NCBI GenBank assembly: GCA_016283195.1
Contig: JAEEML010000063.1
Span: 1-57,604 of the forward strand
DNA: 57,604 bases
Direction of reading: 5' to 3'
Source of the DNA: Deltaproteobacteria bacterium
GTDB lineage: Bacteria > JAEEML01
In this document: piece after piece, positions 1 to 57,604 of the stretch
Layout: each line of letters opens with the position of its first letter
Numbering within the stretch: the first letter of the stretch is position 1
Translations under genes and position numbers: made by a program
Notes under the pieces: generated by a model
What the model was told of the DNA's origin: nothing
Databases searched by the model: none
Seen by the model: the letters and a program-made list of their open reading frames with translations, nothing else

Positions 1-83
1 CAATCCAGCATTTCATCGCGGATTTGCTCCAAAACAGGCATGGGAAGAACGGCAGGGCCAGCATTAAAATTGTGTGCACGCAT
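1..83 (-). CDS. serC: Phosphoserine aminotransferase, 5' end only (runs off window)
   Basis: Minus strand from ATG at 83 reads MRAHNFNAGPAVLPMPVLEQIRDEMLD, the typical SerC N-terminus (NFxAGPAxLP); AGGAGG RBS at 91-96. Not in the ORF track. Confidence 0.9.
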   Translation of the reverse strand, partial: MRAHNFNAGPAVLPMPVLEQIRDEMLD

Positions 84-176
84 TGAAAAACCTCCTGAAT
101 GGGTGTAAAGTCACCCGTGTTTGGTGTGAGAGCATATATTGCCCGGCGCCACAAATCAACCAGGAAAGGAACTTTT

Positions 177-1253
177 ATGAGCGACGGCGGCACCGGCGAG
201 AAAACGGAAGAACCTACCCCGCAGCGCCTTAGGCAAATGCGCGAACAGGGTAATGTTTGCAAAAGCCAAGATATTACTCAGGCGGCTATTTTACTAATTA
301 CTTTTGCCGCTCTGGCTGGTACGGTCGTCTCTATTGGCGAAGAGCTGATTGAATTTTGCAATTATTCTTTCCATGCGGCCATGAGTTTTACCACCGAGGA
401 TGGCATGGCTATTATTCCCCGCCTGATGGATCAGGCTATAACCAGCATGTTTATGTGCATCTTGCCAGTTTGTGCCGTAGCTTTTGTGGTGGCTCTTGTG
501 GCTAATTATGCCCAGGTAGGCGTGCTTTTTACCACTAAGCCCCTAACGCCGGATATTAAAAAGCTCAATCCCGTTCAGGGCTTCAAAAATATGTTTAACA
601 AAAAAAAGCTGGTGGAATTATTAAAAAACCTGGTGAAGCTCACGGTGGTTTTTTACCTCGCTTATGATTCCATAAAATCGGTTATTCGCGATGTGGTTTT
701 GGTTTTAAGAGCGCCTCTCATGGTGGGCGTGGGGCTTATCGGCAATATTATTTATGACATGGTTATTAGAATTTCTGCTGTATTTATCGTGATTTCTGCC
801 GCTGATTATTTTTGGCAACGCCACGTTTATAAAAAGGACAACATGATGTCTAAATACGACGTTAAGCAGGAATACAAGCAGTCCGAAGGTGATCCGCAAA
901 TCAAAGGCAAGCGCAAACAATTCCACCAGGAACTCATGAACAGCGCCTCGCCGGCCAAGGTAAAAAAGGCCGATGCCGTTATTGTGAATCCGCATAATAT
1001 TGCCGTAGCTATTCAGTATGACAAGGAGGGCAGTGGGGCGCCCATTATTGTGGCTAAAGGTGAGCGTCTTTTAGCTGATCAAATAAAAGCGGCCGCCAAA
1101 AAATACGGCGTGCCCATTTTGCGCAATGTGCCTCTGGCTCAGGCTTTAAATAAGCTGGAAGTGGGTGACGATATCCCCGAAGAGCTCTATGATGCCGTGG
1201 CCGAAGTTCTCACTTTTGTCTATCAGCTGGCCGAAGAACAAAAGAAACGCTAA
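177..1253 (+). CDS. EscU/YscU/HrcU/FlhB-family type III export apparatus switch protein
   Basis: EKTEEPTPQRL N-terminus, four hydrophobic segments, KLNPVQGFK, VKQEYKQSEGDP, NPHN at the NPTH position, IPEELYDAVAEVL. Start moved to ATG 177 after AGGAAAGGA. Confidence 0.92.
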   Translation: MSDGGTGEKTEEPTPQRLRQMREQGNVCKSQDITQAAILLITFAALAGTVVSIGEELIEFCNYSFHAAMSFTTEDGMAIIPRLMDQAITSMFMCILPVCAVAFVVALVANYAQVGVLFTTKPLTPDIKKLNPVQGFKNMFNKKKLVELLKNLVKLTVVFYLAYDSIKSVIRDVVLVLRAPLMVGVGLIGNIIYDMVIRISAVFIVISAADYFWQRHVYKKDNMMSKYDVKQEYKQSEGDPQIKGKRKQFHQELMNSASPAKVKKADAVIVNPHNIAVAIQYDKEGSGAPIIVAKGERLLADQIKAAAKKYGVPILRNVPLAQALNKLEVGDDIPEELYDAVAEVLTFVYQLAEEQKKR

Positions 1254-1355
1254 AAGATTAAATCCAGCTCTTTTATCCCACCACTTGACACTATAAAAAC
1301 CGGTCTTAATGTGTAAAGGCGGCTGGTTTTGGGTAGCCGCTTACGGAGTAATAAA

Positions 1356-1673
1356 ATGATTATTCATGCTGATGACACTAATTTTAAAAGTGAAGTTTTA
1401 GAGAGCAAACTGCCTGTTTTAGTTGATTTTTACACCAGCTGGTGCGGTCCTTGCAAAATGCTGGCTCCAGTGCTTGAAGAGCTGGAAGCCAAATATGACG
1501 GCCGCCTTAAAGTGGTAAAAGTAAACGCCGAGGAAGCTATGGATATCAGCGAAGAATACGGCATTATGTCGGTGCCCACACTGCTCATGTTTACCGGCGG
1601 TCAGCCCATAGATGAGCTTGGCGGTGCATTGCCCTTGGCCAAGTTAGAAGAATTTGTCGGCAAGTATATATAA
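1356..1673 (+). CDS. trxA: Thioredoxin
   Basis: VLVDFYTSWCGPCKML active site, SVPTL cis-Pro motif; ATG 1356 after GGAG. Confidence 0.95.
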   Translation: MIIHADDTNFKSEVLESKLPVLVDFYTSWCGPCKMLAPVLEELEAKYDGRLKVVKVNAEEAMDISEEYGIMSVPTLLMFTGGQPIDELGGALPLAKLEEFVGKYI

Positions 1674-1696
1674 AGCATAAAAGTAGCACCGTATAT

Positions 1697-2266
1697 TTAG
1701 GTGCTATAAATTTTTACTAGATCCTTTATTGAATTTTCTGACCAATGTTCATTGGGCCAGAAAAAATATTCATTCTTCCGCTTTTTAAATATTCTGAATG
1801 GCTCAGTAGAATTATCGTAAATATGCACAATGTCACAAATTTTTATCAGTTCTGGTATTAGATTTAATGCTTTCTTGTAGCGCGAAATAATTTTTTCTCT
1901 TGGAACTGTATGGCCACCAAGAGCCACACGAGATTCGACACGAGAAATATTTATGCCGTAATCACAAGTCAGCACATAGATGCAGCGGATAAAATAACCG
2001 GCCTCTTTAGCCCTCTTTAAAAGCTTTAAATTGCGGTCAGTAGAAAGAACCGTTTCAAATGTAAAACTGGCATTTTGGGAAAAAGCTGATTCGCGCATTT
2101 TTTCTGCAATTTGCGCAGCTTCCAAATCTGAGCAATAATTCGCCTGCTTTATATTGTCAGCGTTAATATAAGGTTCTATTATTTTTGCGAGCCTTGTAAT
2201 TGTTGATTTTCCGCTTCCGTTTGGGCCGGCGAAAACGATTATTTCAGGTTTTCGCACTTCAGACAT
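1697..2266 (-). CDS. Zeta-toxin-like / AAA_33 P-loop NTPase
   Basis: AGPNGSGKST Walker A, YINADNI, SFTFETVLS, RVALGGHTVP..I..RY and IYDNS motifs of the short zeta-like ATPase family; AT-rich. Confidence 0.85.
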   Translation of the reverse strand: MSEVRKPEIIVFAGPNGSGKSTITRLAKIIEPYINADNIKQANYCSDLEAAQIAEKMRESAFSQNASFTFETVLSTDRNLKLLKRAKEAGYFIRCIYVLTCDYGINISRVESRVALGGHTVPREKIISRYKKALNLIPELIKICDIVHIYDNSTEPFRIFKKRKNEYFFWPNEHWSENSIKDLVKIYST

Positions 2267-2459
2267 TTATATATTCTTTGTGGCCATCAGCATACTCAAG
2301 ATATGCGCGTTTTTTTTGAACATCGTAACCAGAAATTGGGACGCCCTTTATTTTTTTTGCCTCATTGTCCAAGCGGATAGCCTCTTTAAAGCGGTATGTC
2401 AAATCATCATCAGAAACACCACAGGTAAAATCAAGTTCATTTACTGTGTCTTGTTCCAT
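2259..2459 (-). CDS. Small protein overlapping the zeta-like ATPase start (putative antitoxin/partner)
   Basis: 66-aa ORF from ATG 2459 (AAGGGGA RBS), ending GVPISGYD..K.AYLEYADGHKEY; overlaps the downstream gene by 8 nt. Confidence 0.7.
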   Translation of the reverse strand: MEQDTVNELDFTCGVSDDDLTYRFKEAIRLDNEAKKIKGVPISGYDVQKKRAYLEYADGHKEYINV

Positions 2460-2598
2460 ATAAGTCCCCTTATTGATGGTCAAAGCTATTCGGCATATAT
2501 GCCAAATTAACCATAGACATCTCAATGTTACCATAATTAACGTTAGTTTCTCAACTAGCTCATTTTTGCCAATGGGGACTAAAATTCAGGCAAATTTA

Positions 2599-3897
2599 TT
2601 ATTGTCCCAATATAGTAGCGGCCGGCCAGCCCTGGCGCTGCCAGTATTTGAGCCTAGCAATATTAAGCTCATATTGCTGGCGTAAGTGCCGCACTTTGGC
2701 CACTTGGTGGCTCTTTCTGCTTTCGATGACCGTAAGAGCGCTGCCTTTGCCATTTTGGTAATCACCCATATCGAGAGTTAAGCGGGCTTCGGCCAGAGTA
2801 GCCTGCTTTTCATAGAGCTTAGAAAGGGCGCTTATTTGGCGCATATCTTCCATGGCCAGGCGCTCTTCGCGAGCTAAAGTTTGCTTTTGCTCTTCATAGG
2901 CCAGGCGGGCGCTTCGGGCGGCAGCTTTTTGCGTTTTGATGCCGGCAATGAGCGAATAATTAAAGAGCGGAATAGAGAGAGTAACAGCGACGCCCAGCGC
3001 CAAGGTATTATCGCCCTCCGGCTTTAGCGGCCAGGTGGCGCCTATTTGCCAGTTGCTTATTAGCGAGGGAATATAATTAAAGCGTGAGCTCTTTAGCTCC
3101 TGCTCGGCGATAGCCAGCGATTTTTGGGCCAAAGTGAGCTCCAAATGCTCCGGCGCATTGCCCTCCGGCTCTTTGAGAAAATTATTTATATTTTCAGTAT
3201 GTTCCGGAGCGATAGGCCCATCTTGAGCCAAAATTTCACCCAAAGTTTCGCATTGTTCTATGTAATTTTTGCGGGCGGCTAAATATTCCTGTTGCAAAGA
3301 GATTAATTCCATTTGCGCCGCTAGTTCCTCGCTGGCACTGCCGATGCCGGAGGCAATGCGCCAGGCGGCAATCTGGCTCTGGGCCAAGATGGCGCCCGCT
3401 TCCTCGCGCAAAAGTTTTAATAAAAGAGCGATGCTCTCGGCTTGCAGGTAAGCGACAGTGAGTTTATAGGCCACTTCCTGGCGGATATATTCGGTATTTA
3501 TCTGGTCTTTTTGATAGCGCAAATTGCGGGCGCTAAAGGCGCTCCAGCTGCCCACATCAATGAGCGGCAGCCAGAGATTGGCTGTGCCGCTTAAAGTATG
3601 GGTCGGTTCTTTGTCCGGCACAACGGTGCGATTACCTCTATAAGCGGCCTCGGCGCTGATGCGCGGCAAAAATCCGGCCAGCCCTTGATCTTTACCGGCC
3701 TTGGAGCTCTCTTCGGCCATGAGCGCCTTTTGGACGGCAAAGCTCTCTTCCTGCGCTTTTTCCAGCATATTCTTGAGCGACATGGTTGTAGCGGCGGGCG
3801 GGGCGGGGAAGAGCTCTTCCAGATAGCTAGCATCAATATCGCTGGCAGCGTCGCCTAGGGCAAGAACCAGGGTTGTAAAGAAAATAAAATTCATCAT
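2599..3897 (-). CDS. TolC-family outer membrane efflux protein
   Basis: Signal peptide; two OEP-like repeats (FLPRISAEA..LWLPL; YIPSLIS..LSIPLFN); YQNGKGSALTVIES motif. Confidence 0.85.
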   Translation of the reverse strand: MMNFIFFTTLVLALGDAASDIDASYLEELFPAPPAATTMSLKNMLEKAQEESFAVQKALMAEESSKAGKDQGLAGFLPRISAEAAYRGNRTVVPDKEPTHTLSGTANLWLPLIDVGSWSAFSARNLRYQKDQINTEYIRQEVAYKLTVAYLQAESIALLLKLLREEAGAILAQSQIAAWRIASGIGSASEELAAQMELISLQQEYLAARKNYIEQCETLGEILAQDGPIAPEHTENINNFLKEPEGNAPEHLELTLAQKSLAIAEQELKSSRFNYIPSLISNWQIGATWPLKPEGDNTLALGVAVTLSIPLFNYSLIAGIKTQKAAARSARLAYEEQKQTLAREERLAMEDMRQISALSKLYEKQATLAEARLTLDMGDYQNGKGSALTVIESRKSHQVAKVRHLRQQYELNIARLKYWQRQGWPAATILGQ

Positions 3898-3922
3898 CTA
3901 TCTTTGTGCCTCATTTTCGCTG

Positions 3923-3938
3923 GCTATAATCATGCCTC
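3923..3938 (-). promoter_or_regulatory. Putative sigma54 (-24/-12) promoter of tolC
   Basis: Minus strand GAGGCATGATTATAGC: GG-N10-GC spacing, an imperfect match to TGGCAC-N5-TTGC, ~25 nt upstream of the ATG. Confidence 0.45.
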
Positions 3939-4044
3939 TAAGTGGACAAAATAGTTTAGCGACTATAGCCACGCGCCCGGCAATTTTTGAATATATGGGC
4001 TCTTTTAGTCAACTAAAAAGACAGAGTGCAAAACTAGGCAAAAA

Positions 4045-4065
4045 TAAGTGCAGTTTTGGCGCTTT
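4045..4065. promoter_or_regulatory. Palindromic motif, candidate enhancer-binding-protein site (copy upstream of tolC)
   Basis: TAAGTGCAGTTTTGGCGCTTT matches the reverse complement of 9508-9528 at 18/21 positions. Confidence 0.5.
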
Positions 4066-4250
4066 GTACTTCTCTTGAGCGGGCTACCACCAACCATCTC
4101 GCTCATTGGCAAATCTACCTGCCTATGCTAAAAGAGTTTTCTTAATAGTGCCGGGCTAAAAGCCCTAAAGGGCGCTAAGTTGGTTGATTCTAGGTTACAA
4201 AAAGGGGCTTTTTAGCCCCAAGTGATTTTGCGCTTACCAGGAGTTTAATC

Positions 4251-5093
4251 ATGACGGCAGAAAATTTTGTTCCCTCTAATGCCCAAAAAAATCTGTATAC
4301 TCTCTTTATTACCATGTTCATTTTGTCCTGGATTGCCTCAATGATTCTATTATTCTTATATTCCGAAACGATTATAAGCTATTTTACTTTGCATATTATG
4401 CAAAATAAAGCCGATATGCTTTTTATCCCTGGTAAAGCCAAGGTAGCTTTGGGGCTTTCCGGCTGGTTCCTTTTATTTTTACCAATATATTATTTCTTTT
4501 ACGGCATATTCGTTGTGCTCCTTCGCCAGCGTGATACAGTCAACTACTTTGATGAAGAATTTAAAAAGAATTACGCTATGCGCAAAATCAGAGGCAGTAC
4601 TGGTTCTTTTGAAGGCGATAAATTTATACTTTATGTGTTTATCGCCATAGCGGCGGTTATTTTTCCGTTTAGTCTCTTTTGCACTGTGAAAGTCACCGAT
4701 GAGGGCATTTCGCAAAAAGATTTATTTGCCCTAAGCGCCAAGCAAATAGCCTGGAGCGATATTTATGGAATCGAGCTTAGCCTAGGGGTGAAAACCGTAA
4801 GAAGAAACAAGTCTACAGAAAAAACAGCAGATATAAAATACATTGTTTTTTCATCACGCGGCAAATTTGATTTGATGGAAAGTATAAACTACAAACAATT
4901 TGATGATGATTTAATTAAATTTTCTCAAAAACTCTTCGCTAAAAATAAAGATGTAAATATCTCTCTCGAGTGCGATTTTTCCGGAGAGAATCTGCGTTAT
5001 TTGCGGAAAATTATTAATGGGGAAAAGCGCCTAAAAAGAGTCTATAATTATTTGCAGCAACAAATACCCGATCGGCCGGGATCAAACTTCTGA
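4251..5093 (+). CDS. Hypothetical membrane protein (3 TM helices plus soluble C-terminal domain)
   Basis: 280-aa ORF with AGGAG RBS, three hydrophobic segments, AT-rich; lies antisense between the RND and tolC genes. Confidence 0.75.
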   Translation: MTAENFVPSNAQKNLYTLFITMFILSWIASMILLFLYSETIISYFTLHIMQNKADMLFIPGKAKVALGLSGWFLLFLPIYYFFYGIFVVLLRQRDTVNYFDEEFKKNYAMRKIRGSTGSFEGDKFILYVFIAIAAVIFPFSLFCTVKVTDEGISQKDLFALSAKQIAWSDIYGIELSLGVKTVRRNKSTEKTADIKYIVFSSRGKFDLMESINYKQFDDDLIKFSQKLFAKNKDVNISLECDFSGENLRYLRKIINGEKRLKRVYNYLQQQIPDRPGSNF

Positions 5094-8000
5094 AATCTCT
5101 TCCCCGGATTTCATTTTATCGCGCCACTCTTCCACAATGGTGTAAAGCACCGGCACCAGGCTCAAAATAAAGATGGTGGAAGCCAAAATACCAAAACTTA
5201 AGCTGACAGCCATGGGAATCATCATTTGCGCCTCGGCCGAAGTCTCGGTAATCATGGGTGCCAGGCCGCAAAAGGTGGTGACTGAGGTGAGCATGATGGG
5301 GCGGAAACGGCGCACTGCCGCCGCCTTGGCCGCTTCCATGGGGCTTAGCCCCTCTTTGCGCAGCTCGTTGGCTGTGGTGGTTAGCAAAATGGAATCGTTG
5401 ACCACCACGCCGGCCAAGGCAATGAGGCCCATATAGCTAAACATACTCATGGGCATATTAAGAAAATAGTGGGCCAGCACCGAACCGACTATGCCAAAGG
5501 GAATGGCCGACATGACCACTAGTAGCGGCTGTAAATAACTTTTGAGCGGAATGGCAATAAGCGTGTAAATAGCAATAACGGCCATAATGAGGCCCATAAT
5601 TAAAAAGCGCTGAAATTCGGCCATATCTTCCTGGCGGCCGCGCAGGCCATAAGAGAGACCATGATATTTTTGGGCGAGCCCGGGCATGACTTTGGCCGAA
5701 AATTCTTTAAAAATTTCCTGGGCATTAAAGCGCGTTTCGTCAACGGCCGCCTGCACGCGCAAATTGCGCCGCCCATCGGTGCGTGAGATGGAACGATAAG
5801 CGTGCCCCTTTTCCAGGCGGGCAGCGAGAGCCAGCGGCATTTCGCCGCCGCCGGGCGTAGTCAAAATAAAGTCATCTATAGTGGAGAGCGAGCGGCGCTC
5901 CTCCCGCGGATAACTCACCAGAACTTTTACTTCACTGCGCCCGCGCTGTTGGCGCAGAGCCTCGGCGCCATAATAAGCAGCTCTAAGCTGTGAGCCGATA
6001 TTCTGGGCCGTTAGGCCGGCATCGGCGCCCATGGGGGTAATGTGGTAACTATATTGCGGCTTGCCGTCCATTACGCCGTCATCGGCCTCTGTCACGCCGC
6101 TAAAGGTGAGCAGGGCGGCGGCGGCCTCTTTGGCGGCGGCTTCTAAAGTAGCGGTATCGCTGTGCGAAATAGTAAAATCAATGGGGCGGTTCATGCCGTG
6201 GCGGTCGGCGCTGAAAACCAGATTATCCACGCCTACTATGTGCCCCAGCTTTTTTGACCAGATACTGGCAAATTCCTTGGAAGACATGGTGCGCTCTTCC
6301 ATGGATTTTAAGAGCACGGTAACGGTTACCAAATGGCCGCCGGAAGTGCTGCTGCCGCGGCCAAAGCCCACCATGGACATAATGCCTTTGGAAATATTTT
6401 CCGGCAATTCACTAAGCGCTTCATTGGCCGCTTTAATGAGCTCTTTTTCCACCACTTTGCTCTCACTGAAGGGCGATCCGTAGGGGAGTTCCGCCTGGGC
6501 GATAACTTCGTCGCGGTCGCCGCCTGGGCGATCGATGGTTTTTATGCGCCCGCCCAGATAAAGCCCCAAAGTTATTAAGAGAATCATGATAGCCACCGAG
6601 ATGGTAGCCCAGCGGCCGCGAATGGTGAGATTGACAAATGGGGTATAATATTTATCAATAGCGGCATTAAAAAGGGTGCCGACTTTATTTGATAGCATCG
6701 TGGGTAATTTAATAAATCCGCGCGCTTTCATCGGTGTTTCGGCAATATGGGCCGGCAAAATAAAAAGCGCTTCGGCGAGGCTTATGCTTAAAACGGCGAT
6801 GACAATCACCGGAATGGCATATTGCATCTGCCCCATGCGCCCGGGAGTAAAGAGCAGCGGGGCAAAAGCCACAATAGTGGTGAGCACCGAAAAAACAATG
6901 GGTGCGGCCATTTGGCGGGTACCGATAATTGAAGCTTTTAAAGCCGGCATACCCTTTTGGCGCAGATGGTAAATATTTTCGCCTATAGAGATGGCATCAT
7001 CAACTACCATGCCGAGCACTACAATAAAGGCAAACATGGACATCATGTTAAAAGTGACGCCAAAGAAGGGGAGTAGCAAAAAGGAGCCCAAGAAAGAGAT
7101 GGGAATACCGAGCGAGACCCAAAAAGCCAGGCGCGGCTCCAAAAAGAGGCCAAGAATCACTAGCACCAGCACCAGGCCCTGGCCCAGATTTTGCATTAAA
7201 AGTTTTAAGCGGCCGCTAAACATTTTGCCCCGGTCATCCCAGGTGGTGACATGCAAAGTTTCCGGCAGGCGGCTTTTTAGCTCGTCTAAATAGGCATTCA
7301 CTGTCTGAGCTACTTCGCTGGGGGAGTAGGTGGTCATGGCATAGACGCTCAAAAAGACAGCCGGCTGGCCGTTAAAGCTGGTTTCCATATCTTGGTCATC
7401 AAAACCATCAATAATTTTAGCTAGTTCGCCGAGTTTGCGAATTTGTCCGTTGCCTTCGGTGATGATGGGGATTTCGGCAAATTCCAGGGCTCCTTCGCGC
7501 CGCTCGTTGACGCGCACCAACACTTCGCCCGTTTCGTCTTTAATGCCGCCGGCCGGGAGCTCTATGGAAGCGGTTTTTATTTTGGCGGCAATATCGGCCA
7601 GAGTGAGGCCGTATTGGCGGATAATATCTTTGGAAACTTCCACGCGGATTTCATAAGCGCTGACGCCGGAAATATCCACTGTGGAGACGCCCGTTAAATT
7701 AGTGAGCTGCTCTTGCAGATCCTCGGCGGCCATGCGCAGCTGCACATTGCTCACGTTGCCATAGATGACCATGCTGATAACACCGCGTTTTCTTTGCGGA
7801 ATACTTACTTGATAGCGCTCGGCTTCCTGCGGTAGAGAGGTGATGCGATCCACCGCGCCGCGAATATCCATCAGCGCTTTTTGCGTATCGGATCCGCGTT
7901 CCAGCTCGGCACTTATTACGGCACTGCCCTCGGAGGCGGTGGAAGTAATGCGCTTTACATGTTCCACCTCGCGCACCGCTTCTTCCACAGCCAGAATAAT

Positions 8001-8207
8001 GCCGCGTTCCACCTCTTCCGGGCTGGCGCCGGGGTAGGGCACCTGGATGCGCACTTCATCGGGCTCTATTTCCGGAAAAACCTCTTTAGTAATGCCGATA
8101 GCCGAGACAATACCGGCGGCTACAATACCCACCATCAGCAGATTGGCGGCCACCGGATTTTGGGCCATCCAGGCAATGGGGCCTCTCTCCTCCCGGCTCT
8201 CGCTCAT
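5082..8207 (-). CDS. RND efflux transporter, AcrB/AcrD/AcrF family
   Basis: NPVAANLLM start, YPGASPEEVE, GMVVDDAI proton-relay motif, GVVVNDSI, RFRPIMLTS; 1041 aa. Confidence 0.95.
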   Translation of the reverse strand: MSESREERGPIAWMAQNPVAANLLMVGIVAAGIVSAIGITKEVFPEIEPDEVRIQVPYPGASPEEVERGIILAVEEAVREVEHVKRITSTASEGSAVISAELERGSDTQKALMDIRGAVDRITSLPQEAERYQVSIPQRKRGVISMVIYGNVSNVQLRMAAEDLQEQLTNLTGVSTVDISGVSAYEIRVEVSKDIIRQYGLTLADIAAKIKTASIELPAGGIKDETGEVLVRVNERREGALEFAEIPIITEGNGQIRKLGELAKIIDGFDDQDMETSFNGQPAVFLSVYAMTTYSPSEVAQTVNAYLDELKSRLPETLHVTTWDDRGKMFSGRLKLLMQNLGQGLVLVLVILGLFLEPRLAFWVSLGIPISFLGSFLLLPFFGVTFNMMSMFAFIVVLGMVVDDAISIGENIYHLRQKGMPALKASIIGTRQMAAPIVFSVLTTIVAFAPLLFTPGRMGQMQYAIPVIVIAVLSISLAEALFILPAHIAETPMKARGFIKLPTMLSNKVGTLFNAAIDKYYTPFVNLTIRGRWATISVAIMILLITLGLYLGGRIKTIDRPGGDRDEVIAQAELPYGSPFSESKVVEKELIKAANEALSELPENISKGIMSMVGFGRGSSTSGGHLVTVTVLLKSMEERTMSSKEFASIWSKKLGHIVGVDNLVFSADRHGMNRPIDFTISHSDTATLEAAAKEAAAALLTFSGVTEADDGVMDGKPQYSYHITPMGADAGLTAQNIGSQLRAAYYGAEALRQQRGRSEVKVLVSYPREERRSLSTIDDFILTTPGGGEMPLALAARLEKGHAYRSISRTDGRRNLRVQAAVDETRFNAQEIFKEFSAKVMPGLAQKYHGLSYGLRGRQEDMAEFQRFLIMGLIMAVIAIYTLIAIPLKSYLQPLLVVMSAIPFGIVGSVLAHYFLNMPMSMFSYMGLIALAGVVVNDSILLTTTANELRKEGLSPMEAAKAAAVRRFRPIMLTSVTTFCGLAPMITETSAEAQMMIPMAVSLSFGILASTIFILSLVPVLYTIVEEWRDKMKSGEEISEV

Positions 8208-8208
8208 G

Positions 8209-9369
8209 CTATTTGCCCTCCACTATATTGACGGGCATTCCGGGAACAGGCAGGGCCAGGCGGCTGGTGATAATACGTTCGGAGAGGTCTAAGCCCTCGG
8301 CATTTAAATAATAATAATCTTTATCGTTAAAAAGAGGATTTACCGGCCGCTCGGCCAGCTTGCCGGCGGCGTCCACCACCCAGATGATGTTGTTTTCGCG
8401 CAGGGAGAGGCGCGGAATACGCACAATATCTTCCACTTTGTTGCCAATGATAGTGCAATTTACCACGGTGCCTATTAGGAGCTTATCGGCACCTTTTTGC
8501 GGCACGGTTATTAAGAGCTGCGCCAGTTGGCTTTTCTCCTTTAAATCCGGGTAAGTGGATTTTACCCGCCCGCGCATGGTGTTATTTAGGCCGGTAGTTT
8601 GCGAGTTTACCTCAACTATTGAGCCGCTAGGCTCGCCATTTTGGGGAATAGATATATATTTTAGCTGATTTAGCATAATGGAAGCCACTACATAGACTTC
8701 TTCATCGCCCACCAGCTCTAAAAGCGTGCTGCCGCCGGAGACCACCTGGCCCTTATCCACATAGATGCTCTTTACGACAGCGGCAAAAGGAGCCCGCACT
8801 TCGGTGCGTTTTAATTGCAATTTGGCGAGCTCCAGTTTGCTCATGGCGCTGTCCAGCTGGGCCTTCGCGCTTTCCACATAGGCTTTGCGCGAGGCCAGAC
8901 GCTTGCCGCTATCACTAACGCCTACGCCGCGTTTATCTAATAATTTCAGCTCATTACTTGCTGCGGCTGCCAGGGCTTTCTGCTCTTCCAGCGCTACTTT
9001 GGCCTGGGCTACGGCGGCTTCCTGCTGCCTTAAATTTATTTGATAATCACGCTTATCTAGGGAGAGAATCAGCTCATCTTCTTTAAAATGGCCGCCCACA
9101 AAGAGTTTTGGGCTTAAATAGGTGATTTTGCCGCCTACTTCGGGGATGACTTTTACCGCCAGCTTGGCTTTTACTTCGCCCATTACTTCGATGTGCGGCT
9201 CATAGCTTGCTTTTTGCGGGGTTATGACAGTGGCGGAAACTTGCATCGGGGCCGCCGGTGCCGGCCTGGGGCGCTTTTTGGAGCCCAAAAGGTGCCAAAA
9301 GGTGAAGACGCCGACGCCGAGGGCTATAATTATAATGAGTGGCTTTATAAGTGCTTTAAAAACTTTCAT
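8209..9369 (-). CDS. RND periplasmic adaptor (membrane fusion protein)
   Basis: N-terminal TM anchor, PEVGGKI lipoyl half, alpha-hairpin, RTEVRAPFAAVV, IPRLSLR; start moved to MKVFKAL (ATG 9369). Confidence 0.92.
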   Translation of the reverse strand: MKVFKALIKPLIIIIALGVGVFTFWHLLGSKKRPRPAPAAPMQVSATVITPQKASYEPHIEVMGEVKAKLAVKVIPEVGGKITYLSPKLFVGGHFKEDELILSLDKRDYQINLRQQEAAVAQAKVALEEQKALAAAASNELKLLDKRGVGVSDSGKRLASRKAYVESAKAQLDSAMSKLELAKLQLKRTEVRAPFAAVVKSIYVDKGQVVSGGSTLLELVGDEEVYVVASIMLNQLKYISIPQNGEPSGSIVEVNSQTTGLNNTMRGRVKSTYPDLKEKSQLAQLLITVPQKGADKLLIGTVVNCTIIGNKVEDIVRIPRLSLRENNIIWVVDAAGKLAERPVNPLFNDKDYYYLNAEGLDLSERIITSRLALPVPGMPVNIVEGK

Positions 9370-9421
9370 AACAGTAACCTGATTCCGGGGGACAACTTTC
9401 GCCAAACCCCAGATGAATATT

Positions 9422-9438
9422 AGCAAGAATTATGCCAA
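9422..9438 (-). promoter_or_regulatory. Sigma54 (RpoN) -24/-12 promoter of the MFP-RND operon
   Basis: Minus strand TTGGCATAATTCTTGCT, a near-perfect TGGCAC-N5-TTGC match, ~50 nt upstream of the ATG. Confidence 0.75.
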
Positions 9439-9507
9439 CCTGCGGCTAGAGAGTTACTAGGCCAAATTATTAAACTTCGCAATAGCTTAACGAAAGCGGA
9501 AAAGAAA

Positions 9508-9528
9508 AAAGTGCCAAAATTGCACTTT
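9508..9528. promoter_or_regulatory. Palindromic candidate enhancer (NtrC-family-like site) upstream of the sigma54 promoter
   Basis: AAAGTGCCAAAATTGCACTTT dyad, ~70-90 bp upstream of the -24 element. Confidence 0.55.
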
Positions 9529-9761
9529 GAGCCGGAACTTTTACTCTCTGAGCGTGATTATAGTTGCCGCCCCTATTCCATGCCGGCAAAGTAAATCGGT
9601 ACATAGTAAAGATTTCCCTCTTTTTGAAAATCTTTAGTGCAACGCAGTATCTTTTTGCTGATGCGGATCCTAAACTTTGGGCAAAATATGTGGTTTCCGC
9701 AAAATGTTGCCGGCGCTTACAGCGTAACCTGGCGAATTAAATAAATTTTAGCTCAAGGTGG

Positions 9762-11228
9762 CTATTTGATTTTGCAAAGCAGCTTGGGGCCGAGAATCTC
9801 CAAAGCAGCAGAGAGAGCCGAAATGGAGGCGCCGACAATACCGGGCAGCAGAATACTTTGGCCGGCTAAATAGAGGCCGGGAATGCGCGTTTTAGCTGTA
9901 AAGCGGGCGCTTGAAAGCTGATCTATATTTTTGGCCAGGCCGTAAGCCGAGCCGCTCCTAATGCCTAAATAGCGCTCATAGGTAAATGGAGTAAAAGTAT
10001 CGATTATTTTAGCTTTTTTTAACTCAGGCAGAGCGACAAGCGCCACCTTGATTAAAGCTTCCGCCAGCTCTTCTTTTAGCTCTTTATAAGCCGGCTCGCC
10101 GGGGCTTGGCCAATTTTGGCTTATCGCCTGTGGAACCGGCAGTAAAAGCTGGGCGCTACCAGCCTCTTCGGCCGAAATGAAGAGCCATGGCGTTTGAGAT
10201 GTGGTAACAATTTCCCGCAAAAATTGCGGCATAGCGGCGAGGAAATCCGGCAAATATATATAATGATTATGCCTTAAAAAATCAGCATTTTGGGCAGAAG
10301 CTGCATTTCCCGCAAAAGCTATGCCTACCCCGGCCATACCGGCAGTGTAATTTTGCTCCCCAATGCGCTTTAAAAAGAGGGCAGTGCGTTTATCTTTAGG
10401 CTCTTTTAAAATGGCCGGCAAGGCGCCGATATCGCCGGTGTAAATAACTTTTTCGGCCATTAACTGTTCGCCACTTTGCAATTCGGCTACCAGGCTCCCT
10501 TCATGCGGGTAAAGGGCGGCTAATCTGGCGTTGGTGCGAATATTTACATCGTAGGCTGCCAGTTTTTTTAAAAATGAATTAATGAGGCTTTTCCCGCCGC
10601 CTTTTAGGCGCCAGGCACCACGCAAAAAGCTGTCATGAATGATTAAGTGGACATAAAGCGGGCACTCGGCCGGGGAAAGGCCATAAAGAAAACTCAAATA
10701 AGAAATGGTATTTATAAAATCTTTTGAAGCTTTTTGCTGCTCTAGCCAATGTAATAAAGATGTGCTTTCGTTAGGGCCTATTTCTTGGCCCTTAGGCGGG
10801 TTTAGGCGGTAGAGAGCAAAGCGCGAAACTGTCTCCTCCATTTGCCTAAAATAGGCCTCTATGATGCCTCTGTCATTGGGGAAAAGTGTCAGAAATTCTT
10901 TTTCTAACTTAGCCTTATTATTGGATAATCTTATGACTTTACCGCCAATATAAATGAGCTCGCCGCCCTCCTCGGTAAGGGGCAGAAAAGTCAAATCGCC
11001 GCTAAGATCCAAATACCCCCAAAGGCGGCCTAAAAAATCATTATCTCCCAAGAGCCCCATATAGTGCAGGCCGGTGGCCAGAGAATGGCCGGCGCGTCTA
11101 TAGGTTTGCAAGAGGCCGCCGGGGCGCGCCTGCTGCTCGATGACAGCCACTTGTTGCCCCTCTTTGGCCAAAAGAAGCGCGCTAGTGAGCCCGGCTATCC
11201 CCGAGCCGATGACTAGGGTATAAGGCAA
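9762..11228 (-). CDS. FAD-dependent oxidoreductase, phytoene desaturase / retinol saturase-like family
   Basis: VIGSGIAG dinucleotide-binding motif, GGLLQTYRR, TGLHYMG, FTPFTYERY..GSAYG, LYLAGQS..PGIVGA. Likely TTG start at 11228 after GGAG. Confidence 0.85.
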   Translation of the reverse strand: MPYTLVIGSGIAGLTSALLLAKEGQQVAVIEQQARPGGLLQTYRRAGHSLATGLHYMGLLGDNDFLGRLWGYLDLSGDLTFLPLTEEGGELIYIGGKVIRLSNNKAKLEKEFLTLFPNDRGIIEAYFRQMEETVSRFALYRLNPPKGQEIGPNESTSLLHWLEQQKASKDFINTISYLSFLYGLSPAECPLYVHLIIHDSFLRGAWRLKGGGKSLINSFLKKLAAYDVNIRTNARLAALYPHEGSLVAELQSGEQLMAEKVIYTGDIGALPAILKEPKDKRTALFLKRIGEQNYTAGMAGVGIAFAGNAASAQNADFLRHNHYIYLPDFLAAMPQFLREIVTTSQTPWLFISAEEAGSAQLLLPVPQAISQNWPSPGEPAYKELKEELAEALIKVALVALPELKKAKIIDTFTPFTYERYLGIRSGSAYGLAKNIDQLSSARFTAKTRIPGLYLAGQSILLPGIVGASISALSAALEILGPKLLCKIK

Positions 11229-11239
11229 GCGTATTCTCC

Positions 11240-14200
11240 CTATTTCTTGCGGCAAACAAAGGTTAAATTGGTGCCGAGCCCCAGTTCCGGCAGCTCTTTT
11301 TCTACAGTAAAGCCCGCTGTTTCCAGGAGCTTTAAATACTCACTTTTGCTTAAAAAGGTGAGCTCGTGGGCGCTTTTGTTGTGGCCGATGCCGGTAGCCA
11401 ATTTTTCAAAAAATTTCACATTTTTGTAGCCATGGCTCTCATCGCGGCAGCCATCGCGGAAGAGTAAAATGCCGCCCTCTTGCAGATGCAGGGCAATTTT
11501 CTTAAAAATTTCCAGCTGCTTATCTTGTGGCCAGTAGTGCGTGACATCTATCAAAAGAGCGCCGGCGGCTTTTTCCGGGAAATTTTCACTAAACATATCG
11601 CCGCATATATAGGTGGAATTTTGCGGATACATACTGTTTTTGGCGGCGATGGCCAGCTTACCGGCGTCATAATCAAGAGCCCAAATTTGCCGCAACGGGC
11701 TCTCATAGGCTAAAATATTAGCCATAAGGCCATAGCCGGTGCCGATATCCAAAATAGTGCCTGCACTTGGCAAGAGGCCGGGGAGGTGCCTAAAAATGGG
11801 GTCTATGGCCATTTTCCAGAAAATATACTGCTCATTATAAGGTCCGGTATAGGCATAATGAGCCATTAGCTCACGGCGAAAAGCCGGAGTTGCCGCCAAA
11901 TTACTGCGCGCTTTTTCATAGGCGCTGTTTATGATTTCCCGGAAATGGCTGGCCGCCTCTCTTGAAGTGCCTGAGAGTGTTTCCGGTGGCATAATAACCA
12001 CTTCTATAGCAAAGCGGCCGATAAACGGTGAGCCCTTGGCAATAGAAGAGCGGCTTTCAGCCAAAAGCACTGGCTGAATGGGAATATCTTCTTTAAGGGC
12101 CAGCTCAAATGCCCCTTTATGGAAACGCCCCAAAGTGCGCTCTATTTGCCTGCTGCCTTCGGGAAATATGAGAATATTTATCCCGGCTTTTATTAGCTTT
12201 TCGGCCCGCTCCAGTAAATCGTGGTTGTCATCTACCAGTAAAAAGCCGGCTTTGCGCACCATAAAGCCCATAAAAGGCACATCCCAGACCCATTTTTTTA
12301 CTACCATGCGCTGCTTGGGCAAAAAGGCTTCCAAAATGACGATATCGAGCATGGATTCATGGTTGGCTATATAAATGGCCGGGCTGGATTTTTGTAAATA
12401 TTTTAGGCCGGTTAAGTTTATTTTGCCAAATGGTATGGCGATAAGGGCTAGGCGGCAGATAATTTGCAAATATTTATTTAAGGCCGTTTCCAGTTTATCT
12501 TGGCGGCGCCGCAAAATAAGCCACAAAAGCGGGTAGAGAATAATAGTGCCCAAGATAGCACCGAGTATAAATACAGTGTAACCACAGAAAGTATTTATTA
12601 TTTGTACTAAAGTGACTGGCGCTTTGCCCGGTGCGGTGGCGGCGATGGGGCGCACAAAAAGGGGCACGGCCAGGAGTGCTGCTATCATGCCGCTGGCCAT
12701 GCCGATGGCGGCAGTAAAGCCCACGGAATTCATAGCCGGGTGGCTGGCAAGAGCCAGTGAACCCAAAGCGGCAATAGTGGTGAGTGCCGAAAGAATGATA
12801 GCCCCACTGGTGGTGCCTTTGCTGCTGCTTTTGGCCCCCTGGCGTGTTTCCAGCATATCGTTTATGACAAAGACTACATAATCAACCGACATACCAAAAA
12901 CGAAGACTACAAAGAGGCTGCTCATTAAGTTTATCGGCACGCCTATGTGGCCCATGATGCCGAAAGTCCAAGCCATGGCGCTGCCCATGGCATATATCAC
13001 CAGGAGGAGAAGCTCGGCCCGCCCCAGAGCCAAAAAGACGATAAGACAGACAACCAGTAGCGAAACAAGGCCGAAAGTCCACATAGAAGAAGTGACGATT
13101 TTTGAGAGATGATTTGTGTATAACTGGCCATGATACCAATGTAATTTCTGGAGATCAGCGCTGAGAATATCCACCGCTTTTTGGGCGTTTTCCGGGCTAA
13201 GGGTAACTCTTGTCAGCCCTAAATACTCGCCGCTTGGCCCTTTGGAATAATAGGCCTTAAAGACATCTGGCATGGCCTCTTTTAGCTCTTCGGGAGTTAT
13301 TAGAGCGCTCTCGGCTGAAGTTAGGAGACGGCTCATATATTGGGAAAAAGCCTCTTTTTTAAAGCCGGCTTCCTGTGCTGCTGCCGGCAAATAGTCGGTT
13401 AAACCGTCATTTTGGGCCTTAGCTATAATTTTGGCAAAAGCAGCGCGGTGTTCTTTTTGCAAATTTTCCGGCGGCAGGAGCATAGCCGGCGTACTAAAGT
13501 TGGAAATGGTAGCGTTTTTACGCAGCTTTTGCAAAATGGGCAGCAGTTTTTGTTGCTCTTTTGCCACTTCATCCATAGTGGGGGCAGATACTACTAAAAG
13601 CAGCTCACCCAAGAGTTCTTGCCCCCAGCGCGCCGTGATAGTGTTCTCCTGCTTTAGTGTTTTTGGCGCGGTGCCGCTGAGGTGGCGCATATCGCCATCG
13701 ATTTGCACTTTATTTATGCCGGTGAGTGCCACTATCCAGAGGGTAAGAACAATTAGCGCCGGCCATTTTTTATGGCTGTCATACCAGCGAAAGTAGCGCT
13801 CCATGAGGTTATTTAGTGCCAGTTTCGGGGGGCGTTTCTCTGAGCTTACTGCCGGCAAAAGATGGGGCAGGATAAAAAGGCTGAAGAACATGGCCGAAAG
13901 AATGCCCAATGAGGCCACAACGCCCAGCTGGCGTTGTCCCGGCAACATGGAAGTATTTAGGCACAAAAAGGCGCTGATAGTGGTGGCGGCGCCAATCATT
14001 ATGGGTGTGGCGAGGGGTGCCAGAATAGCTGCCGTCTTTTGCCCGGCGGCGGCGCAGTCGTAGCGGTATAAAATATGAATGGCGTAATCGACGGAAATAC
14101 CGATGAGCACCGCGCTAAAGCCCACTACTACGCCCTGAATTTCCGAGCTAAATAGCGAAAAGATGGCGAGCCCCAGTGCGCCGCCGAAGATTACCGGCAA

Positions 14201-15100
14201 ATATGAGTAGAAAATCATATACTTGCGTCTATAAGCCAAAAATACCAGCAAAGTGATGGCAATGAGGCTCACGGCCACAGTGAGGCCGATATCACGGCGG
14301 ATCATCACATTATTATCGCGCACGGCCGGGTGGGCGCCGGTGTAATTAACCACCACGCGCCCCTTGGGCTTATCCTTTAGGAGAGCGGCAATGATTTCAT
14401 CAACTTTATCGAGCATTGGCGCCGTTTTGCTGAAAACGGTGGCCGGGTAATCGGTCTGGGCTACCAGCATAATAGCCCGGCGATCGTTACTGACAACGGC
14501 GCCCTGATAAAGCTCATTGGTCATGCCGCCTTGCAAAGTGAGGAGCACCGGCCAATAGAGGCGGCGCAGGTTCAAAGGGTCGCTAAGAACCATCTGTTTG
14601 GGCAGCTCTCCGGGAGTTTCCATTAAAAAGCGGCGGTTTTGGGCCAGTTGCTCGCTTATGGCCTCTTTGGTCAGGAGTTTGGGCAGCTCTTCCAGCTGTT
14701 CCGGCCCGGAAAGCACGGGATAATGAGTGGCCAGTAAGTTAAAACCGGCGCCCACCAGCTCGTCATCTGTTTTGTAAGTAATAGTGCTAAAAAGTTGGCT
14801 GGCAGCGAGCTTTTCGTAAAGTTCATCAGCTATTTCAATTAGTTCGTCCAGTTCGCCGCTGGCCCCGTCATTAAAGGCTACCTCCATAAAGAGGCGGTTA
14901 TTATAATCAAAATTGCCATAGATGAGCAGCTGATCGGCCACAATGGAATCATCGGCCGGGAGCAAGGCTGTGATGCTCTCTTCCATCTCCAGCTTCTGGC
15001 CCACATAAAGAGAGAGGGCGGTAATAAGCGCTGTGAGCCCTAAAACCAGGGCGCGCCTTTTAGCCAGTATATTATATATAAAAGTGAAAAAGCTCTGCAT
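11240..15100 (-). CDS. Trifunctional MMPL-family transporter / lysophospholipid acyltransferase / class I SAM methyltransferase
   Basis: Two MMPL TM blocks (GISVDYAIH, GMSVDYVVF); PlsC motifs NHESMLD, FPEGSR, FHKGAF; SAM motif ILDIGTGYG. Confidence 0.9.
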   Translation of the reverse strand: MQSFFTFIYNILAKRRALVLGLTALITALSLYVGQKLEMEESITALLPADDSIVADQLLIYGNFDYNNRLFMEVAFNDGASGELDELIEIADELYEKLAASQLFSTITYKTDDELVGAGFNLLATHYPVLSGPEQLEELPKLLTKEAISEQLAQNRRFLMETPGELPKQMVLSDPLNLRRLYWPVLLTLQGGMTNELYQGAVVSNDRRAIMLVAQTDYPATVFSKTAPMLDKVDEIIAALLKDKPKGRVVVNYTGAHPAVRDNNVMIRRDIGLTVAVSLIAITLLVFLAYRRKYMIFYSYLPVIFGGALGLAIFSLFSSEIQGVVVGFSAVLIGISVDYAIHILYRYDCAAAGQKTAAILAPLATPIMIGAATTISAFLCLNTSMLPGQRQLGVVASLGILSAMFFSLFILPHLLPAVSSEKRPPKLALNNLMERYFRWYDSHKKWPALIVLTLWIVALTGINKVQIDGDMRHLSGTAPKTLKQENTITARWGQELLGELLLVVSAPTMDEVAKEQQKLLPILQKLRKNATISNFSTPAMLLPPENLQKEHRAAFAKIIAKAQNDGLTDYLPAAAQEAGFKKEAFSQYMSRLLTSAESALITPEELKEAMPDVFKAYYSKGPSGEYLGLTRVTLSPENAQKAVDILSADLQKLHWYHGQLYTNHLSKIVTSSMWTFGLVSLLVVCLIVFLALGRAELLLLVIYAMGSAMAWTFGIMGHIGVPINLMSSLFVVFVFGMSVDYVVFVINDMLETRQGAKSSSKGTTSGAIILSALTTIAALGSLALASHPAMNSVGFTAAIGMASGMIAALLAVPLFVRPIAATAPGKAPVTLVQIINTFCGYTVFILGAILGTIILYPLLWLILRRRQDKLETALNKYLQIICRLALIAIPFGKINLTGLKYLQKSSPAIYIANHESMLDIVILEAFLPKQRMVVKKWVWDVPFMGFMVRKAGFLLVDDNHDLLERAEKLIKAGINILIFPEGSRQIERTLGRFHKGAFELALKEDIPIQPVLLAESRSSIAKGSPFIGRFAIEVVIMPPETLSGTSREAASHFREIINSAYEKARSNLAATPAFRRELMAHYAYTGPYNEQYIFWKMAIDPIFRHLPGLLPSAGTILDIGTGYGLMANILAYESPLRQIWALDYDAGKLAIAAKNSMYPQNSTYICGDMFSENFPEKAAGALLIDVTHYWPQDKQLEIFKKIALHLQEGGILLFRDGCRDESHGYKNVKFFEKLATGIGHNKSAHELTFLSKSEYLKLLETAGFTVEKELPELGLGTNLTFVCRKK

Positions 15101-15123
15101 TATTTACTGGTAATCGCCCGGAA

Positions 15124-15519
15124 TTAAAAATGAAATCCGAAGATCATTTTGAGAGAATCAACTTGATCGCTAAAGGAATCAATCTGGTCGCTTACGGCAT
15201 CCAGCGCTTCAATGGCCATTTGCCCGGCCTTAGCGGCATCGACATAATGCATAAAGCCAGGAATGGCTACGGCTATAACTATAGCGAAAAGCATAAAAGC
15301 AAAGCCCAGAGCCAATATGATAGTCATAAAAATAGCGATAACTTTAGCTATTTTTACAAAATTTTTATCTTTGTCCGTCATGTCATCGGTAGAAATTTTG
15401 GCGGCATAGAGCCAGGCGAGCGGTGCAGCAATGGGGCACAAAATAGCGCTACCTAAGCTGAATAAAAAGCAGGCGAGAGCTTTAGAGCTGATATCTACGC
15501 CTTTTGGTTCGTTAGCCAT
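15124..15519 (-). CDS. Small membrane protein (DUF4190-like)
   Basis: Two hydrophobic blocks (KALACFLFSLGSAILCPIAAPLAW; IAKVIAIF..AIPGF); AAGGGA RBS; likely co-transcribed with psd. Confidence 0.6.
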   Translation of the reverse strand: MANEPKGVDISSKALACFLFSLGSAILCPIAAPLAWLYAAKISTDDMTDKDKNFVKIAKVIAIFMTIILALGFAFMLFAIVIAVAIPGFMHYVDAAKAGQMAIEALDAVSDQIDSFSDQVDSLKMIFGFHF

Positions 15520-15532
15520 GTGATTTTCCCTT

Positions 15533-16384
15533 TCAATTGGCCAAGTTGCCTACTTTTTGGCCATATTTAATGGCGGTGCCGATTGCCTCTCCATCAAGAG
15601 AGACGCGGCCTTTTTCAAAAAGCAGTACTACAGTTGAGCCGAGATTAAATACTCCGAGTTCCTGGCCTTTGGCCACAGGGTGCTCGCCAGCGGCATAATC
15701 TTTTTTTATAGTATCGCGGCACTTTTTGCGGTTGGTGACAAAATCGCCGTCATAAGCCAGAGTGATTTTTCCCACCGAAGTGGCGCCGATTTTTACGACA
15801 GCCACCAGGCCGACCTCGGTTTTTAAGAGGCTGATAAGCCGTTCATTGCGCACAAAGAGGTCGGTATGTACCTCGGTTGATTCTTTGAAAACGGGCAAAA
15901 GCCCGCCGGGAATGTGAATGGCTTTAATAACTTCGCCGGCTATGGGGCTATGAATGTGGTGGTAATCGGCCGGGCAGAGATAAAAAGTGGCAAAAGTGCC
16001 GTCGCGAAAGCGTTCGCCTAGCGCATCATCGCCTAAAAGGCGGTTTACCGGATAAGTAACACCTTTGGCTTGCACTGCCATTAGGCCGTTAAGTGTGCCG
16101 CATTGGCCATAAGCACCATCCACCGGCGAGACAATGGAGCGGGTATCAGCGTCTATTGGCCTCGCGCCTTCTTTTAAAACGCGGGTAAAAAGGGCATTTA
16201 CCGATTCATAACCGCCCGGCGGAACAAGTGCTTCCTCGGTGCTTATATGCAGCAATTTTTTGGCCATAAAGCAGTAAAATTTAACTAAAAATTTCGGGCG
16301 TTTAATGCTGGCGAACCAGCCCACCAGCCGGGAAAGAGAATTGTGGGGCAGATGAGCTACCCAGATGGCAAGTTGTCGTTTCAT
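15533..16384 (-). CDS. psd: Phosphatidylserine decarboxylase proenzyme
   Basis: FTRVLKEGARPID, SPVDG, YLCPADYHHIHSP, RNERL, FNLGSTVVLLF (LGST autocleavage motif); start MKRQ after GGAG. Confidence 0.93.
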   Translation of the reverse strand: MKRQLAIWVAHLPHNSLSRLVGWFASIKRPKFLVKFYCFMAKKLLHISTEEALVPPGGYESVNALFTRVLKEGARPIDADTRSIVSPVDGAYGQCGTLNGLMAVQAKGVTYPVNRLLGDDALGERFRDGTFATFYLCPADYHHIHSPIAGEVIKAIHIPGGLLPVFKESTEVHTDLFVRNERLISLLKTEVGLVAVVKIGATSVGKITLAYDGDFVTNRKKCRDTIKKDYAAGEHPVAKGQELGVFNLGSTVVLLFEKGRVSLDGEAIGTAIKYGQKVGNLAN

Positions 16385-16454
16385 GGCTACTCCAACAAAA
16401 GCGCTACCGGGCCTTTTAACATGTATGCAAGCAGGAAACAAGAGGAAGACTTAT

Positions 16455-16487
16455 CGGAAATAGCGGAACGAGACAAAGCTTTGGTGG
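16455..16487 (+). repeat. 33-bp direct repeat, copy A
   Basis: CGGAAATAGCGGAACGAGACAAAGCTTTGGTGG; 29/33 identical to 17698-17730. Confidence 0.85.
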
Positions 16488-16598
16488 GAGGCAGATTAGA
16501 TGGCTAGGGCTTTTAATTGGGTTAGAGAGAGGTATTATACGCTTTAAGAATATCTCTCCATTTTTAGCAATGCTCCTCACCCGGTCGCCGCCCACTTG

Positions 16599-16700
16599 GA
16601 CCTCACCCCACAAAATATTTGTAAATTCAAGTTGATTGGCCCCTCCCCACTGTGGGGAGGGGCGAATGGATGTAATTTCTTTTATGGACAGGGTGAGGTC
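16599..16700. repeat. 102-bp palindromic repeat (REP/MITE-like), copy 1
   Basis: Ends GACCTCACCC...GGGTGAGGTC; central perfect hairpin GCCCCTCCCCAC-T-GTGGGGAGGGGC; 94/102 identical to 56149-56250. Confidence 0.9.
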
Positions 16701-16717
16701 AAATGTGGTGAGGGCGG

Positions 16718-17719
16718 CTAGTCTTTGAGGCAACGCACGGAAAAGGTGCTATACTTAATGTTGCCGTACAGGTCCGCATCGTCATTAGCTATGTACAGGC
16801 TGTAGGCTAAGTCGGTATTGTTGTGCTCCGTGGCCGACCAGAAGCGGGCGCCGTAACCGAAATTGCGGTAACTGCGGCCGTTGTAGTAGCCAGCGGGCAG
16901 GGCGCTAAAGCCATAAGCATCTGCTCCGCTAGCAAAAGCGGATGCTCGCAGATTTTGCGAACGTTCTGCAACCGACTTGCCGGCAGCATTTAAAAGGCTT
17001 TTAAAATCAGCTTTTTTCGATAAATGCCAGCCTTTAGGGCACACTTTCATGGCGTCCTCCCATGTATAAAGGCAGCCATATTTAGCCACAAAATCCGGAT
17101 CTTCATCAGTATTAGCATCACAGGTAACCGGTGTGCCATCTGTTGCTTGGTCGGTAGCCATGTTCTCGGCCATCCAGATTTGCTCGCCAATTTTGGTTAC
17201 TCTATAAACATTGCCTTGCGTATCGGCCATATAATCGCTGGTGGTGTCGGCACAGTTTTTGGCTAAATCCCAGTGTTCATCACAGGATTCGCAATTGCCG
17301 TCGCCGTCCGGCCCCAGGCTAGGGGTGCCATGCTCACAATTTGTCTCATTGCTGTCGCATTTTTGGCCAAAGTAGCCATCTTCGCAGCGAGTACAGGTGC
17401 TAGAGCCATTTTCACAAGTGCCGTGCTGGCAGTCACAAGTTTGCTCTTCTTCATCGCTTGCGGCATCGCTTTGGCCATCGGTATCACTGGCAGCGTCACT
17501 TTGGCTGTCGTCACTCTTGGCATCACTTTGAGCGTCTTTGTCTTTGTCTTTGTCCTTGTCCTTATCGGTTTTGCCGTCTATCGGCTTTTGTTCCTGGTTA
17601 CCGGGTGTAGCGGGCTTTTCCTCTTCGTGAGCGCCGCAACCGATAGCCAAAAAGATGGCCAGCCCGGCAATATCACTCTCTGAAAGGCCGGTTGCGGCGG
17701 AAATAGCGGAACTAGGCAA
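16718..17719 (-). CDS. Cys-rich (EGF-like) lipoprotein with C-terminal Fibrobacter succinogenes major paralogous (FISUMP) domain; start uncertain
   Basis: LAIGC lipobox, DK/QSD linker, EGF-like Cys block, then YRVTKIGEQIWMAENM, YGCLYTW..A..VCPKGWHL, GFSALPAG, FWSAT, FSVRCLKD. No ATG or SD at the 5' end. Confidence 0.85.
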   Translation of the reverse strand: MPSSAISAATGLSESDIAGLAIFLAIGCGAHEEEKPATPGNQEQKPIDGKTDKDKDKDKDKDAQSDAKSDDSQSDAASDTDGQSDAASDEEEQTCDCQHGTCENGSSTCTRCEDGYFGQKCDSNETNCEHGTPSLGPDGDGNCESCDEHWDLAKNCADTTSDYMADTQGNVYRVTKIGEQIWMAENMATDQATDGTPVTCDANTDEDPDFVAKYGCLYTWEDAMKVCPKGWHLSKKADFKSLLNAAGKSVAERSQNLRASAFASGADAYGFSALPAGYYNGRSYRNFGYGARFWSATEHNNTDLAYSLYIANDDADLYGNIKYSTFSVRCLKD

Positions 17720-17730
17720 AGGTTTTGTGG
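17698..17730 (+). repeat. 33-bp direct repeat, copy B
   Basis: CGGAAATAGCGGAACTAGGCAAAGGTTTTGTGG; 29/33 identical to 16455-16487. Confidence 0.85.
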
Positions 17731-17804
17731 TTTGACTCTAATATCCGATATTGGCCTAATAGCTTTTTTCTGCTAGGCTGGCGGCGGCGCTTGCCGGAGG
17801 TTTT

Positions 17805-18551
17805 ATGGAAAACGATATAGCCATAGAGAATTTGCCCACCCATGTAGCCATTATTATGGATGGCAACGGGCGCTGGGCCAAAAGTCGCGGCGAAAAACGC
17901 CTGCTGGGGCACAAAGCCGGGGCACTGGCCGTCCGCGAAATCACTACCTATGCCCGGGAAATCGGCATTAAGTATTTAACTTTATATGCTTTTTCGCAGC
18001 AGAACTTCGGGCGCCCGGCCGATGAAGTAAAGGGGCTGATGCAGCTTTTGGTGGAGTATGTAAAAGGCGAATGGAATACCATTATGGATAACGGTATTCG
18101 CCTTACGGCCATTGGCGATATTGAGGCTCTGCCACTGGTTACGCGCACCGCTTTAAACTCGCTTATCAAAGCTTCGGCCAAAAATAGCGCCATGACGCTT
18201 TGTCTGGCTCTCGCCTATGGCGGGCGCGAAGAAATCACCGTAGCCATGCAAAAGCTGGCCAAAAAAGTGGCCGCCGGCGAGCTGGCCCCGGAAAAAATAA
18301 CTAAGGAGCTTATTAGCGAGAATCTTTACACTGCCGCCATGCCTGATCCGGATTTAATCATCCGCACCAGCGGCGAAATGCGCATATCCAACTTTCTTTT
18401 GTGGCAGCTGGCGTATAGTGAGTTTTACATCACCGACACCCTCTGGCCCGATTTTCACCGGGAAGAATTTTTAAAGGCTTTAAAAGCGTATGCCGGCCGT
18501 GAACGACGTTTTGGTCTCACCTCAGCGCAAATAAGCGCCGAAAATACATAG
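17805..18551 (+). CDS. uppS: Undecaprenyl diphosphate synthase
   Basis: HVAIIMDGNGRWA, LTLYAFS, YGGREEI, PDLIIRTSGEMRISNFLLWQ, RERRFG. Confidence 0.97.
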   Translation: MENDIAIENLPTHVAIIMDGNGRWAKSRGEKRLLGHKAGALAVREITTYAREIGIKYLTLYAFSQQNFGRPADEVKGLMQLLVEYVKGEWNTIMDNGIRLTAIGDIEALPLVTRTALNSLIKASAKNSAMTLCLALAYGGREEITVAMQKLAKKVAAGELAPEKITKELISENLYTAAMPDPDLIIRTSGEMRISNFLLWQLAYSEFYITDTLWPDFHREEFLKALKAYAGRERRFGLTSAQISAENT

Positions 18552-18562
18552 GGAGTATTTTT

Positions 18563-19378
18563 ATGTTATTAACAAGAGCACTTGCTGCTTTGATTTTTGC
18601 CCCGCTTTTTTTCCTGGCTATTCATTTTGATTCCTTAAGCACCTGGCCGCTTTTTGCCCTTTGTCTTATTGTGGCTTTTTTCGGCCTTTGGGAATACTTT
18701 GCCATGGCTGCGCCAAAACACCTGAGCGACCGCATTGTGGGCCAGGTGGTTGGTTTGGCTCTCGCTGCAGCCACCATGCTTGGTTTTGTGCAAACTGCCC
18801 ATTGGCCCCTCATATTACCGGCTGTGGCTATTATTGCTATTTGTGCCGTTGTTTTTAATCCGCTGCCTTTGGAAGAGGGCATAAAGCGCTCGGCGGCGCT
18901 TACTCTGGGTATTATCTATGGCGGTTTGCTTATTTCTTATCTTTACCTTTTGCGCCAAGGCAGTGATGGCCGTTTCTGGGCTATGAGTGCCATTTTTTCC
19001 GTCTGGTGCTGCGATACCGGTGCCTACTTTGCCGGCCGCACTCTGGGGCGCAGCGGCAAGCACAAATTTGCGCCTAATCTTTCGCCCAAAAAAAGCTGGG
19101 AAGGCTTTTTCGGCGGTATTATTTCGGCTATGTTGCTAATGCTTTTAACTCATTATATATATGCCCCGGCTTTCAGCTTTTGGGTGGCGCTTATTTTGGG
19201 AGCGGTAGCCGGCATAATGGGCCCCATCGGCGATTTGGCCGAATCGCTCTTGAAACGCTCTGCCGGGGTTAAGGATTCCGGCAAAATCATTCCCGGCCAC
19301 GGCGGTGTTCTGGACCGCTTTGATGCGGTTATCTTTGTTACACCGGTCTTTTACATCATAAGAGCCTTGTTTTTTTGA
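18563..19378 (+). CDS. cdsA: Phosphatidate cytidylyltransferase
   Basis: DTGAYFAG, SPKKSWEG, GDLAESLLKR..GVKDSG..IPGHGGVLDRFD; follows uppS. Confidence 0.96.
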   Translation: MLLTRALAALIFAPLFFLAIHFDSLSTWPLFALCLIVAFFGLWEYFAMAAPKHLSDRIVGQVVGLALAAATMLGFVQTAHWPLILPAVAIIAICAVVFNPLPLEEGIKRSAALTLGIIYGGLLISYLYLLRQGSDGRFWAMSAIFSVWCCDTGAYFAGRTLGRSGKHKFAPNLSPKKSWEGFFGGIISAMLLMLLTHYIYAPAFSFWVALILGAVAGIMGPIGDLAESLLKRSAGVKDSGKIIPGHGGVLDRFDAVIFVTPVFYIIRALFF

Positions 19379-19411
19379 ATTTTTTTAAGCCCAAGCAAGG
19401 AGTTAATAATT

Positions 19412-20005
19412 ATGGGTGGTAATTACGGTTCCAATTACAGTTCCAGGGCTACCGGTCCGCGGATGAGCTTTGGCAGCAGAAATAGCCAAATGCAAAAACT
19501 TGAAGCCCTTTTTGGCGGCAAGGAAGAGGTTAGAGGCCCGGCCTCGCGCACGCCCATGTCGCCGGCCGGTGGTCGCCGGGCCCTGGAAGAAAAGCTCTCT
19601 TTAGCTTTTAAAGCCGCCAAAGAGGCCGAAGAAAAAGAAGCCGCTAAAGCCGATAGTGTGCCTCTCCCGGCCACGGAACAAGAAAACATAAAAGCCCCCT
19701 CAGCTTACAGAATGCGCCTGGAGCGCATAAAAAATGCTACAGATGAGGCGGAACTCAATGCCGCCATCAGCACTTTTGTGGCCAGCCATGAACTCCCCGG
19801 CGATATAGATATTATCTTAAAAGTCCTGGCTCATCCCGATGAAAACATTGTGCGCAAGGGGCTTTCGGAACTGGTTGGTATGGTGGAGCGCAAAGAAATC
19901 GGCGGTACCAGCCTGATAAATGAGGCCCTCGAGAAGCTGGAAAAGCGTCAGCCGGGGCCGGAAGTACGCTCCTATATTGATGGACTTAGAGCCATGTTGG
20001 CTTAG
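19412..20005 (+). CDS. Hypothetical protein (disordered N-terminus, helical HEAT-like C-terminus)
   Basis: 197-aa ORF with AAGGAG RBS and host-like codon usage. Confidence 0.75.
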   Translation: MGGNYGSNYSSRATGPRMSFGSRNSQMQKLEALFGGKEEVRGPASRTPMSPAGGRRALEEKLSLAFKAAKEAEEKEAAKADSVPLPATEQENIKAPSAYRMRLERIKNATDEAELNAAISTFVASHELPGDIDIILKVLAHPDENIVRKGLSELVGMVERKEIGGTSLINEALEKLEKRQPGPEVRSYIDGLRAMLA

Positions 20006-20107
20006 TTTGCCCGGTCTTTAGCGGTGACAATGTGCAATTTTTTTAATTTTACTGTTTTCCTATATTGCTTTTTCACTTGGAGATGTGGCAGTAGTAGCCG
20101 CAAATCG

Positions 20108-20123
20108 GAGTACAAAAGTACTC
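20108..20123. promoter_or_regulatory. Palindrome, candidate operator upstream of the acidic-protein gene
   Basis: GAGTAC-AAAA-GTACTC, just upstream of a TTGCAA-N18-TATGCT sigma70-like promoter (20140-20169). Confidence 0.35.
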
Positions 20124-20223
20124 TCAAAAGAAGTTTTTGTTGCAATATTTTTAATTGAGTATCTATGCTAGGTGCACGGCTTGGGCCGCTGCATCTGAGA
20201 CCTGTCTTTAATTGGAGGAAAGC

Positions 20224-20661
20224 ATGGTCGCAAATTTTGAAGATTATAACGGTGAAGAAGAGCTTATTTCTTATGGCCCGCGGCGCGATGATTATTCTAC
20301 TTTTGAGGAAGTCTATAGCGTCGATGACGATGAGAATGAAGAAGATGAAGACGAAGATGACGACGACGATGACGACGACGACAATGACGACGATGACGAC
20401 GATGATGAATATGTAGATGATGATTTTGATGACGAAGAAGATGATGATTTTGTAGATGATGATGATTATGACGACATCTATGATGATGGCGGTGAAATAT
20501 TAGAGCTTGATGACGGCTACTCCGGCAAACGCTTTGTCAAAGACTACGATGAAGACGAAGAAGACGAGAACGAAGACGGCCTCTATGAAACCAGTGAAGA
20601 CGAAGAGGAAGACGAAGACAATTTTGACGGAGATGATAACGATTACCTCGATGAGGAGTAG
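20224..20661 (+). CDS. Extremely acidic (Asp/Glu-rich) low-complexity protein
   Basis: GGAGGA RBS then ATG 20224; 145 aa, roughly 55-60% D/E by manual count; mixed GAT/GAC/GAA codons. Confidence 0.75.
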   Translation: MVANFEDYNGEEELISYGPRRDDYSTFEEVYSVDDDENEEDEDEDDDDDDDDDNDDDDDDDEYVDDDFDDEEDDDFVDDDDYDDIYDDGGEILELDDGYSGKRFVKDYDEDEEDENEDGLYETSEDEEEDEDNFDGDDNDYLDEE

Positions 20662-20691
20662 ATTCCTCCGCTCTGAGAGTGAGGGCAATAT

Positions 20692-21357
20692 ATGCGTCCG
20701 GTAAAGAAAGAACTGTCACCTGTAGTAAAATCAATTCTTGCTGATGTGCAGTGCACTTCTATGGGGGGTATTCGTATTCCCAAAGATAAATTTATGATGT
20801 GGATCAGCATTTTGCGCAAGCAACACAAAGGGAATGACAGCATCTTTCTGCAACTTGTTGTCCTGGGTGTTTAATTTGTGCGCCAACATGTGAACTTTGT
20901 GAGTGATCAGTTCTTTATCATGGCCGCCGTTGGTCTTAATGCCGCTCGCGTGGGGGCTATTATTGCCCCGGAAAACGTGGAAACCAAAGTGGCCAGTATG
21001 TTTGTGCAGAAGTTTCAGTCTAATTCTGCAGCTATCGGCACAGGTGCTGCTTTTGCGCCTTTAGCGCCGCATCAGCGTGTTCAGCGGACAAATACGAATG
21101 GCACAGGTGGGCATGATGCGGCAATTCGTGTTGACCTGCAGCGCCAGCAGGAGAATAGCCACCGGCCGGCCGCTATTATCGAGCGCGACCAGTTGCCAGG
21201 TTCTCCGGCACCGCAGAGTGCTCTGCATCAGCAGTTGCCACGAGCTCCGGAACGCACAATAGTTGATAACAGTAACCATATTGAATTGCCCACCGAAGAG
21301 CAGGAAGGCCGTGAAAGAACCCGCATCGAAGGCACCGGCCGCACCCACCGCCCATAG
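20692..21357 (+). pseudogene. Hypothetical protein interrupted by one in-frame TAA (20872-20874)
   Basis: ORFs 20692-20874 and 20878-21357 share a frame: ...LQLVVLGV*FVRQHVNF...; only the first has an SD-like sequence and an ATG. Confidence 0.6.
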
Positions 21358-21416
21358 CCCATAATTTTCTATATTTCTCTTAATAATCCGGCCGCTTTAT
21401 TCCTAGAAAAATGCAC

Positions 21417-22172
21417 TTAGACCGGGCAGAGCAAATAGCCCATGATGCCCTGGCACTTTTCGGCGCAAGCCGGCACAATGGTGCCGTTTTCCCAGCATGT
21501 ATTGGCATTTTCCCGGCCGCCCCACCAAAATTCGGCGGCGGCGAGCGGCCTTTTTCCAGCTAAATTGGCCCATTGCAAAATTTTGGGCAGGGCGCAATCG
21601 CCTACGCCTGTGGGAATGCCGTGGTGGGCATATTGCGGCGGTGGAGTCCAGACTTCCGGTAGACTCTTTAACTGGCCGTTTTGATTCGCTATTTTGTATA
21701 GAGCCTGATTTTCGGCACAGAGGCGGCCGGATATTTGGCGCCGCTCTTTCTTTAAAGCGGCTATTTCATTTGGAGAACCATTATTCTTTTGTAATTTTAT
21801 AATCTTATCGGTGATGGGGTTAACTAAGACGCGGGCGCGGTGAGCAATATCAGCTAATGCTTCATGGTCGGCTATGTGGGGAGCAAAGCCCTTTAGGCCA
21901 TATTGCCTATGAATTTGCCCGGAAAAGGCGAGAGCAAAAGTGCCGTCTTTAAATTCGCAAATAGCCACCATTTTGCCTTCATTACTCAAGGCGAGAGGTA
22001 ATAAATCGGCTTTATCAAAAGGGGGCGGGCAGGGGGGCAAAGTTTTGTCCCTGGCTCCTTTTTCCAATATGCGGCAAAATTCAGCGGCTAAATTTATAAG
22101 GCGCTCGGAATAGGGCAAAATGTGTAAAGTGTGGCAGATGGGGCAGAGCCCAAGGGCGGCAGCAGAGGGCAC
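21417..22172 (-). CDS. Stand-alone homolog of the N-terminal domain of long RluA-family pseudouridine synthases
   Basis: GKMVAI, AFSGQI, LKKERRQIS, PTGVGDCALPKILQWA, PLAAAEFWWG, PACAEKCQGIMGYLL; no pseudouridine synthase catalytic domain. Confidence 0.7.
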   Translation of the reverse strand: MPSAAALGLCPICHTLHILPYSERLINLAAEFCRILEKGARDKTLPPCPPPFDKADLLPLALSNEGKMVAICEFKDGTFALAFSGQIHRQYGLKGFAPHIADHEALADIAHRARVLVNPITDKIIKLQKNNGSPNEIAALKKERRQISGRLCAENQALYKIANQNGQLKSLPEVWTPPPQYAHHGIPTGVGDCALPKILQWANLAGKRPLAAAEFWWGGRENANTCWENGTIVPACAEKCQGIMGYLLCPV

Positions 22173-22174
22173 GA

Positions 22175-23665
22175 TTATTCGGCATCCCAGTTGCGGCCCA
22201 GACGCTGGCCTAAGAGGTAATATAATTCCAGATATTCGCCGGCAGCCCGCTCCCAGCTAAAGTCGCTCTTCATGGCTCTTTCTTTAAGCAGAGTCATGAG
22301 CTCACGATCGTCAAAGAGGCGGCGGGCGCGAGTTAGGGAATCGGCTACAGCTTGGGAGGAAAAGTCGTCAAAAGTTATGCCGTTGCCGTTTTCTTCGTTC
22401 CATTCGTAATCAAAAACGGTATCCATCAGGCCGCCGGTGCGCCGCACAATGGGAATAGTGCCATAAACCAAGCTAATCATTTGATTTAATCCGCAGGGCT
22501 CATAGCGGCTGGGCATGATGAAAAAGTCGCTGCCGGCTTCAATTTGGTGGGCCATTTCTTCACTGAATTTGGTCTCCATGAAGATGGCGTCCGGGTGGGT
22601 GGCGGCCAGGTTTTTAAAAGCCTCCACATAGCCGGTTTCGCCGTTGCCGCAAATAGCCAGCTGCCCGCCCAGAGAGAGCCAGTATTCGGCATTGTTTATT
22701 ACATGCTCCACCCCTTTTTGATAAGCCATGCGGCTAACCAAGCCCAAAACAGGCTTATCGGGAGCCACTTTAAAACCGCATTTTTTTTGTAAAGCGGCTT
22801 TGCATAGGGCCTTGCCGCTAGGATCTGCTGCTGAATAGTGGGCGGCAATATAAGTGTCTTTTTGGGGATTCCAGGTGGCGGTGTCCAGGCCGTTTAAAAT
22901 GCCGAAAAGATCCCAGTGGCGGGCTCTTAGGAGACCGTCAAAACCATAGCCATATTCTTGGCTGGTTATTTCCCGCGCATAAGTGGGGCTCACGGTGGCA
23001 ATGGCGTCGGCATAGGTGAGGCCGGCCTTTAAGAGGCTGATATTGCCGTAAAATTCTAGGCCATCGGCCGAGAACATTTCGCTGGGCAGCCCTAGTAAAT
23101 CCCACATAAAGGGCTGGAAAATGCCCTGGTAGCCCAGATTGTGCACTGTGAGCACCAGAGCGGCGTCAAAGTGGGCCATATTGGCGCCGGCGGCAATGAG
23201 GGCAAATGAAAGGCCGGCCTGCCAGTCGTGGCCATGGATAATTTGCGGATTTAAGTTCAGGCAGGTGGCGACGATTAAGGCAGCTTTGGCAAAAAAGGCA
23301 AAGCGCACCAGATTATCGGCATAATCGCGGCCATCTTCCTGGTAGAGACCAGCGCGGTTAAAGAGCACCGGCGAACCGATGAGATAACAAGTTACTTTAG
23401 CTCCACCCTGTTCCAGGTAAGCGCGGTATAGATGGATGGCAAAATAGCCGGCCGGCCCCATATCGACATTGTAATCAAAGGGCATGGGCTCTATTTGTGG
23501 CAGCTGGTAAAGCGGATTTTTAATAAACTGATCATAATATGGCAAGATGAGTGACACCTCATGGCCGCCGGCTGCCTGGGCTAGAGGCAGAGCCCCCACA
23601 ACATCAGCCAGACCGCCGGTCTTGGCAAAGGGAACGCTTTCCGATGCGATGTGCAAAATTCTCAT
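22175..23665 (-). CDS. glgA: Glycogen synthase
   Basis: ASESVPFAKTGGLADV, HGHDWQAG, TVHNLGYQG, GILNGLD, SRMAYQKG, PSRYEPCGLNQ. Confidence 0.97.
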   Translation of the reverse strand: MRILHIASESVPFAKTGGLADVVGALPLAQAAGGHEVSLILPYYDQFIKNPLYQLPQIEPMPFDYNVDMGPAGYFAIHLYRAYLEQGGAKVTCYLIGSPVLFNRAGLYQEDGRDYADNLVRFAFFAKAALIVATCLNLNPQIIHGHDWQAGLSFALIAAGANMAHFDAALVLTVHNLGYQGIFQPFMWDLLGLPSEMFSADGLEFYGNISLLKAGLTYADAIATVSPTYAREITSQEYGYGFDGLLRARHWDLFGILNGLDTATWNPQKDTYIAAHYSAADPSGKALCKAALQKKCGFKVAPDKPVLGLVSRMAYQKGVEHVINNAEYWLSLGGQLAICGNGETGYVEAFKNLAATHPDAIFMETKFSEEMAHQIEAGSDFFIMPSRYEPCGLNQMISLVYGTIPIVRRTGGLMDTVFDYEWNEENGNGITFDDFSSQAVADSLTRARRLFDDRELMTLLKERAMKSDFSWERAAGEYLELYYLLGQRLGRNWDAE

Positions 23666-23727
23666 TTTACCGTGCCTCCACACAAAATTTTCGTTACTAT
23701 ACTAAGGAAGCGGCCATTCTTCAAGGC

Positions 23728-25113
23728 TTAATTAGCCTTAATTTTACCTTGCATCCACTCTTCCACGGCCTGAGAGGCAATGGGCATCTGGCCGCCGATA
23801 ATAACTGGCCCTTTATCCGTCACTAAAATATCATCTTCGAGACGAATGCCGCCAAAATCCAAATAATCATGTAATTTTGCATAATTAATAAAATCTGCGT
23901 GGCGTTTTTCGCCCTCCCACATCTTAATCAGTTCGGGGATAAAATAGATACCCGGCTCAATGGTCAGCGTCCAACCGGCGGCCAGCTCTCTTTTTAGGCG
24001 CAGGCAATTTAAGCCAAATTGGCTGGAGCGGGGCTCGCCCTCCGGGTAGCCCACGAGGTCCCCCAAATCTTCCATATCATGCACATCGAGGCCCAGCATG
24101 TGGCCGATGCCGTGCGGCAAAAACAGAGCATGAGCGCCGGCTTTTACCGCCTCCTCCGGATTGCCCTTCATGAGGCCCAGCTCGGTTAAACCTTTGGCTA
24201 TTTCCAATGAAGCGGCGAGGTGCACGGTTAAATTCTCCACTCCCACGGCTACAGTGTTTATGGCTTTGGTCTGAGCTCTATGCACAATGTCGTAAATCTC
24301 TTTTTGCTTTGCGGTAAATTTGCCGCTTACCGGGAAAGTTCTTGTAATATCGGAAGCATAGCATTCTTTGGACTCGGCACCGCTATCAATGAGTAAAAGC
24401 TGGCCCTCTTTAAGGCTATTTTTGTAAGTGATATTGTGCATTACTTCGCCGTGCACCGAAACAATGGGGCTAAAAGAGTGCTCGGCCGCATGTTTCGCCA
24501 TGATGCCGTTTAAAACAGCTAAAATATCATATTCGCTTTTACCGGGGGCAATGGCCATCGCCATGGCGTTATAAGCTTCCACACTGATTTTGTGTGCCGC
24601 CTGCATCTCTTTTATTTCCGCATCATCTTTAATGACGCGCAAATCCACCAGCGCTTTGGCCAGTTTTTTACTATAACCGCTGGCCACTTCGGCCGGGCTC
24701 TTTTCCAACATGGCACTCAGCCAGAGCAGCTGCTCACCTTGAAAAGGCGGTAAATAGTGCAGATTGTTTTGGCTTTTGCGCAAAATAGCCGGGAGTTCGC
24801 TGAGCGGTTTAACCTTATCAAGCCCCACTGTTTGGCCGAGCTCGGCCAGTGAGGGCAGGGGGCCGGTCCAGACAATGTCGTCCATTGAGGGCTCTTCGCC
24901 AAAGAGTGTATATTGGCCGTCTTGTAACAAGAGGGCCATGTCGGGCAGGTTGAGTCCGACCAGGTATAAAAAGTGCGAGCTCTGGCGGAAGGAAAAGGTA
25001 TTAGCCGCATAATTGCGCGGCACCAGCCTTTCGCCCAGAATAAGAGCCGTTTCGCCGGCCATCATTTGTAGTAATTTCTTACGACGTTCAATATATCTTT
25101 CAGTGGTAAACAT
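23728..25113 (-). CDS. pepP: Xaa-Pro aminopeptidase (M24B)
   Basis: FRQSSHFLYL, LLIDSGAE..YASDITRTFP, PHGIGHMLGLDVHD, TIEPGIYF, GGIRLEDD. Confidence 0.93.
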   Translation of the reverse strand: MFTTERYIERRKKLLQMMAGETALILGERLVPRNYAANTFSFRQSSHFLYLVGLNLPDMALLLQDGQYTLFGEEPSMDDIVWTGPLPSLAELGQTVGLDKVKPLSELPAILRKSQNNLHYLPPFQGEQLLWLSAMLEKSPAEVASGYSKKLAKALVDLRVIKDDAEIKEMQAAHKISVEAYNAMAMAIAPGKSEYDILAVLNGIMAKHAAEHSFSPIVSVHGEVMHNITYKNSLKEGQLLLIDSGAESKECYASDITRTFPVSGKFTAKQKEIYDIVHRAQTKAINTVAVGVENLTVHLAASLEIAKGLTELGLMKGNPEEAVKAGAHALFLPHGIGHMLGLDVHDMEDLGDLVGYPEGEPRSSQFGLNCLRLKRELAAGWTLTIEPGIYFIPELIKMWEGEKRHADFINYAKLHDYLDFGGIRLEDDILVTDKGPVIIGGQMPIASQAVEEWMQGKIKAN

Positions 25114-25172
25114 ATCTAATAACCTCCTTGCTCTCTAAAGGAGCGGCGTAACAATAGCAAATATTTTACTGT

Positions 25173-26999
25173 TTATGGAAGTGGGGAAAGCGGAATATTT
25201 TCGTCTAAATCGGCCAGGGAGCCGTTTTTAACGCTCTCAATAAGGTTTAATGAAGTGTTTAATTTGCCGCTTATAATGACATTGTCGCCATTTTTAGCCA
25301 AAACTTTTACAGCCACTTGGTGGGCCTGCTTATCTTCGCCGCTCACCCAGAGGTAAGTTTTATTCTTTTGGCCTAAAAGGAGCTTTTGGGGAATGATGTA
25401 AAGCTCTTCTTTGGTTGCAAGCTCCAAAAAGAGCGGCCGGGACTCTTTGTATAGCGTCTCGGTAATATCTTGTATTTTTACGGCCAGTTCGTTATCTTCC
25501 ACCTTTTCTACAACGGCAGAAATCTTTTTAAAATCAGTTTCTTCTTTAATGAGCAGTGCGACACCCTGGCCAGGGGTATACTCTTTTAAAAGCTCTTCCG
25601 GCAGCTTAAAAGAGGCTCTTAGAAGAGTTGGATCGATGATGGTTAGAGCCGGGTTTGCCGCTTCCTGGCCGGGGGCGATGGCAATTTTCTCAATGAGGCC
25701 GCTTATGGGGGCGGTGAGTACCTTGTTTTTGTAATCAGCGCCGCTTACCAAAGTATCAAACTCTTTTTGCGCGGCATACTCGCGTTTTTTGGCTTGATTT
25801 AGATCATCGGCCAATTTTACTTTGAGCTTTTGCCCGGCAGCCAGATTTTTATTGGTTTTTGAGAGCTCTTTTTTGATTTTTTGTACAGAGGCGCGATTTT
25901 TGGAACTACGCCCGGCACTAAGCTCCTTTATTTTAGCCAGATCTTTGGCTTTTTTTTCGTTAAGAGCGCTTAGACGCTCTTCGTTGCGCTCATTGGCGGC
26001 ACTTATTTTGGCTAGATCTTTTTGGCTTATTACCAGCTTATTTTTGGCTTCGGCAAATGGCCGCTTTAGTGCCTCGTCCATGGTGAGAGCAGCCAAAAAG
26101 GCGCCTTTTTCCACCTTGGCTTCCGGGGCAACTTCGAGGGCTTCTACCTGGCCGTTTTCGCCAAATGAGAGGGCACTTTTTTGTATAGCGGTAATTTTAG
26201 CCGGCCACTCTTCGTTAAAAAGCGGAGCGGTGTAGCTTTCTATAATCCTCGTGCTGACGGTTAGAGGAGCAACTTCAGCTTTTTTTTGTTTACAAGCGAA
26301 AAAGTAATAAGCGCCGCCGGCTAAAATTAGGGCAATTATTATAGCCAGAAGAATATAAATTTTGGTTTTTGAACCATTTTTTTGGGCTACAGGCTGTTTA
26401 TATTCGGCAGTTTCGATAGTGGTTTCCGGCGTGCCGACGGCCGCAGCAATTTGTGGATAAATCTTAGTTACTTCGTTCCAGATGAATTTTAGCTCACCGC
26501 CGGTTGGCTCACTGCCTAAAATAGAAAGGTGGCCCAGCATGGTGAGGTGGCGTTGATCGCCCGGTGAGGCCTCTTTAAGCTCCAGAAAATAATCCTTTGC
26601 CTGGTCAAAAAAGCCTTGTTTTATTTGCAAAATAGCGCTTGTTAGCAGGCGCTCCTCTTCCGCCGGATCAATCGAAGGCTCAATAAGCACATCAACCGTT
26701 TCCGGCTCATGAGCGGCTGAATCATCGTCCAGGTGTGTTAAAAAGTTCATGGAATCCAGCTGGCTGATAAAGCGGGTGAGATCATCTTTGGTGAGTGCAA
26801 AGTGCAGCTCATCGTTCACCAATTTAATGATCTCCTCAAAGCCTTTTTGACCGTCCATCTGCTGGGCGATCATGTATTCCATCTCATAAAGGCGCGATTT
26901 GCTCTTAGTTAGTGGATCTTCTACTTGGTAATAGACGATTCCCTGTTCTTCTTCGCGCTTAGCTACAAGGTCTGTTCTAAAGCATGGTTTTTTGCTCAT
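25173..26999 (-). CDS. Membrane-fusion/HlyD-like protein with N-terminal cytoplasmic PqqD-like and TPR-like domains
   Basis: N-terminal FRTDL..YQVEDP..MDGQK..FISQLDSMNFL, a helical segment, one TM helix, then LSFGENGQVEALEV / coiled coil / LTAPISGLIEKI barrel-sandwich hybrid. Confidence 0.65.
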   Translation of the reverse strand: MSKKPCFRTDLVAKREEEQGIVYYQVEDPLTKSKSRLYEMEYMIAQQMDGQKGFEEIIKLVNDELHFALTKDDLTRFISQLDSMNFLTHLDDDSAAHEPETVDVLIEPSIDPAEEERLLTSAILQIKQGFFDQAKDYFLELKEASPGDQRHLTMLGHLSILGSEPTGGELKFIWNEVTKIYPQIAAAVGTPETTIETAEYKQPVAQKNGSKTKIYILLAIIIALILAGGAYYFFACKQKKAEVAPLTVSTRIIESYTAPLFNEEWPAKITAIQKSALSFGENGQVEALEVAPEAKVEKGAFLAALTMDEALKRPFAEAKNKLVISQKDLAKISAANERNEERLSALNEKKAKDLAKIKELSAGRSSKNRASVQKIKKELSKTNKNLAAGQKLKVKLADDLNQAKKREYAAQKEFDTLVSGADYKNKVLTAPISGLIEKIAIAPGQEAANPALTIIDPTLLRASFKLPEELLKEYTPGQGVALLIKEETDFKKISAVVEKVEDNELAVKIQDITETLYKESRPLFLELATKEELYIIPQKLLLGQKNKTYLWVSGEDKQAHQVAVKVLAKNGDNVIISGKLNTSLNLIESVKNGSLADLDENIPLSPLP

Positions 27000-27044
27000 C
27001 AGCCCACCCTAAACAAAAGCCACCATAGCCTACCATTTTTAAAA

Positions 27045-27527
27045 CTAGTGTTCAATAGGGTTACTTAATAAATCGGCCGAAATTTCTGGTTCCGGCAATT
27101 TCAGCTCCCTAGCCAGCAGCATAACACTTTTGCGCACTTCGGCGCGCTTAAATTGTTTCTGCGCCAAAATAAGATCGTCGCCGCTTGTCTCCTGGCAAAG
27201 TTTACTGGCGGCATCCAGCTCGGCTGCTATATCGGCGCGGTTAAGTTCGCTGTAATGGGCCGCTTCGTTTACCAGGATAGTTACTGTTTCACCGCAGACT
27301 TCGGCAAAACCGTCGCCTACATAGTAAAGATCTTCTTTATCATTACCTTCGCGCAGAATGAGCGCTCCCTGGGTGAGGGCGGTAATGAGGTTTAAATGGC
27401 CGGGCAAAATTTGCAGCTCACCGTTTTCGCCTGGCAAAGTGACGGCAAAGACCTCGGCGCCAAAGAGCTGCCTGATGGGCGTCACGATGATGACATTTAA
27501 GGCACTGGGCAATTCCATCATGGTCAT
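27045..27527 (-). CDS. atpC: ATP synthase F1 epsilon subunit
   Basis: IVTPIRQLF, LPGENGELQILPGH, GFAEV; position after atpD. Confidence 0.92.
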   Translation of the reverse strand: MTMMELPSALNVIIVTPIRQLFGAEVFAVTLPGENGELQILPGHLNLITALTQGALILREGNDKEDLYYVGDGFAEVCGETVTILVNEAAHYSELNRADIAAELDAASKLCQETSGDDLILAQKQFKRAEVRKSVMLLARELKLPEPEISADLLSNPIEH

Positions 27528-27532
27528 GGCTA

Positions 27533-28984
<1,452 letters not shown>

Positions 28985-29857
28985 CTAATTGCCTAAAGCA
29001 CCGGCGCCGCCGATAATATCCAGCAGCTCGGTGGTTACCGCCTCCTGGCGGGCTCTATTATAAGATAATAATAATTTTTCGCGCATTTCCGCTTCGTTAT
29101 GGGCAGCAGCTTCCATGGCATTCATGCGGGCGGCGTGCTCGCTGGCGCTGCTTTCCAAAAGAGTGCGCCAAAGATGATAAGCTAAATAAAGCGGAGCCAG
29201 TTTATCCAAAAATGTTTTGGAATCTGGCTCAAAAATATACTCATCGGCCGGAGTGGCCGCCTCCTGCTGCTCTACCGGCATAATGGGCAGGGCTTGCTTT
29301 ATGACAATACTTTGGTGGGCCATGCTCTCAAATTCATGATAGATGAGAAAGAGGGCGTCCATATCGTGTTTAATATAAGAGGCAGCAAAGCCATCGGCCA
29401 ATTCTGAAACTTTTTGATAAGTTAAATTTTCAAATACCCCCGGATAGTTATGCAAAAGTTCATAATTGTTATGGCGGAAATAGTCATAGCCTTTGCGGCC
29501 GATTAAGGCCAGCTCTATTTTTACCCCTTTAGCTTCTTCTTCTTTGATAAACTTTTCGGCCTCGCGCAGCAGATTGCTGTTAAAAGCGCCGCACATCCCG
29601 CGATCGGAGGTAATAACCACCAAAATGGCCTTTTTTATCTCGCGCTGCTCCATAAAGGGGTGCATGGTGTGAGTGCTATCGCGGGCCGAAACGCGAGCTA
29701 AAAGGTTTATCAGCTGCTCGCTGTAAGGCCTTGCGGCTATCAGAGTGCGCTGGGCTCTCCGGAAACGCACAGTAGAGACATGCTTCATGGCGTGAGTGAT
29801 TTTTTTCGTCGTTTCCAGCGAGCGGATGCGCTTTTTTATTTGTTGTAAACTACTCAC
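28985..29857 (-). CDS. atpG: ATP synthase F1 gamma subunit
   Basis: IKKRIRSL..TKKITHAM, TSDRGMCGAFN, SEHAARMNAM, YNRARQ..TTEL; GTG start. Confidence 0.96.
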   Translation of the reverse strand: MSSLQQIKKRIRSLETTKKITHAMKHVSTVRFRRAQRTLIAARPYSEQLINLLARVSARDSTHTMHPFMEQREIKKAILVVITSDRGMCGAFNSNLLREAEKFIKEEEAKGVKIELALIGRKGYDYFRHNNYELLHNYPGVFENLTYQKVSELADGFAASYIKHDMDALFLIYHEFESMAHQSIVIKQALPIMPVEQQEAATPADEYIFEPDSKTFLDKLAPLYLAYHLWRTLLESSASEHAARMNAMEAAAHNEAEMREKLLLSYNRARQEAVTTELLDIIGGAGALGN

Positions 29858-29860
29858 GGC

Positions 29861-31963
29861 CTAGCCCTTTAAAGCCAAAAAAGCATTTATATTTTGCCTG
29901 ATTATGGGTGCGAGTTCGGCTGTTAGCGCGCTAATATCGCTGCACTTATCAATGGCTTCCAAGAGATCTTTATGATTCTTCTCAAAATCATCGGTAAGAG
30001 CCTGGCAGAAGGCACCGACATCGGCCACTTCAATGGCTCTAAGGTAAATTTTGCCCGTTTCGCTGTCTTTTGTCATGGCGGCATAAAGTTGCAAAAGCTC
30101 TTTAGGCACGCTCATCGGCTGATATTTGGTTTGTTTTAAAACTTCCACCAGCCGCGCTCCTTCGGCCAGGCGCTCCTGGGTGGCTTTATCCAAATCGGTG
30201 CCGAATTGAGCAAAAGCCGCCAGGTCGTTGTATTTAGCCAAAGAGAGGCGCAGCGAACCGGCCAATTTTTTCATAGATTTGCGCTGGGCGGCACTACCTA
30301 CGCGGCTAACCGAAATACCCACATTGATAGCCGGGCGGTTGCCGGCGTAAAAAAGGTCGGCTTCCAAATATATCTGGCCATCGGTGATGGAGATAATATT
30401 AGTGGGAATATAGGCAGTTACATCGCCGGCCTGGGTCTCCACAATGGGCAGAGCGGTGAGTGAGCCGCCGCCCATCTTGTCACTCATTTTGGCTGCCCGC
30501 TCCAAAAGGCGGGAGTGCAAATAAAAGACATCGCCGGGAAAAGCTTCGCGGGCCGGGGGGCGGCGCAGGAGCAGGGCCAGTTGCCTATAGGCCACGGCGT
30601 GCTTGCTGAGGTCGTCATAAATAACCAGCGCATGGCCGCCGTTATCGCGATCTTCCTCGCCTATTGCTGTGCCGGTATATGGTGCCAGATATTGCAAAGT
30701 AGCCGGATCGGCAGCCGAAGCGGTTACTACAGTGGTATATTCCATAGCGCCGTTAGCTCTTAGCGTATCCACCACCCGGGCCACAGTGGAAAGTTTTTGG
30801 CCGATAGCCACATAAATGCAGTGAACACCCTGGCCCTTCTGGTTGATGATGGTATCAATGGCGATTGTGGTTTTACCGATTTGCCGATCGCCGATGATTA
30901 ACTGGCGCTGGCCGCGGCCGCTGGGGATCATGGCGTCAATGGCTTTAAGGCCCGTTTGCAAGGGCTCGCACACCGGCTGGCGTTTTACGATACCCGGAGC
31001 TTTAGACTCCATGGGGCGCGTTTTTTCGGCTTTTAGCGGCGGCAGGCCGTCTAAGGGCTCGCCCAGCGCGTTAATTACTCGGCCCCAGGTACATTTGCCC
31101 ACAGGCACCGAGGCGATGGTGCCGGTACGGCGCACCGTTTCACCCTCGGAAATTTTGGTGGAATCGCCCATAACGGCCACTCCAACGCCCGCTTCCTCAA
31201 TGCTCAGAGTTAGCCCTTTAACGCCGCTTTGAAATTCCACAAGCTCGCCCAGCATAACGTGCAAAAGACCATGTATTTTGGCAATGCCGTCGCCGGCCGA
31301 GATAACTGTACCCACTTCCGATACATCGTAGCTTTTAACCGGCCTAGCAATTTGCTCGCGCAAAATACTAATAATATCAGTAGTATTTACCTCAATGCTG
31401 CCGCTGGTGGAAGCCGTATATTCGGCGAGGTTTTGGCTGATGCGCTGTTTTAAACGCTCGGTTTGCCCCAAGATGGAATCATCTATCAAGAGATCACCCA
31501 GGTGCAATACCACGCCGGCGCAAAGTTCTGGTTTTACTTCCTCTTTGATTTCGATATGGCACTCTAAAATCTTTTCAAAATGCTCTCTTATAGCGCTTTT
31601 TTGCTCGCTGGTTAAGGCAAAGGCTGTTTCCACCTTAAGCTCAAGAATATTATTCAGCTCATGGTGGCGCTTTAAGAGGGCTGGCACAAAGAGTTCTAGT
31701 TTTTGAATGGTGTTATCATCCAAAAGAAGAGTAATAATATCAGTAACTTCTTTGCTGCTGCCGAGCTCTTTGGCTATAGTCTCGATGAGCATTTCGCGGC
31801 TTTTTAAACTGAGGCGCGGATCTTCCACCATGGAGAGAATTTCCGGGTCATGTAAAAGCACTTGCCATTTTTTTAGCTCATCCAGAGCAACTTGCAATTT
31901 TAAATTGGCTTTACCAATGGTGGCTAAAAAGTCATTGGCATAGACCTCTATACTTTTCATCAA
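29861..31963 (-). CDS. atpA: ATP synthase delta-alpha fusion protein (AtpH-AtpA)
   Basis: First ~176 aa are delta/OSCP-like ([32 protein letters not shown]); a short linker leads into full alpha ([37 protein letters not shown]) in one 700-aa frame. Confidence 0.92.
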
Positions 31964-32544
31964 AATTCACCTTTTACGGCTTTGGCAATTTCCTGCCCGG
32001 CGCTGCCGTTTAAATCGCTTAAAAGATTATCAATTAGCTTTTGGTGTATAACTTGGCTGTTTTCCTTAGAAATTTTTCTTTTGGCATCGTCAAAGAGGCT
32101 TTTTAAAAATTCGGCGAAAATCTCTTTGTTTAGCTCAATTTTTTCGGCCAAAACGCGATCTTGATATTCGCCTTCGAGGAGTTTTTTAATAATTTCCAGC
32201 TGTTCTTTCTCATCCAGGTGGATAGCTTCTATCTCTGCCTTGAGCTTTTCCTGGAAGCCGGCCACCTTGTCATCGACGCGTGCCAGTTCTTCTTTGGCCT
32301 TAAGCGCGTTTGCTTCAGCATTTTTCAGGCGGGCGGCGGAGCTATTTATGTCGCTTTCTATTTGCTCGTGGCGGCTTTTAAAAAACTCGCGGAATTTATG
32401 GCGGCCGAAATACCAAATAATAAAAGCGATGAGCGCCAGATTAAAGGCCGACCAACAGGTTTTCCACCAGGGGAAAGGCTCAGCGGCATTGGTTAGCAGC
32501 AAATTTCCGGCCTCGGCGGTCAGCATAGTGGCTAAACTATTCAT
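31960..32544 (-). CDS. atpF: ATP synthase F0 subunit b
   Basis: TM helix ([15 protein letters not shown]), FFKSRHEQI, long coiled coil; operon position. Confidence 0.85.
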
Positions 32545-32972
32545 GTGGCATCACCTTCCTGGCGGCTTAGTGATTTAGCTAGTAAGTCTACTAGATTGCT
32601 GCGGCCTGAAGCCAAATCATTGCGGGTTTTGGCGGCGTAAGTGGTGAGCTCATTGTTGGCTTTCTCTAGCCTTTTAATATGGGCTTCTTGTAGTGCCTGG
32701 CGGCCAGTTTGCAATTCGCCGCGCGTGAGCACAATTTCATTTTGCCGTTTAAGGCTCATCTCTTGCAATTTTTCATCTAAGATGGCAGCCGATTTATCGC
32801 TTATCTGCTTAGCTTCCTGCTCCAAAAGAGCGGCTTTGCCCTGAGCGCCCTCAATAAGGGCCTCGCGCTCCAAAATGGCGCGCAAAAATGGGCGGGCCAG
32901 AATGCCGGCGCCGGCAGCCAAAGCAGCTATGATGATGACAAGCTGCATAATTACCGTAACATCAAGATCCAT
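32541..32972 (-). CDS. ATP synthase F0 subunit b'
   Basis: MDLDVTVIMQLV TM segment, RPFLRAILERE, coiled coil; first gene of the operon. Confidence 0.82.
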   Translation of the reverse strand: MDLDVTVIMQLVIIIAALAAGAGILARPFLRAILEREALIEGAQGKAALLEQEAKQISDKSAAILDEKLQEMSLKRQNEIVLTRGELQTGRQALQEAHIKRLEKANNELTTYAAKTRNDLASGRSNLVDLLAKSLSRQEGDAT

Positions 32973-33102
32973 ACAGCATAACCTCGATAGAACGCTAAAG
33001 CATAAGGCCCGGCCGGCAGGGCGCGGCCAAGACCTATACGCTATAGCTCGTTATCACAGTTGGGGTTTAGAGTCTTTAAAAAAATGGGGGGAAGAGTGGC
33101 TT

Positions 33103-36100
33103 TTATTCAAACATTTCCACTTTGAGATCGTCGATGGCCAGGCCATTGCCGTTGGAAAGTTTGGGCGCATTCCAATGAAGAATGAAATAGTTGCCAGCAG
33201 GGATATTGATGCCTTCCAAAGTAGTAGTGCGTTCGGTACGGTTTGCTGCCAAATTGCCATTCAAAGTAGTACCATTACTTACTGTAGTATTTACAGGCGT
33301 AATATTGAGATCGGTTAATTTGTTTGTGCTGGCGTCTGGTATTGTAGTCGGCTTTTCATCTACAATGTCATAAGTACAACTAAAGACACTATTTCCGCTT
33401 CTTTTACGCCAGTGCTCGTTCATAAAAGAAACAACCACTTTTGTTACCGTTTTGCTACTATCATTTTTGATGGCTACAGCAAAGGCACCGCCATAACTTC
33501 CTGATGTATAAGCACCAAGAGAACGATCACTATCATTGGTTTCGCCAAAATTATAGAGCCCTCCTGTTGAAGATGTATCTTTATATAAATAAATGTTTTT
33601 GGGATTAGTAAACCAACCTGGCAAGGTGGAATCATTTACAAATAAGATATCGCCGCTTGAGCCCAAAGCGTCAAAATCTTCCGCATAGGTGACCAGCGGT
33701 TCATTACTGCCCTGGGCGGCAGCGGTATATACTTCTATCTCTTTAGCCTCGCAGCGGTCTAGCTCAAAGCGCAGCAAATATTTGAGCGTCTTGGTGCCGT
33801 CAAACTCGGTGCTATAAATAACAGATAACATATCGTTACTTGGTGTAGCTAGATCACTTTCCACATCGTTCCAGTCTATGCCGCTCTTTTCGCGCACTAC
33901 TTGCAAGCTCTTCACAGCCGAATTTGCCGGGGCCATCAGATCAACGGCTACCATGCCGCTTGCAACTTGTACTTCCCAGATATCAGGATCGGTTATTTCC
34001 TCAATATTCTTGGCAAAATCACCGCACATATCGCTGACGGTAATCATCATTGGGACAGCAACATTGAGAGCATTTATGTCAAACATACCATCGGTATCGC
34101 AGTATTTCCAACCTGTGCCCTTGTCATTCGAGGCCATGAAGTAGAGGAGATATTCACCCTTAGAGAGGCCGGTAAAGGTGGCACTGGCTATGCCTTCTGC
34201 GATAGTGGCATTTTTGCAATCAGCCGCTGCAACATCTATATTGTTCATATCTACCATACAGGCTTTGGCCACCACATAATCGGCCGGCTCAATTTTGGCG
34301 AGAGCGGTAAAGGAGCTGCCGTCAAGAACATCCACAGTAACCACATCGGTTGTAATTTGGCAGGTAGTAATAGCCGGATTATCCACGCAATTTTCACCTT
34401 CCACATGCTGATTGTTAGCGCAGGCGATAAAGTCGTGGTTACCCAGGGAGCTAAAGACTTCTTGAGTACATGCCGCATCGGAAACCAGCCATTCATCGGC
34501 AAAGTCGGCCTCTCTGACAAAGGTTGCCGAAGCTTTATAGCCGGGAGCGCGAATAACCCGCTTATCGACAAAATTCCAATAAGTATCGCTGCCGCCATAG
34601 ACATCAACCAGCGTCTCGCCTTTGAATAGAGCATAGCGGCCTTTACCGGCAACGCTGATGGAACCGGAAATAATTTCAGATTCATAATAGTATGCCGCAT
34701 TGTTCTTTTGGGCAAATACCATGGCCTGACCGGGTTCTATAGTCAGGCTGCTAAGGTTACTTGCGGCAGTGCCGTTTATGGTATAAGAGCCGACTATTGT
34801 CCAGGCTGTGGCTGTGGCACTTTGGGTTCTTATGGACCAGCCATCGAGGGAGATAGCTTTGGCGCAGGCATTGTAAATTTCCAGATATTTGGGGCCGCCT
34901 GAGCAGTCACTATCCACCACTTCGCTGATGAAGAGATCATCGGAAGCGCAGTCGTTGCCCTGCTTTAATACGCAATCAAGGCCGTCTTCCTGTATCATGT
35001 AGCCATCGTTTTCGCACTCTATATCGCAATATGGCACCGGGCCCCATTGGTTGGTACCAGGCAAAACGGTGACATATTTTTTCTGAGCAATTATTGTGGC
35101 ATGTTCTGGCTCAAAATCGCTATTGCAATCGGCTAGATATTTGGTTTGGCACTTGCCGTTAAGTTCAGCATAGCCTTCATTGCAAGTGATAGTACATTTA
35201 GGTGCTGCTTCCCAAACACCATCAATATAGTGAATAGTTACCAAGACGCCGTTATTGGCTACACCACCTGAAGGTGTATCTACATGCTTGCACTCAACTT
35301 GTTTTTCATTAATGCAGCTATTATTTTCGTTCGCATATTCCGGCAGACATTCCCAGACGCAATCTTTGGCCGGCTCATATACCCACTCATCGTTTTCATA
35401 GCCGATTACCTTGAGTTCCACCTTGGTGGAGGTGGCGTTTTCCGGAGCTACATCGGTGCAATATTTTACTTCCGGTTCGTTTAAAGCGCAGACCTCGTGG
35501 GTGTAAACGCGGCTACCGGTGCAGCCTACGGCGCATTTGGCCGGCTCTTCCCAGAGGCCGTTTACATAATGGATAGTGACAAGTACATCTGTTGCCATGT
35601 CGCCATATTCCGGCACCACTAAAGAGCTGCTGTCGCAGGGAACTTCTTTTTCATTGGCTAGACATTCTATGCCTTCGGCGTGCTCACCGGGGGCGCAATC
35701 GGTCATGGCATGGTGGCCGATAGAGGCGGTACCTTCGGCATCGCAAGCTATGGGCGAAAGTTCCCAGACATCGCTAAAGCCGTCTTCATCGGCAAAAGGC
35801 ACAGCGGCTCTCTGGCCGGGTTTTCTAATGACTTTTTTCTCGGCATAATTCCAGTATTTATCGGTGCCGCTGACATCTTCTTCGCCATAAATATCAATGA
35901 GTTTGTCGCCTTTAAAGAGGCCGATGCGATCGTCGCCGTTTATGCCCGGTTGAGAGTGGATATCGGCTGATATATCAAGGCCGAAAGTGCTGAGACCGCC
36001 ACCGATGGTGAGCGTGGAACCGGCTTTAATAATAATGTTTTTAAGAGAAGAATTATTGGTAGTGATATTGGTCCATTGGGTGTTTTCGTTGGTTTGCATT

Positions 36101-36948
36101 TTGAGTGTATAATCGCTGAGATCGATATCGCTGTCGCAGTCGTTATAGAGCTCTATAAAGCGGCTACCTGTTTTGTTGCCGGTGCAGCCTTCAAAAATTT
36201 CGCTAATAAAAACAGCTCTATTGCTGCATTCACCGGCGGCTAATTCGCGGCAGTAAGTGCCATCGGCGCTTAATCTATGATCATCGTCGCACTCAAATGC
36301 GCAATTATCCGCTACCCAAGAGGAACCGTCCCAAACGGTGGGCTTTTCGGCTGAGATGGCGATGGCAAATTGGGGCAAGTTGGCATCCGAGCAGGGGAGT
36401 TTATCGGGAGCGCCGCCGATACGCTCACAATTTTCGTCAGCATTATCGGTAAAGCCGTCGTTACAGCCGATGGGGCATTCCGGGCGAATATCCCAGCCAT
36501 GCTCTTCGCTGTAGTTGAGGGTTACCATGGTATCATCTTTGTAATAACCGTTGGGCACTAAGTACCCTTCAGGTACTTTGCAGGAAATAGTGATAGAGTT
36601 TAAGCATTCCTGGCCGTCATCATAGGTGGCAAAGCCGCTGTCACATTCGCAGGTACCGGCTACGCAGGAGGCATTAGCGCCGCAGTTTTTATTGTCACAA
36701 GGATCGCCGGGGCCGGGGCCAACATCGCTTTGGCTGTCGTTATCACTTTTAGCGTCAGCATCACTTTGGGCGTCATTATCGCTTTGGGCATCGTCGCTTT
36801 TGCCATCATGGGGATCGGTTTTGGAATCACTAGGTTTGACTACCGGCTCGTCATCATTAGGTTTGGGAACCGGATCCGAGCAGGCGGAAAGAGCGAGAGC
36901 GCTGCTAAGTATAAAAAGACCCAAAAACCTCAGTGCTACCTTTTTCAT
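33103..36948 (-). CDS. Large surface lipoprotein with Cys-rich repeats and two lamin-tail-like domains
   Basis: LSAC lipobox, QSD linker, EGF-like unit, six ~55-aa Cys/Trp repeats, two LTD-like domains (VFISEIFEG..FIELYN; LFISEVVD..YLEIYN), C-terminal beta domain ending LAIDDLKV. Confidence 0.85.
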   Translation of the reverse strand: MKKVALRFLGLFILSSALALSACSDPVPKPNDDEPVVKPSDSKTDPHDGKSDDAQSDNDAQSDADAKSDNDSQSDVGPGPGDPCDNKNCGANASCVAGTCECDSGFATYDDGQECLNSITISCKVPEGYLVPNGYYKDDTMVTLNYSEEHGWDIRPECPIGCNDGFTDNADENCERIGGAPDKLPCSDANLPQFAIAISAEKPTVWDGSSWVADNCAFECDDDHRLSADGTYCRELAAGECSNRAVFISEIFEGCTGNKTGSRFIELYNDCDSDIDLSDYTLKMQTNENTQWTNITTNNSSLKNIIIKAGSTLTIGGGLSTFGLDISADIHSQPGINGDDRIGLFKGDKLIDIYGEEDVSGTDKYWNYAEKKVIRKPGQRAAVPFADEDGFSDVWELSPIACDAEGTASIGHHAMTDCAPGEHAEGIECLANEKEVPCDSSSLVVPEYGDMATDVLVTIHYVNGLWEEPAKCAVGCTGSRVYTHEVCALNEPEVKYCTDVAPENATSTKVELKVIGYENDEWVYEPAKDCVWECLPEYANENNSCINEKQVECKHVDTPSGGVANNGVLVTIHYIDGVWEAAPKCTITCNEGYAELNGKCQTKYLADCNSDFEPEHATIIAQKKYVTVLPGTNQWGPVPYCDIECENDGYMIQEDGLDCVLKQGNDCASDDLFISEVVDSDCSGGPKYLEIYNACAKAISLDGWSIRTQSATATAWTIVGSYTINGTAASNLSSLTIEPGQAMVFAQKNNAAYYYESEIISGSISVAGKGRYALFKGETLVDVYGGSDTYWNFVDKRVIRAPGYKASATFVREADFADEWLVSDAACTQEVFSSLGNHDFIACANNQHVEGENCVDNPAITTCQITTDVVTVDVLDGSSFTALAKIEPADYVVAKACMVDMNNIDVAAADCKNATIAEGIASATFTGLSKGEYLLYFMASNDKGTGWKYCDTDGMFDINALNVAVPMMITVSDMCGDFAKNIEEITDPDIWEVQVASGMVAVDLMAPANSAVKSLQVVREKSGIDWNDVESDLATPSNDMLSVIYSTEFDGTKTLKYLLRFELDRCEAKEIEVYTAAAQGSNEPLVTYAEDFDALGSSGDILFVNDSTLPGWFTNPKNIYLYKDTSSTGGLYNFGETNDSDRSLGAYTSGSYGGAFAVAIKNDSSKTVTKVVVSFMNEHWRKRSGNSVFSCTYDIVDEKPTTIPDASTNKLTDLNITPVNTTVSNGTTLNGNLAANRTERTTTLEGINIPAGNYFILHWNAPKLSNGNGLAIDDLKVEMFE

Positions 36949-37094
36949 ATCTCCTCCTTAGCCACTTAAGTGGCCTTTGTTGTGTAGCCCAAGCACCTTT
37001 GTGGCCGAAGCGGCCACCGCCGACATTCTAACCTCTTTTAAAAATAAATGGTAGTGAGTAATGAAGAGAAAAGAGACTTACCGAAGTGTTGTGC

Positions 37095-38714
37095 TTATTT
37101 TTTCTTTTTGGCTGCTTGCCGTTTAGGCGGCTGTTTGCCAGGTGCTTTGTCTGCTGCTTTAGGCGCTCCGGTCTCCTTTTCCGGTGCGGCAGGTTCGCTG
37201 GCTTGCGGCTCGGCAGACGGGGGCGGCGGTGTGGCCGGTGTTGTTACTGCCGGGGTATCCGGTGGGCTGGGCATAGTTTCGCCAAGGCCGAAAAGTTCCG
37301 GCATAAAGACAAAAGTTAAGCCTGTAAGGAGCAGCAAAACAACAAAAATAAGCAATAAAATGAGTTTTATCGGGAAAGTATTCCTCTTTATCTGGGGGAC
37401 GGCCGTCTGGCCGGTAATATAAGTAGGCACGGCCGAAAGCTGCGAAGAATAAGCCGGGTCGCGGTAATCGGGCCTGGGCATGACGCCTGAAGGCGGCCTA
37501 CCAGGTTGCCTTAATAGTTGATTGGCCGAAACCACCGGAGCCATCCTGTTCCCAGTGCCGCTGTTACTTACGCCTCCGGGGATTATCACAGTGGCCATGT
37601 TTTGGATGTCACTCTCGGCCGGTTTACTGGATTTTGCGGCGCTTTTAGCTTTATTCAAAGAGGCGTTGACATCAAAATTCGGCGCAATAACTGTTTTGTC
37701 GAGTGACTCTATATCTTCATCGGCCTCTTCTGCCGATGGAGCCTTAACCGACTTGAAATATTGAATTTTTGATTGCTCTTCCTGCCACTCGCTGGCAAAA
37801 AGAGAACGCATATAATCGGAAAAATCCTGCCCGCTGACCGGCATAGCTTCATTTAAAAGATAGCGTTGCAAATCAGCTGACATTTCGGCAGCTCTCTGAT
37901 AGCGCTCATCCTTATTGCGTGCCAAGGCTTTATCAACTATGTTGCAAAGAGATTTGGGGCAGCGGGGATTATAATGATTAACCGGCAGATAATGACTGGT
38001 GGCCACGTTGCGCACGGTGTCGCCGTCGGTTGCGCCCTTAAAAGCCGGGACGCCGGTTAAAAGCTCATAGAGCACAGCGCCCAAGGCGAAAATATCAGTC
38101 CGCCCGTCGAGCTCGCCATCGGTAATTTGCTCCGGCGACATATAAAAGAATTTGCCTTTAATAATGCCGGCTTGTGTTTTGGCAACTCTGTCTCTCGCTT
38201 TGGCGATACCAAAATCTATCAGCTTAACATCGCCTTCAAAAGAGATGAGAATATTTTGCGGGCTGATATCGCGGTGCACAATGCCGAGCAGCTGGCCATG
38301 CTCATTTTTCTTGCGATGAGCATAGTCGAGAGCGTCGGCAATTTTAGCGATGGCAGCGGCCGCTATGGTGGTTGGCACCAGCTCTTTTTGGGCGGCCGCC
38401 CGCTTTAAAATGGTGTACATATCTCGGCCGTGGATAAACTCCATGGCGATATAAAGAGTGCCGTCTTTGTTGCCTAAATCATAAATTTGGCAAATATTGG
38501 CATGGCTTAATTGCGAGGCAATTTTGGCCTCGTCAATAAACATGGAGACGAATTTTTCGTCTTTGGAAAACTCCGGCAAGAGCTGTTTAATAGCAACTAA
38601 GCGCTCAAAGCCTTCGGCACCGAAACTTTTGCCGACGCACACTTGAGCCATGCCGCCCTTAGCCAGCTTGGCCAATAAGAGGTAATTACCGAAATATGTT
38701 CCCTTAACACTCAT
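37095..38714 (-). CDS. Hanks-type Ser/Thr protein kinase with C-terminal TM helix and Pro-rich tail
   Basis: GGMAQV, VAIKQ, FIDEA, HRDISPQNIL, KLIDFGIAK, YMSPEQ, DIFALG. Confidence 0.95.
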   Translation of the reverse strand: MSVKGTYFGNYLLLAKLAKGGMAQVCVGKSFGAEGFERLVAIKQLLPEFSKDEKFVSMFIDEAKIASQLSHANICQIYDLGNKDGTLYIAMEFIHGRDMYTILKRAAAQKELVPTTIAAAAIAKIADALDYAHRKKNEHGQLLGIVHRDISPQNILISFEGDVKLIDFGIAKARDRVAKTQAGIIKGKFFYMSPEQITDGELDGRTDIFALGAVLYELLTGVPAFKGATDGDTVRNVATSHYLPVNHYNPRCPKSLCNIVDKALARNKDERYQRAAEMSADLQRYLLNEAMPVSGQDFSDYMRSLFASEWQEEQSKIQYFKSVKAPSAEEADEDIESLDKTVIAPNFDVNASLNKAKSAAKSSKPAESDIQNMATVIIPGGVSNSGTGNRMAPVVSANQLLRQPGRPPSGVMPRPDYRDPAYSSQLSAVPTYITGQTAVPQIKRNTFPIKLILLLIFVVLLLLTGLTFVFMPELFGLGETMPSPPDTPAVTTPATPPPPSAEPQASEPAAPEKETGAPKAADKAPGKQPPKRQAAKKKK

Positions 38715-38784
38715 CGGCCAATCCCAAAGGGCAGACCAAACCGCATAGGGAAAATGGTCTAATTAACTGGAATATTTTAAAAAA

Positions 38785-38964
38785 TTACTTAGTAACTTTA
38801 TTAGAACGGATGCAGCTTGTGCATACTTGAATACGGCAACGGCGGCCGTTTACCACTGCCCGTACTTTTTGAATATTGGCTTCAACTCTTCTTGGGGTGT
38901 GATGGTTAGAGTGAGAAACCTTGCAACCGCTCATAAATCTTTTTCCACATATAGCACAACGCAT
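38785..38964 (-). CDS. rpmB: 50S ribosomal protein L28 (Zn-ribbon type)
   Basis: MRCAICGK..G.KVSHSNHHT.R..ANIQ..VCTSCIRS; GGAGGA RBS. Confidence 0.93.
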   Translation of the reverse strand: MRCAICGKRFMSGCKVSHSNHHTPRRVEANIQKVRAVVNGRRCRIQVCTSCIRSNKVTK

Positions 38965-39155
38965 TTTTTCCTCCAAAACTCACTGGTTAGGCTCTATGAG
39001 CCAAAAAACGGTGAGCACTATACGCATTTTAAAAAAAATGTCAAGGGCTAAATGCTAACGGCTATATTTAGTCACTGCTAAAAATGGCTTGATTCATCGC
39101 TGAGCTGCCATTAGCATACCGGCGCGTGTGCCCGAAGCCCGGGAGGAAAAAGCGG

Positions 39156-41420
39156 ATGCTCAAAAGAATTTCAATCCTGACTAGTATTTTTTTGCTTTTC
39201 TTTGCTGCCTGCAACAAAAATAAAGGAAATGCTGTTAGCGAAGCGGAGCAAAACCTTAAAGCATATAAAGGATCAGTCGGACAAATAAATGAAGATTTGC
39301 CCAAGGTGACTGGCCCCATCATTGCCGAGGACGGTATTTTGGTAAAAAGCCATGCTTTAAAGGAAATAGATATTTCAACTATAGAGGGCAAAAAGCAATA
39401 TGGCCGGGAGGCCGCAGTTATTGCTGAGAAGGTACTAGCTTTGCAGCTCCCGGCCGCCGGTCTTTTGCAAGAAGCATATTTAAGTGGCAAATATTATTAT
39501 GCTTTTCGTGATAGTGCTCAAAATGATTTTAAAGATGCCGCTGCGGCCGCTCCTGCTATTCCCCAAGCTGAGACAGCTTTGGTGCCAATTAAAGAACCTC
39601 TAATTGGCACAGCTCTTGTAGCCACCGGTATAGTACTTACCGTGTGGGGAACTTTTAAGGCCATAAATAAGGCTGTGAATAGGACGCAGGAGATTGTCGG
39701 CGATACGGCAAGTAGTAGTGAGAGTGGTCGCAAAAATGTAATAAAAATCTTGCAAAAACGCGGTGTTAGTATCAGTGATGATGCCACGGGCGCTGAGGTG
39801 CAGAGCAAATTTGAGGAGCTGGGGCGCGATAGCCGGGCCTCCATTGCCAAAGAGGTGCGCGAATATGTCACTACCGAACTTACCCAGGAGGGCGGCGACG
39901 ACAGTTATCAGGCCGATGGCCTTATAGAGCGCGATCGCGAAAAGATGGTGGAATCGGCTAATGAACTCGGCAAAGTGGCCCTGGAGAGCACCGTGGCCGC
40001 CTCGCAACAAGTCACTGGCAATGTTGGTAATATCGTGGAGTCGGCCATTGGCGGCCAGGCCGGTAAAGCTATCGGCGCCGGTGTTGACCTTACTTTGCAA
40101 GTAACCGAAACTGACCCAGTTAAACTGGTGGAAGATAATTCCATAGTGGCCATTACCGGCGGCGAAGAAACGGTGACCATTGAGCTGCCGGCCGAGAAGT
40201 TGAGCCGGGAGGAGACGGAAAAGGCTATTAAGGAGCTTGTAGGGGGCAAAGCTGATGACAGTAAACTGACTGCCGAGCGCATCGATCTCATTGCCTTAAA
40301 CCTCATCCATTGGCATTTGGAGGAGCGCCAGCCCGGCGGTTTTGAAACCACAGAGCTAACCGGGCCGCAATATTTCCAGGTGGGCGATATTCGTCTCGAT
40401 TTGGCGCCTGGCAGCAGTGACAATAGCCCGGCTTATAAAGCTAGTGTGCCTATTGGTGTTTTCCCCGAAAATATCAAGGCCGATGTGCAGCTGCTTGCCG
40501 AGGGCATGGCGCCGGCGGAGGGCTCTTTTGTGCCAGATGGCCATGACAGTGTGGTTACTTTGCATCTGGTGCCGGAGCTGGGCACTATTTCTGTATCGGC
40601 TATTCCCGAAAGCGCGGTTCATAATTCTGCCGCTGCTTTTAATGTTGGCGGCAGAAATAGGGCTTCCTTATTTGCCGCTAATAACCATGATAATGAAGAA
40701 ACTTACCAAGTAACGGCAAAACTTGCTCATGTCTATGAAAATATTACTGTTTCACTCACGGCCACCAACGGCATGGTTTGGGGCAGTGCCAAGCAGAGCC
40801 TCTCGGCCGGCGGCGAGCTCACCTGGCTTTTGGATGTTTATGACAAAGCGCAGATTGTGGTGCGCCGCCATGACACCGGCGAATCTTACACCATGACTAT
40901 AAAGGCCGGCGAAAGTTATGGCGAAGAGTCTATAAAAGAAGAGGAAGAGCCCGCCGATAAAGATAAAATACCTATGCGCTGCGGGATAGATTTAAATGCT
41001 TGCAGCATCTTTTTAAAAGACGATTTTACCACCACTTGCGGCTCCACTCACTATGGTTACGAGCGGGTAGAAGCCTATATGCAACTGGGCTTTTGGGCTG
41101 ATTATAGCGGCATTATTATATATGAGCATCATGAATGTAAGAGTGATGGTAGTTGTCTGGGCTGTGCAGCGAACTTAACGGCCGATTTTGTTTTGGATGA
41201 GAATTGTAATATTAAACTTACCAAATATTTTAATGCTTCCAGCGATATTTATAGCGATTGCAGCGATATTAGCGATGAAGAGCTCTTAAATGAGGCCCAG
41301 TGCGCTTTTGGCAATATTGCCCTTAATAGCAGCGGTTCGCCCCTTACTTACGGTTGCGGCGGACCCAATTCTGTTTCGGTCAATGGCCATTGCCTAACAG
41401 GCGGCAGCGATTGCCGGTAG
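39156..41420 (+). CDS. Hypothetical large lipoprotein with internal hydrophobic segments and Cys-rich C-terminus
   Basis: MLKRISILTSIFLLFFAAC lipobox after GGAGG; about 750 aa. Confidence 0.8.
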   Translation: MLKRISILTSIFLLFFAACNKNKGNAVSEAEQNLKAYKGSVGQINEDLPKVTGPIIAEDGILVKSHALKEIDISTIEGKKQYGREAAVIAEKVLALQLPAAGLLQEAYLSGKYYYAFRDSAQNDFKDAAAAAPAIPQAETALVPIKEPLIGTALVATGIVLTVWGTFKAINKAVNRTQEIVGDTASSSESGRKNVIKILQKRGVSISDDATGAEVQSKFEELGRDSRASIAKEVREYVTTELTQEGGDDSYQADGLIERDREKMVESANELGKVALESTVAASQQVTGNVGNIVESAIGGQAGKAIGAGVDLTLQVTETDPVKLVEDNSIVAITGGEETVTIELPAEKLSREETEKAIKELVGGKADDSKLTAERIDLIALNLIHWHLEERQPGGFETTELTGPQYFQVGDIRLDLAPGSSDNSPAYKASVPIGVFPENIKADVQLLAEGMAPAEGSFVPDGHDSVVTLHLVPELGTISVSAIPESAVHNSAAAFNVGGRNRASLFAANNHDNEETYQVTAKLAHVYENITVSLTATNGMVWGSAKQSLSAGGELTWLLDVYDKAQIVVRRHDTGESYTMTIKAGESYGEESIKEEEEPADKDKIPMRCGIDLNACSIFLKDDFTTTCGSTHYGYERVEAYMQLGFWADYSGIIIYEHHECKSDGSCLGCAANLTADFVLDENCNIKLTKYFNASSDIYSDCSDISDEELLNEAQCAFGNIALNSSGSPLTYGCGGPNSVSVNGHCLTGGSDCR

Positions 41421-41479
41421 GGCACATTAACGGCCGGAATTTTTTGAAGAAAAGATTATATATTTCCGAGGATTGCGTG

Positions 41480-42502
41480 ATGACAGCGGTGAATGCCGAC
41501 AGCAAAATATCATCTACGCCTTTGCGTGATGATTACATAGATGCTCTGAAAGGCCTTTTGATATTTTTGGTTGTATATGGGCATCTTCTTGAAGAAAATG
41601 CCCCTGATGGGAGTGTCAACTGCGCCATAAGGACTTTTATCTATTTGTTTCACATGCCGCTTTTTATTTTTTTGTCGGGGATGTTTTCCCATGTCAAAAG
41701 CCGGGAGCGGTATTTGTTAAGTATTATAAAATTAATGGAAACATACGCAGTTTTTCAATTATTACATTATGTTATACCATTGCCGAAAAATCATGGCGTT
41801 TTTTCTTTTACTAACTACATTACTTTTCCGACCTGGACACTGTGGTATATTTTGTCTCTCGTTTCCTGGCGTTTAATCATTTATTTTTTTGCCGAGACCT
41901 CGCTAAATAACAATAAAATTAAGACTATGTGCTTAGCGTTATTTATAAGTCTGGCCGGTGGGTTCATCCCGGTCGGCTCTGAGCTTTCCTTGCAGAGAAC
42001 TATGTGCTTTTGGCCCTTTTTTATGGCCGGATATTACCTTAATCCGGATATAGTTAAAAGAATTGTTAAAAAAATGCCCTGCTGGCTGGCCATCATAATA
42101 TGTGCCGGCGCATTGGCCTTTTTGTATTTTATAATGGGCAAGAGCCTGGGGCATGTTAGCTACGGTTCGTATAATTATTACAGCGCGAGCAGCGAGCTCA
42201 AAGGCCTTCTTATGCGCTTGAGCTTTTTTCTGGCAGCTATTTCTCTTTCTATAGCGGTGATGCGGCTTACACCAAATTGCCAATTCCTGGCCAAGATAGG
42301 GAAAAAGACATTATTTATTTATATGGCACATTCGTTTGTAGCGGCGGTTATTTATTATTTGGATCGGCGCTTTTCCTGGCTAGGCCTCGCGCCGTCAATC
42401 TTCTTGATTGCACTGATTACAACTTATTTGCTCTATTTATTGTCAAAAACCAAAGCGGCGCTTTTGCTTAATCCGCTAAGTACAATAATGCGCTTTTTTT
42501 AA
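41480..42502 (+). CDS. Acyltransferase-3 family O-acyltransferase
   Basis: RDDYIDALKGLLIFLVVYGH, IYLFHMPLFIFLSG, TLWYILSL, IGKKTLFIYMAH; many TM helices; AT-rich. Confidence 0.9.
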   Translation: MTAVNADSKISSTPLRDDYIDALKGLLIFLVVYGHLLEENAPDGSVNCAIRTFIYLFHMPLFIFLSGMFSHVKSRERYLLSIIKLMETYAVFQLLHYVIPLPKNHGVFSFTNYITFPTWTLWYILSLVSWRLIIYFFAETSLNNNKIKTMCLALFISLAGGFIPVGSELSLQRTMCFWPFFMAGYYLNPDIVKRIVKKMPCWLAIIICAGALAFLYFIMGKSLGHVSYGSYNYYSASSELKGLLMRLSFFLAAISLSIAVMRLTPNCQFLAKIGKKTLFIYMAHSFVAAVIYYLDRRFSWLGLAPSIFLIALITTYLLYLLSKTKAALLLNPLSTIMRFF

Positions 42503-42903
42503 CTCAAAAGCCCTTCTAAAAGCCCTAAAATCTCTTCATCGGCCGGTAGCCACTTCACCGAATGCAGATCTTTTTTACTGAGCCAGGCGGCGTTTTCGTG
42601 CTCTAAAAGGGTGAGGCGACCGGAAACCAAAGAGCACAAAAATGAGTCCATGGAAAGGTGAAATTCCGGGTAATCATATTCTATAGTGGTTAAAAAGCGC
42701 TCCACCGCTATTTCACTTGCCAGTTCCTCAAAAATTTCTCTTTTCAGCGCCGCTTCCGGGCTTTCGCCGGCCTCGATTTTGCCGCCGGGAAATTCCCACC
42801 AGTCTTTCCAGGGGCCATAGCCTCTTTGGGTGGCAAAAAGCGCTTTTTCGCCGCCGGGCGTCTTGCTAATAATTATGGCACAAACTACTTTAACTTGTTT
42901 CAT
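42499..42903 (-). CDS. mutT: Nudix (deoxy)nucleoside triphosphate pyrophosphohydrolase, MutT-like
   Basis: WEFPGGKIEAGESPEAALKREIFEEL Nudix box; WLPAD. Confidence 0.9.
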   Translation of the reverse strand: MKQVKVVCAIIISKTPGGEKALFATQRGYGPWKDWWEFPGGKIEAGESPEAALKREIFEELASEIAVERFLTTIEYDYPEFHLSMDSFLCSLVSGRLTLLEHENAAWLSKKDLHSVKWLPADEEILGLLEGLLS

Positions 42904-42923
42904 TTTGGGCTCTTATGAGGCTT

Positions 42924-43715
42924 TTATACTGCGGGAAGATTAAAAAATCTTCTGGTGTTTTCGCTAGTTATTTTAGCTACTTCGGTGAGAGAAAGCTGCC
43001 AGGTTTCCGCCAGAACTTTAGCCGTTTCCACCATAAAAGCCGGCTCATTGGGGCGGCCCCTATAGGGCACCGGCGCGAGGTATGGTGCATCGGTTTCCAA
43101 AAGAATGCGCTCATGGGGCAGAGTGGCAAAAATGTCGCGCAGTTCGGCCCCCTTTTTAAAAGTGATGATGCCCGGCGCTGAGAGGTAAAAGCCCATATCA
43201 AGATAGGCGGCGGCATCGGCGGCGGTGCCGGTAAAGCAGTGAATTAACGCCGGATTTCCCGAAAATTCTTCTCTAAAAATGGCCCGCGCTTCTTCGTGGG
43301 CATCGCGGATGTGCGCTATAACCGGCAGGGCGAGCTCTTTGGCCATATTAAGCTGGCGGCGAAAGAGGGCGCGCTGGTTTTCCGGAGTGCTTAAGTTATA
43401 AAAATAATCGAGCCCAATCTCGCCGACGGCCAGCGCTTTGGGGTGATTTTTAAGTGCGGTGGCATATTGGGCTAAAATTTCTTCGCTAACCTCATCGGCT
43501 TCATGGGGATGCACCCCGGCGGCGAAGTAAATTTCCTGATAATTATCAGCTAGATTCATGGCGTAGCCCAGGTTGTCATCTTTGATTGAGGCTACAATAG
43601 TAATCATGGTATCTATTTGAGCTGCGCGCGCCCGCTCAATAATAGCCGGAATGAGGGCCGGGTCGTCATTTTCGTAAGTATAAGGGTCAAGGTGACAGTG
43701 GCTATCTATAAACAT
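42924..43715 (-). CDS. tatD: TatD-family DNase
   Basis: FIDSHCHL, GVHPH, VGEIGLDY, AHIRDA, IHCFTG, LLETDAPYLAP. Confidence 0.96.
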   Translation of the reverse strand: MFIDSHCHLDPYTYENDDPALIPAIIERARAAQIDTMITIVASIKDDNLGYAMNLADNYQEIYFAAGVHPHEADEVSEEILAQYATALKNHPKALAVGEIGLDYFYNLSTPENQRALFRRQLNMAKELALPVIAHIRDAHEEARAIFREEFSGNPALIHCFTGTAADAAAYLDMGFYLSAPGIITFKKGAELRDIFATLPHERILLETDAPYLAPVPYRGRPNEPAFMVETAKVLAETWQLSLTEVAKITSENTRRFFNLPAV

Positions 43716-43976
43716 GGCTTCCTCCCGCCGCTCATTTAGAATATTTAGGGGGAAAAAGGCAATCTAAAAAAACGCGGCGAAATTAGAGAGTAGCTGCTAT
43801 GAAATAAAAGGCACTGGTGAAATTTTTGTGATTTGGAACAAAAATTTCACATCTCATTGTGGTTATTTTTTAAGATAGCTAAATTAACCCTTTAAAAGAG
43901 CTGGAAAGTTAAACTCTTTTGCCCTATAATGCCGGCCTCGGCTGTAGCCTTGCAGCTAAAGAGTAAGGAGTAATAG

Positions 43977-44414
43977 ATGAGTGACGTTAGTGAAATTCAA
44001 GAAATTAAACTGGGTGCCGAAGTTGATGCCATGTGTTCAAAATGCAAATTGGAACGTGGCCATGTTATTACCGCCATTGTCGATGGCGAGATAAAAAAAG
44101 TGCGCTGCAACAGCTGCGGCTATGAACACGCTTTTAAGAAAAAAGCCGCCAGCAAAAAGAAAACCAAAGAAGTATCCACCGATGCCGCTACCTCGAGCCC
44201 GGTAACAACCGCCCAATATGAGCGGGTAATCGGTAATCGCGACATAAGCGAAGCGAAGCCTTATGCCTTTTCCACCAAATTTGCCGAAGGCGATATGATA
44301 AAACACGCCACTTTTGGCACCGGCATTGTGACCGCCGTTAAAGATGATCACAAAATATCGGTAATGTTCCCGGATCGCCTCCGCCTCTTGGCCCACGACC
44401 GCACTTCCATCTGA
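43977..44414 (+). CDS. Hypothetical protein: Zn ribbon plus C-terminal Tudor/SH3-like domain
   Basis: CSKC and CNSC pairs; FAEGDMIKHATFGTGIV; AAGGAG RBS. Confidence 0.75.
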   Translation: MSDVSEIQEIKLGAEVDAMCSKCKLERGHVITAIVDGEIKKVRCNSCGYEHAFKKKAASKKKTKEVSTDAATSSPVTTAQYERVIGNRDISEAKPYAFSTKFAEGDMIKHATFGTGIVTAVKDDHKISVMFPDRLRLLAHDRTSI

Positions 44415-44495
44415 TAAATTTGGCTTTTCTAGGCGGAATAAGCTGGCTCCTCGCGGCAAAAAAGCGCGCGGGGCGGCTATGTATGTGAGGAATTT

Positions 44496-45581
44496 ATGAT
44501 TCAGCCTCCAGAGATTTTTAAGCTTTTAAATCGCGAAGTTATCGGCCAAGATGCCGCTCTCCGCGAGATGGCGGTGGCTATATATAAGCATCTTATCAGC
44601 CACCGAACTGGCAATGTGCTCTTAATCGGCAACTCCGGCACCGGCAAAACCACTATCATGCGTTCTGTGGAGCGCTTTTTTGCCGAGGAGAAGGAGCTCG
44701 CCCGCTTTTCCACCATCATCCGCATTAATGCCAATTTAGTGGCTGACCTCGCCACCAAAGGGGCGCAGTCCAATGTGGTGATGGAGCGCCTCGCTCGCCA
44801 GGCCACCACTGTTTTGGGCAATAACGCCACTAAAGAGAATGTCATCGACTACACAGCCCACGGCATTGTCTGTGTGGATGAAGTGGATAAAATCCGCGCC
44901 GAAGTTGGCGGCGAGCCCAGCATTAAGGGCATTATTGCTCAGGATAGCCTGCTCACCCTCATGGAAAACGAAAATGTCCATGTAAAAATTACTTATATCG
45001 AAAACGGCAGCTGGCAAGAGGGGGTGGTGCCCATCAATACCGCCCATGTGCTCTTTATCGCCGGCGGTGCTTTTGAAGAGCTCTATGGCCAGGTTTTAGA
45101 CCGCGTTACCGAGCACGGCGGCATGAGCAGCCTGATGAAGCTGGTGCCCAAAGCCGACGGCACCTTGGAGCGCCGGGTAGTTTTTAAACTGGGCGACCAT
45201 TTGCGCCATGAAGATCTCTTTCGCTATGGCATGACGCCGCAATTTATCGCCCGCTTTGCCAGCATCATCATGCTGGGCGACCTCTCCCCGCGCGACCTGG
45301 TCTCTATCTTTTGCGATATTCCGCACGCCATCTGGCCCACGGCGCAGGAATACTTTGCCGGCCTGGGGATCAACTTGCAAATTACCGAGGGGGCCAAAAT
45401 GCTTCTTGCCGATAAAGCCTCAGAAAATAACCGCCTGGGCGCCCGCGCGCTCACTGAGGTCTTTGGGCGCATGATTAAGCAATATGAGTATAACCCCCTG
45501 GATAATCCGCACCTGGTGGATAATGGCAGCGAAAAGGTGCTGACCATCACCGAAGAGCTGGTGAAAGAGGCGTTTAAATAA
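44496..45581 (+). CDS. ClpX-like AAA+ ATPase lacking the N-terminal Zn domain
   Basis: EVIGQDAA, NVLLIGNSGTGKT, VCVDEVDKI, QDSLLTLME, VLFIAGGAF, YGMTPQFIARF, LGARAL. Confidence 0.85.
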   Translation: MIQPPEIFKLLNREVIGQDAALREMAVAIYKHLISHRTGNVLLIGNSGTGKTTIMRSVERFFAEEKELARFSTIIRINANLVADLATKGAQSNVVMERLARQATTVLGNNATKENVIDYTAHGIVCVDEVDKIRAEVGGEPSIKGIIAQDSLLTLMENENVHVKITYIENGSWQEGVVPINTAHVLFIAGGAFEELYGQVLDRVTEHGGMSSLMKLVPKADGTLERRVVFKLGDHLRHEDLFRYGMTPQFIARFASIIMLGDLSPRDLVSIFCDIPHAIWPTAQEYFAGLGINLQITEGAKMLLADKASENNRLGARALTEVFGRMIKQYEYNPLDNPHLVDNGSEKVLTITEELVKEAFK

Positions 45582-45610
45582 AAATTACTATATTAAATAA
45601 GGAGTAACCC

Positions 45611-47662
45611 ATGAAAAAACTATCTTCCTACTCTCTAGCTATGGCCTTTGTTTTGGCCGGCTGCGGCGGCTCAGGGGCTAATAATAAACCTGTTCCCGCC
45701 CCCAAAGCGGAAGTGGCTCCGGCTGAGCAAGCTCCCGCTATTTTCCCCACTGTTTATAATGAGCCGGCAGTGCTTACTAAAGCCTGTGACGAAGTTTTGG
45801 CGAGAGCCCAGGAACTGGCCGCCAAAATCAAGAGCGACCATGCCGCCGGGCAGCACGAAAATATTTTGGCCATTATGAATGATTTGCTCATAACCATGGA
45901 CAGCGTGGGCCCTATGAGTTACCTTTTGAGCCAGGTACACCCCAGTGAAGAACTGCGCAAGAGTGCCGAGGAGTGCACTCAAAAGCTGGAAGCTTTCTCC
46001 ACTGCGCTCTCCCTCGATGCCGACCTTTTTGCCGCTTTGAATGCCCTTGATGCCACTAAACTTAGCGGCGAGGCAGCTCGCTTTTTTGATAAGATTATGC
46101 TGGGTTACAAGCGCTCCGGCGTGGATAAGAGCGCCGAAATCCGCGAAAAGATTGCCTCTTTGAAGAAGGACGATGTCCTTTATGGCCAAAAATTTCACAA
46201 AGCCATTACCGATGGCACCGGCAAAATGAATGTGGCTATTGCCGATTTGGAGGGGCTGCCCGAAGATTTTATTAAGCGTCACCCGGTAAATGAGGACGGC
46301 ACCATCACCATCACCACCGATTACCCGGACTTCTTCCCGGTGGAAACTTATGCCAAAAAGCGTGAAATCCGCGAAAAGCTCTACAAACTCTTTTTGGAGC
46401 GCGGCTACCCGGAAAACGAAGAGAATCTCAAAAAACTTTTGCAAATTCGCTATGATATAGCCCAAACTCTCGGTTATCCCACTTGGGCAGAGTATAATGC
46501 CGAAGATAAAATGATTGGCAATGCCGCCGCTATTGACTCTTTTGTGAACAAAGTGGCCGCTTTGGTGCGTCCCAAGATGGAGAGCGATCTCAAGGAGATG
46601 TTAGCCGCGCTTCAGGCCGAATACCCCGAAGCCAAAGTGGTGGAAGTTTGGGACCGCTTCTATTATCAAAAGCAGTTGCAAGCTAAAAATTACCAGCTCG
46701 ATTCCCAGGAAGTGCGCTCCTATTTTAATTATCCGGATGTAAAAAGCGGCCTTTTGGCAATAGCCCAAAAACTCTATGGTCTAACCTTTGTGCGCGATGA
46801 AGCGGCGCCGGTGTGGCATGAAAGCGTAGAAGCTTACAAAGTGCTGGAAAACGGTGCTCCTATTGCCGTTTTTTACCTCGATATGCACCCCAGAGCCGGT
46901 AAATATGGCCATGCCGCCATGTTTGAAATAAGAAACGGTATTACCGGGCGCGTTATCCCGGCCGGCAGCCTGGTTTGTAACTTTCCAGCCCCCGGAGGCG
47001 AAAGTAAACTGGCTCTTATGGAACACAGCGATGTTACTACTTTCTTCCATGAATTTGGCCACTTAATGCACCAACTTGTTTCCGGCCGCCACGATTATCC
47101 CAATCTCTCCGGCGTCTCCACCGAGTGGGATTTTGTGGAAGCTCCTTCGCAGCTCTTTGAAGAGTGGGCTTGGGATCATGAAGTTCTTTCCACTTTTGCC
47201 AAAAAAGCCGATGGCACGGTTATCAGCAAGGAGCTGGTGGAGCGCATGAAAGCGGCCGATGAATTTGGCAAAGGTGTCCATGTTGGCCGCCAGATGTTTT
47301 ATGCCGCTCTTTCCTATTATTACTATGCCGAAGACCCGGCAAATATCGATTTATTGAAAAAGTATAATGAAGTGCAGGCCAAATATAGCCCCTATCCGCA
47401 AGTAGAAGGCACCCATCCTTATGCCAATTTCGGCCATCTTGATGGCTATAGCTCCATGTATTACACCTATATGTGGTCGCTTGTTATTGCCAAAGATCTT
47501 TTGACCAAATTTGACGGCAATTTGCTTAATGCCGAGGTATTTAAAGCCTATAAAGAAAAAATTCTGGCCCAGGGCGGAGCCAAACCGGCTAAAGAGCTGG
47601 TGGAAGACTTCTTGGGGCGCGAGAGCGACTTTAAGGCTTATTCTGATTGGCTGATGAAATAA
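45611..47662 (+). CDS. M3-family Zn oligopeptidase (thimet/neurolysin-like), lipoprotein
   Basis: LAGC lipobox, YLDMHPRAGKYGHAA, FHEFGHLMH, DFVEAPSQLFEEW, YYTYMWS. Confidence 0.95.
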   Translation: MKKLSSYSLAMAFVLAGCGGSGANNKPVPAPKAEVAPAEQAPAIFPTVYNEPAVLTKACDEVLARAQELAAKIKSDHAAGQHENILAIMNDLLITMDSVGPMSYLLSQVHPSEELRKSAEECTQKLEAFSTALSLDADLFAALNALDATKLSGEAARFFDKIMLGYKRSGVDKSAEIREKIASLKKDDVLYGQKFHKAITDGTGKMNVAIADLEGLPEDFIKRHPVNEDGTITITTDYPDFFPVETYAKKREIREKLYKLFLERGYPENEENLKKLLQIRYDIAQTLGYPTWAEYNAEDKMIGNAAAIDSFVNKVAALVRPKMESDLKEMLAALQAEYPEAKVVEVWDRFYYQKQLQAKNYQLDSQEVRSYFNYPDVKSGLLAIAQKLYGLTFVRDEAAPVWHESVEAYKVLENGAPIAVFYLDMHPRAGKYGHAAMFEIRNGITGRVIPAGSLVCNFPAPGGESKLALMEHSDVTTFFHEFGHLMHQLVSGRHDYPNLSGVSTEWDFVEAPSQLFEEWAWDHEVLSTFAKKADGTVISKELVERMKAADEFGKGVHVGRQMFYAALSYYYYAEDPANIDLLKKYNEVQAKYSPYPQVEGTHPYANFGHLDGYSSMYYTYMWSLVIAKDLLTKFDGNLLNAEVFKAYKEKILAQGGAKPAKELVEDFLGRESDFKAYSDWLMK

Positions 47663-47686
47663 TTCACTTTTTGCCGGAGTGGCCGC

Positions 47687-48820
47687 ATGGCTATAGCCCA
47701 AGATTTAGCTAACCTGGCATCGGCTTTTGCTTTTGAAGGAGAACCTACTAAGGCTCAGGCAATAGCAAGCGGCCATATTAACCGCACCTATTATCTCACC
47801 TACGATAATGGCCGGGGCGGGGAAAATTACTATCTTTTACAAAAGATAAATAGCGCGGTTTTTCAAGATGTGCCCGCTTTAATGGCCAATGTGGCCCGGC
47901 TTTTGGCCTATTTTAAAAATGAGCCGCATATAAGCGAAGAGCTTTTTTACGGCCGGGAGCCGGAGCTTATTTTTACTAAAAATGGCGCTTCTTTTCTGGC
48001 GGCAGCGGATGGCTCCTTCTGGCGCGCTTATACCTTCATCGGCGCGGCCACAATCTTAAAGGAGCCGGCTTTAGTGGAAATTAGAGCGGCGGCCTTTGCC
48101 TATGGCTCGCTGGCCAGGCGCCTGGCTAATTTGTCCTGTGAATTATTTAATGAGACTATCCCCAATTTTCATGCCCTAAAAAGCCGCCTTCTGGCCTTTA
48201 ACGCGGCTCTTTCGGCCGCAGCCGAAGAGCGGCCGGAGCGCTACAAAAAAGTTTTACCTTTGGCGCAAAAATTATCGGCCATGGCTACCCTGGCTTTGCC
48301 GCTGGCTAAGGCTATAGCCAGCGGTGAGCTGCCGCGCCGCCTGGCTCACAACGATACCAAATTGAGCAACATACTCTTTGCTAAAGAGAGCCATGAGCCG
48401 CTCTCTATTATAGATTTTGATACAGTAATGCCCGGTTCGCCGCTCTATGATTTTGGCGATTTGGTGCGTAGCGCGGCGGCGACAGGTGCTGAAGATGAGC
48501 CGGAAGGAATGGAAATTTCCCTGGAAAAATACGAGGTTATCTGTCAGGGCTTTATTCCGCCGCTACTCCCCATATTAAATGAGGCCGAGCGGGAATACCT
48601 GCCGCTGGCGCCGCTTACCATTACCTGCGAACTCTCTTTGCGCTTTTTTGCCGATTACCTTAGCGGCGACCACTATTTTGCCATTCATTACCCAGAGCAG
48701 AATTTTAAACGCGGCCTGGCTCAGCTAAAGTTGGCTGAGTCTATGGCTGAAAGGGCAGGTGAAATGGCCAAAATTGCCAAAAATAACTTATCGCCGCAAA
48801 ATTTGAAAAAAGTATATTGA
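47687..48820 (+). CDS. Phosphotransferase of the APH / N-acetylhexosamine 1-kinase family
   Basis: GHINRTY, LQKIN..VF, ETIPNFH, RLAHNDTKLSNIL, IIDFDTVMPG..YDFGD. Confidence 0.88.
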   Translation: MAIAQDLANLASAFAFEGEPTKAQAIASGHINRTYYLTYDNGRGGENYYLLQKINSAVFQDVPALMANVARLLAYFKNEPHISEELFYGREPELIFTKNGASFLAAADGSFWRAYTFIGAATILKEPALVEIRAAAFAYGSLARRLANLSCELFNETIPNFHALKSRLLAFNAALSAAAEERPERYKKVLPLAQKLSAMATLALPLAKAIASGELPRRLAHNDTKLSNILFAKESHEPLSIIDFDTVMPGSPLYDFGDLVRSAAATGAEDEPEGMEISLEKYEVICQGFIPPLLPILNEAEREYLPLAPLTITCELSLRFFADYLSGDHYFAIHYPEQNFKRGLAQLKLAESMAERAGEMAKIAKNNLSPQNLKKVY

Positions 48821-48886
48821 CTATTTATCGCCATTTCTTAACTATGAGCTCATGTGGTGTTTCTCGGAAAATACTGGAGCTTAATC

Positions 48887-50905
48887 ATGGAAAAATCAGT
48901 AGCTGGTATTAGATCTAGATTTCGGCTTTATGATGCAATATTGCAACTTAACAATGAGCATTTTCTCTTTTTAGCCGGCAAGGATGGTGAGCTTGGGGCA
49001 ACTTTTGCCTCACCTGAGCTTCTAAAGCGCTTTGGAGTTAAGCCGGAAGAATTTTTTAACCAACTCTCGCGCACTGTGGTGTGGGATAAAGAATCAACCA
49101 ATAATTTAGTTACTTTGCCTTTGCCTGCCGGTGACTTTATTATTTGTTATAGTGTTACTTTTTTGCCAGGCGAAGAGAGCCCGATGGCGCAAAAAGCCAT
49201 TATCGGCCGTGATTTGACAGCCGAGCAGCGCCTGCGCCAGGAGCAGCAGGAAACAGGCGAACTGGTGGAGCATGTAATTCAAAATTCACGCGATCTTATT
49301 CTTATTCATGATGAAGGAATTATTAAATATGCCAGTAACGGGGCGGCAAAACTTTTGGGCGTAAGCAGCGCCGATAAACTCATAGGTGCCTCTTTTTATA
49401 GCTTTATTCCCGAAAAAAATGCCAAAGCCACTATTGAGCGCGATAAACGTATTATCGAATTCGATGGTGAAATAATAGAAGACAGCGAAGAATTTTTAAC
49501 CAAAGATGGCCATAAATTTTTTGCCATGCTACGAGAGCGGGCGGTGACTTTTCAGGGGCGCCACATGATCCTGGCCGTGGCCAGCGATATCAGCGATATT
49601 GTGGCCAGCGAAAACCAGTGCCATGAGCTTTGGGAACGCATTGAACTCGCTAAAAAGCAAGAGAGCATGGTGGTGATGGCTGCCGGCATTGCCCACGATT
49701 TTAATAACATGCTCTCCGGGATTATCGGCAATGCCAATTTACTGGCCGGAGAATTGCAAGATAATGATAAAGCTCAGCAATTTTTAGGGCGTATTGAACT
49801 GGCGGCGCGGCAGGCGGCAGATTTAACCAGGCAGCTCGTAACTTATGCTACCGGCAGTGGCTTGGAGCTGGCACCCATATATTTAAAGAATATTATCAAT
49901 GATATGCTTTCGCTGCTTAGAGCTTCCATCCCGCGCAGTGTGGATCTCAAATTTAACTGCCAGGAGCAGGTGGAAGTTTTGGCTGATGCCTCGCAAATTC
50001 GCCAAGTGGTAATGAATCTTCTAATTAATGCGGCCGAAGCTATCAGCATGAATCGTTCTACCGGCCTGGTGACTGTGGTAACAAGAGCTATTGCTATAAC
50101 CGGCGAACAAAATGAGACGGATTACTTAAAGCGCCCGCTTCCCATAGGTAAATATGTGGCCCTCGAAGTTACCGATAATGGCCCGGGTATTCCGGCCGAT
50201 AATATCGAAAAAATCTTTGACCCCATGTATTCCACCAAGAAAAAATCGCGCGGCTTGGGGCTCGCCAGCCTTTTGGGCATTGTGCGTAGCCATCACGGTT
50301 TCATCGGCATAAATTCTATTGTCGGTGTTGGTACAACGGTGCGTGTTTATCTACCGCAAACCAGCCAGGCGGTTACTACTCAGGAAATAGAGCCGCTTTC
50401 GGGCGCCGTGAGTAGCAATGAGCGCTTGCCCGAAGAGAAGGGCAGCTTAAAAGAGAGCGGCCGGGAACCGCCCAAGAGCCCGGAAGTAAAGAGTGAGCCG
50501 GCGTCTCCCCCCAAAGTAATTAAGCGTGAACAAAGAGCCGGAGGCACTATTCTGGTGATTGATGATGAACAGGCGCTTTTAAGCATTGCCAAATTGGCTC
50601 TCGAAATAGTCGGCTACCAGGTTGATGCCGTTTCTTCCGGAGAAGACGGTTTGGAACTTTTGCGCCAGAACCAGCATAAATACAGCGTGGTGCTTACTGA
50701 TTTTGCCATGCCGGGACTCTCCGGAGTGGCGCTGCTTAAAGCCATTGCCAAACTTAATCCTGATGTGCCTTTGGTGCTCACCAGCGGCTATTCATGGAAT
50801 AGCTTAAAAGGGCAGATCGATGTGCCCATTGCCGGCTATTTGCAAAAACCGTTTGGCGCCAGCGATATTGCCCGGGCAGTTGATATGGCCATGCCGGCCA
50901 AGTGA
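48887..50905 (+). CDS. PAS-domain hybrid sensor histidine kinase / response regulator
   Basis: PAS domain, AGIAHDFNNML H-box, QVVMNLLINA, DNGPGI, GLGLA, receiver ILVIDDE..LTDFAMPG..KPF. Confidence 0.95.
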   Translation: MEKSVAGIRSRFRLYDAILQLNNEHFLFLAGKDGELGATFASPELLKRFGVKPEEFFNQLSRTVVWDKESTNNLVTLPLPAGDFIICYSVTFLPGEESPMAQKAIIGRDLTAEQRLRQEQQETGELVEHVIQNSRDLILIHDEGIIKYASNGAAKLLGVSSADKLIGASFYSFIPEKNAKATIERDKRIIEFDGEIIEDSEEFLTKDGHKFFAMLRERAVTFQGRHMILAVASDISDIVASENQCHELWERIELAKKQESMVVMAAGIAHDFNNMLSGIIGNANLLAGELQDNDKAQQFLGRIELAARQAADLTRQLVTYATGSGLELAPIYLKNIINDMLSLLRASIPRSVDLKFNCQEQVEVLADASQIRQVVMNLLINAAEAISMNRSTGLVTVVTRAIAITGEQNETDYLKRPLPIGKYVALEVTDNGPGIPADNIEKIFDPMYSTKKKSRGLGLASLLGIVRSHHGFIGINSIVGVGTTVRVYLPQTSQAVTTQEIEPLSGAVSSNERLPEEKGSLKESGREPPKSPEVKSEPASPPKVIKREQRAGGTILVIDDEQALLSIAKLALEIVGYQVDAVSSGEDGLELLRQNQHKYSVVLTDFAMPGLSGVALLKAIAKLNPDVPLVLTSGYSWNSLKGQIDVPIAGYLQKPFGASDIARAVDMAMPAK

Positions 50906-50914
50906 TCTTAGATT

Positions 50915-51550
50915 TTAGCGGGCTATTCTTTTAAAACGCATCCGGTAAATGGGGTCGCCCTGGCTTTCGTGCCAGGCTTCGCGCTCGGTGGGGCCGGGGC
51001 CAAAGGGTGTCTTGTCCTGCGAAAAGCCGCCCCCTTCCTGTAAATTTATGAGTAGCGGCTCCTGCTCCAGCGCTTCCAACATGGCCTGGGCCAGGGGTTC
51101 ATTATCGGTAGCTACCAGTAAATGGCCGCCGTCAATCAGTTTTTCGGCAATTATCTTGGCCGTAACTTCATTTAAAACGCGCCTTTTATGGTGGCGGGCT
51201 TTATACCAAGGGTCGGGAAAGTTTATATACACTGTGTCCAGCGAATTATCGGGAAAGAGGCCGGATAGGTGCACATTGACATTGCACATGAGGGCCGCCA
51301 GATTGGTAAGCCCTTGGGCCGCCGCCGCCGCCTTTAAGCCTTCTACCAGAAAATCGCGTATTTCGAGCGCTACCACATTATATTCTGGGTGCGCTTCGGC
51401 GAGAGCCAGAGCAAAGGCGCCTTTGCCGGTGCCGATATCCAGGTGATAGGGTGCCTCGCGGCCAAATACTTTGGGCCAATCCGGAATCTCAATGGGCGCG
51501 GTAAAGCGCAGACTGAAGGGGTTTACATGGCGGCGGTGACGTTCGTGCAT
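50915..51550 (-). CDS. trmB: tRNA (guanine-N7)-methyltransferase
   Basis: RRHVNP, LDIGTGKG, INFPDPWYKARHHKRR, VATD. Confidence 0.95.
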   Translation of the reverse strand: MHERHRRHVNPFSLRFTAPIEIPDWPKVFGREAPYHLDIGTGKGAFALALAEAHPEYNVVALEIRDFLVEGLKAAAAAQGLTNLAALMCNVNVHLSGLFPDNSLDTVYINFPDPWYKARHHKRRVLNEVTAKIIAEKLIDGGHLLVATDNEPLAQAMLEALEQEPLLINLQEGGGFSQDKTPFGPGPTEREAWHESQGDPIYRMRFKRIAR

Positions 51551-51552
51551 AT

Positions 51553-52545
51553 TTAAGCTCCAAGCGGGGGGATAAAAGTTACTTCACTGATATGGCGGGC
51601 GCCGGTTAAGAGCATAACCAGGCGGTCAAAGCCCATGGCCATGCCGGTGGCCGGCGGCATCTCGCCAACAGCTTTTAAAAAGCGCTCATCGCTGGGCTGG
51701 GCCACCTTGCCACGGCGGCGGCGCTCAGACTCTTCCAAGGCAAAGCGGCGGCGCTGCTCCGCTTCATTTATGAGTTCCACAAAGCCGTTGGCGAGCTCAA
51801 TATCGGCCGCATAGAGCTCCACCCGCTCGGAAAGCAGCGGATTTTGGGGATCGAGGCGCGAGAGCGAAGCTAATGGCGCCGGGTAGTGAGAGACAAAATA
51901 GGGCCTATCCAGCTTTTCCAGCTCCGGATCTATCTTTTCCAGCATGAGTAGGTTAAAGACATCATCAAAGGGCATCTCGGGCAGGTGGCGACCCAAAAGT
52001 TTATGAATATGCTCCATGGGCAAATTATCCGGCGCGCACTCGCTCACTTTAAAGCCCACATATTTTTCAAAAAGCTCATCTATGGTAAAGCGGTAAAAAG
52101 GCTTATTAAGAGCTATTACGCCGTGCGCCGTTTTGAGCTCGGTAGCGCCTATGGCCGCCGCCGCCGCTTTGATGATATTTTCCGGATCTTCAAAGAGATA
52201 GCGGATATCGGCTTCGCTCCGGTACCATTCCAGCATCATAAATTCGCAAAAATGCTGGGCTGTCCACTCGTCATCGCGATAGACATGGCAAAGCTGATAA
52301 ATATTGCCCAGGCCCATGGCTAAAAGGCGCTTCATGGCAAGCTCGGGCGAAGTGTGCAAAAAGCCATTAACAAGTTTGCCCTCTTTTTTAAAGGCAATAG
52401 GCACCGGCTCAATGTGCATTTCCGGCGCGTTGGCCATAATGGCCGCCGGCGTATCCACTTCGTTAAAGCCGTTTTCGGCAAAAAAAGCGCGCACGGCACT
52501 AAGCAACTGGCTTCTTTTTAATAAAATCGGTGATGGCTTACGCAT
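51553..52545 (-). CDS. epmA: EF-P lysine aminoacylase EpmA/GenX
   Basis: EVDTP, LHTSPELAMKRLL, EFMMLEWY, ELANGFVEL, GMAMGFDRL; LysRS catalytic domain only. Confidence 0.93.
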   Translation of the reverse strand: MRKPSPILLKRSQLLSAVRAFFAENGFNEVDTPAAIMANAPEMHIEPVPIAFKKEGKLVNGFLHTSPELAMKRLLAMGLGNIYQLCHVYRDDEWTAQHFCEFMMLEWYRSEADIRYLFEDPENIIKAAAAAIGATELKTAHGVIALNKPFYRFTIDELFEKYVGFKVSECAPDNLPMEHIHKLLGRHLPEMPFDDVFNLLMLEKIDPELEKLDRPYFVSHYPAPLASLSRLDPQNPLLSERVELYAADIELANGFVELINEAEQRRRFALEESERRRRGKVAQPSDERFLKAVGEMPPATGMAMGFDRLVMLLTGARHISEVTFIPPLGA

Positions 52546-52609
52546 AACAAATATTTATTCCTCATATACATGGAGCAGAGAGGTAAAAACTCATAAGCAC
52601 CATTGATAT

Positions 52610-52648
52610 TTAAACAAACCAATTCTCAATTTTTAGGGGAAAATATTT
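52610..52648 (-). pseudogene. Possible C-terminal remnant of a PIN/VapC toxin
   Basis: An alternate frame overlapping the antitoxin-like gene end reads KYFPLKIENWFV*, resembling the L.IENW terminus of VapC proteins. Confidence 0.35.
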
Positions 52649-52905
52649 ATTTCCTTGGCAGCATATTTTTCAGTTGAGCGTGGTGTATCAAATACCGTTT
52701 GCATAAAAGCAGCGTCGTCGGCATTGTTGAAAAGCTCTTGTGAGCCAAGACGCCAATTATTTAGGGCTGCCTCATAGTCGGTATTATGATTTGCAAAATC
52801 CGCAAAATGGGCTTTAAGCTTTAAATAAGTAATAAATAAGCCCAATTCCGTTATATAGTCTTCCGGTAGTGCCTTTATTTCTTGTTCCAGCATTTCGTAG
52901 GTCAT
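52633..52905 (-). CDS. Small antitoxin-like protein (DUF2281-like N-terminus)
   Basis: MTYEMLEQEIKALPEDYITELGLFITYLK pattern; AGGGGG RBS; AT-rich. Confidence 0.6.
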   Translation of the reverse strand: MTYEMLEQEIKALPEDYITELGLFITYLKLKAHFADFANHNTDYEAALNNWRLGSQELFNNADDAAFMQTVFDTPRSTEKYAAKEINIFP

Positions 52906-52925
52906 CGATCCCCCCTAAGTCCAAA

Positions 52926-52954
52926 TATTATAGCATAATGGGTTAAGGCTGCCA
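52926..52954 (-). promoter_or_regulatory. Sigma70-type promoter of the antitoxin-like gene
   Basis: Minus strand TTGGCA-N17-TATAAT. Confidence 0.55.
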
Positions 52955-53005
52955 AGAGCGCAGATGGGCCCATGCGGAGATGGATTAATTACCTCTTTCC
53001 GCTGT

Positions 53006-54619
53006 TTAGTTCTGGCTCTTGATGCAGCGTGCGGAATAGCCGGCTTGTTTGGAAAAATAGCCCACATATATATCGTTGCCGGTAATTTTTAGAAAATACG
53101 CATAGTTGCTATCGTATGGTGAAGAAGACCATAAAGTGGCTGTTTCACCAAATTCACCATACTTCGGATAAGCTTGATACCAGTAATCACCGGCGGGAAC
53201 GGCCGTAAAGCCATAAATATCTTTGCCGCCATTCCATGTGCTAACACGTAATTTTTGGGCCGCAGTGGCATTTTCGCCGCCGAGATAAGCGATAAGTTCT
53301 TCAAATTCTTCCTTGGTTGGTAAGCGCCAGCCGCTGGGGCAAAATTCGCTGGCGCTGGCTGTAGCCCAATCGTAAAGAAGGCCATAATTATCCATGTTAT
53401 TTTGAGCACCACCCGGATAATACTTACTATCGGTTTCGCGCTTATAATTTTGGGCCATCCATTCCCGGCAGTCAATCACCACTGTGTTATATTTTTTATT
53501 ACTATCATGATCATCTTCTAGTTTACCGGTTGTGCCATCGGCGCCTAATTTGCACTGGTCGCATTTTTCGCCGAACCTATTTTTATTTTTGCACTGGTCA
53601 CAATTAGTGCCGGTAAAGGCGGCGGCGCACTCGCTGCAATCTTCGCCGTCCCAACCTGTTTGGCAAGTTCCGCTTTTGCAATTGCCGCTCTCTTTATCCA
53701 GCGTGCCGTTTTGGCAGAGAATTTTTTTGTCGCACTTGCTGCCGGTAAAGGTGTCGGCGCACTCATTACAATCTTCGCCCGTCCAGCCTGTTTGGCAAGT
53801 TCCGCTCTTGCAGTGGCCGCTTTCATCGTCTAATCTGCCGTTTTTACACAAAATTTCTTTATCGCAATCGGCGCCGGTGTAGTCATCCACACAAAAATTA
53901 CAGAGCGGCCCGGTCTTGTGCGGGTTTTGACATTCATCACAGTTTATGCCGACCCAGCCGGCTTCGCAGCTATCGGCGTGGCAATTGCCCGTCAGCGGAT
54001 TCAATAGGCCATGGCTGCACTTGATTTTTATGTTGCACTTTAAGCCGGCGTAGAACTCCCCGCAGATAAAACATTCGCCATTGCCGCTCCGCCCCTCGTG
54101 GCAGTATTCTTTATCGCCGCAGTCACATTTTTGGCAGTTTTGTCCATAATAGCCCGGCTTACACTCGGCACACTCGGCGCCGGTAAAATTAGCCGCACAT
54201 TCCTGGCAATTCTCGCCGCTAAAGCCGATGGCGCACTCAGTGCAATTTTCGCCGCCGCGGTGGCCGCTACAGGCGCAGCGGCCCTGGCCGTTACATTCCT
54301 GAAATTCGCCGCTGCAACTGCCGCGCTTTACCCCCTTACTAACGCCTTCGCAGATATGCCTTTCCGAGCATATAAGGCAATCGTCGGCGCAATCGTCATC
54401 CGTCTGGCAAATAGCCGCGCATTTGCCGTTGGGGTAGCCGCTTTTTTCTATGCAGAGGTAGCCTTCCGGGCATTTTCCGGCGGTATCGCAGGCCTGGCCG
54501 GGTTTACCTTCCGGCAATGGGCCATCGGCCTCGGCGTCGGGGTTTTCGTCCAGTAAAGCCATATCGCAGGCGGCGAGATTAAGGGCAAGCAGTAAAAGAT
54601 ATATTTTTGCCTGTTTCAT
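53006..54619 (-). CDS. Cys-rich laminin/EGF-like repeat lipoprotein with C-terminal FISUMP domain
   Basis: LAAC lipobox, many C..G(F/Y)xG.xC units, YNTVVIDCREWMAQNY, YGLLYDW, CPSGWRLPT, GFTAVPAG, YSARCIK. Confidence 0.9.
   Translation of the reverse strand: MKQAKIYLLLLALNLAACDMALLDENPDAEADGPLPEGKPGQACDTAGKCPEGYLCIEKSGYPNGKCAAICQTDDDCADDCLICSERHICEGVSKGVKRGSCSGEFQECNGQGRCACSGHRGGENCTECAIGFSGENCQECAANFTGAECAECKPGYYGQNCQKCDCGDKEYCHEGRSGNGECFICGEFYAGLKCNIKIKCSHGLLNPLTGNCHADSCEAGWVGINCDECQNPHKTGPLCNFCVDDYTGADCDKEILCKNGRLDDESGHCKSGTCQTGWTGEDCNECADTFTGSKCDKKILCQNGTLDKESGNCKSGTCQTGWDGEDCSECAAAFTGTNCDQCKNKNRFGEKCDQCKLGADGTTGKLEDDHDSNKKYNTVVIDCREWMAQNYKRETDSKYYPGGAQNNMDNYGLLYDWATASASEFCPSGWRLPTKEEFEELIAYLGGENATAAQKLRVSTWNGGKDIYGFTAVPAGDYWYQAYPKYGEFGETATLWSSSPYDSNYAYFLKITGNDIYVGYFSKQAGYSARCIKSQN
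53609..53866. repeat. Intragenic tandem duplication, 132-bp (44-aa) period
   Basis: Two copies of CDK.ILC.NG.LD.ESG.CKSGTCQTGW.GEDC.ECA..FTG, also similar at the DNA level. Confidence 0.85.
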
Positions 54620-54628
54620 AATAGTTCC

Positions 54629-55607
54629 CTAAAAGGTGATAGCCAGCACCAGTGAGCTCTCTTCTTTGCCGATAGCCGGTAGCACTGTTACTTGCGTTTC
54701 CTTTAACTTAGCCAGTTTATGCTTGGTGCGCACATGCAAAGCGCCCAAAACAATGGAAGAGATAACAGCGGCACTGCCCAGGGCAATAAGTACGGATCCG
54801 GCGGCCTGGTTTTTCTCCCAGGCATTTTCCAGATTTTGTAAATATAACATGCTATCCAGCATTTGCGGATTATTATAGCGCTCATACTGCTTATTGGAGG
54901 CAGCTAAAAAAAATCGACCCGCCGATAAAGCCGGTGAGCCCGCCGACGAGGCCGATAGTTAAACTGCTGGCCAGAAAGGCCTTCTTTTGCTTCTCATAGT
55001 GGATAATACTCTGCCGACGCTCCGCCGCCAGCTCGGCTTCCCCCGAGCCCATAACGCAGCGCACCGAGAGGTAGCTCACCTTTTTGCCGCTATTGACCGT
55101 GACTTTGTTGCTATCCACATAGAGGCCATAGGCCTGGCCGGCGTTGCGCTCAGTATTTGCCCAAAAATAGGCGGCGCTGGCAAAGGGGGCACAGCCATCC
55201 TTATCACAATAGCCCACCGGCAAAGCGCCAAAGCCGGTGCTGTTTTTAGCTTCATCCCACTTTGGGTGCCTTACACTATCCGAAGCTCTGATACCTTTGC
55301 CGATGGTGCCTATGAGGCGGTCAAATTCTACTTTTGTCGGCAGGTGCCAGCCGGCAGGGCAGACTTTACGCGCATCGGCCCAATTATATAAATAGCCATA
55401 TTCATCGGGACGCTTGCTCTCTTTGTAATCAATATCGGCGTTTATGTATTTCATATTTTCGGCAAGCCAAGTCCCGCCGCCAATTTGCACTGTTTTATAG
55501 GTATTGCCGTCGCGGCTATCGGTAAAGGAGCCGTATTCCTGGGCCAGCGCCGGGGCCGCGGTAAGCATAAAAGATAATAACGCGGTTTTTATCAAAAAAT
55601 TATACAT
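54629..55607 (-). pseudogene. Secreted FISUMP-domain protein with C-terminal membrane anchor, split by a frameshift in a T8 tract
   Basis: Signal peptide, FTDSRDGNTYKTVQIG..WLAENM..SVRCV. Removing one T at 54906-54913 joins ORF 54891-55607 to ORF 54629-54862 (..GGSIFLAASNKQYERYNNPQMLDS..LVLAITF). Confidence 0.75.
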
Positions 55608-55951
55608 ATCAGCACCTAAAAAAGGCCGGCCAGCATTTGGGCACGCCGGAAATAAACAAATGAATTTTTATAATAAAAGGCCGGTTCTTGGCAAGAGCGC
55701 ATAGAAGCATAGATATTTAACAATTAGTGGCCCAAAATTTCGGGTACCTAAACCGCCCTTGACTTTCGACCAATTTGGAGTCACACTCCAAATCGGTTGG
55801 ACTTAGTATGTATAAATTCGGGGGCTCCCATGCGAGAGAATAGCGACTGGATTTCCGCTGCTCTTAGCCGATGAGGTGCGCCTTTGGCCCTTTACTCTGC
55901 GCCGTGAGCTCTTTGTGGTTAGTATCGCTTTACTGGCCATTGGAGGAATAA

Positions 55952-56104
55952 GCGGCGGCTATTTGCGCGGTGCAGCATGCCCCGACGGATTATTACCACA
56001 CCCGCCGCGACACCGGGGATAATATAAACCCGGAAGGGATACGCCTTACAGCGGAGCTCGTAAAAAAGGCTGTGCAACTATATGACGAGCAGGACACTCT
56101 TTAG
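55952..56104 (+). pseudogene. C-terminal remnant of an M28-family peptidase
   Basis: Frame reads AAAICAVQHAPTDYYHTRRDTGDNINPEGIRLTAELVKKAVQLYD; YHTxxDT is the M28 last-ligand motif; preceded by an in-frame stop, no start codon. Confidence 0.55.
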
Positions 56105-56148
56105 CCGCAAGGTCTATTTTTCGCTTCTCTCACCAGCCGGCCACATTT

Positions 56149-56250
56149 GACCTCACCCCACAAAATGTTTGTAAATTCATGAAGATTGGCCCCTCCCCAC
56201 TGTGGGGAGGGGCGAGAGGATGTAATTTCTTTTATGGACGGGGCGAGGTC
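56149..56250. repeat. 102-bp palindromic repeat (REP/MITE-like), copy 2
   Basis: Same orientation as, and 94/102 identical to, 16599-16700; identical central hairpin. Confidence 0.9.
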
Positions 56251-56400
56251 TGCGCTTACGCCGCAGGCGATCTGGTGAATAAAGCAGGTGACAAAGACAT
56301 TCTAAAAGCGTATAATACTATGCTTGGTGGAGGGAAGAAGCCGGTACGCCTCTCCTCGTCCTACTTTTTTAAATTTTTAACCCCAAACGAGGTAATTTAG

Positions 56401-57604
56401 ATGAAAAAAGTCCTTATCGGTTTTGCTGTTCTTTTTCTGGCTTTTGTGGCCACAGTCATTCTTTCCTTCTTTATGTGCAATAATAAAACCGAGCCCAGCG
56501 CTATTAAAATTACGCCGCTTGAGCAGGTTAATAAAAGGCATTACCACTTTCAGGATGAAGAATCAGCCGCATCCAAAGCGGGGCTGGAGCTGGTGGCGCC
56601 CATTGCTCAGCAATATATAGATGCCAAAAAGGATTTGGGCATCATCTTGGCAGTTGTCACTCCCGACGGCGTCTCCACCAAAAGTTTTGGTTCACTGGAG
56701 AGTGATGAGCCCTACGAAGAGCTTTATGGGGAAATCGGCAGCCTCACCAAACCCTTTGTCGGCCTGGCTTTTGCCTCGCTCATCAATGACGGAGTAGTTA
56801 AGGCCGATACCAAACTAGCCGAATGCCTGCCCAAAGGCGTTACGATTAATGGCATAGAAAACATAACTTTAGCTATGCTGGCTGCTCATATTGCCGGTAT
56901 TCCGAGGCTCCCCAAGGCGATAGCCGATAAGGCCGATACGCCTCAGCCCTACGCCGATTTTAGTGATATGGATGTCTTTACTGCGCTAAAAACCGCCAAA
57001 TTAAATAGCCCGGGCTACTATGAATACAGCAACTGGGGCGCCGCGCTTTTGGCTCAGGCTCTCACAATATGCGCCGGCGAAGAATCCTGGGAAACATTAA
57101 TTGCTAACCGGGTTACCAAAGTGCTGCGCCTAAAGGATATTAAGACAGAGGCCAGCCCCTTAATGCAAGGGCATGATGCTAGTCTTAAACCGGTTCCTGA
57201 TTGGCACTTTAAGGGCATGGGACCGGCCGGCGCCCTTAAGGCTAATATCAAAGATTTGGCCAAACTTGCTCAAATGATGATTTCCGATGATGAATTTGCC
57301 GGCAAGGAGATGATTAAGACCTCTTTAACCAAAATTCATTCAATCGGTCAGCTGGAGTCGGCCTTGCATGTAAAAACTTTTGGCGCTGTCGGCTTATTCT
57401 GGCACATGGGCAGCGGAGTTATTTGGGAAGCAACTATGGAAAAGCCAGAGACTAAAGAAGCGCTACACCATTTCGTTTTCCACAATGGGCAAACCGCCGG
57501 GGCCACCAGCGGCCTGGCCGTTATCCCCGAAAAGAAAATCGGTATTGTCATGCTGTCAAATACAGCTAGCCCCACAACTTCTTTTATAGTCTCCTTTTAT
57601 GGCC
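56401..57604 (+). CDS. Serine hydrolase, beta-lactamase class C / PBP-related family (3' end outside window)
   Basis: Open frame from ATG 56401 (MKKVLIGFAVLFLAFV anchor); EIGSLTK (SxxK), YEYSNWG (YxN), FHNGQTAG, KIGIVMLSN. Not in the ORF track because it has no stop in the window. Confidence 0.92.
   Translation, partial: MKKVLIGFAVLFLAFVATVILSFFMCNNKTEPSAIKITPLEQVNKRHYHFQDEESAASKAGLELVAPIAQQYIDAKKDLGIILAVVTPDGVSTKSFGSLESDEPYEELYGEIGSLTKPFVGLAFASLINDGVVKADTKLAECLPKGVTINGIENITLAMLAAHIAGIPRLPKAIADKADTPQPYADFSDMDVFTALKTAKLNSPGYYEYSNWGAALLAQALTICAGEESWETLIANRVTKVLRLKDIKTEASPLMQGHDASLKPVPDWHFKGMGPAGALKANIKDLAKLAQMMISDDEFAGKEMIKTSLTKIHSIGQLESALHVKTFGAVGLFWHMGSGVIWEATMEKPETKEALHHFVFHNGQTAGATSGLAVIPEKKIGIVMLSNTASPTTSFIVSFYG

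Follow-up and report, generated by a model that had tools for sequence, protein, structure and literature searches.

A candidate DGR-written variable repeat at the 3' end of a FISUMP-family gene, flagged by a switch to C-ending codons

Was the 3' end of a FISUMP-family gene of lipoprotein type written by a diversity-generating retroelement (DGR), a hypermutation cassette, that is located elsewhere? The question is raised by a switch to C-ending codons at the end of this gene, which lies in a 57,604-nt stretch of DNA (the window, i.e., the whole stretch that was analysed), a complete contig. According to the original prediction, the gene end is the remote target of a trans-acting DGR that diversifies a family of surface lipoproteins. 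As a tentative reading, which we hold to be possible and prefer to the others, the DNA of codons 270-333 is a DGR-written variable repeat (VR), either active or orphaned, of the CLec2 class, which in Wu et al. 2018 (PMC5758913) comprises VRs overlapping DUF1566, DUF823 or Fib_succ_major (51 DGRs, 14%). On this reading, a template repeat (TR) rich in Asn codons (AAC/AAT) would be copied into RNA, the RNA copy would be reverse-transcribed with random bases opposite its adenines, and the cDNA would take the place of the gene's 3' part, starting at the ALPAG motif and ending with the stop codon. The outcome would be NNC/NNT codons at loop positions, with scaffold codons left unchanged. The DGR element would be located outside the contig, in which case the gene is a remote target, or would have been lost, leaving an orphan VR. 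The gene and its relevant parts are as follows.

16718-17719, minus strand: FISUMP-family gene encoding 333 aa (ORF list and Pfam PF09603), with a putative TTG start
16724-17194, minus strand: Fib_succ_major (C-type-lectin-like) domain, residues 176-332 (Pfam match)
16721-16912, minus strand: VR-like segment rich in C-ending codons, codons 270-333 (codon statistics and alignment with the CLec2 VR/TR span)

The interval originally proposed for the variable region, 16718-16903, is right, and the gene is to be read on the minus strand. On this strand the interval starts at coordinate 16903, which is the first base of codon 273, i.e., the A of ALPAG. The 333-aa protein scores 102.7 bits against Pfam PF09603 (Fib_succ_major; TIGR02145 family) at a cut-off of 33.9. 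N-terminal of the domain, a lipobox LAIGC (Cys28), an acidic linker rich in D, K, and S, and a Cys-rich module of the EGF-like type are found. Within the domain, C54 and C157 are invariant across 23 aligned FISUMP sequences. An AlphaFold2 model of the domain, built on this 23-sequence alignment, reached a mean pLDDT of 94.7. In a Foldseek comparison with the PDB the matches were weak, the best one being the C-terminal domain of Legionella Lcl (8q4e, E = 0.018, probability 0.90); snake C-type lectins and formylglycine-generating enzyme (FGE) came next. Among viral models, phage FISUMP domains matched strongly (E = 4.6e-11), and a sequence search of the PDB yielded no match. The model and the weak PDB matches are compatible with a C-type-lectin-like fold of the FISUMP domain, of which codons 270-333 are predicted to encode the C-terminal, ligand-facing part.

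The gene is flanked by a divergent undecaprenyl-diphosphate synthase gene (uppS) and, on the same strand, by a phosphatidylserine decarboxylase gene (psd). Upstream of psd, a 1286-aa ORF with MMPL transporter, acyltransferase and methyltransferase domains (11240-15100, minus strand) adjoins an amine-oxidase-like flavoprotein; judged by this arrangement, the region may represent a lipid-modification locus. Elsewhere in the window, an ORF for a zeta-toxin-like P-loop kinase is present at 1697-2266 on the minus strand (Pfam E = 7e-11). An extremely acidic, low-complexity coding stretch is situated at 20165-20661 on the plus strand; it consists of GAT/GAC/GAA repeats with 18 overlapping copies of a 66-nt family and has no Pfam match.

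The shift to C-ending codons, on which the original prediction was built, is borne out by the counts. The last 62 codons (stop included) contain seven TAC and one TAT with C at 58% of the third positions, compared to one TAC, five TAT and 33% in the 272 upstream codons of the same gene, and to 167 TAC, 396 TAT and 31% in the 35 other ORFs of the window. A preference for TAC of this degree occurs in no other ORF of the contig. None of the 14,401 sliding windows taken from 36 ORFs has more C-ending codons than the segment, with its 36 out of 61 (mean 19.5, sd 5.1, runner-up 33), and 23.3 +/- 3.5 such codons are expected from its amino-acid sequence and the codon usage of the window (simulated P = 3e-4). 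The amino-acid-conditioned z of the segment, 3.6, is the third highest in the contig after stretches in the genes for glycogen synthase (3.8) and ATP synthase beta (3.7), and is to be read against an overdispersed distribution with an empirical sd of 1.39 instead of 1.

The 95 codons of the domain that precede the segment are poor in third-position C (C3), with 20 C-ending codons versus 31.3 expected. The switch, calculated as the z of the 61 codons minus the z of the preceding 95, amounts to 6.4 and ranks first among 21,962 window pairs (runner-up 5.36, sd 1.63), the window sizes of 61 and 95 codons having been chosen to fit the FISUMP gene. By Fisher test, 36 of 61 versus 20 of 95 C-ending codons differ with P = 2.6e-6. 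A two-rate changepoint model has its maximum likelihood before codon 270, with support for codons 267-275, at the junction of GFS and ALPAG. At 4/6-fold sites, the segment shows a C fraction of 0.58 versus 0.43 in the contig and an A fraction of 0.03 versus 0.13, at an unchanged G fraction of 0.23; the rise is thus specific to C-ending codons. The gene as a whole shows three compositional blocks. Selection of preferred codons at conserved sites was considered as an explanation of this pattern and rejected, because the first half of the domain, to which the YGCLYTW motif belongs, is conserved to the same degree but biased in the opposite direction, being C3-poor and using TAT.

Two further genes of the family are located in the window, both recognised by Pfam Fib_succ_major.

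53006-54619: FISUMP paralogue, 537 aa
54891-55607: FISUMP paralogue

Their TAC:TAT ratios of 8:18 and 4:10 agree with the preference for TAT that had been noted for these genes. In their segments homologous to codons 270-333, C-ending codons number 18 and 26, respectively, versus 20.8 expected in either case; both segments are TAT-rich with contig-typical codon usage, and their loops carry K, E, and Q. Since neither homologous segment exhibits the C-ending signature, it is not a general FISUMP property. The notion of a diversified FISUMP family finds no support in the window, as both other genes show ordinary codon usage in the segment concerned. In the Cys-rich EGF-like region of the 537-aa paralogue, a tandem 132-nt duplication (53597-53860, copies 78% identical) indicates a putative module expansion in the FISUMP family.

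The position of the switch corresponds to a boundary described for DGR targets. In the portions of Wu et al. 2018 used here (PMC5758913 and its supplement), TR-VR homology starts at (F/L)P(A/L)(A/S)G codons in seven of the 14 displayed CLec2 alignments. These seven are t003-t009 of t001-t014, long-form alignments with TRs of 173-194 nt, in which the homology continues via (Y/F)WS(S/A) to VRC(V/L)(K/R). The FISUMP gene reads ALPAG ... FWSA ... VRCLKD, with 180 nt from codon 274 to the stop; the segment aligns motif for motif with the CLec2 VR/TR span from (F/L)PA(A/S)G to VRC(V/L)(K/R). It forms the 3'-terminal part of the ORF within the Fib_succ_major domain, co-linear with CLec2 VRs, and the codon changepoint (267-275) coincides with the motif that starts TR-VR homology in t003-t009.

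The literature background of the original prediction, i.e., that Fib_succ_major/DUF1566 domains are DGR targets and that targets may be remote, is documented in the same paper (PMC5758913). CLec2 targets form category 'd', with the Legionella lipoprotein LdtA as an example and further cases in Bacteroides and Ornithobacterium rhinotracheale, and CLec2 templates contain 41-54 adenines, mostly in AAC/AAT codons. Non-adjacent targets are given there for 45 of 372 DGRs, and an Ornithobacterium DGR with a target annotated as Fib_succ_major serves two additional ones at distances of 319 kb and 1451 kb. The part of Roux et al. 2021 (PMC8144416) used here contains nothing bearing on FISUMP.

By manual count, 29 of the 32 family-variable positions of the segment are NNY codons, 21 of them NNC. 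K, E, Q, M, and W occur at none of these 32 positions, versus a pooled rate of 10.3% across 159 homologous segments (P = 0.031; 19 of 128 proteins had no regex match and were left out). Four of 160 segments are free of K, E, Q, M, and W at variable positions, and three of them belong to other homologues. The residues at the variable positions are reachable from AAY codons, which is suggestive of a DGR target, but not specific. Adenines are distributed over codon positions 1, 2, and 3 as 16:23:3. Avoidance of adenine where it is avoidable is not significant, with 4 of 32 A-containing codons versus 6.2 expected. Of the family-conserved scaffold positions, 14 of 29 are C-rich as well (manual count), and therefore AAC-derived codons alone are an insufficient explanation of the pattern.

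In line with the original prediction, neither a template nor a reverse transcriptase was found in the window. Sliding 60-mers of 16718-16930 were compared with every position on both strands, counting non-adenine mismatches only; the 57.6-kb contig contains no template-like copy, the best non-self 60-mer having 11 non-adenine mismatches, and an adenine-degenerate pattern matched only itself. Neither a reverse transcriptase (RVT) nor Avd is encoded among all 44 ORFs of at least 150 aa in the contig. In a search of genome contigs, a fully adenine-degenerate pattern of 66 letters matched at least 126 loci; all matches listed are poly-A runs, the least A-rich of them with 59 of 66 A, and the source gene's own copy is not among them. 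For an Asn-rich, template-encoded peptide, a short-protein search yielded eight matches, all of which are ordinary FISUMP fragments. A HMMER search with the 65-aa tail against 1.84 billion representatives resulted in 1342 matches at E <= 0.001. As a weak negative, the best 150 of these 1342 matches include no Asn-rich template-like peptide; apart from the protein itself, they are ordinary multi-domain FISUMP proteins of at least 248 aa and at most 57% identity. DNA similar to 16700-16930 was absent from phages and limited to four chance-level matches (E = 0.7) in plasmids, and tblastn of the domain against phages gave two records at 28% identity, which are uninformative.

Stretches of poly-A, hundreds to thousands of bases long, occur in many public MAG contigs (e.g., loci L035 and L015). 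These are probably assembly artefacts, and they defeat any search pattern that allows A at every position.

The sequences around the gene contain two types of repeats.

16596-16700, no strand given: palindromic intergenic repeat (MITE/REP-like), copy 1, about 105 nt (repeat comparison and folding)
56146-56250, no strand given: palindromic repeat, copy 2, 91% identical to copy 1 (repeat comparison)
17698-17730: 33-nt direct repeat, upstream copy, 88% identical to 16455-16487, which includes the TTG at which the FISUMP gene putatively starts
16455-16487: downstream copy of the 33-nt direct repeat, situated in the psd leader

The GC-rich hairpin that had been noticed after the stop codon does exist, as an 11-bp GC stem at 16638-16663 (131-nt fold, dG -53.1, z -4.96), but it does not stand as a DGR feature. 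Its core begins at least 55 nt past the FISUMP stop codon and belongs to the palindromic repeat, which consists of terminal inverted repeats and the hairpin core and is intergenic in both copies. From this architecture, the repeat looks like a MITE or REP element. A DGR cruciform was considered for the hairpin and rejected, since the second copy of the dispersed repeat is located away from any VR; no FISUMP 3' end lies beside copy 2. Due to its membership in a dispersed repeat and its distance from the stop, the hairpin is not counted as DGR evidence. In the portions of Wu et al. 2018 (PMC5758913) used here, a GC-rich inverted repeat just downstream of the VR is given for only 34% of DGRs. An Rfam search of 16380-16950 revealed no family at threshold (whalefall-1 reached 17.6 bits versus a gathering score of 37), and 3' of the FISUMP gene no terminator-like site was found on the gene's own strand.

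The two copies of the 33-nt direct repeat enclose both the FISUMP gene and the palindromic repeat. The sole in-frame start of the gene is the TTG inside the upstream copy, which replaces the basic MKK... leader with which homologues open; the leader of the 333-aa ORF is devoid of basic residues. Because the repeats bracket the gene and the upstream copy supplies its start in place of the leader, the arrangement suggests an insertion or rearrangement of the gene between uppS and psd, and the gene may be 5'-truncated. Since a basic signal-peptide leader like that of the homologues is missing from the ORF, export of the FISUMP protein may not occur.

In the protein collection, identity to the 333-aa protein does not exceed 56% overall and 62.5% in the tail; no protein of at least 90% identity was found, and its 90% cluster has a single member. 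Homologues share the GFSALPAGYY..., FWSATE... and FSVRCLKD motifs with the FISUMP tail, and the nearest relatives differ by segment. For the EGF-like module the nearest is P0002, which also ranks among the closest for the mid-domain (79% over 68 aa) but is missing from the top 8 for the C-terminus, for which P0005 is the closest relative at 62.5% identity. P0070 and P0005, homologues whose contigs are short, likewise possess tails of DGR-like appearance: K, E, Q, M, and W are absent at variable positions of the P0070 tail, and P0005 shares, at the identity given above, the scaffold of the FISUMP gene tail.

For the ATP synthase beta subunit of the contig, the best matches in the protein collection are 72-73% identical and carry Anaeromyxobacter/Myxococcota labels, and no close relative was found with this protein. 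In the F1 operon, a 700-aa ORF (29861-31963, minus strand) unites a delta (OSCP) domain of ATP synthase, residues 13-174, with a complete alpha subunit, an apparent delta-alpha fusion.

Writing of codons 270-333 by a DGR, the reading that we tentatively prefer, is favoured by the strongest intragenic switch of the contig, the boundary at the CLec2 start, the residue spectrum, and the contrast with the two paralogues. Against it stand the missing TR and reverse transcriptase within 57.6 kb, two equally C-rich housekeeping stretches, the C-rich scaffold, the adenine avoidance that falls short of significance, and the atypical leader. For the more specific proposal of a remote target of a trans-acting DGR, the codon switch, the CLec2 boundary and the AAY-reachable residues hold up, and the contig provides neither TR nor reverse transcriptase; a currently active remote target appears unlikely. 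An orphaned DGR-written repeat is about equally unlikely. In its narrower form, a template-less orphan VR whose FISUMP binding face was written by a DGR outside the genome (e.g., on a phage or plasmid, acting in trans) or by one since lost, we consider it decidedly improbable. Alternatively, the domain may be an ordinary, non-diversified FISUMP domain, in which loops rich in Tyr, Asn, Gly, and Asp reflect the binding-surface composition of the family and the excess of C-ending codons lies at the upper end of the codon heterogeneity that is normal for the genome. This explanation is a serious one, albeit doubtful. The family-typical amino-acid motifs of the tail agree with it, as do three other homologue segments in which K, E, Q, M, and W are likewise missing, the contig without TR or reverse transcriptase, and the two housekeeping genes that reach the same conditioned z in a distribution with an sd of 1.39. 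It does not account well for a switch that is the extreme of the contig, for a boundary that coincides with the CLec2 TR start, or for the equally conserved first half of the domain, which is C3-poor and TAT-using; moreover, ATP synthase beta, in spite of its conditioned z, has a TAC:TAT ratio of only 5:7.

A mosaic origin, in which homologous recombination at the conserved GFSALPAG codons brought in a 3' part from a FISUMP donor of a different genome with C-rich codons, a part that has not yet drifted to the local codon usage, would explain the three compositional blocks of the gene and the segment-wise change of nearest relatives from P0002 (EGF-like module and middle) to P0005 (C-terminus). 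The rearranged locus, with direct repeats around gene and palindrome and the native leader missing, is in agreement with such an exchange as well. From a generally GC-richer donor, a rise of G-ending codons would be expected, and these are not raised; donor-like DNA was found neither in phages nor in plasmids, no protein exceeds 62.5% identity to the segment, and recombination would not predict variable positions that are free of K, E, Q, M, and W. We regard a mosaic gene as credible, though unlikely.

FISUMP/DUF1566 VRs and remote targets as such have already been published (Wu et al. 2018, PMC5758913). If the segment was DGR-written, a remote CLec2-type target would be added in a lineage without close sequenced relatives, as judged from an ATP synthase beta that is at most 73% identical to any protein found, and the founding FISUMP family would be tied directly to targeted hypermutation of surface lipoproteins. 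In this case a VR could be detected in the absence of its template, by a changepoint in codon usage that falls on a conserved motif. Such template-free flagging would be useful in fragmented metagenome assemblies, in which template and target are located on different contigs. If an orphan VR is the true state, DGR footprints would be readable from a single sequence by the codon changepoint at ALPAG, and it is tempting to speculate that parts of the large FISUMP paralogue families stem from retro-mutagenesis. If no DGR was involved, what remains is an ordinary paralogue of the FISUMP family whose composition is odd, and the gene is of little interest beyond that.

Compared to known systems, the segment differs from CLec2 DGR VRs in that no template repeat, reverse transcriptase or Avd is known for the FISUMP gene, and in that its downstream inverted repeat belongs to a dispersed element. 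Furthermore, the host is not a relative of Bacteroidota or Legionella, its ATP synthase beta being Myxococcota-like (72-73%). Like CLec2 VRs, the segment occupies the extreme 3' end of a lipoprotein-type gene over the same motif span, with a similar length (180 nt here, 173-194 nt there) and with loop codons rich in NNC/NNT, and remote targets are documented for CLec2 systems (PMC5758913). With the non-diversified FISUMP paralogues (TIGR02145/PF09603) of Fibrobacter and its relatives, the gene shares the domain family, the conserved Cys pair, the motifs and the lipobox, as well as membership in a multi-copy family with shuffled N-terminal modules. The two paralogues of the window (53006-54619 and 54891-55607) are unlike it in their contig-typical, TAT-rich segment and in the K, E, and Q of their loops. 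The Treponema denticola DGR with TvpA-type targets, compared here by its description only (PMC5758913), offers a parallel for the proposed remote target, since a single DGR serves several distant lipoprotein genes on the chromosome.

Follow-up and report, generated by a model that had tools for sequence, protein, structure and literature searches.

An uncultured gut bacterium encodes a full-length delta subunit and a complete alpha subunit of F1Fo ATP synthase in one 77-kDa chain, and the genome offers no other alpha or delta for its complete F-type enzyme. The gene lies in the window, which is the whole 57,604-nt stretch of DNA analyzed here (contig JAEEML010000063.1, assembly GCA_016283195.1, Deltaproteobacteria bacterium). 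Sequence comparison confirmed that the fusion is genuine and inherited, not an assembly error. Delta–alpha fusions are already known as a kind; what sets this one apart is the independent origin, as judged from an alpha tree, and an unshortened N-domain with six predicted helices. We propose that the enzyme would hold more than one peripheral stalk on its tethered deltas, and we give this reading as a whole a probability of about 45%.

The ion-to-ATP ratio is a basic quantity in bioenergetics. Reports of 2025 described its increase by added stalks and a-subunits, by design in Bacillus PS3 (PMC12229609) and in nature in Chloroflexus (PMC12002316). Natural delta–alpha fusions are obvious candidates for multi-stalk enzymes. 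Ueno et al. (Nat Commun 2025, PMC12229609) concluded that the delta N-domain limits the enzyme to one stalk. The window enzyme offers a clean test of this limit, as three copies are enforced and the N-domain is neither trimmed nor lost.

The fused gene and its operon

An open frame runs without interruption from 29861 to 31963 on the minus strand (700 aa, first codon TTG). Its second codon is ATG (31960-31958), which has one base in common with the TGA stop of the b gene (TGATG) and is preceded by AAGGTGA 8-13 nt upstream. Because of this ATG, the upstream motif, and a 699-aa database copy (P0001), the gene is best given as 29861..31960. The genes of the operon are as follows.

32541..32972, minus strand: b'-like stalk subunit gene; 143 aa, one N-terminal hydrophobic helix; ORF without Pfam match
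31960..32544, minus strand: b stalk subunit gene; 194 aa, PF00430 (ATP-synt_B) at 27.3 bits, slightly below the 28-bit cut-off
29861..31960, minus strand: fused atpH-atpA gene; 699 aa plus TAG stop
28985..29857, minus strand: gamma subunit gene; PF00231 (E 1.5e-92), GTG start 3 nt past the TAG of the fused gene
27533..28975, minus strand: beta subunit gene; PF00006, PF02874, PF22919
27045..27527, minus strand: epsilon subunit gene; 160 aa, PF02823

The minus-strand order b', b, delta–alpha, gamma, beta, epsilon is that of a canonical F1 operon. The first gene is probably b'-like, judging from its position ahead of b and its coiled-coil-like sequence. Its end overlaps the start of b by 4 nt, and start–stop overlaps link the b', b, and delta–alpha genes. 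Ordinary operons, too, often show overlaps of this type between the b and delta genes. The long epsilon subunit has an extended C-terminal region.

Two other genes flank the operon on the same strand. Directly upstream, the 1281-aa product of 33103-36948 looks secreted and combines cysteine-rich repeats with two Lamin Tail Domains (PF00932, E 2.7e-25). Downstream of epsilon, the product of 25173-26999 (608 aa) matches HlyD_3 weakly (E 1.2e-5) and contains a long charged coiled-coil region.

Domains and predicted fold of the fused chain

Pfam analysis of the 700-aa frame found OSCP at residues 13-174 (profile positions 9-171 of 172, E 3.7e-25, 89.4 bits against a cut-off of 22.3). It was followed by the three alpha domains, ATP-synt_ab_N (PF02874) at 214-281, ATP-synt_ab (PF00006) at 338-553, and ATP-synt_ab_C (PF00306) at 560-683, with E-values of 2.1e-13, 6.6e-78, and 5.7e-33, respectively. 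The P-loop GDRQIGKT was read in the alpha part. The chain thus has the beta-barrel, P-loop domain, C-terminal helical domain, and operon position by which AtpA is recognized. The sequence-only reading had described one 700-aa frame holding a complete delta, a linker written as 13 residues, and a complete alpha. The Pfam domains, the uninterrupted frame, and the relatives described below bear this out. Numbered from the ATG, the parts of the chain are as follows.

31652..31960, minus strand: delta N-terminal domain; aa 1-103, six-helix bundle (predicted by AlphaFold 2, AF2), OSCP profile covered from position 9
31409..31651, minus strand: delta C-terminal domain; aa 104-184, b-binding alpha/beta domain (AF2)
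31385..31408, minus strand: linker; aa 185-192, about 8 residues, holding ATT (31396-31394) at the ancestral alpha start column
29864..31396, minus strand: alpha subunit part; aa 189-699, N-terminal helix 193-205, beta-barrel, P-loop domain, and C-terminal domain (Pfam and AF2)

The AF2 model was built from an 82-row alignment and reached a mean pLDDT of 75.2 and a pTM of 0.51. It predicted the two-domain fold of delta with pLDDT of about 72-89. The N-domain helices were placed at 4-17, 22-36, 39-45, 52-66, 70-81, and 85-102 (block pLDDT 80-89), and the C-domain was predicted to consist of strands 105-112, 135-142, 150-154, and 157-160 with helices 118-132 and 163-184. The lowest value in the N-terminal 330 residues, a mean pLDDT of 57, belonged to the 10-residue block aa 181-190, which includes most of the linker. 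The three best Foldseek matches of the model were chains I, K, and J of 9jc1, the engineered PS3 enzyme. Their rmsd was about 20 Å, indicating that the inter-domain geometry of the model is unreliable, and the placement of delta relative to alpha was not used.

Fused relatives from other assemblies

Two relatives from other assemblies are fused in frame, with no stop codon in the linker, as the sequence-only reading had proposed to check. P0002 (699 aa) is 75% identical over residues 1-260, and P0197 (700 aa) is 50% identical over the first 288 residues. Both contain the same four Pfam domains, and both carry many substitutions in and near the linker, which is 69% identical to that of P0002 and 12.5% identical to that of P0197. 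At the column of the old alpha initiator Met, the window protein has Ile, P0002 has Thr, and P0197 has Met. A diverged linker together with a mutated start column points to loss of a stop codon followed by drift, unlike an assembly error. The N-domain is 30% identical to that of P0197 and the C-domain 60%, indicating that the N-domain diverges faster.

The only alpha and delta of the genome

The genome consists of 190 contigs and is reported to be 100% complete and 4.18% contaminated. Profile searches of all 190 contigs found no unfused atpA or atpH. A second, unfused atpA had been named by the sequence-only reading as a thing to look for. The OSCP profile had one match, the fused gene. A typical delta/OSCP is a separate polypeptide occurring once per enzyme; here no stop separates delta from alpha, and the genome has no other OSCP match. 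As the fusion is the sole copy, three delta domains per F1 follow, as the same reading had expected.

PF00006 had five matches in the genome: the fused gene, beta, a fragment on contig C105, and the A and B subunits of a V/A-type ATPase on contig C9. The C105 fragment lies at a contig end and reads like a FliI/T3SS-type ATPase from its sequence. A Ser/Thr protein-kinase-like gene, recognized by its motifs, adjoins it (L004:1-1230). The genes of the V/A-type ATPase are found on C9 and C16 (L005, L006, L065-L068). Its two-hairpin c/K gene gave matches of equal score on two contigs, a sign that a stretch may be duplicated or was assembled redundantly.

The genome has only one a-subunit gene, alone on contig C18 (L063:1477-2241), and the F-type c gene is alone on contig C1 (L064:1360-1698). 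Both are surrounded by unrelated genes, apart from the F1 operon and from each other, so that their dosage can be set independently of F1. The c subunit has 112 aa (PF00137) with a signal-like N-terminal extension, Q in helix 1 (AIGQAK), and ESLVLY in helix 2. The rule for a Na+ site given in a preprint is E[STQ][STQ]xxY (bioRxiv 10.64898/2026.10.01.756066). By this rule the c subunit would have a nearly complete Na+ site, lacking the E+2 ligand only, and Na+ or mixed coupling is possible.

Distribution and origin of delta–alpha fusions

This genome is the sole member of its phylum in the collection searched. No uninterrupted delta–alpha frame was found in 40 genomes of other phyla. Five of these 40 have delta and alpha in one frame with one stop codon between them, and a sixth has two stops; in such genomes the fusion is one point mutation away where a single stop remains. 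Among 35 loci fetched from species genomes, one was fused (L039, a Clostridia metagenome-assembled genome, MAG). L034, a Spirochaetota MAG that appeared fused by tblastn, was rejected, as it has a stop after delta and its alpha is frame-shifted.

A profile made from six fused N-terminal parts (A1) was searched among proteins longer than 505 aa. It gave 329 matches at E <= 1e-10, and all of the best 120 listed have OSCP and alpha domains and a length of 599-700 aa. Few matches are named; these are entries called 'F0F1 ATP synthase subunit alpha' of Eubacterium sp. and Lachnospiraceae. In a search of 1.84 billion cluster representatives, the 150 best rows included 57 that cross the junction, most of them fragments: 9 include the N-domain, 4 start part-way, and 44 start at the C-domain. 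A delta-only search for longer proteins returned only P0001 and P0002, the word index being too insensitive for diverged delta. An OSCP survey of 401 diverse genomes had matches in 288 and showed no frame of at least 600 aa among the 150 best of 298 rows. Together, the searches found hundreds of delta–alpha proteins, mostly from gut Clostridia.

The alpha parts of 61 fused and 46 unfused proteins (107 rows) were placed in a FastTree tree. The tree omits P0260 and P0334, in which the motif was not located, as well as 12 of the 35 loci for lack of a suitable frame. The window protein, P0002, and P0197 formed one clade (100% support) inside a group with 44 unfused alphas. The other 58 fused rows and two unfused ones formed a separate group across a split with 100% SH-like support. 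Well-supported branches forced at least two changes of state. On this tree, the fusion of the window arose independently of the Clostridial fusions, at least twice overall. Two or more origins in unrelated lineages of gut anaerobes favor a selective benefit over accident.

Three fusions of 594-609 aa (P0199, P0255, and P0260) have no N-domain and match OSCP profile positions 98-172. P0199 (609 aa, delta C-domain only) nests among the full-length fusions of the Clostridia clade, indicating that in that lineage fusion came first and N-domain loss later.

Comparison with known systems

The closest structural counterpart is the engineered enzyme of Bacillus PS3 (PDB 9JC1), in which the delta N-domain was deleted and the C-domain was fused to alpha (PMC12229609). 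In both, a short linker connects the end of delta with the beginning of alpha, and delta does not occur as a separate chain. Among PDB sequences, chain 9jc1_I matched residues 1-260 best (E 9.9e-22), in an alignment unbroken from the delta C-domain into alpha, with residues 113-259 aligned to the engineered chain. The deletion in the construct took out delta residues 2-104; the window protein retains the six-helix N-domain, and its linker exceeds the engineered GSGG by about 9 residues. The stalk number was measured in the construct. The PS3 fusion was reported to be stable as one chain, to fill free docking sites spontaneously, and to bind up to three stalks with a-subunits, about two on average; its H+/ATP was 5.9 versus 3.1 (PMC12229609).

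The same report mentions a natural delta–alpha fusion without N-domain in Acidaminococcus fermentans and two UniProt entries (PMC12229609). A preprint mentions 'the delta-subunit or only its C-terminal part' at the alpha N-terminus, with shortening (bioRxiv 10.64898/2026.10.01.756066). The sequence-only reading had taken b–delta as the familiar fusion. This premise failed, as natural delta–alpha fusions are in print in these two sources and abundant in databases. Its provision that the fusion might already be described for this lineage holds for the kind of fusion but not for the lineage. Within the literature searched, we found no experimental study of any natural delta–alpha fusion.

Proteins of the A. 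fermentans type (P0199, P0255, and P0260) are, like the window protein, natural in-frame fusions in anaerobes that replace free delta. They have only the delta C-domain, whereas the N-domain is present and predicted to be folded in the window protein. P0199 and P0255 belong to the Clostridia-side alpha clade, and the window protein lies elsewhere. The full-length fusions of gut Clostridia (about 670-680 aa; Eubacterium sp., Lachnospiraceae, and L039) share the domain order and both delta domains with the window protein. However, their alpha parts lie across the 100%-supported split, and their delta identity is 15-22%. In those checked by Pfam (P0004, P0014, and L039), the OSCP match starts at profile position 23-24, compared with 9-10 in the window clade, indicating a shorter N-domain. 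Their linker is about 8 residues shorter.

In the F1Fo enzyme of Chloroflexus aurantiacus, two stalks and two a-subunits go with two deltas that dimerize through shortened N-domains of four helices (PMC12002316). It too is a natural enzyme of the F type in which F1 bears more than one delta, and it demonstrates that nature can make additional stalks and a-subunits work. Its delta is free, in two copies, with a four-helix N-domain, whereas in the window protein delta is fused, with three copies enforced and six helices predicted. The mycobacterial b–delta fusion (PMC5709465; PDB 7jg5 family) likewise joins a peripheral-stalk subunit to an operon neighbor. Its partner is b, and delta stays at one per enzyme, whereas b and b' are separate genes in the window. 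The 2017 operon survey, in the portion available, mentions only the b–delta fusion and gives the N-ATPase operon as beta-epsilon-a-c-b-alpha-gamma, without delta (PMC5709465). The window operon has delta and the canonical F1 order, and it does not belong to the N-ATPases.

One peripheral stalk or several

In the reading we favor, the 77-kDa chain would serve as the sole delta and alpha, so that each F1 head would carry three covalently tethered deltas. These very probably stay attached. Each alpha N-terminal helix would fold back on its own delta C-domain, as in engineered PS3; such docking in cis is suggested by the linker, short and flexible, and by the unbroken alignment with the engineered chain. 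Each alpha would thus offer a docking site for a b/b' stalk, making three sites, and the covalent tether would make the anchoring role of the delta N-domain redundant. Such redundancy fits a domain that diverges faster, is shorter in the Clostridia fusions examined, and has been lost from P0199. The enzyme would then hold more than one stalk, each with an a-subunit, in at least part of the population, and it would use more ions per ATP, which would suit a low-energy gut anaerobe. The use of more than one stalk, even by part of the population, is a tentative conclusion. Cis docking, extra stalks, and the physiological benefit are steps that we infer from the comparisons above.

What speaks against several stalks is the N-domain itself. 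It is full size with six predicted helices, neither deleted as in PS3 nor reduced to four helices as in Chloroflexus. Three N-domain bundles would have to fit on top of F1, where crowding could close off the extra sites, so that extra stalk binding depends on the room for three full-size N-domains on the crown.

The fusion could instead be intact in an ordinary one-stalk F1Fo, in which one N-domain caps the crown, one C-domain holds b/b', and two deltas are idle; the fusion would have arisen by stop-codon loss and been kept as harmless or for a guaranteed supply of delta. We consider this a serious possibility, if a somewhat doubtful one. All three members of the clade keep the full-size six-helix N-domain, to which the published accounts assign the one-stalk rule (PMC12229609, PMC12002316). 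The genome has a single a-subunit gene, and the fusion is mutationally easy, given the 5 of 40 other-phylum genomes that are one stop codon away and the sixth with two stops. On the other hand, the free sites of the engineered enzyme were filled spontaneously, with about two stalks on average (PMC12229609). The N-domain evolves faster and is shortened or lost in other fused lineages, which suggests that it no longer sets the architecture. In addition, at least two independent lineages and dozens of clusters at 50% identity have retained the fusion.

The multi-stalk reading has a strong form, in which full-length deltas form a three-fold cap with up to three b/b' stalks, each with an a-subunit, around one c-ring. 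We regard this form as unlikely. If it were true, the ions per ATP would be doubled or tripled, and the enzyme would be a natural multi-stalk F-type enzyme without loss or shortening of the N-domain, unlike PS3 and Chloroflexus. The N-domain would then not be what sets the stalk number.

The old alpha start and the linker

Alternatively, a protease acting on the linker, or initiation inside the gene close to the old alpha start, might split the chain and restore an ordinary 3:1 enzyme with free alpha and some free delta. Low model confidence (pLDDT 57, block aa 181-190) predicts a flexible linker, and P0197 has Met at the old start column. In the window, ATT (31396-31394) aligns with the initiator Met column of unfused alphas. 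AUU is a rare start codon in bacteria, known from infC, and an AUU start is possible on this precedent.

Initiation at this codon appears unlikely from the alignment and the upstream sequence. No AGG/GAGG-type motif was found in the 30 nt before ATT, whereas AAGGT/GAGGT precedes the start by 7-14 nt in five of the six operon genes. The column is Ile, Thr, and Met in the three proteins, which implies that no start is needed there; in particular, P0002 has Thr. The 12.5% identity to the P0197 linker indicates that the linker holds no conserved cleavage or initiation signal. The sequence-only reading had noted ATT at the usual alpha start without a Shine–Dalgarno (SD) motif, and the alignment column and the 30-nt scan agree with it. 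Two internal starts further downstream, TTG (in ISILRE) and GTG (in SEVG), were rejected, as neither has an SD motif at a usable distance. The engineered fusion, moreover, was stable as one chain (PMC12229609). Splitting of the chain is therefore quite improbable in our judgment. The consequences listed by the sequence-only reading, namely spare domains, processing, internal initiation, and extra stalk contacts, were the right ones to weigh.

Sequencing reads at the junction

Identical pieces of the gene were present in two animal gut metagenome runs. The best sequencing run held 0.25 of the sampled words, and none held half or more. An RNA run (X13) contained only pieces less than 90% alike and one in the 95-99% band; 98% of the compared records ran on unlike, and the run gave no evidence of transcription. 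That the fusion is an artefact of assembly or sequencing, through a stop codon lost or an indel gained in a MAG of 190 contigs with 4.18% estimated contamination and no run holding half of the sampled words, is hardly credible, as two diverged relatives from other assemblies keep the frame open despite many substitutions around the linker, the old start codon is itself mutated, and a contig from reads crosses the junction without an indel.

That contig comes from run X2, is 250 bases long, and is identical over 31342-31591, the place where the sequence-only reading had asked for reads. Run X1 gave a 231-base contig identical over 31123-31353. X1 and X2 are two of the four public runs compared, animal gut metagenomes of low depth that may include the source sample, and they lend weak read support to the fused sequence.
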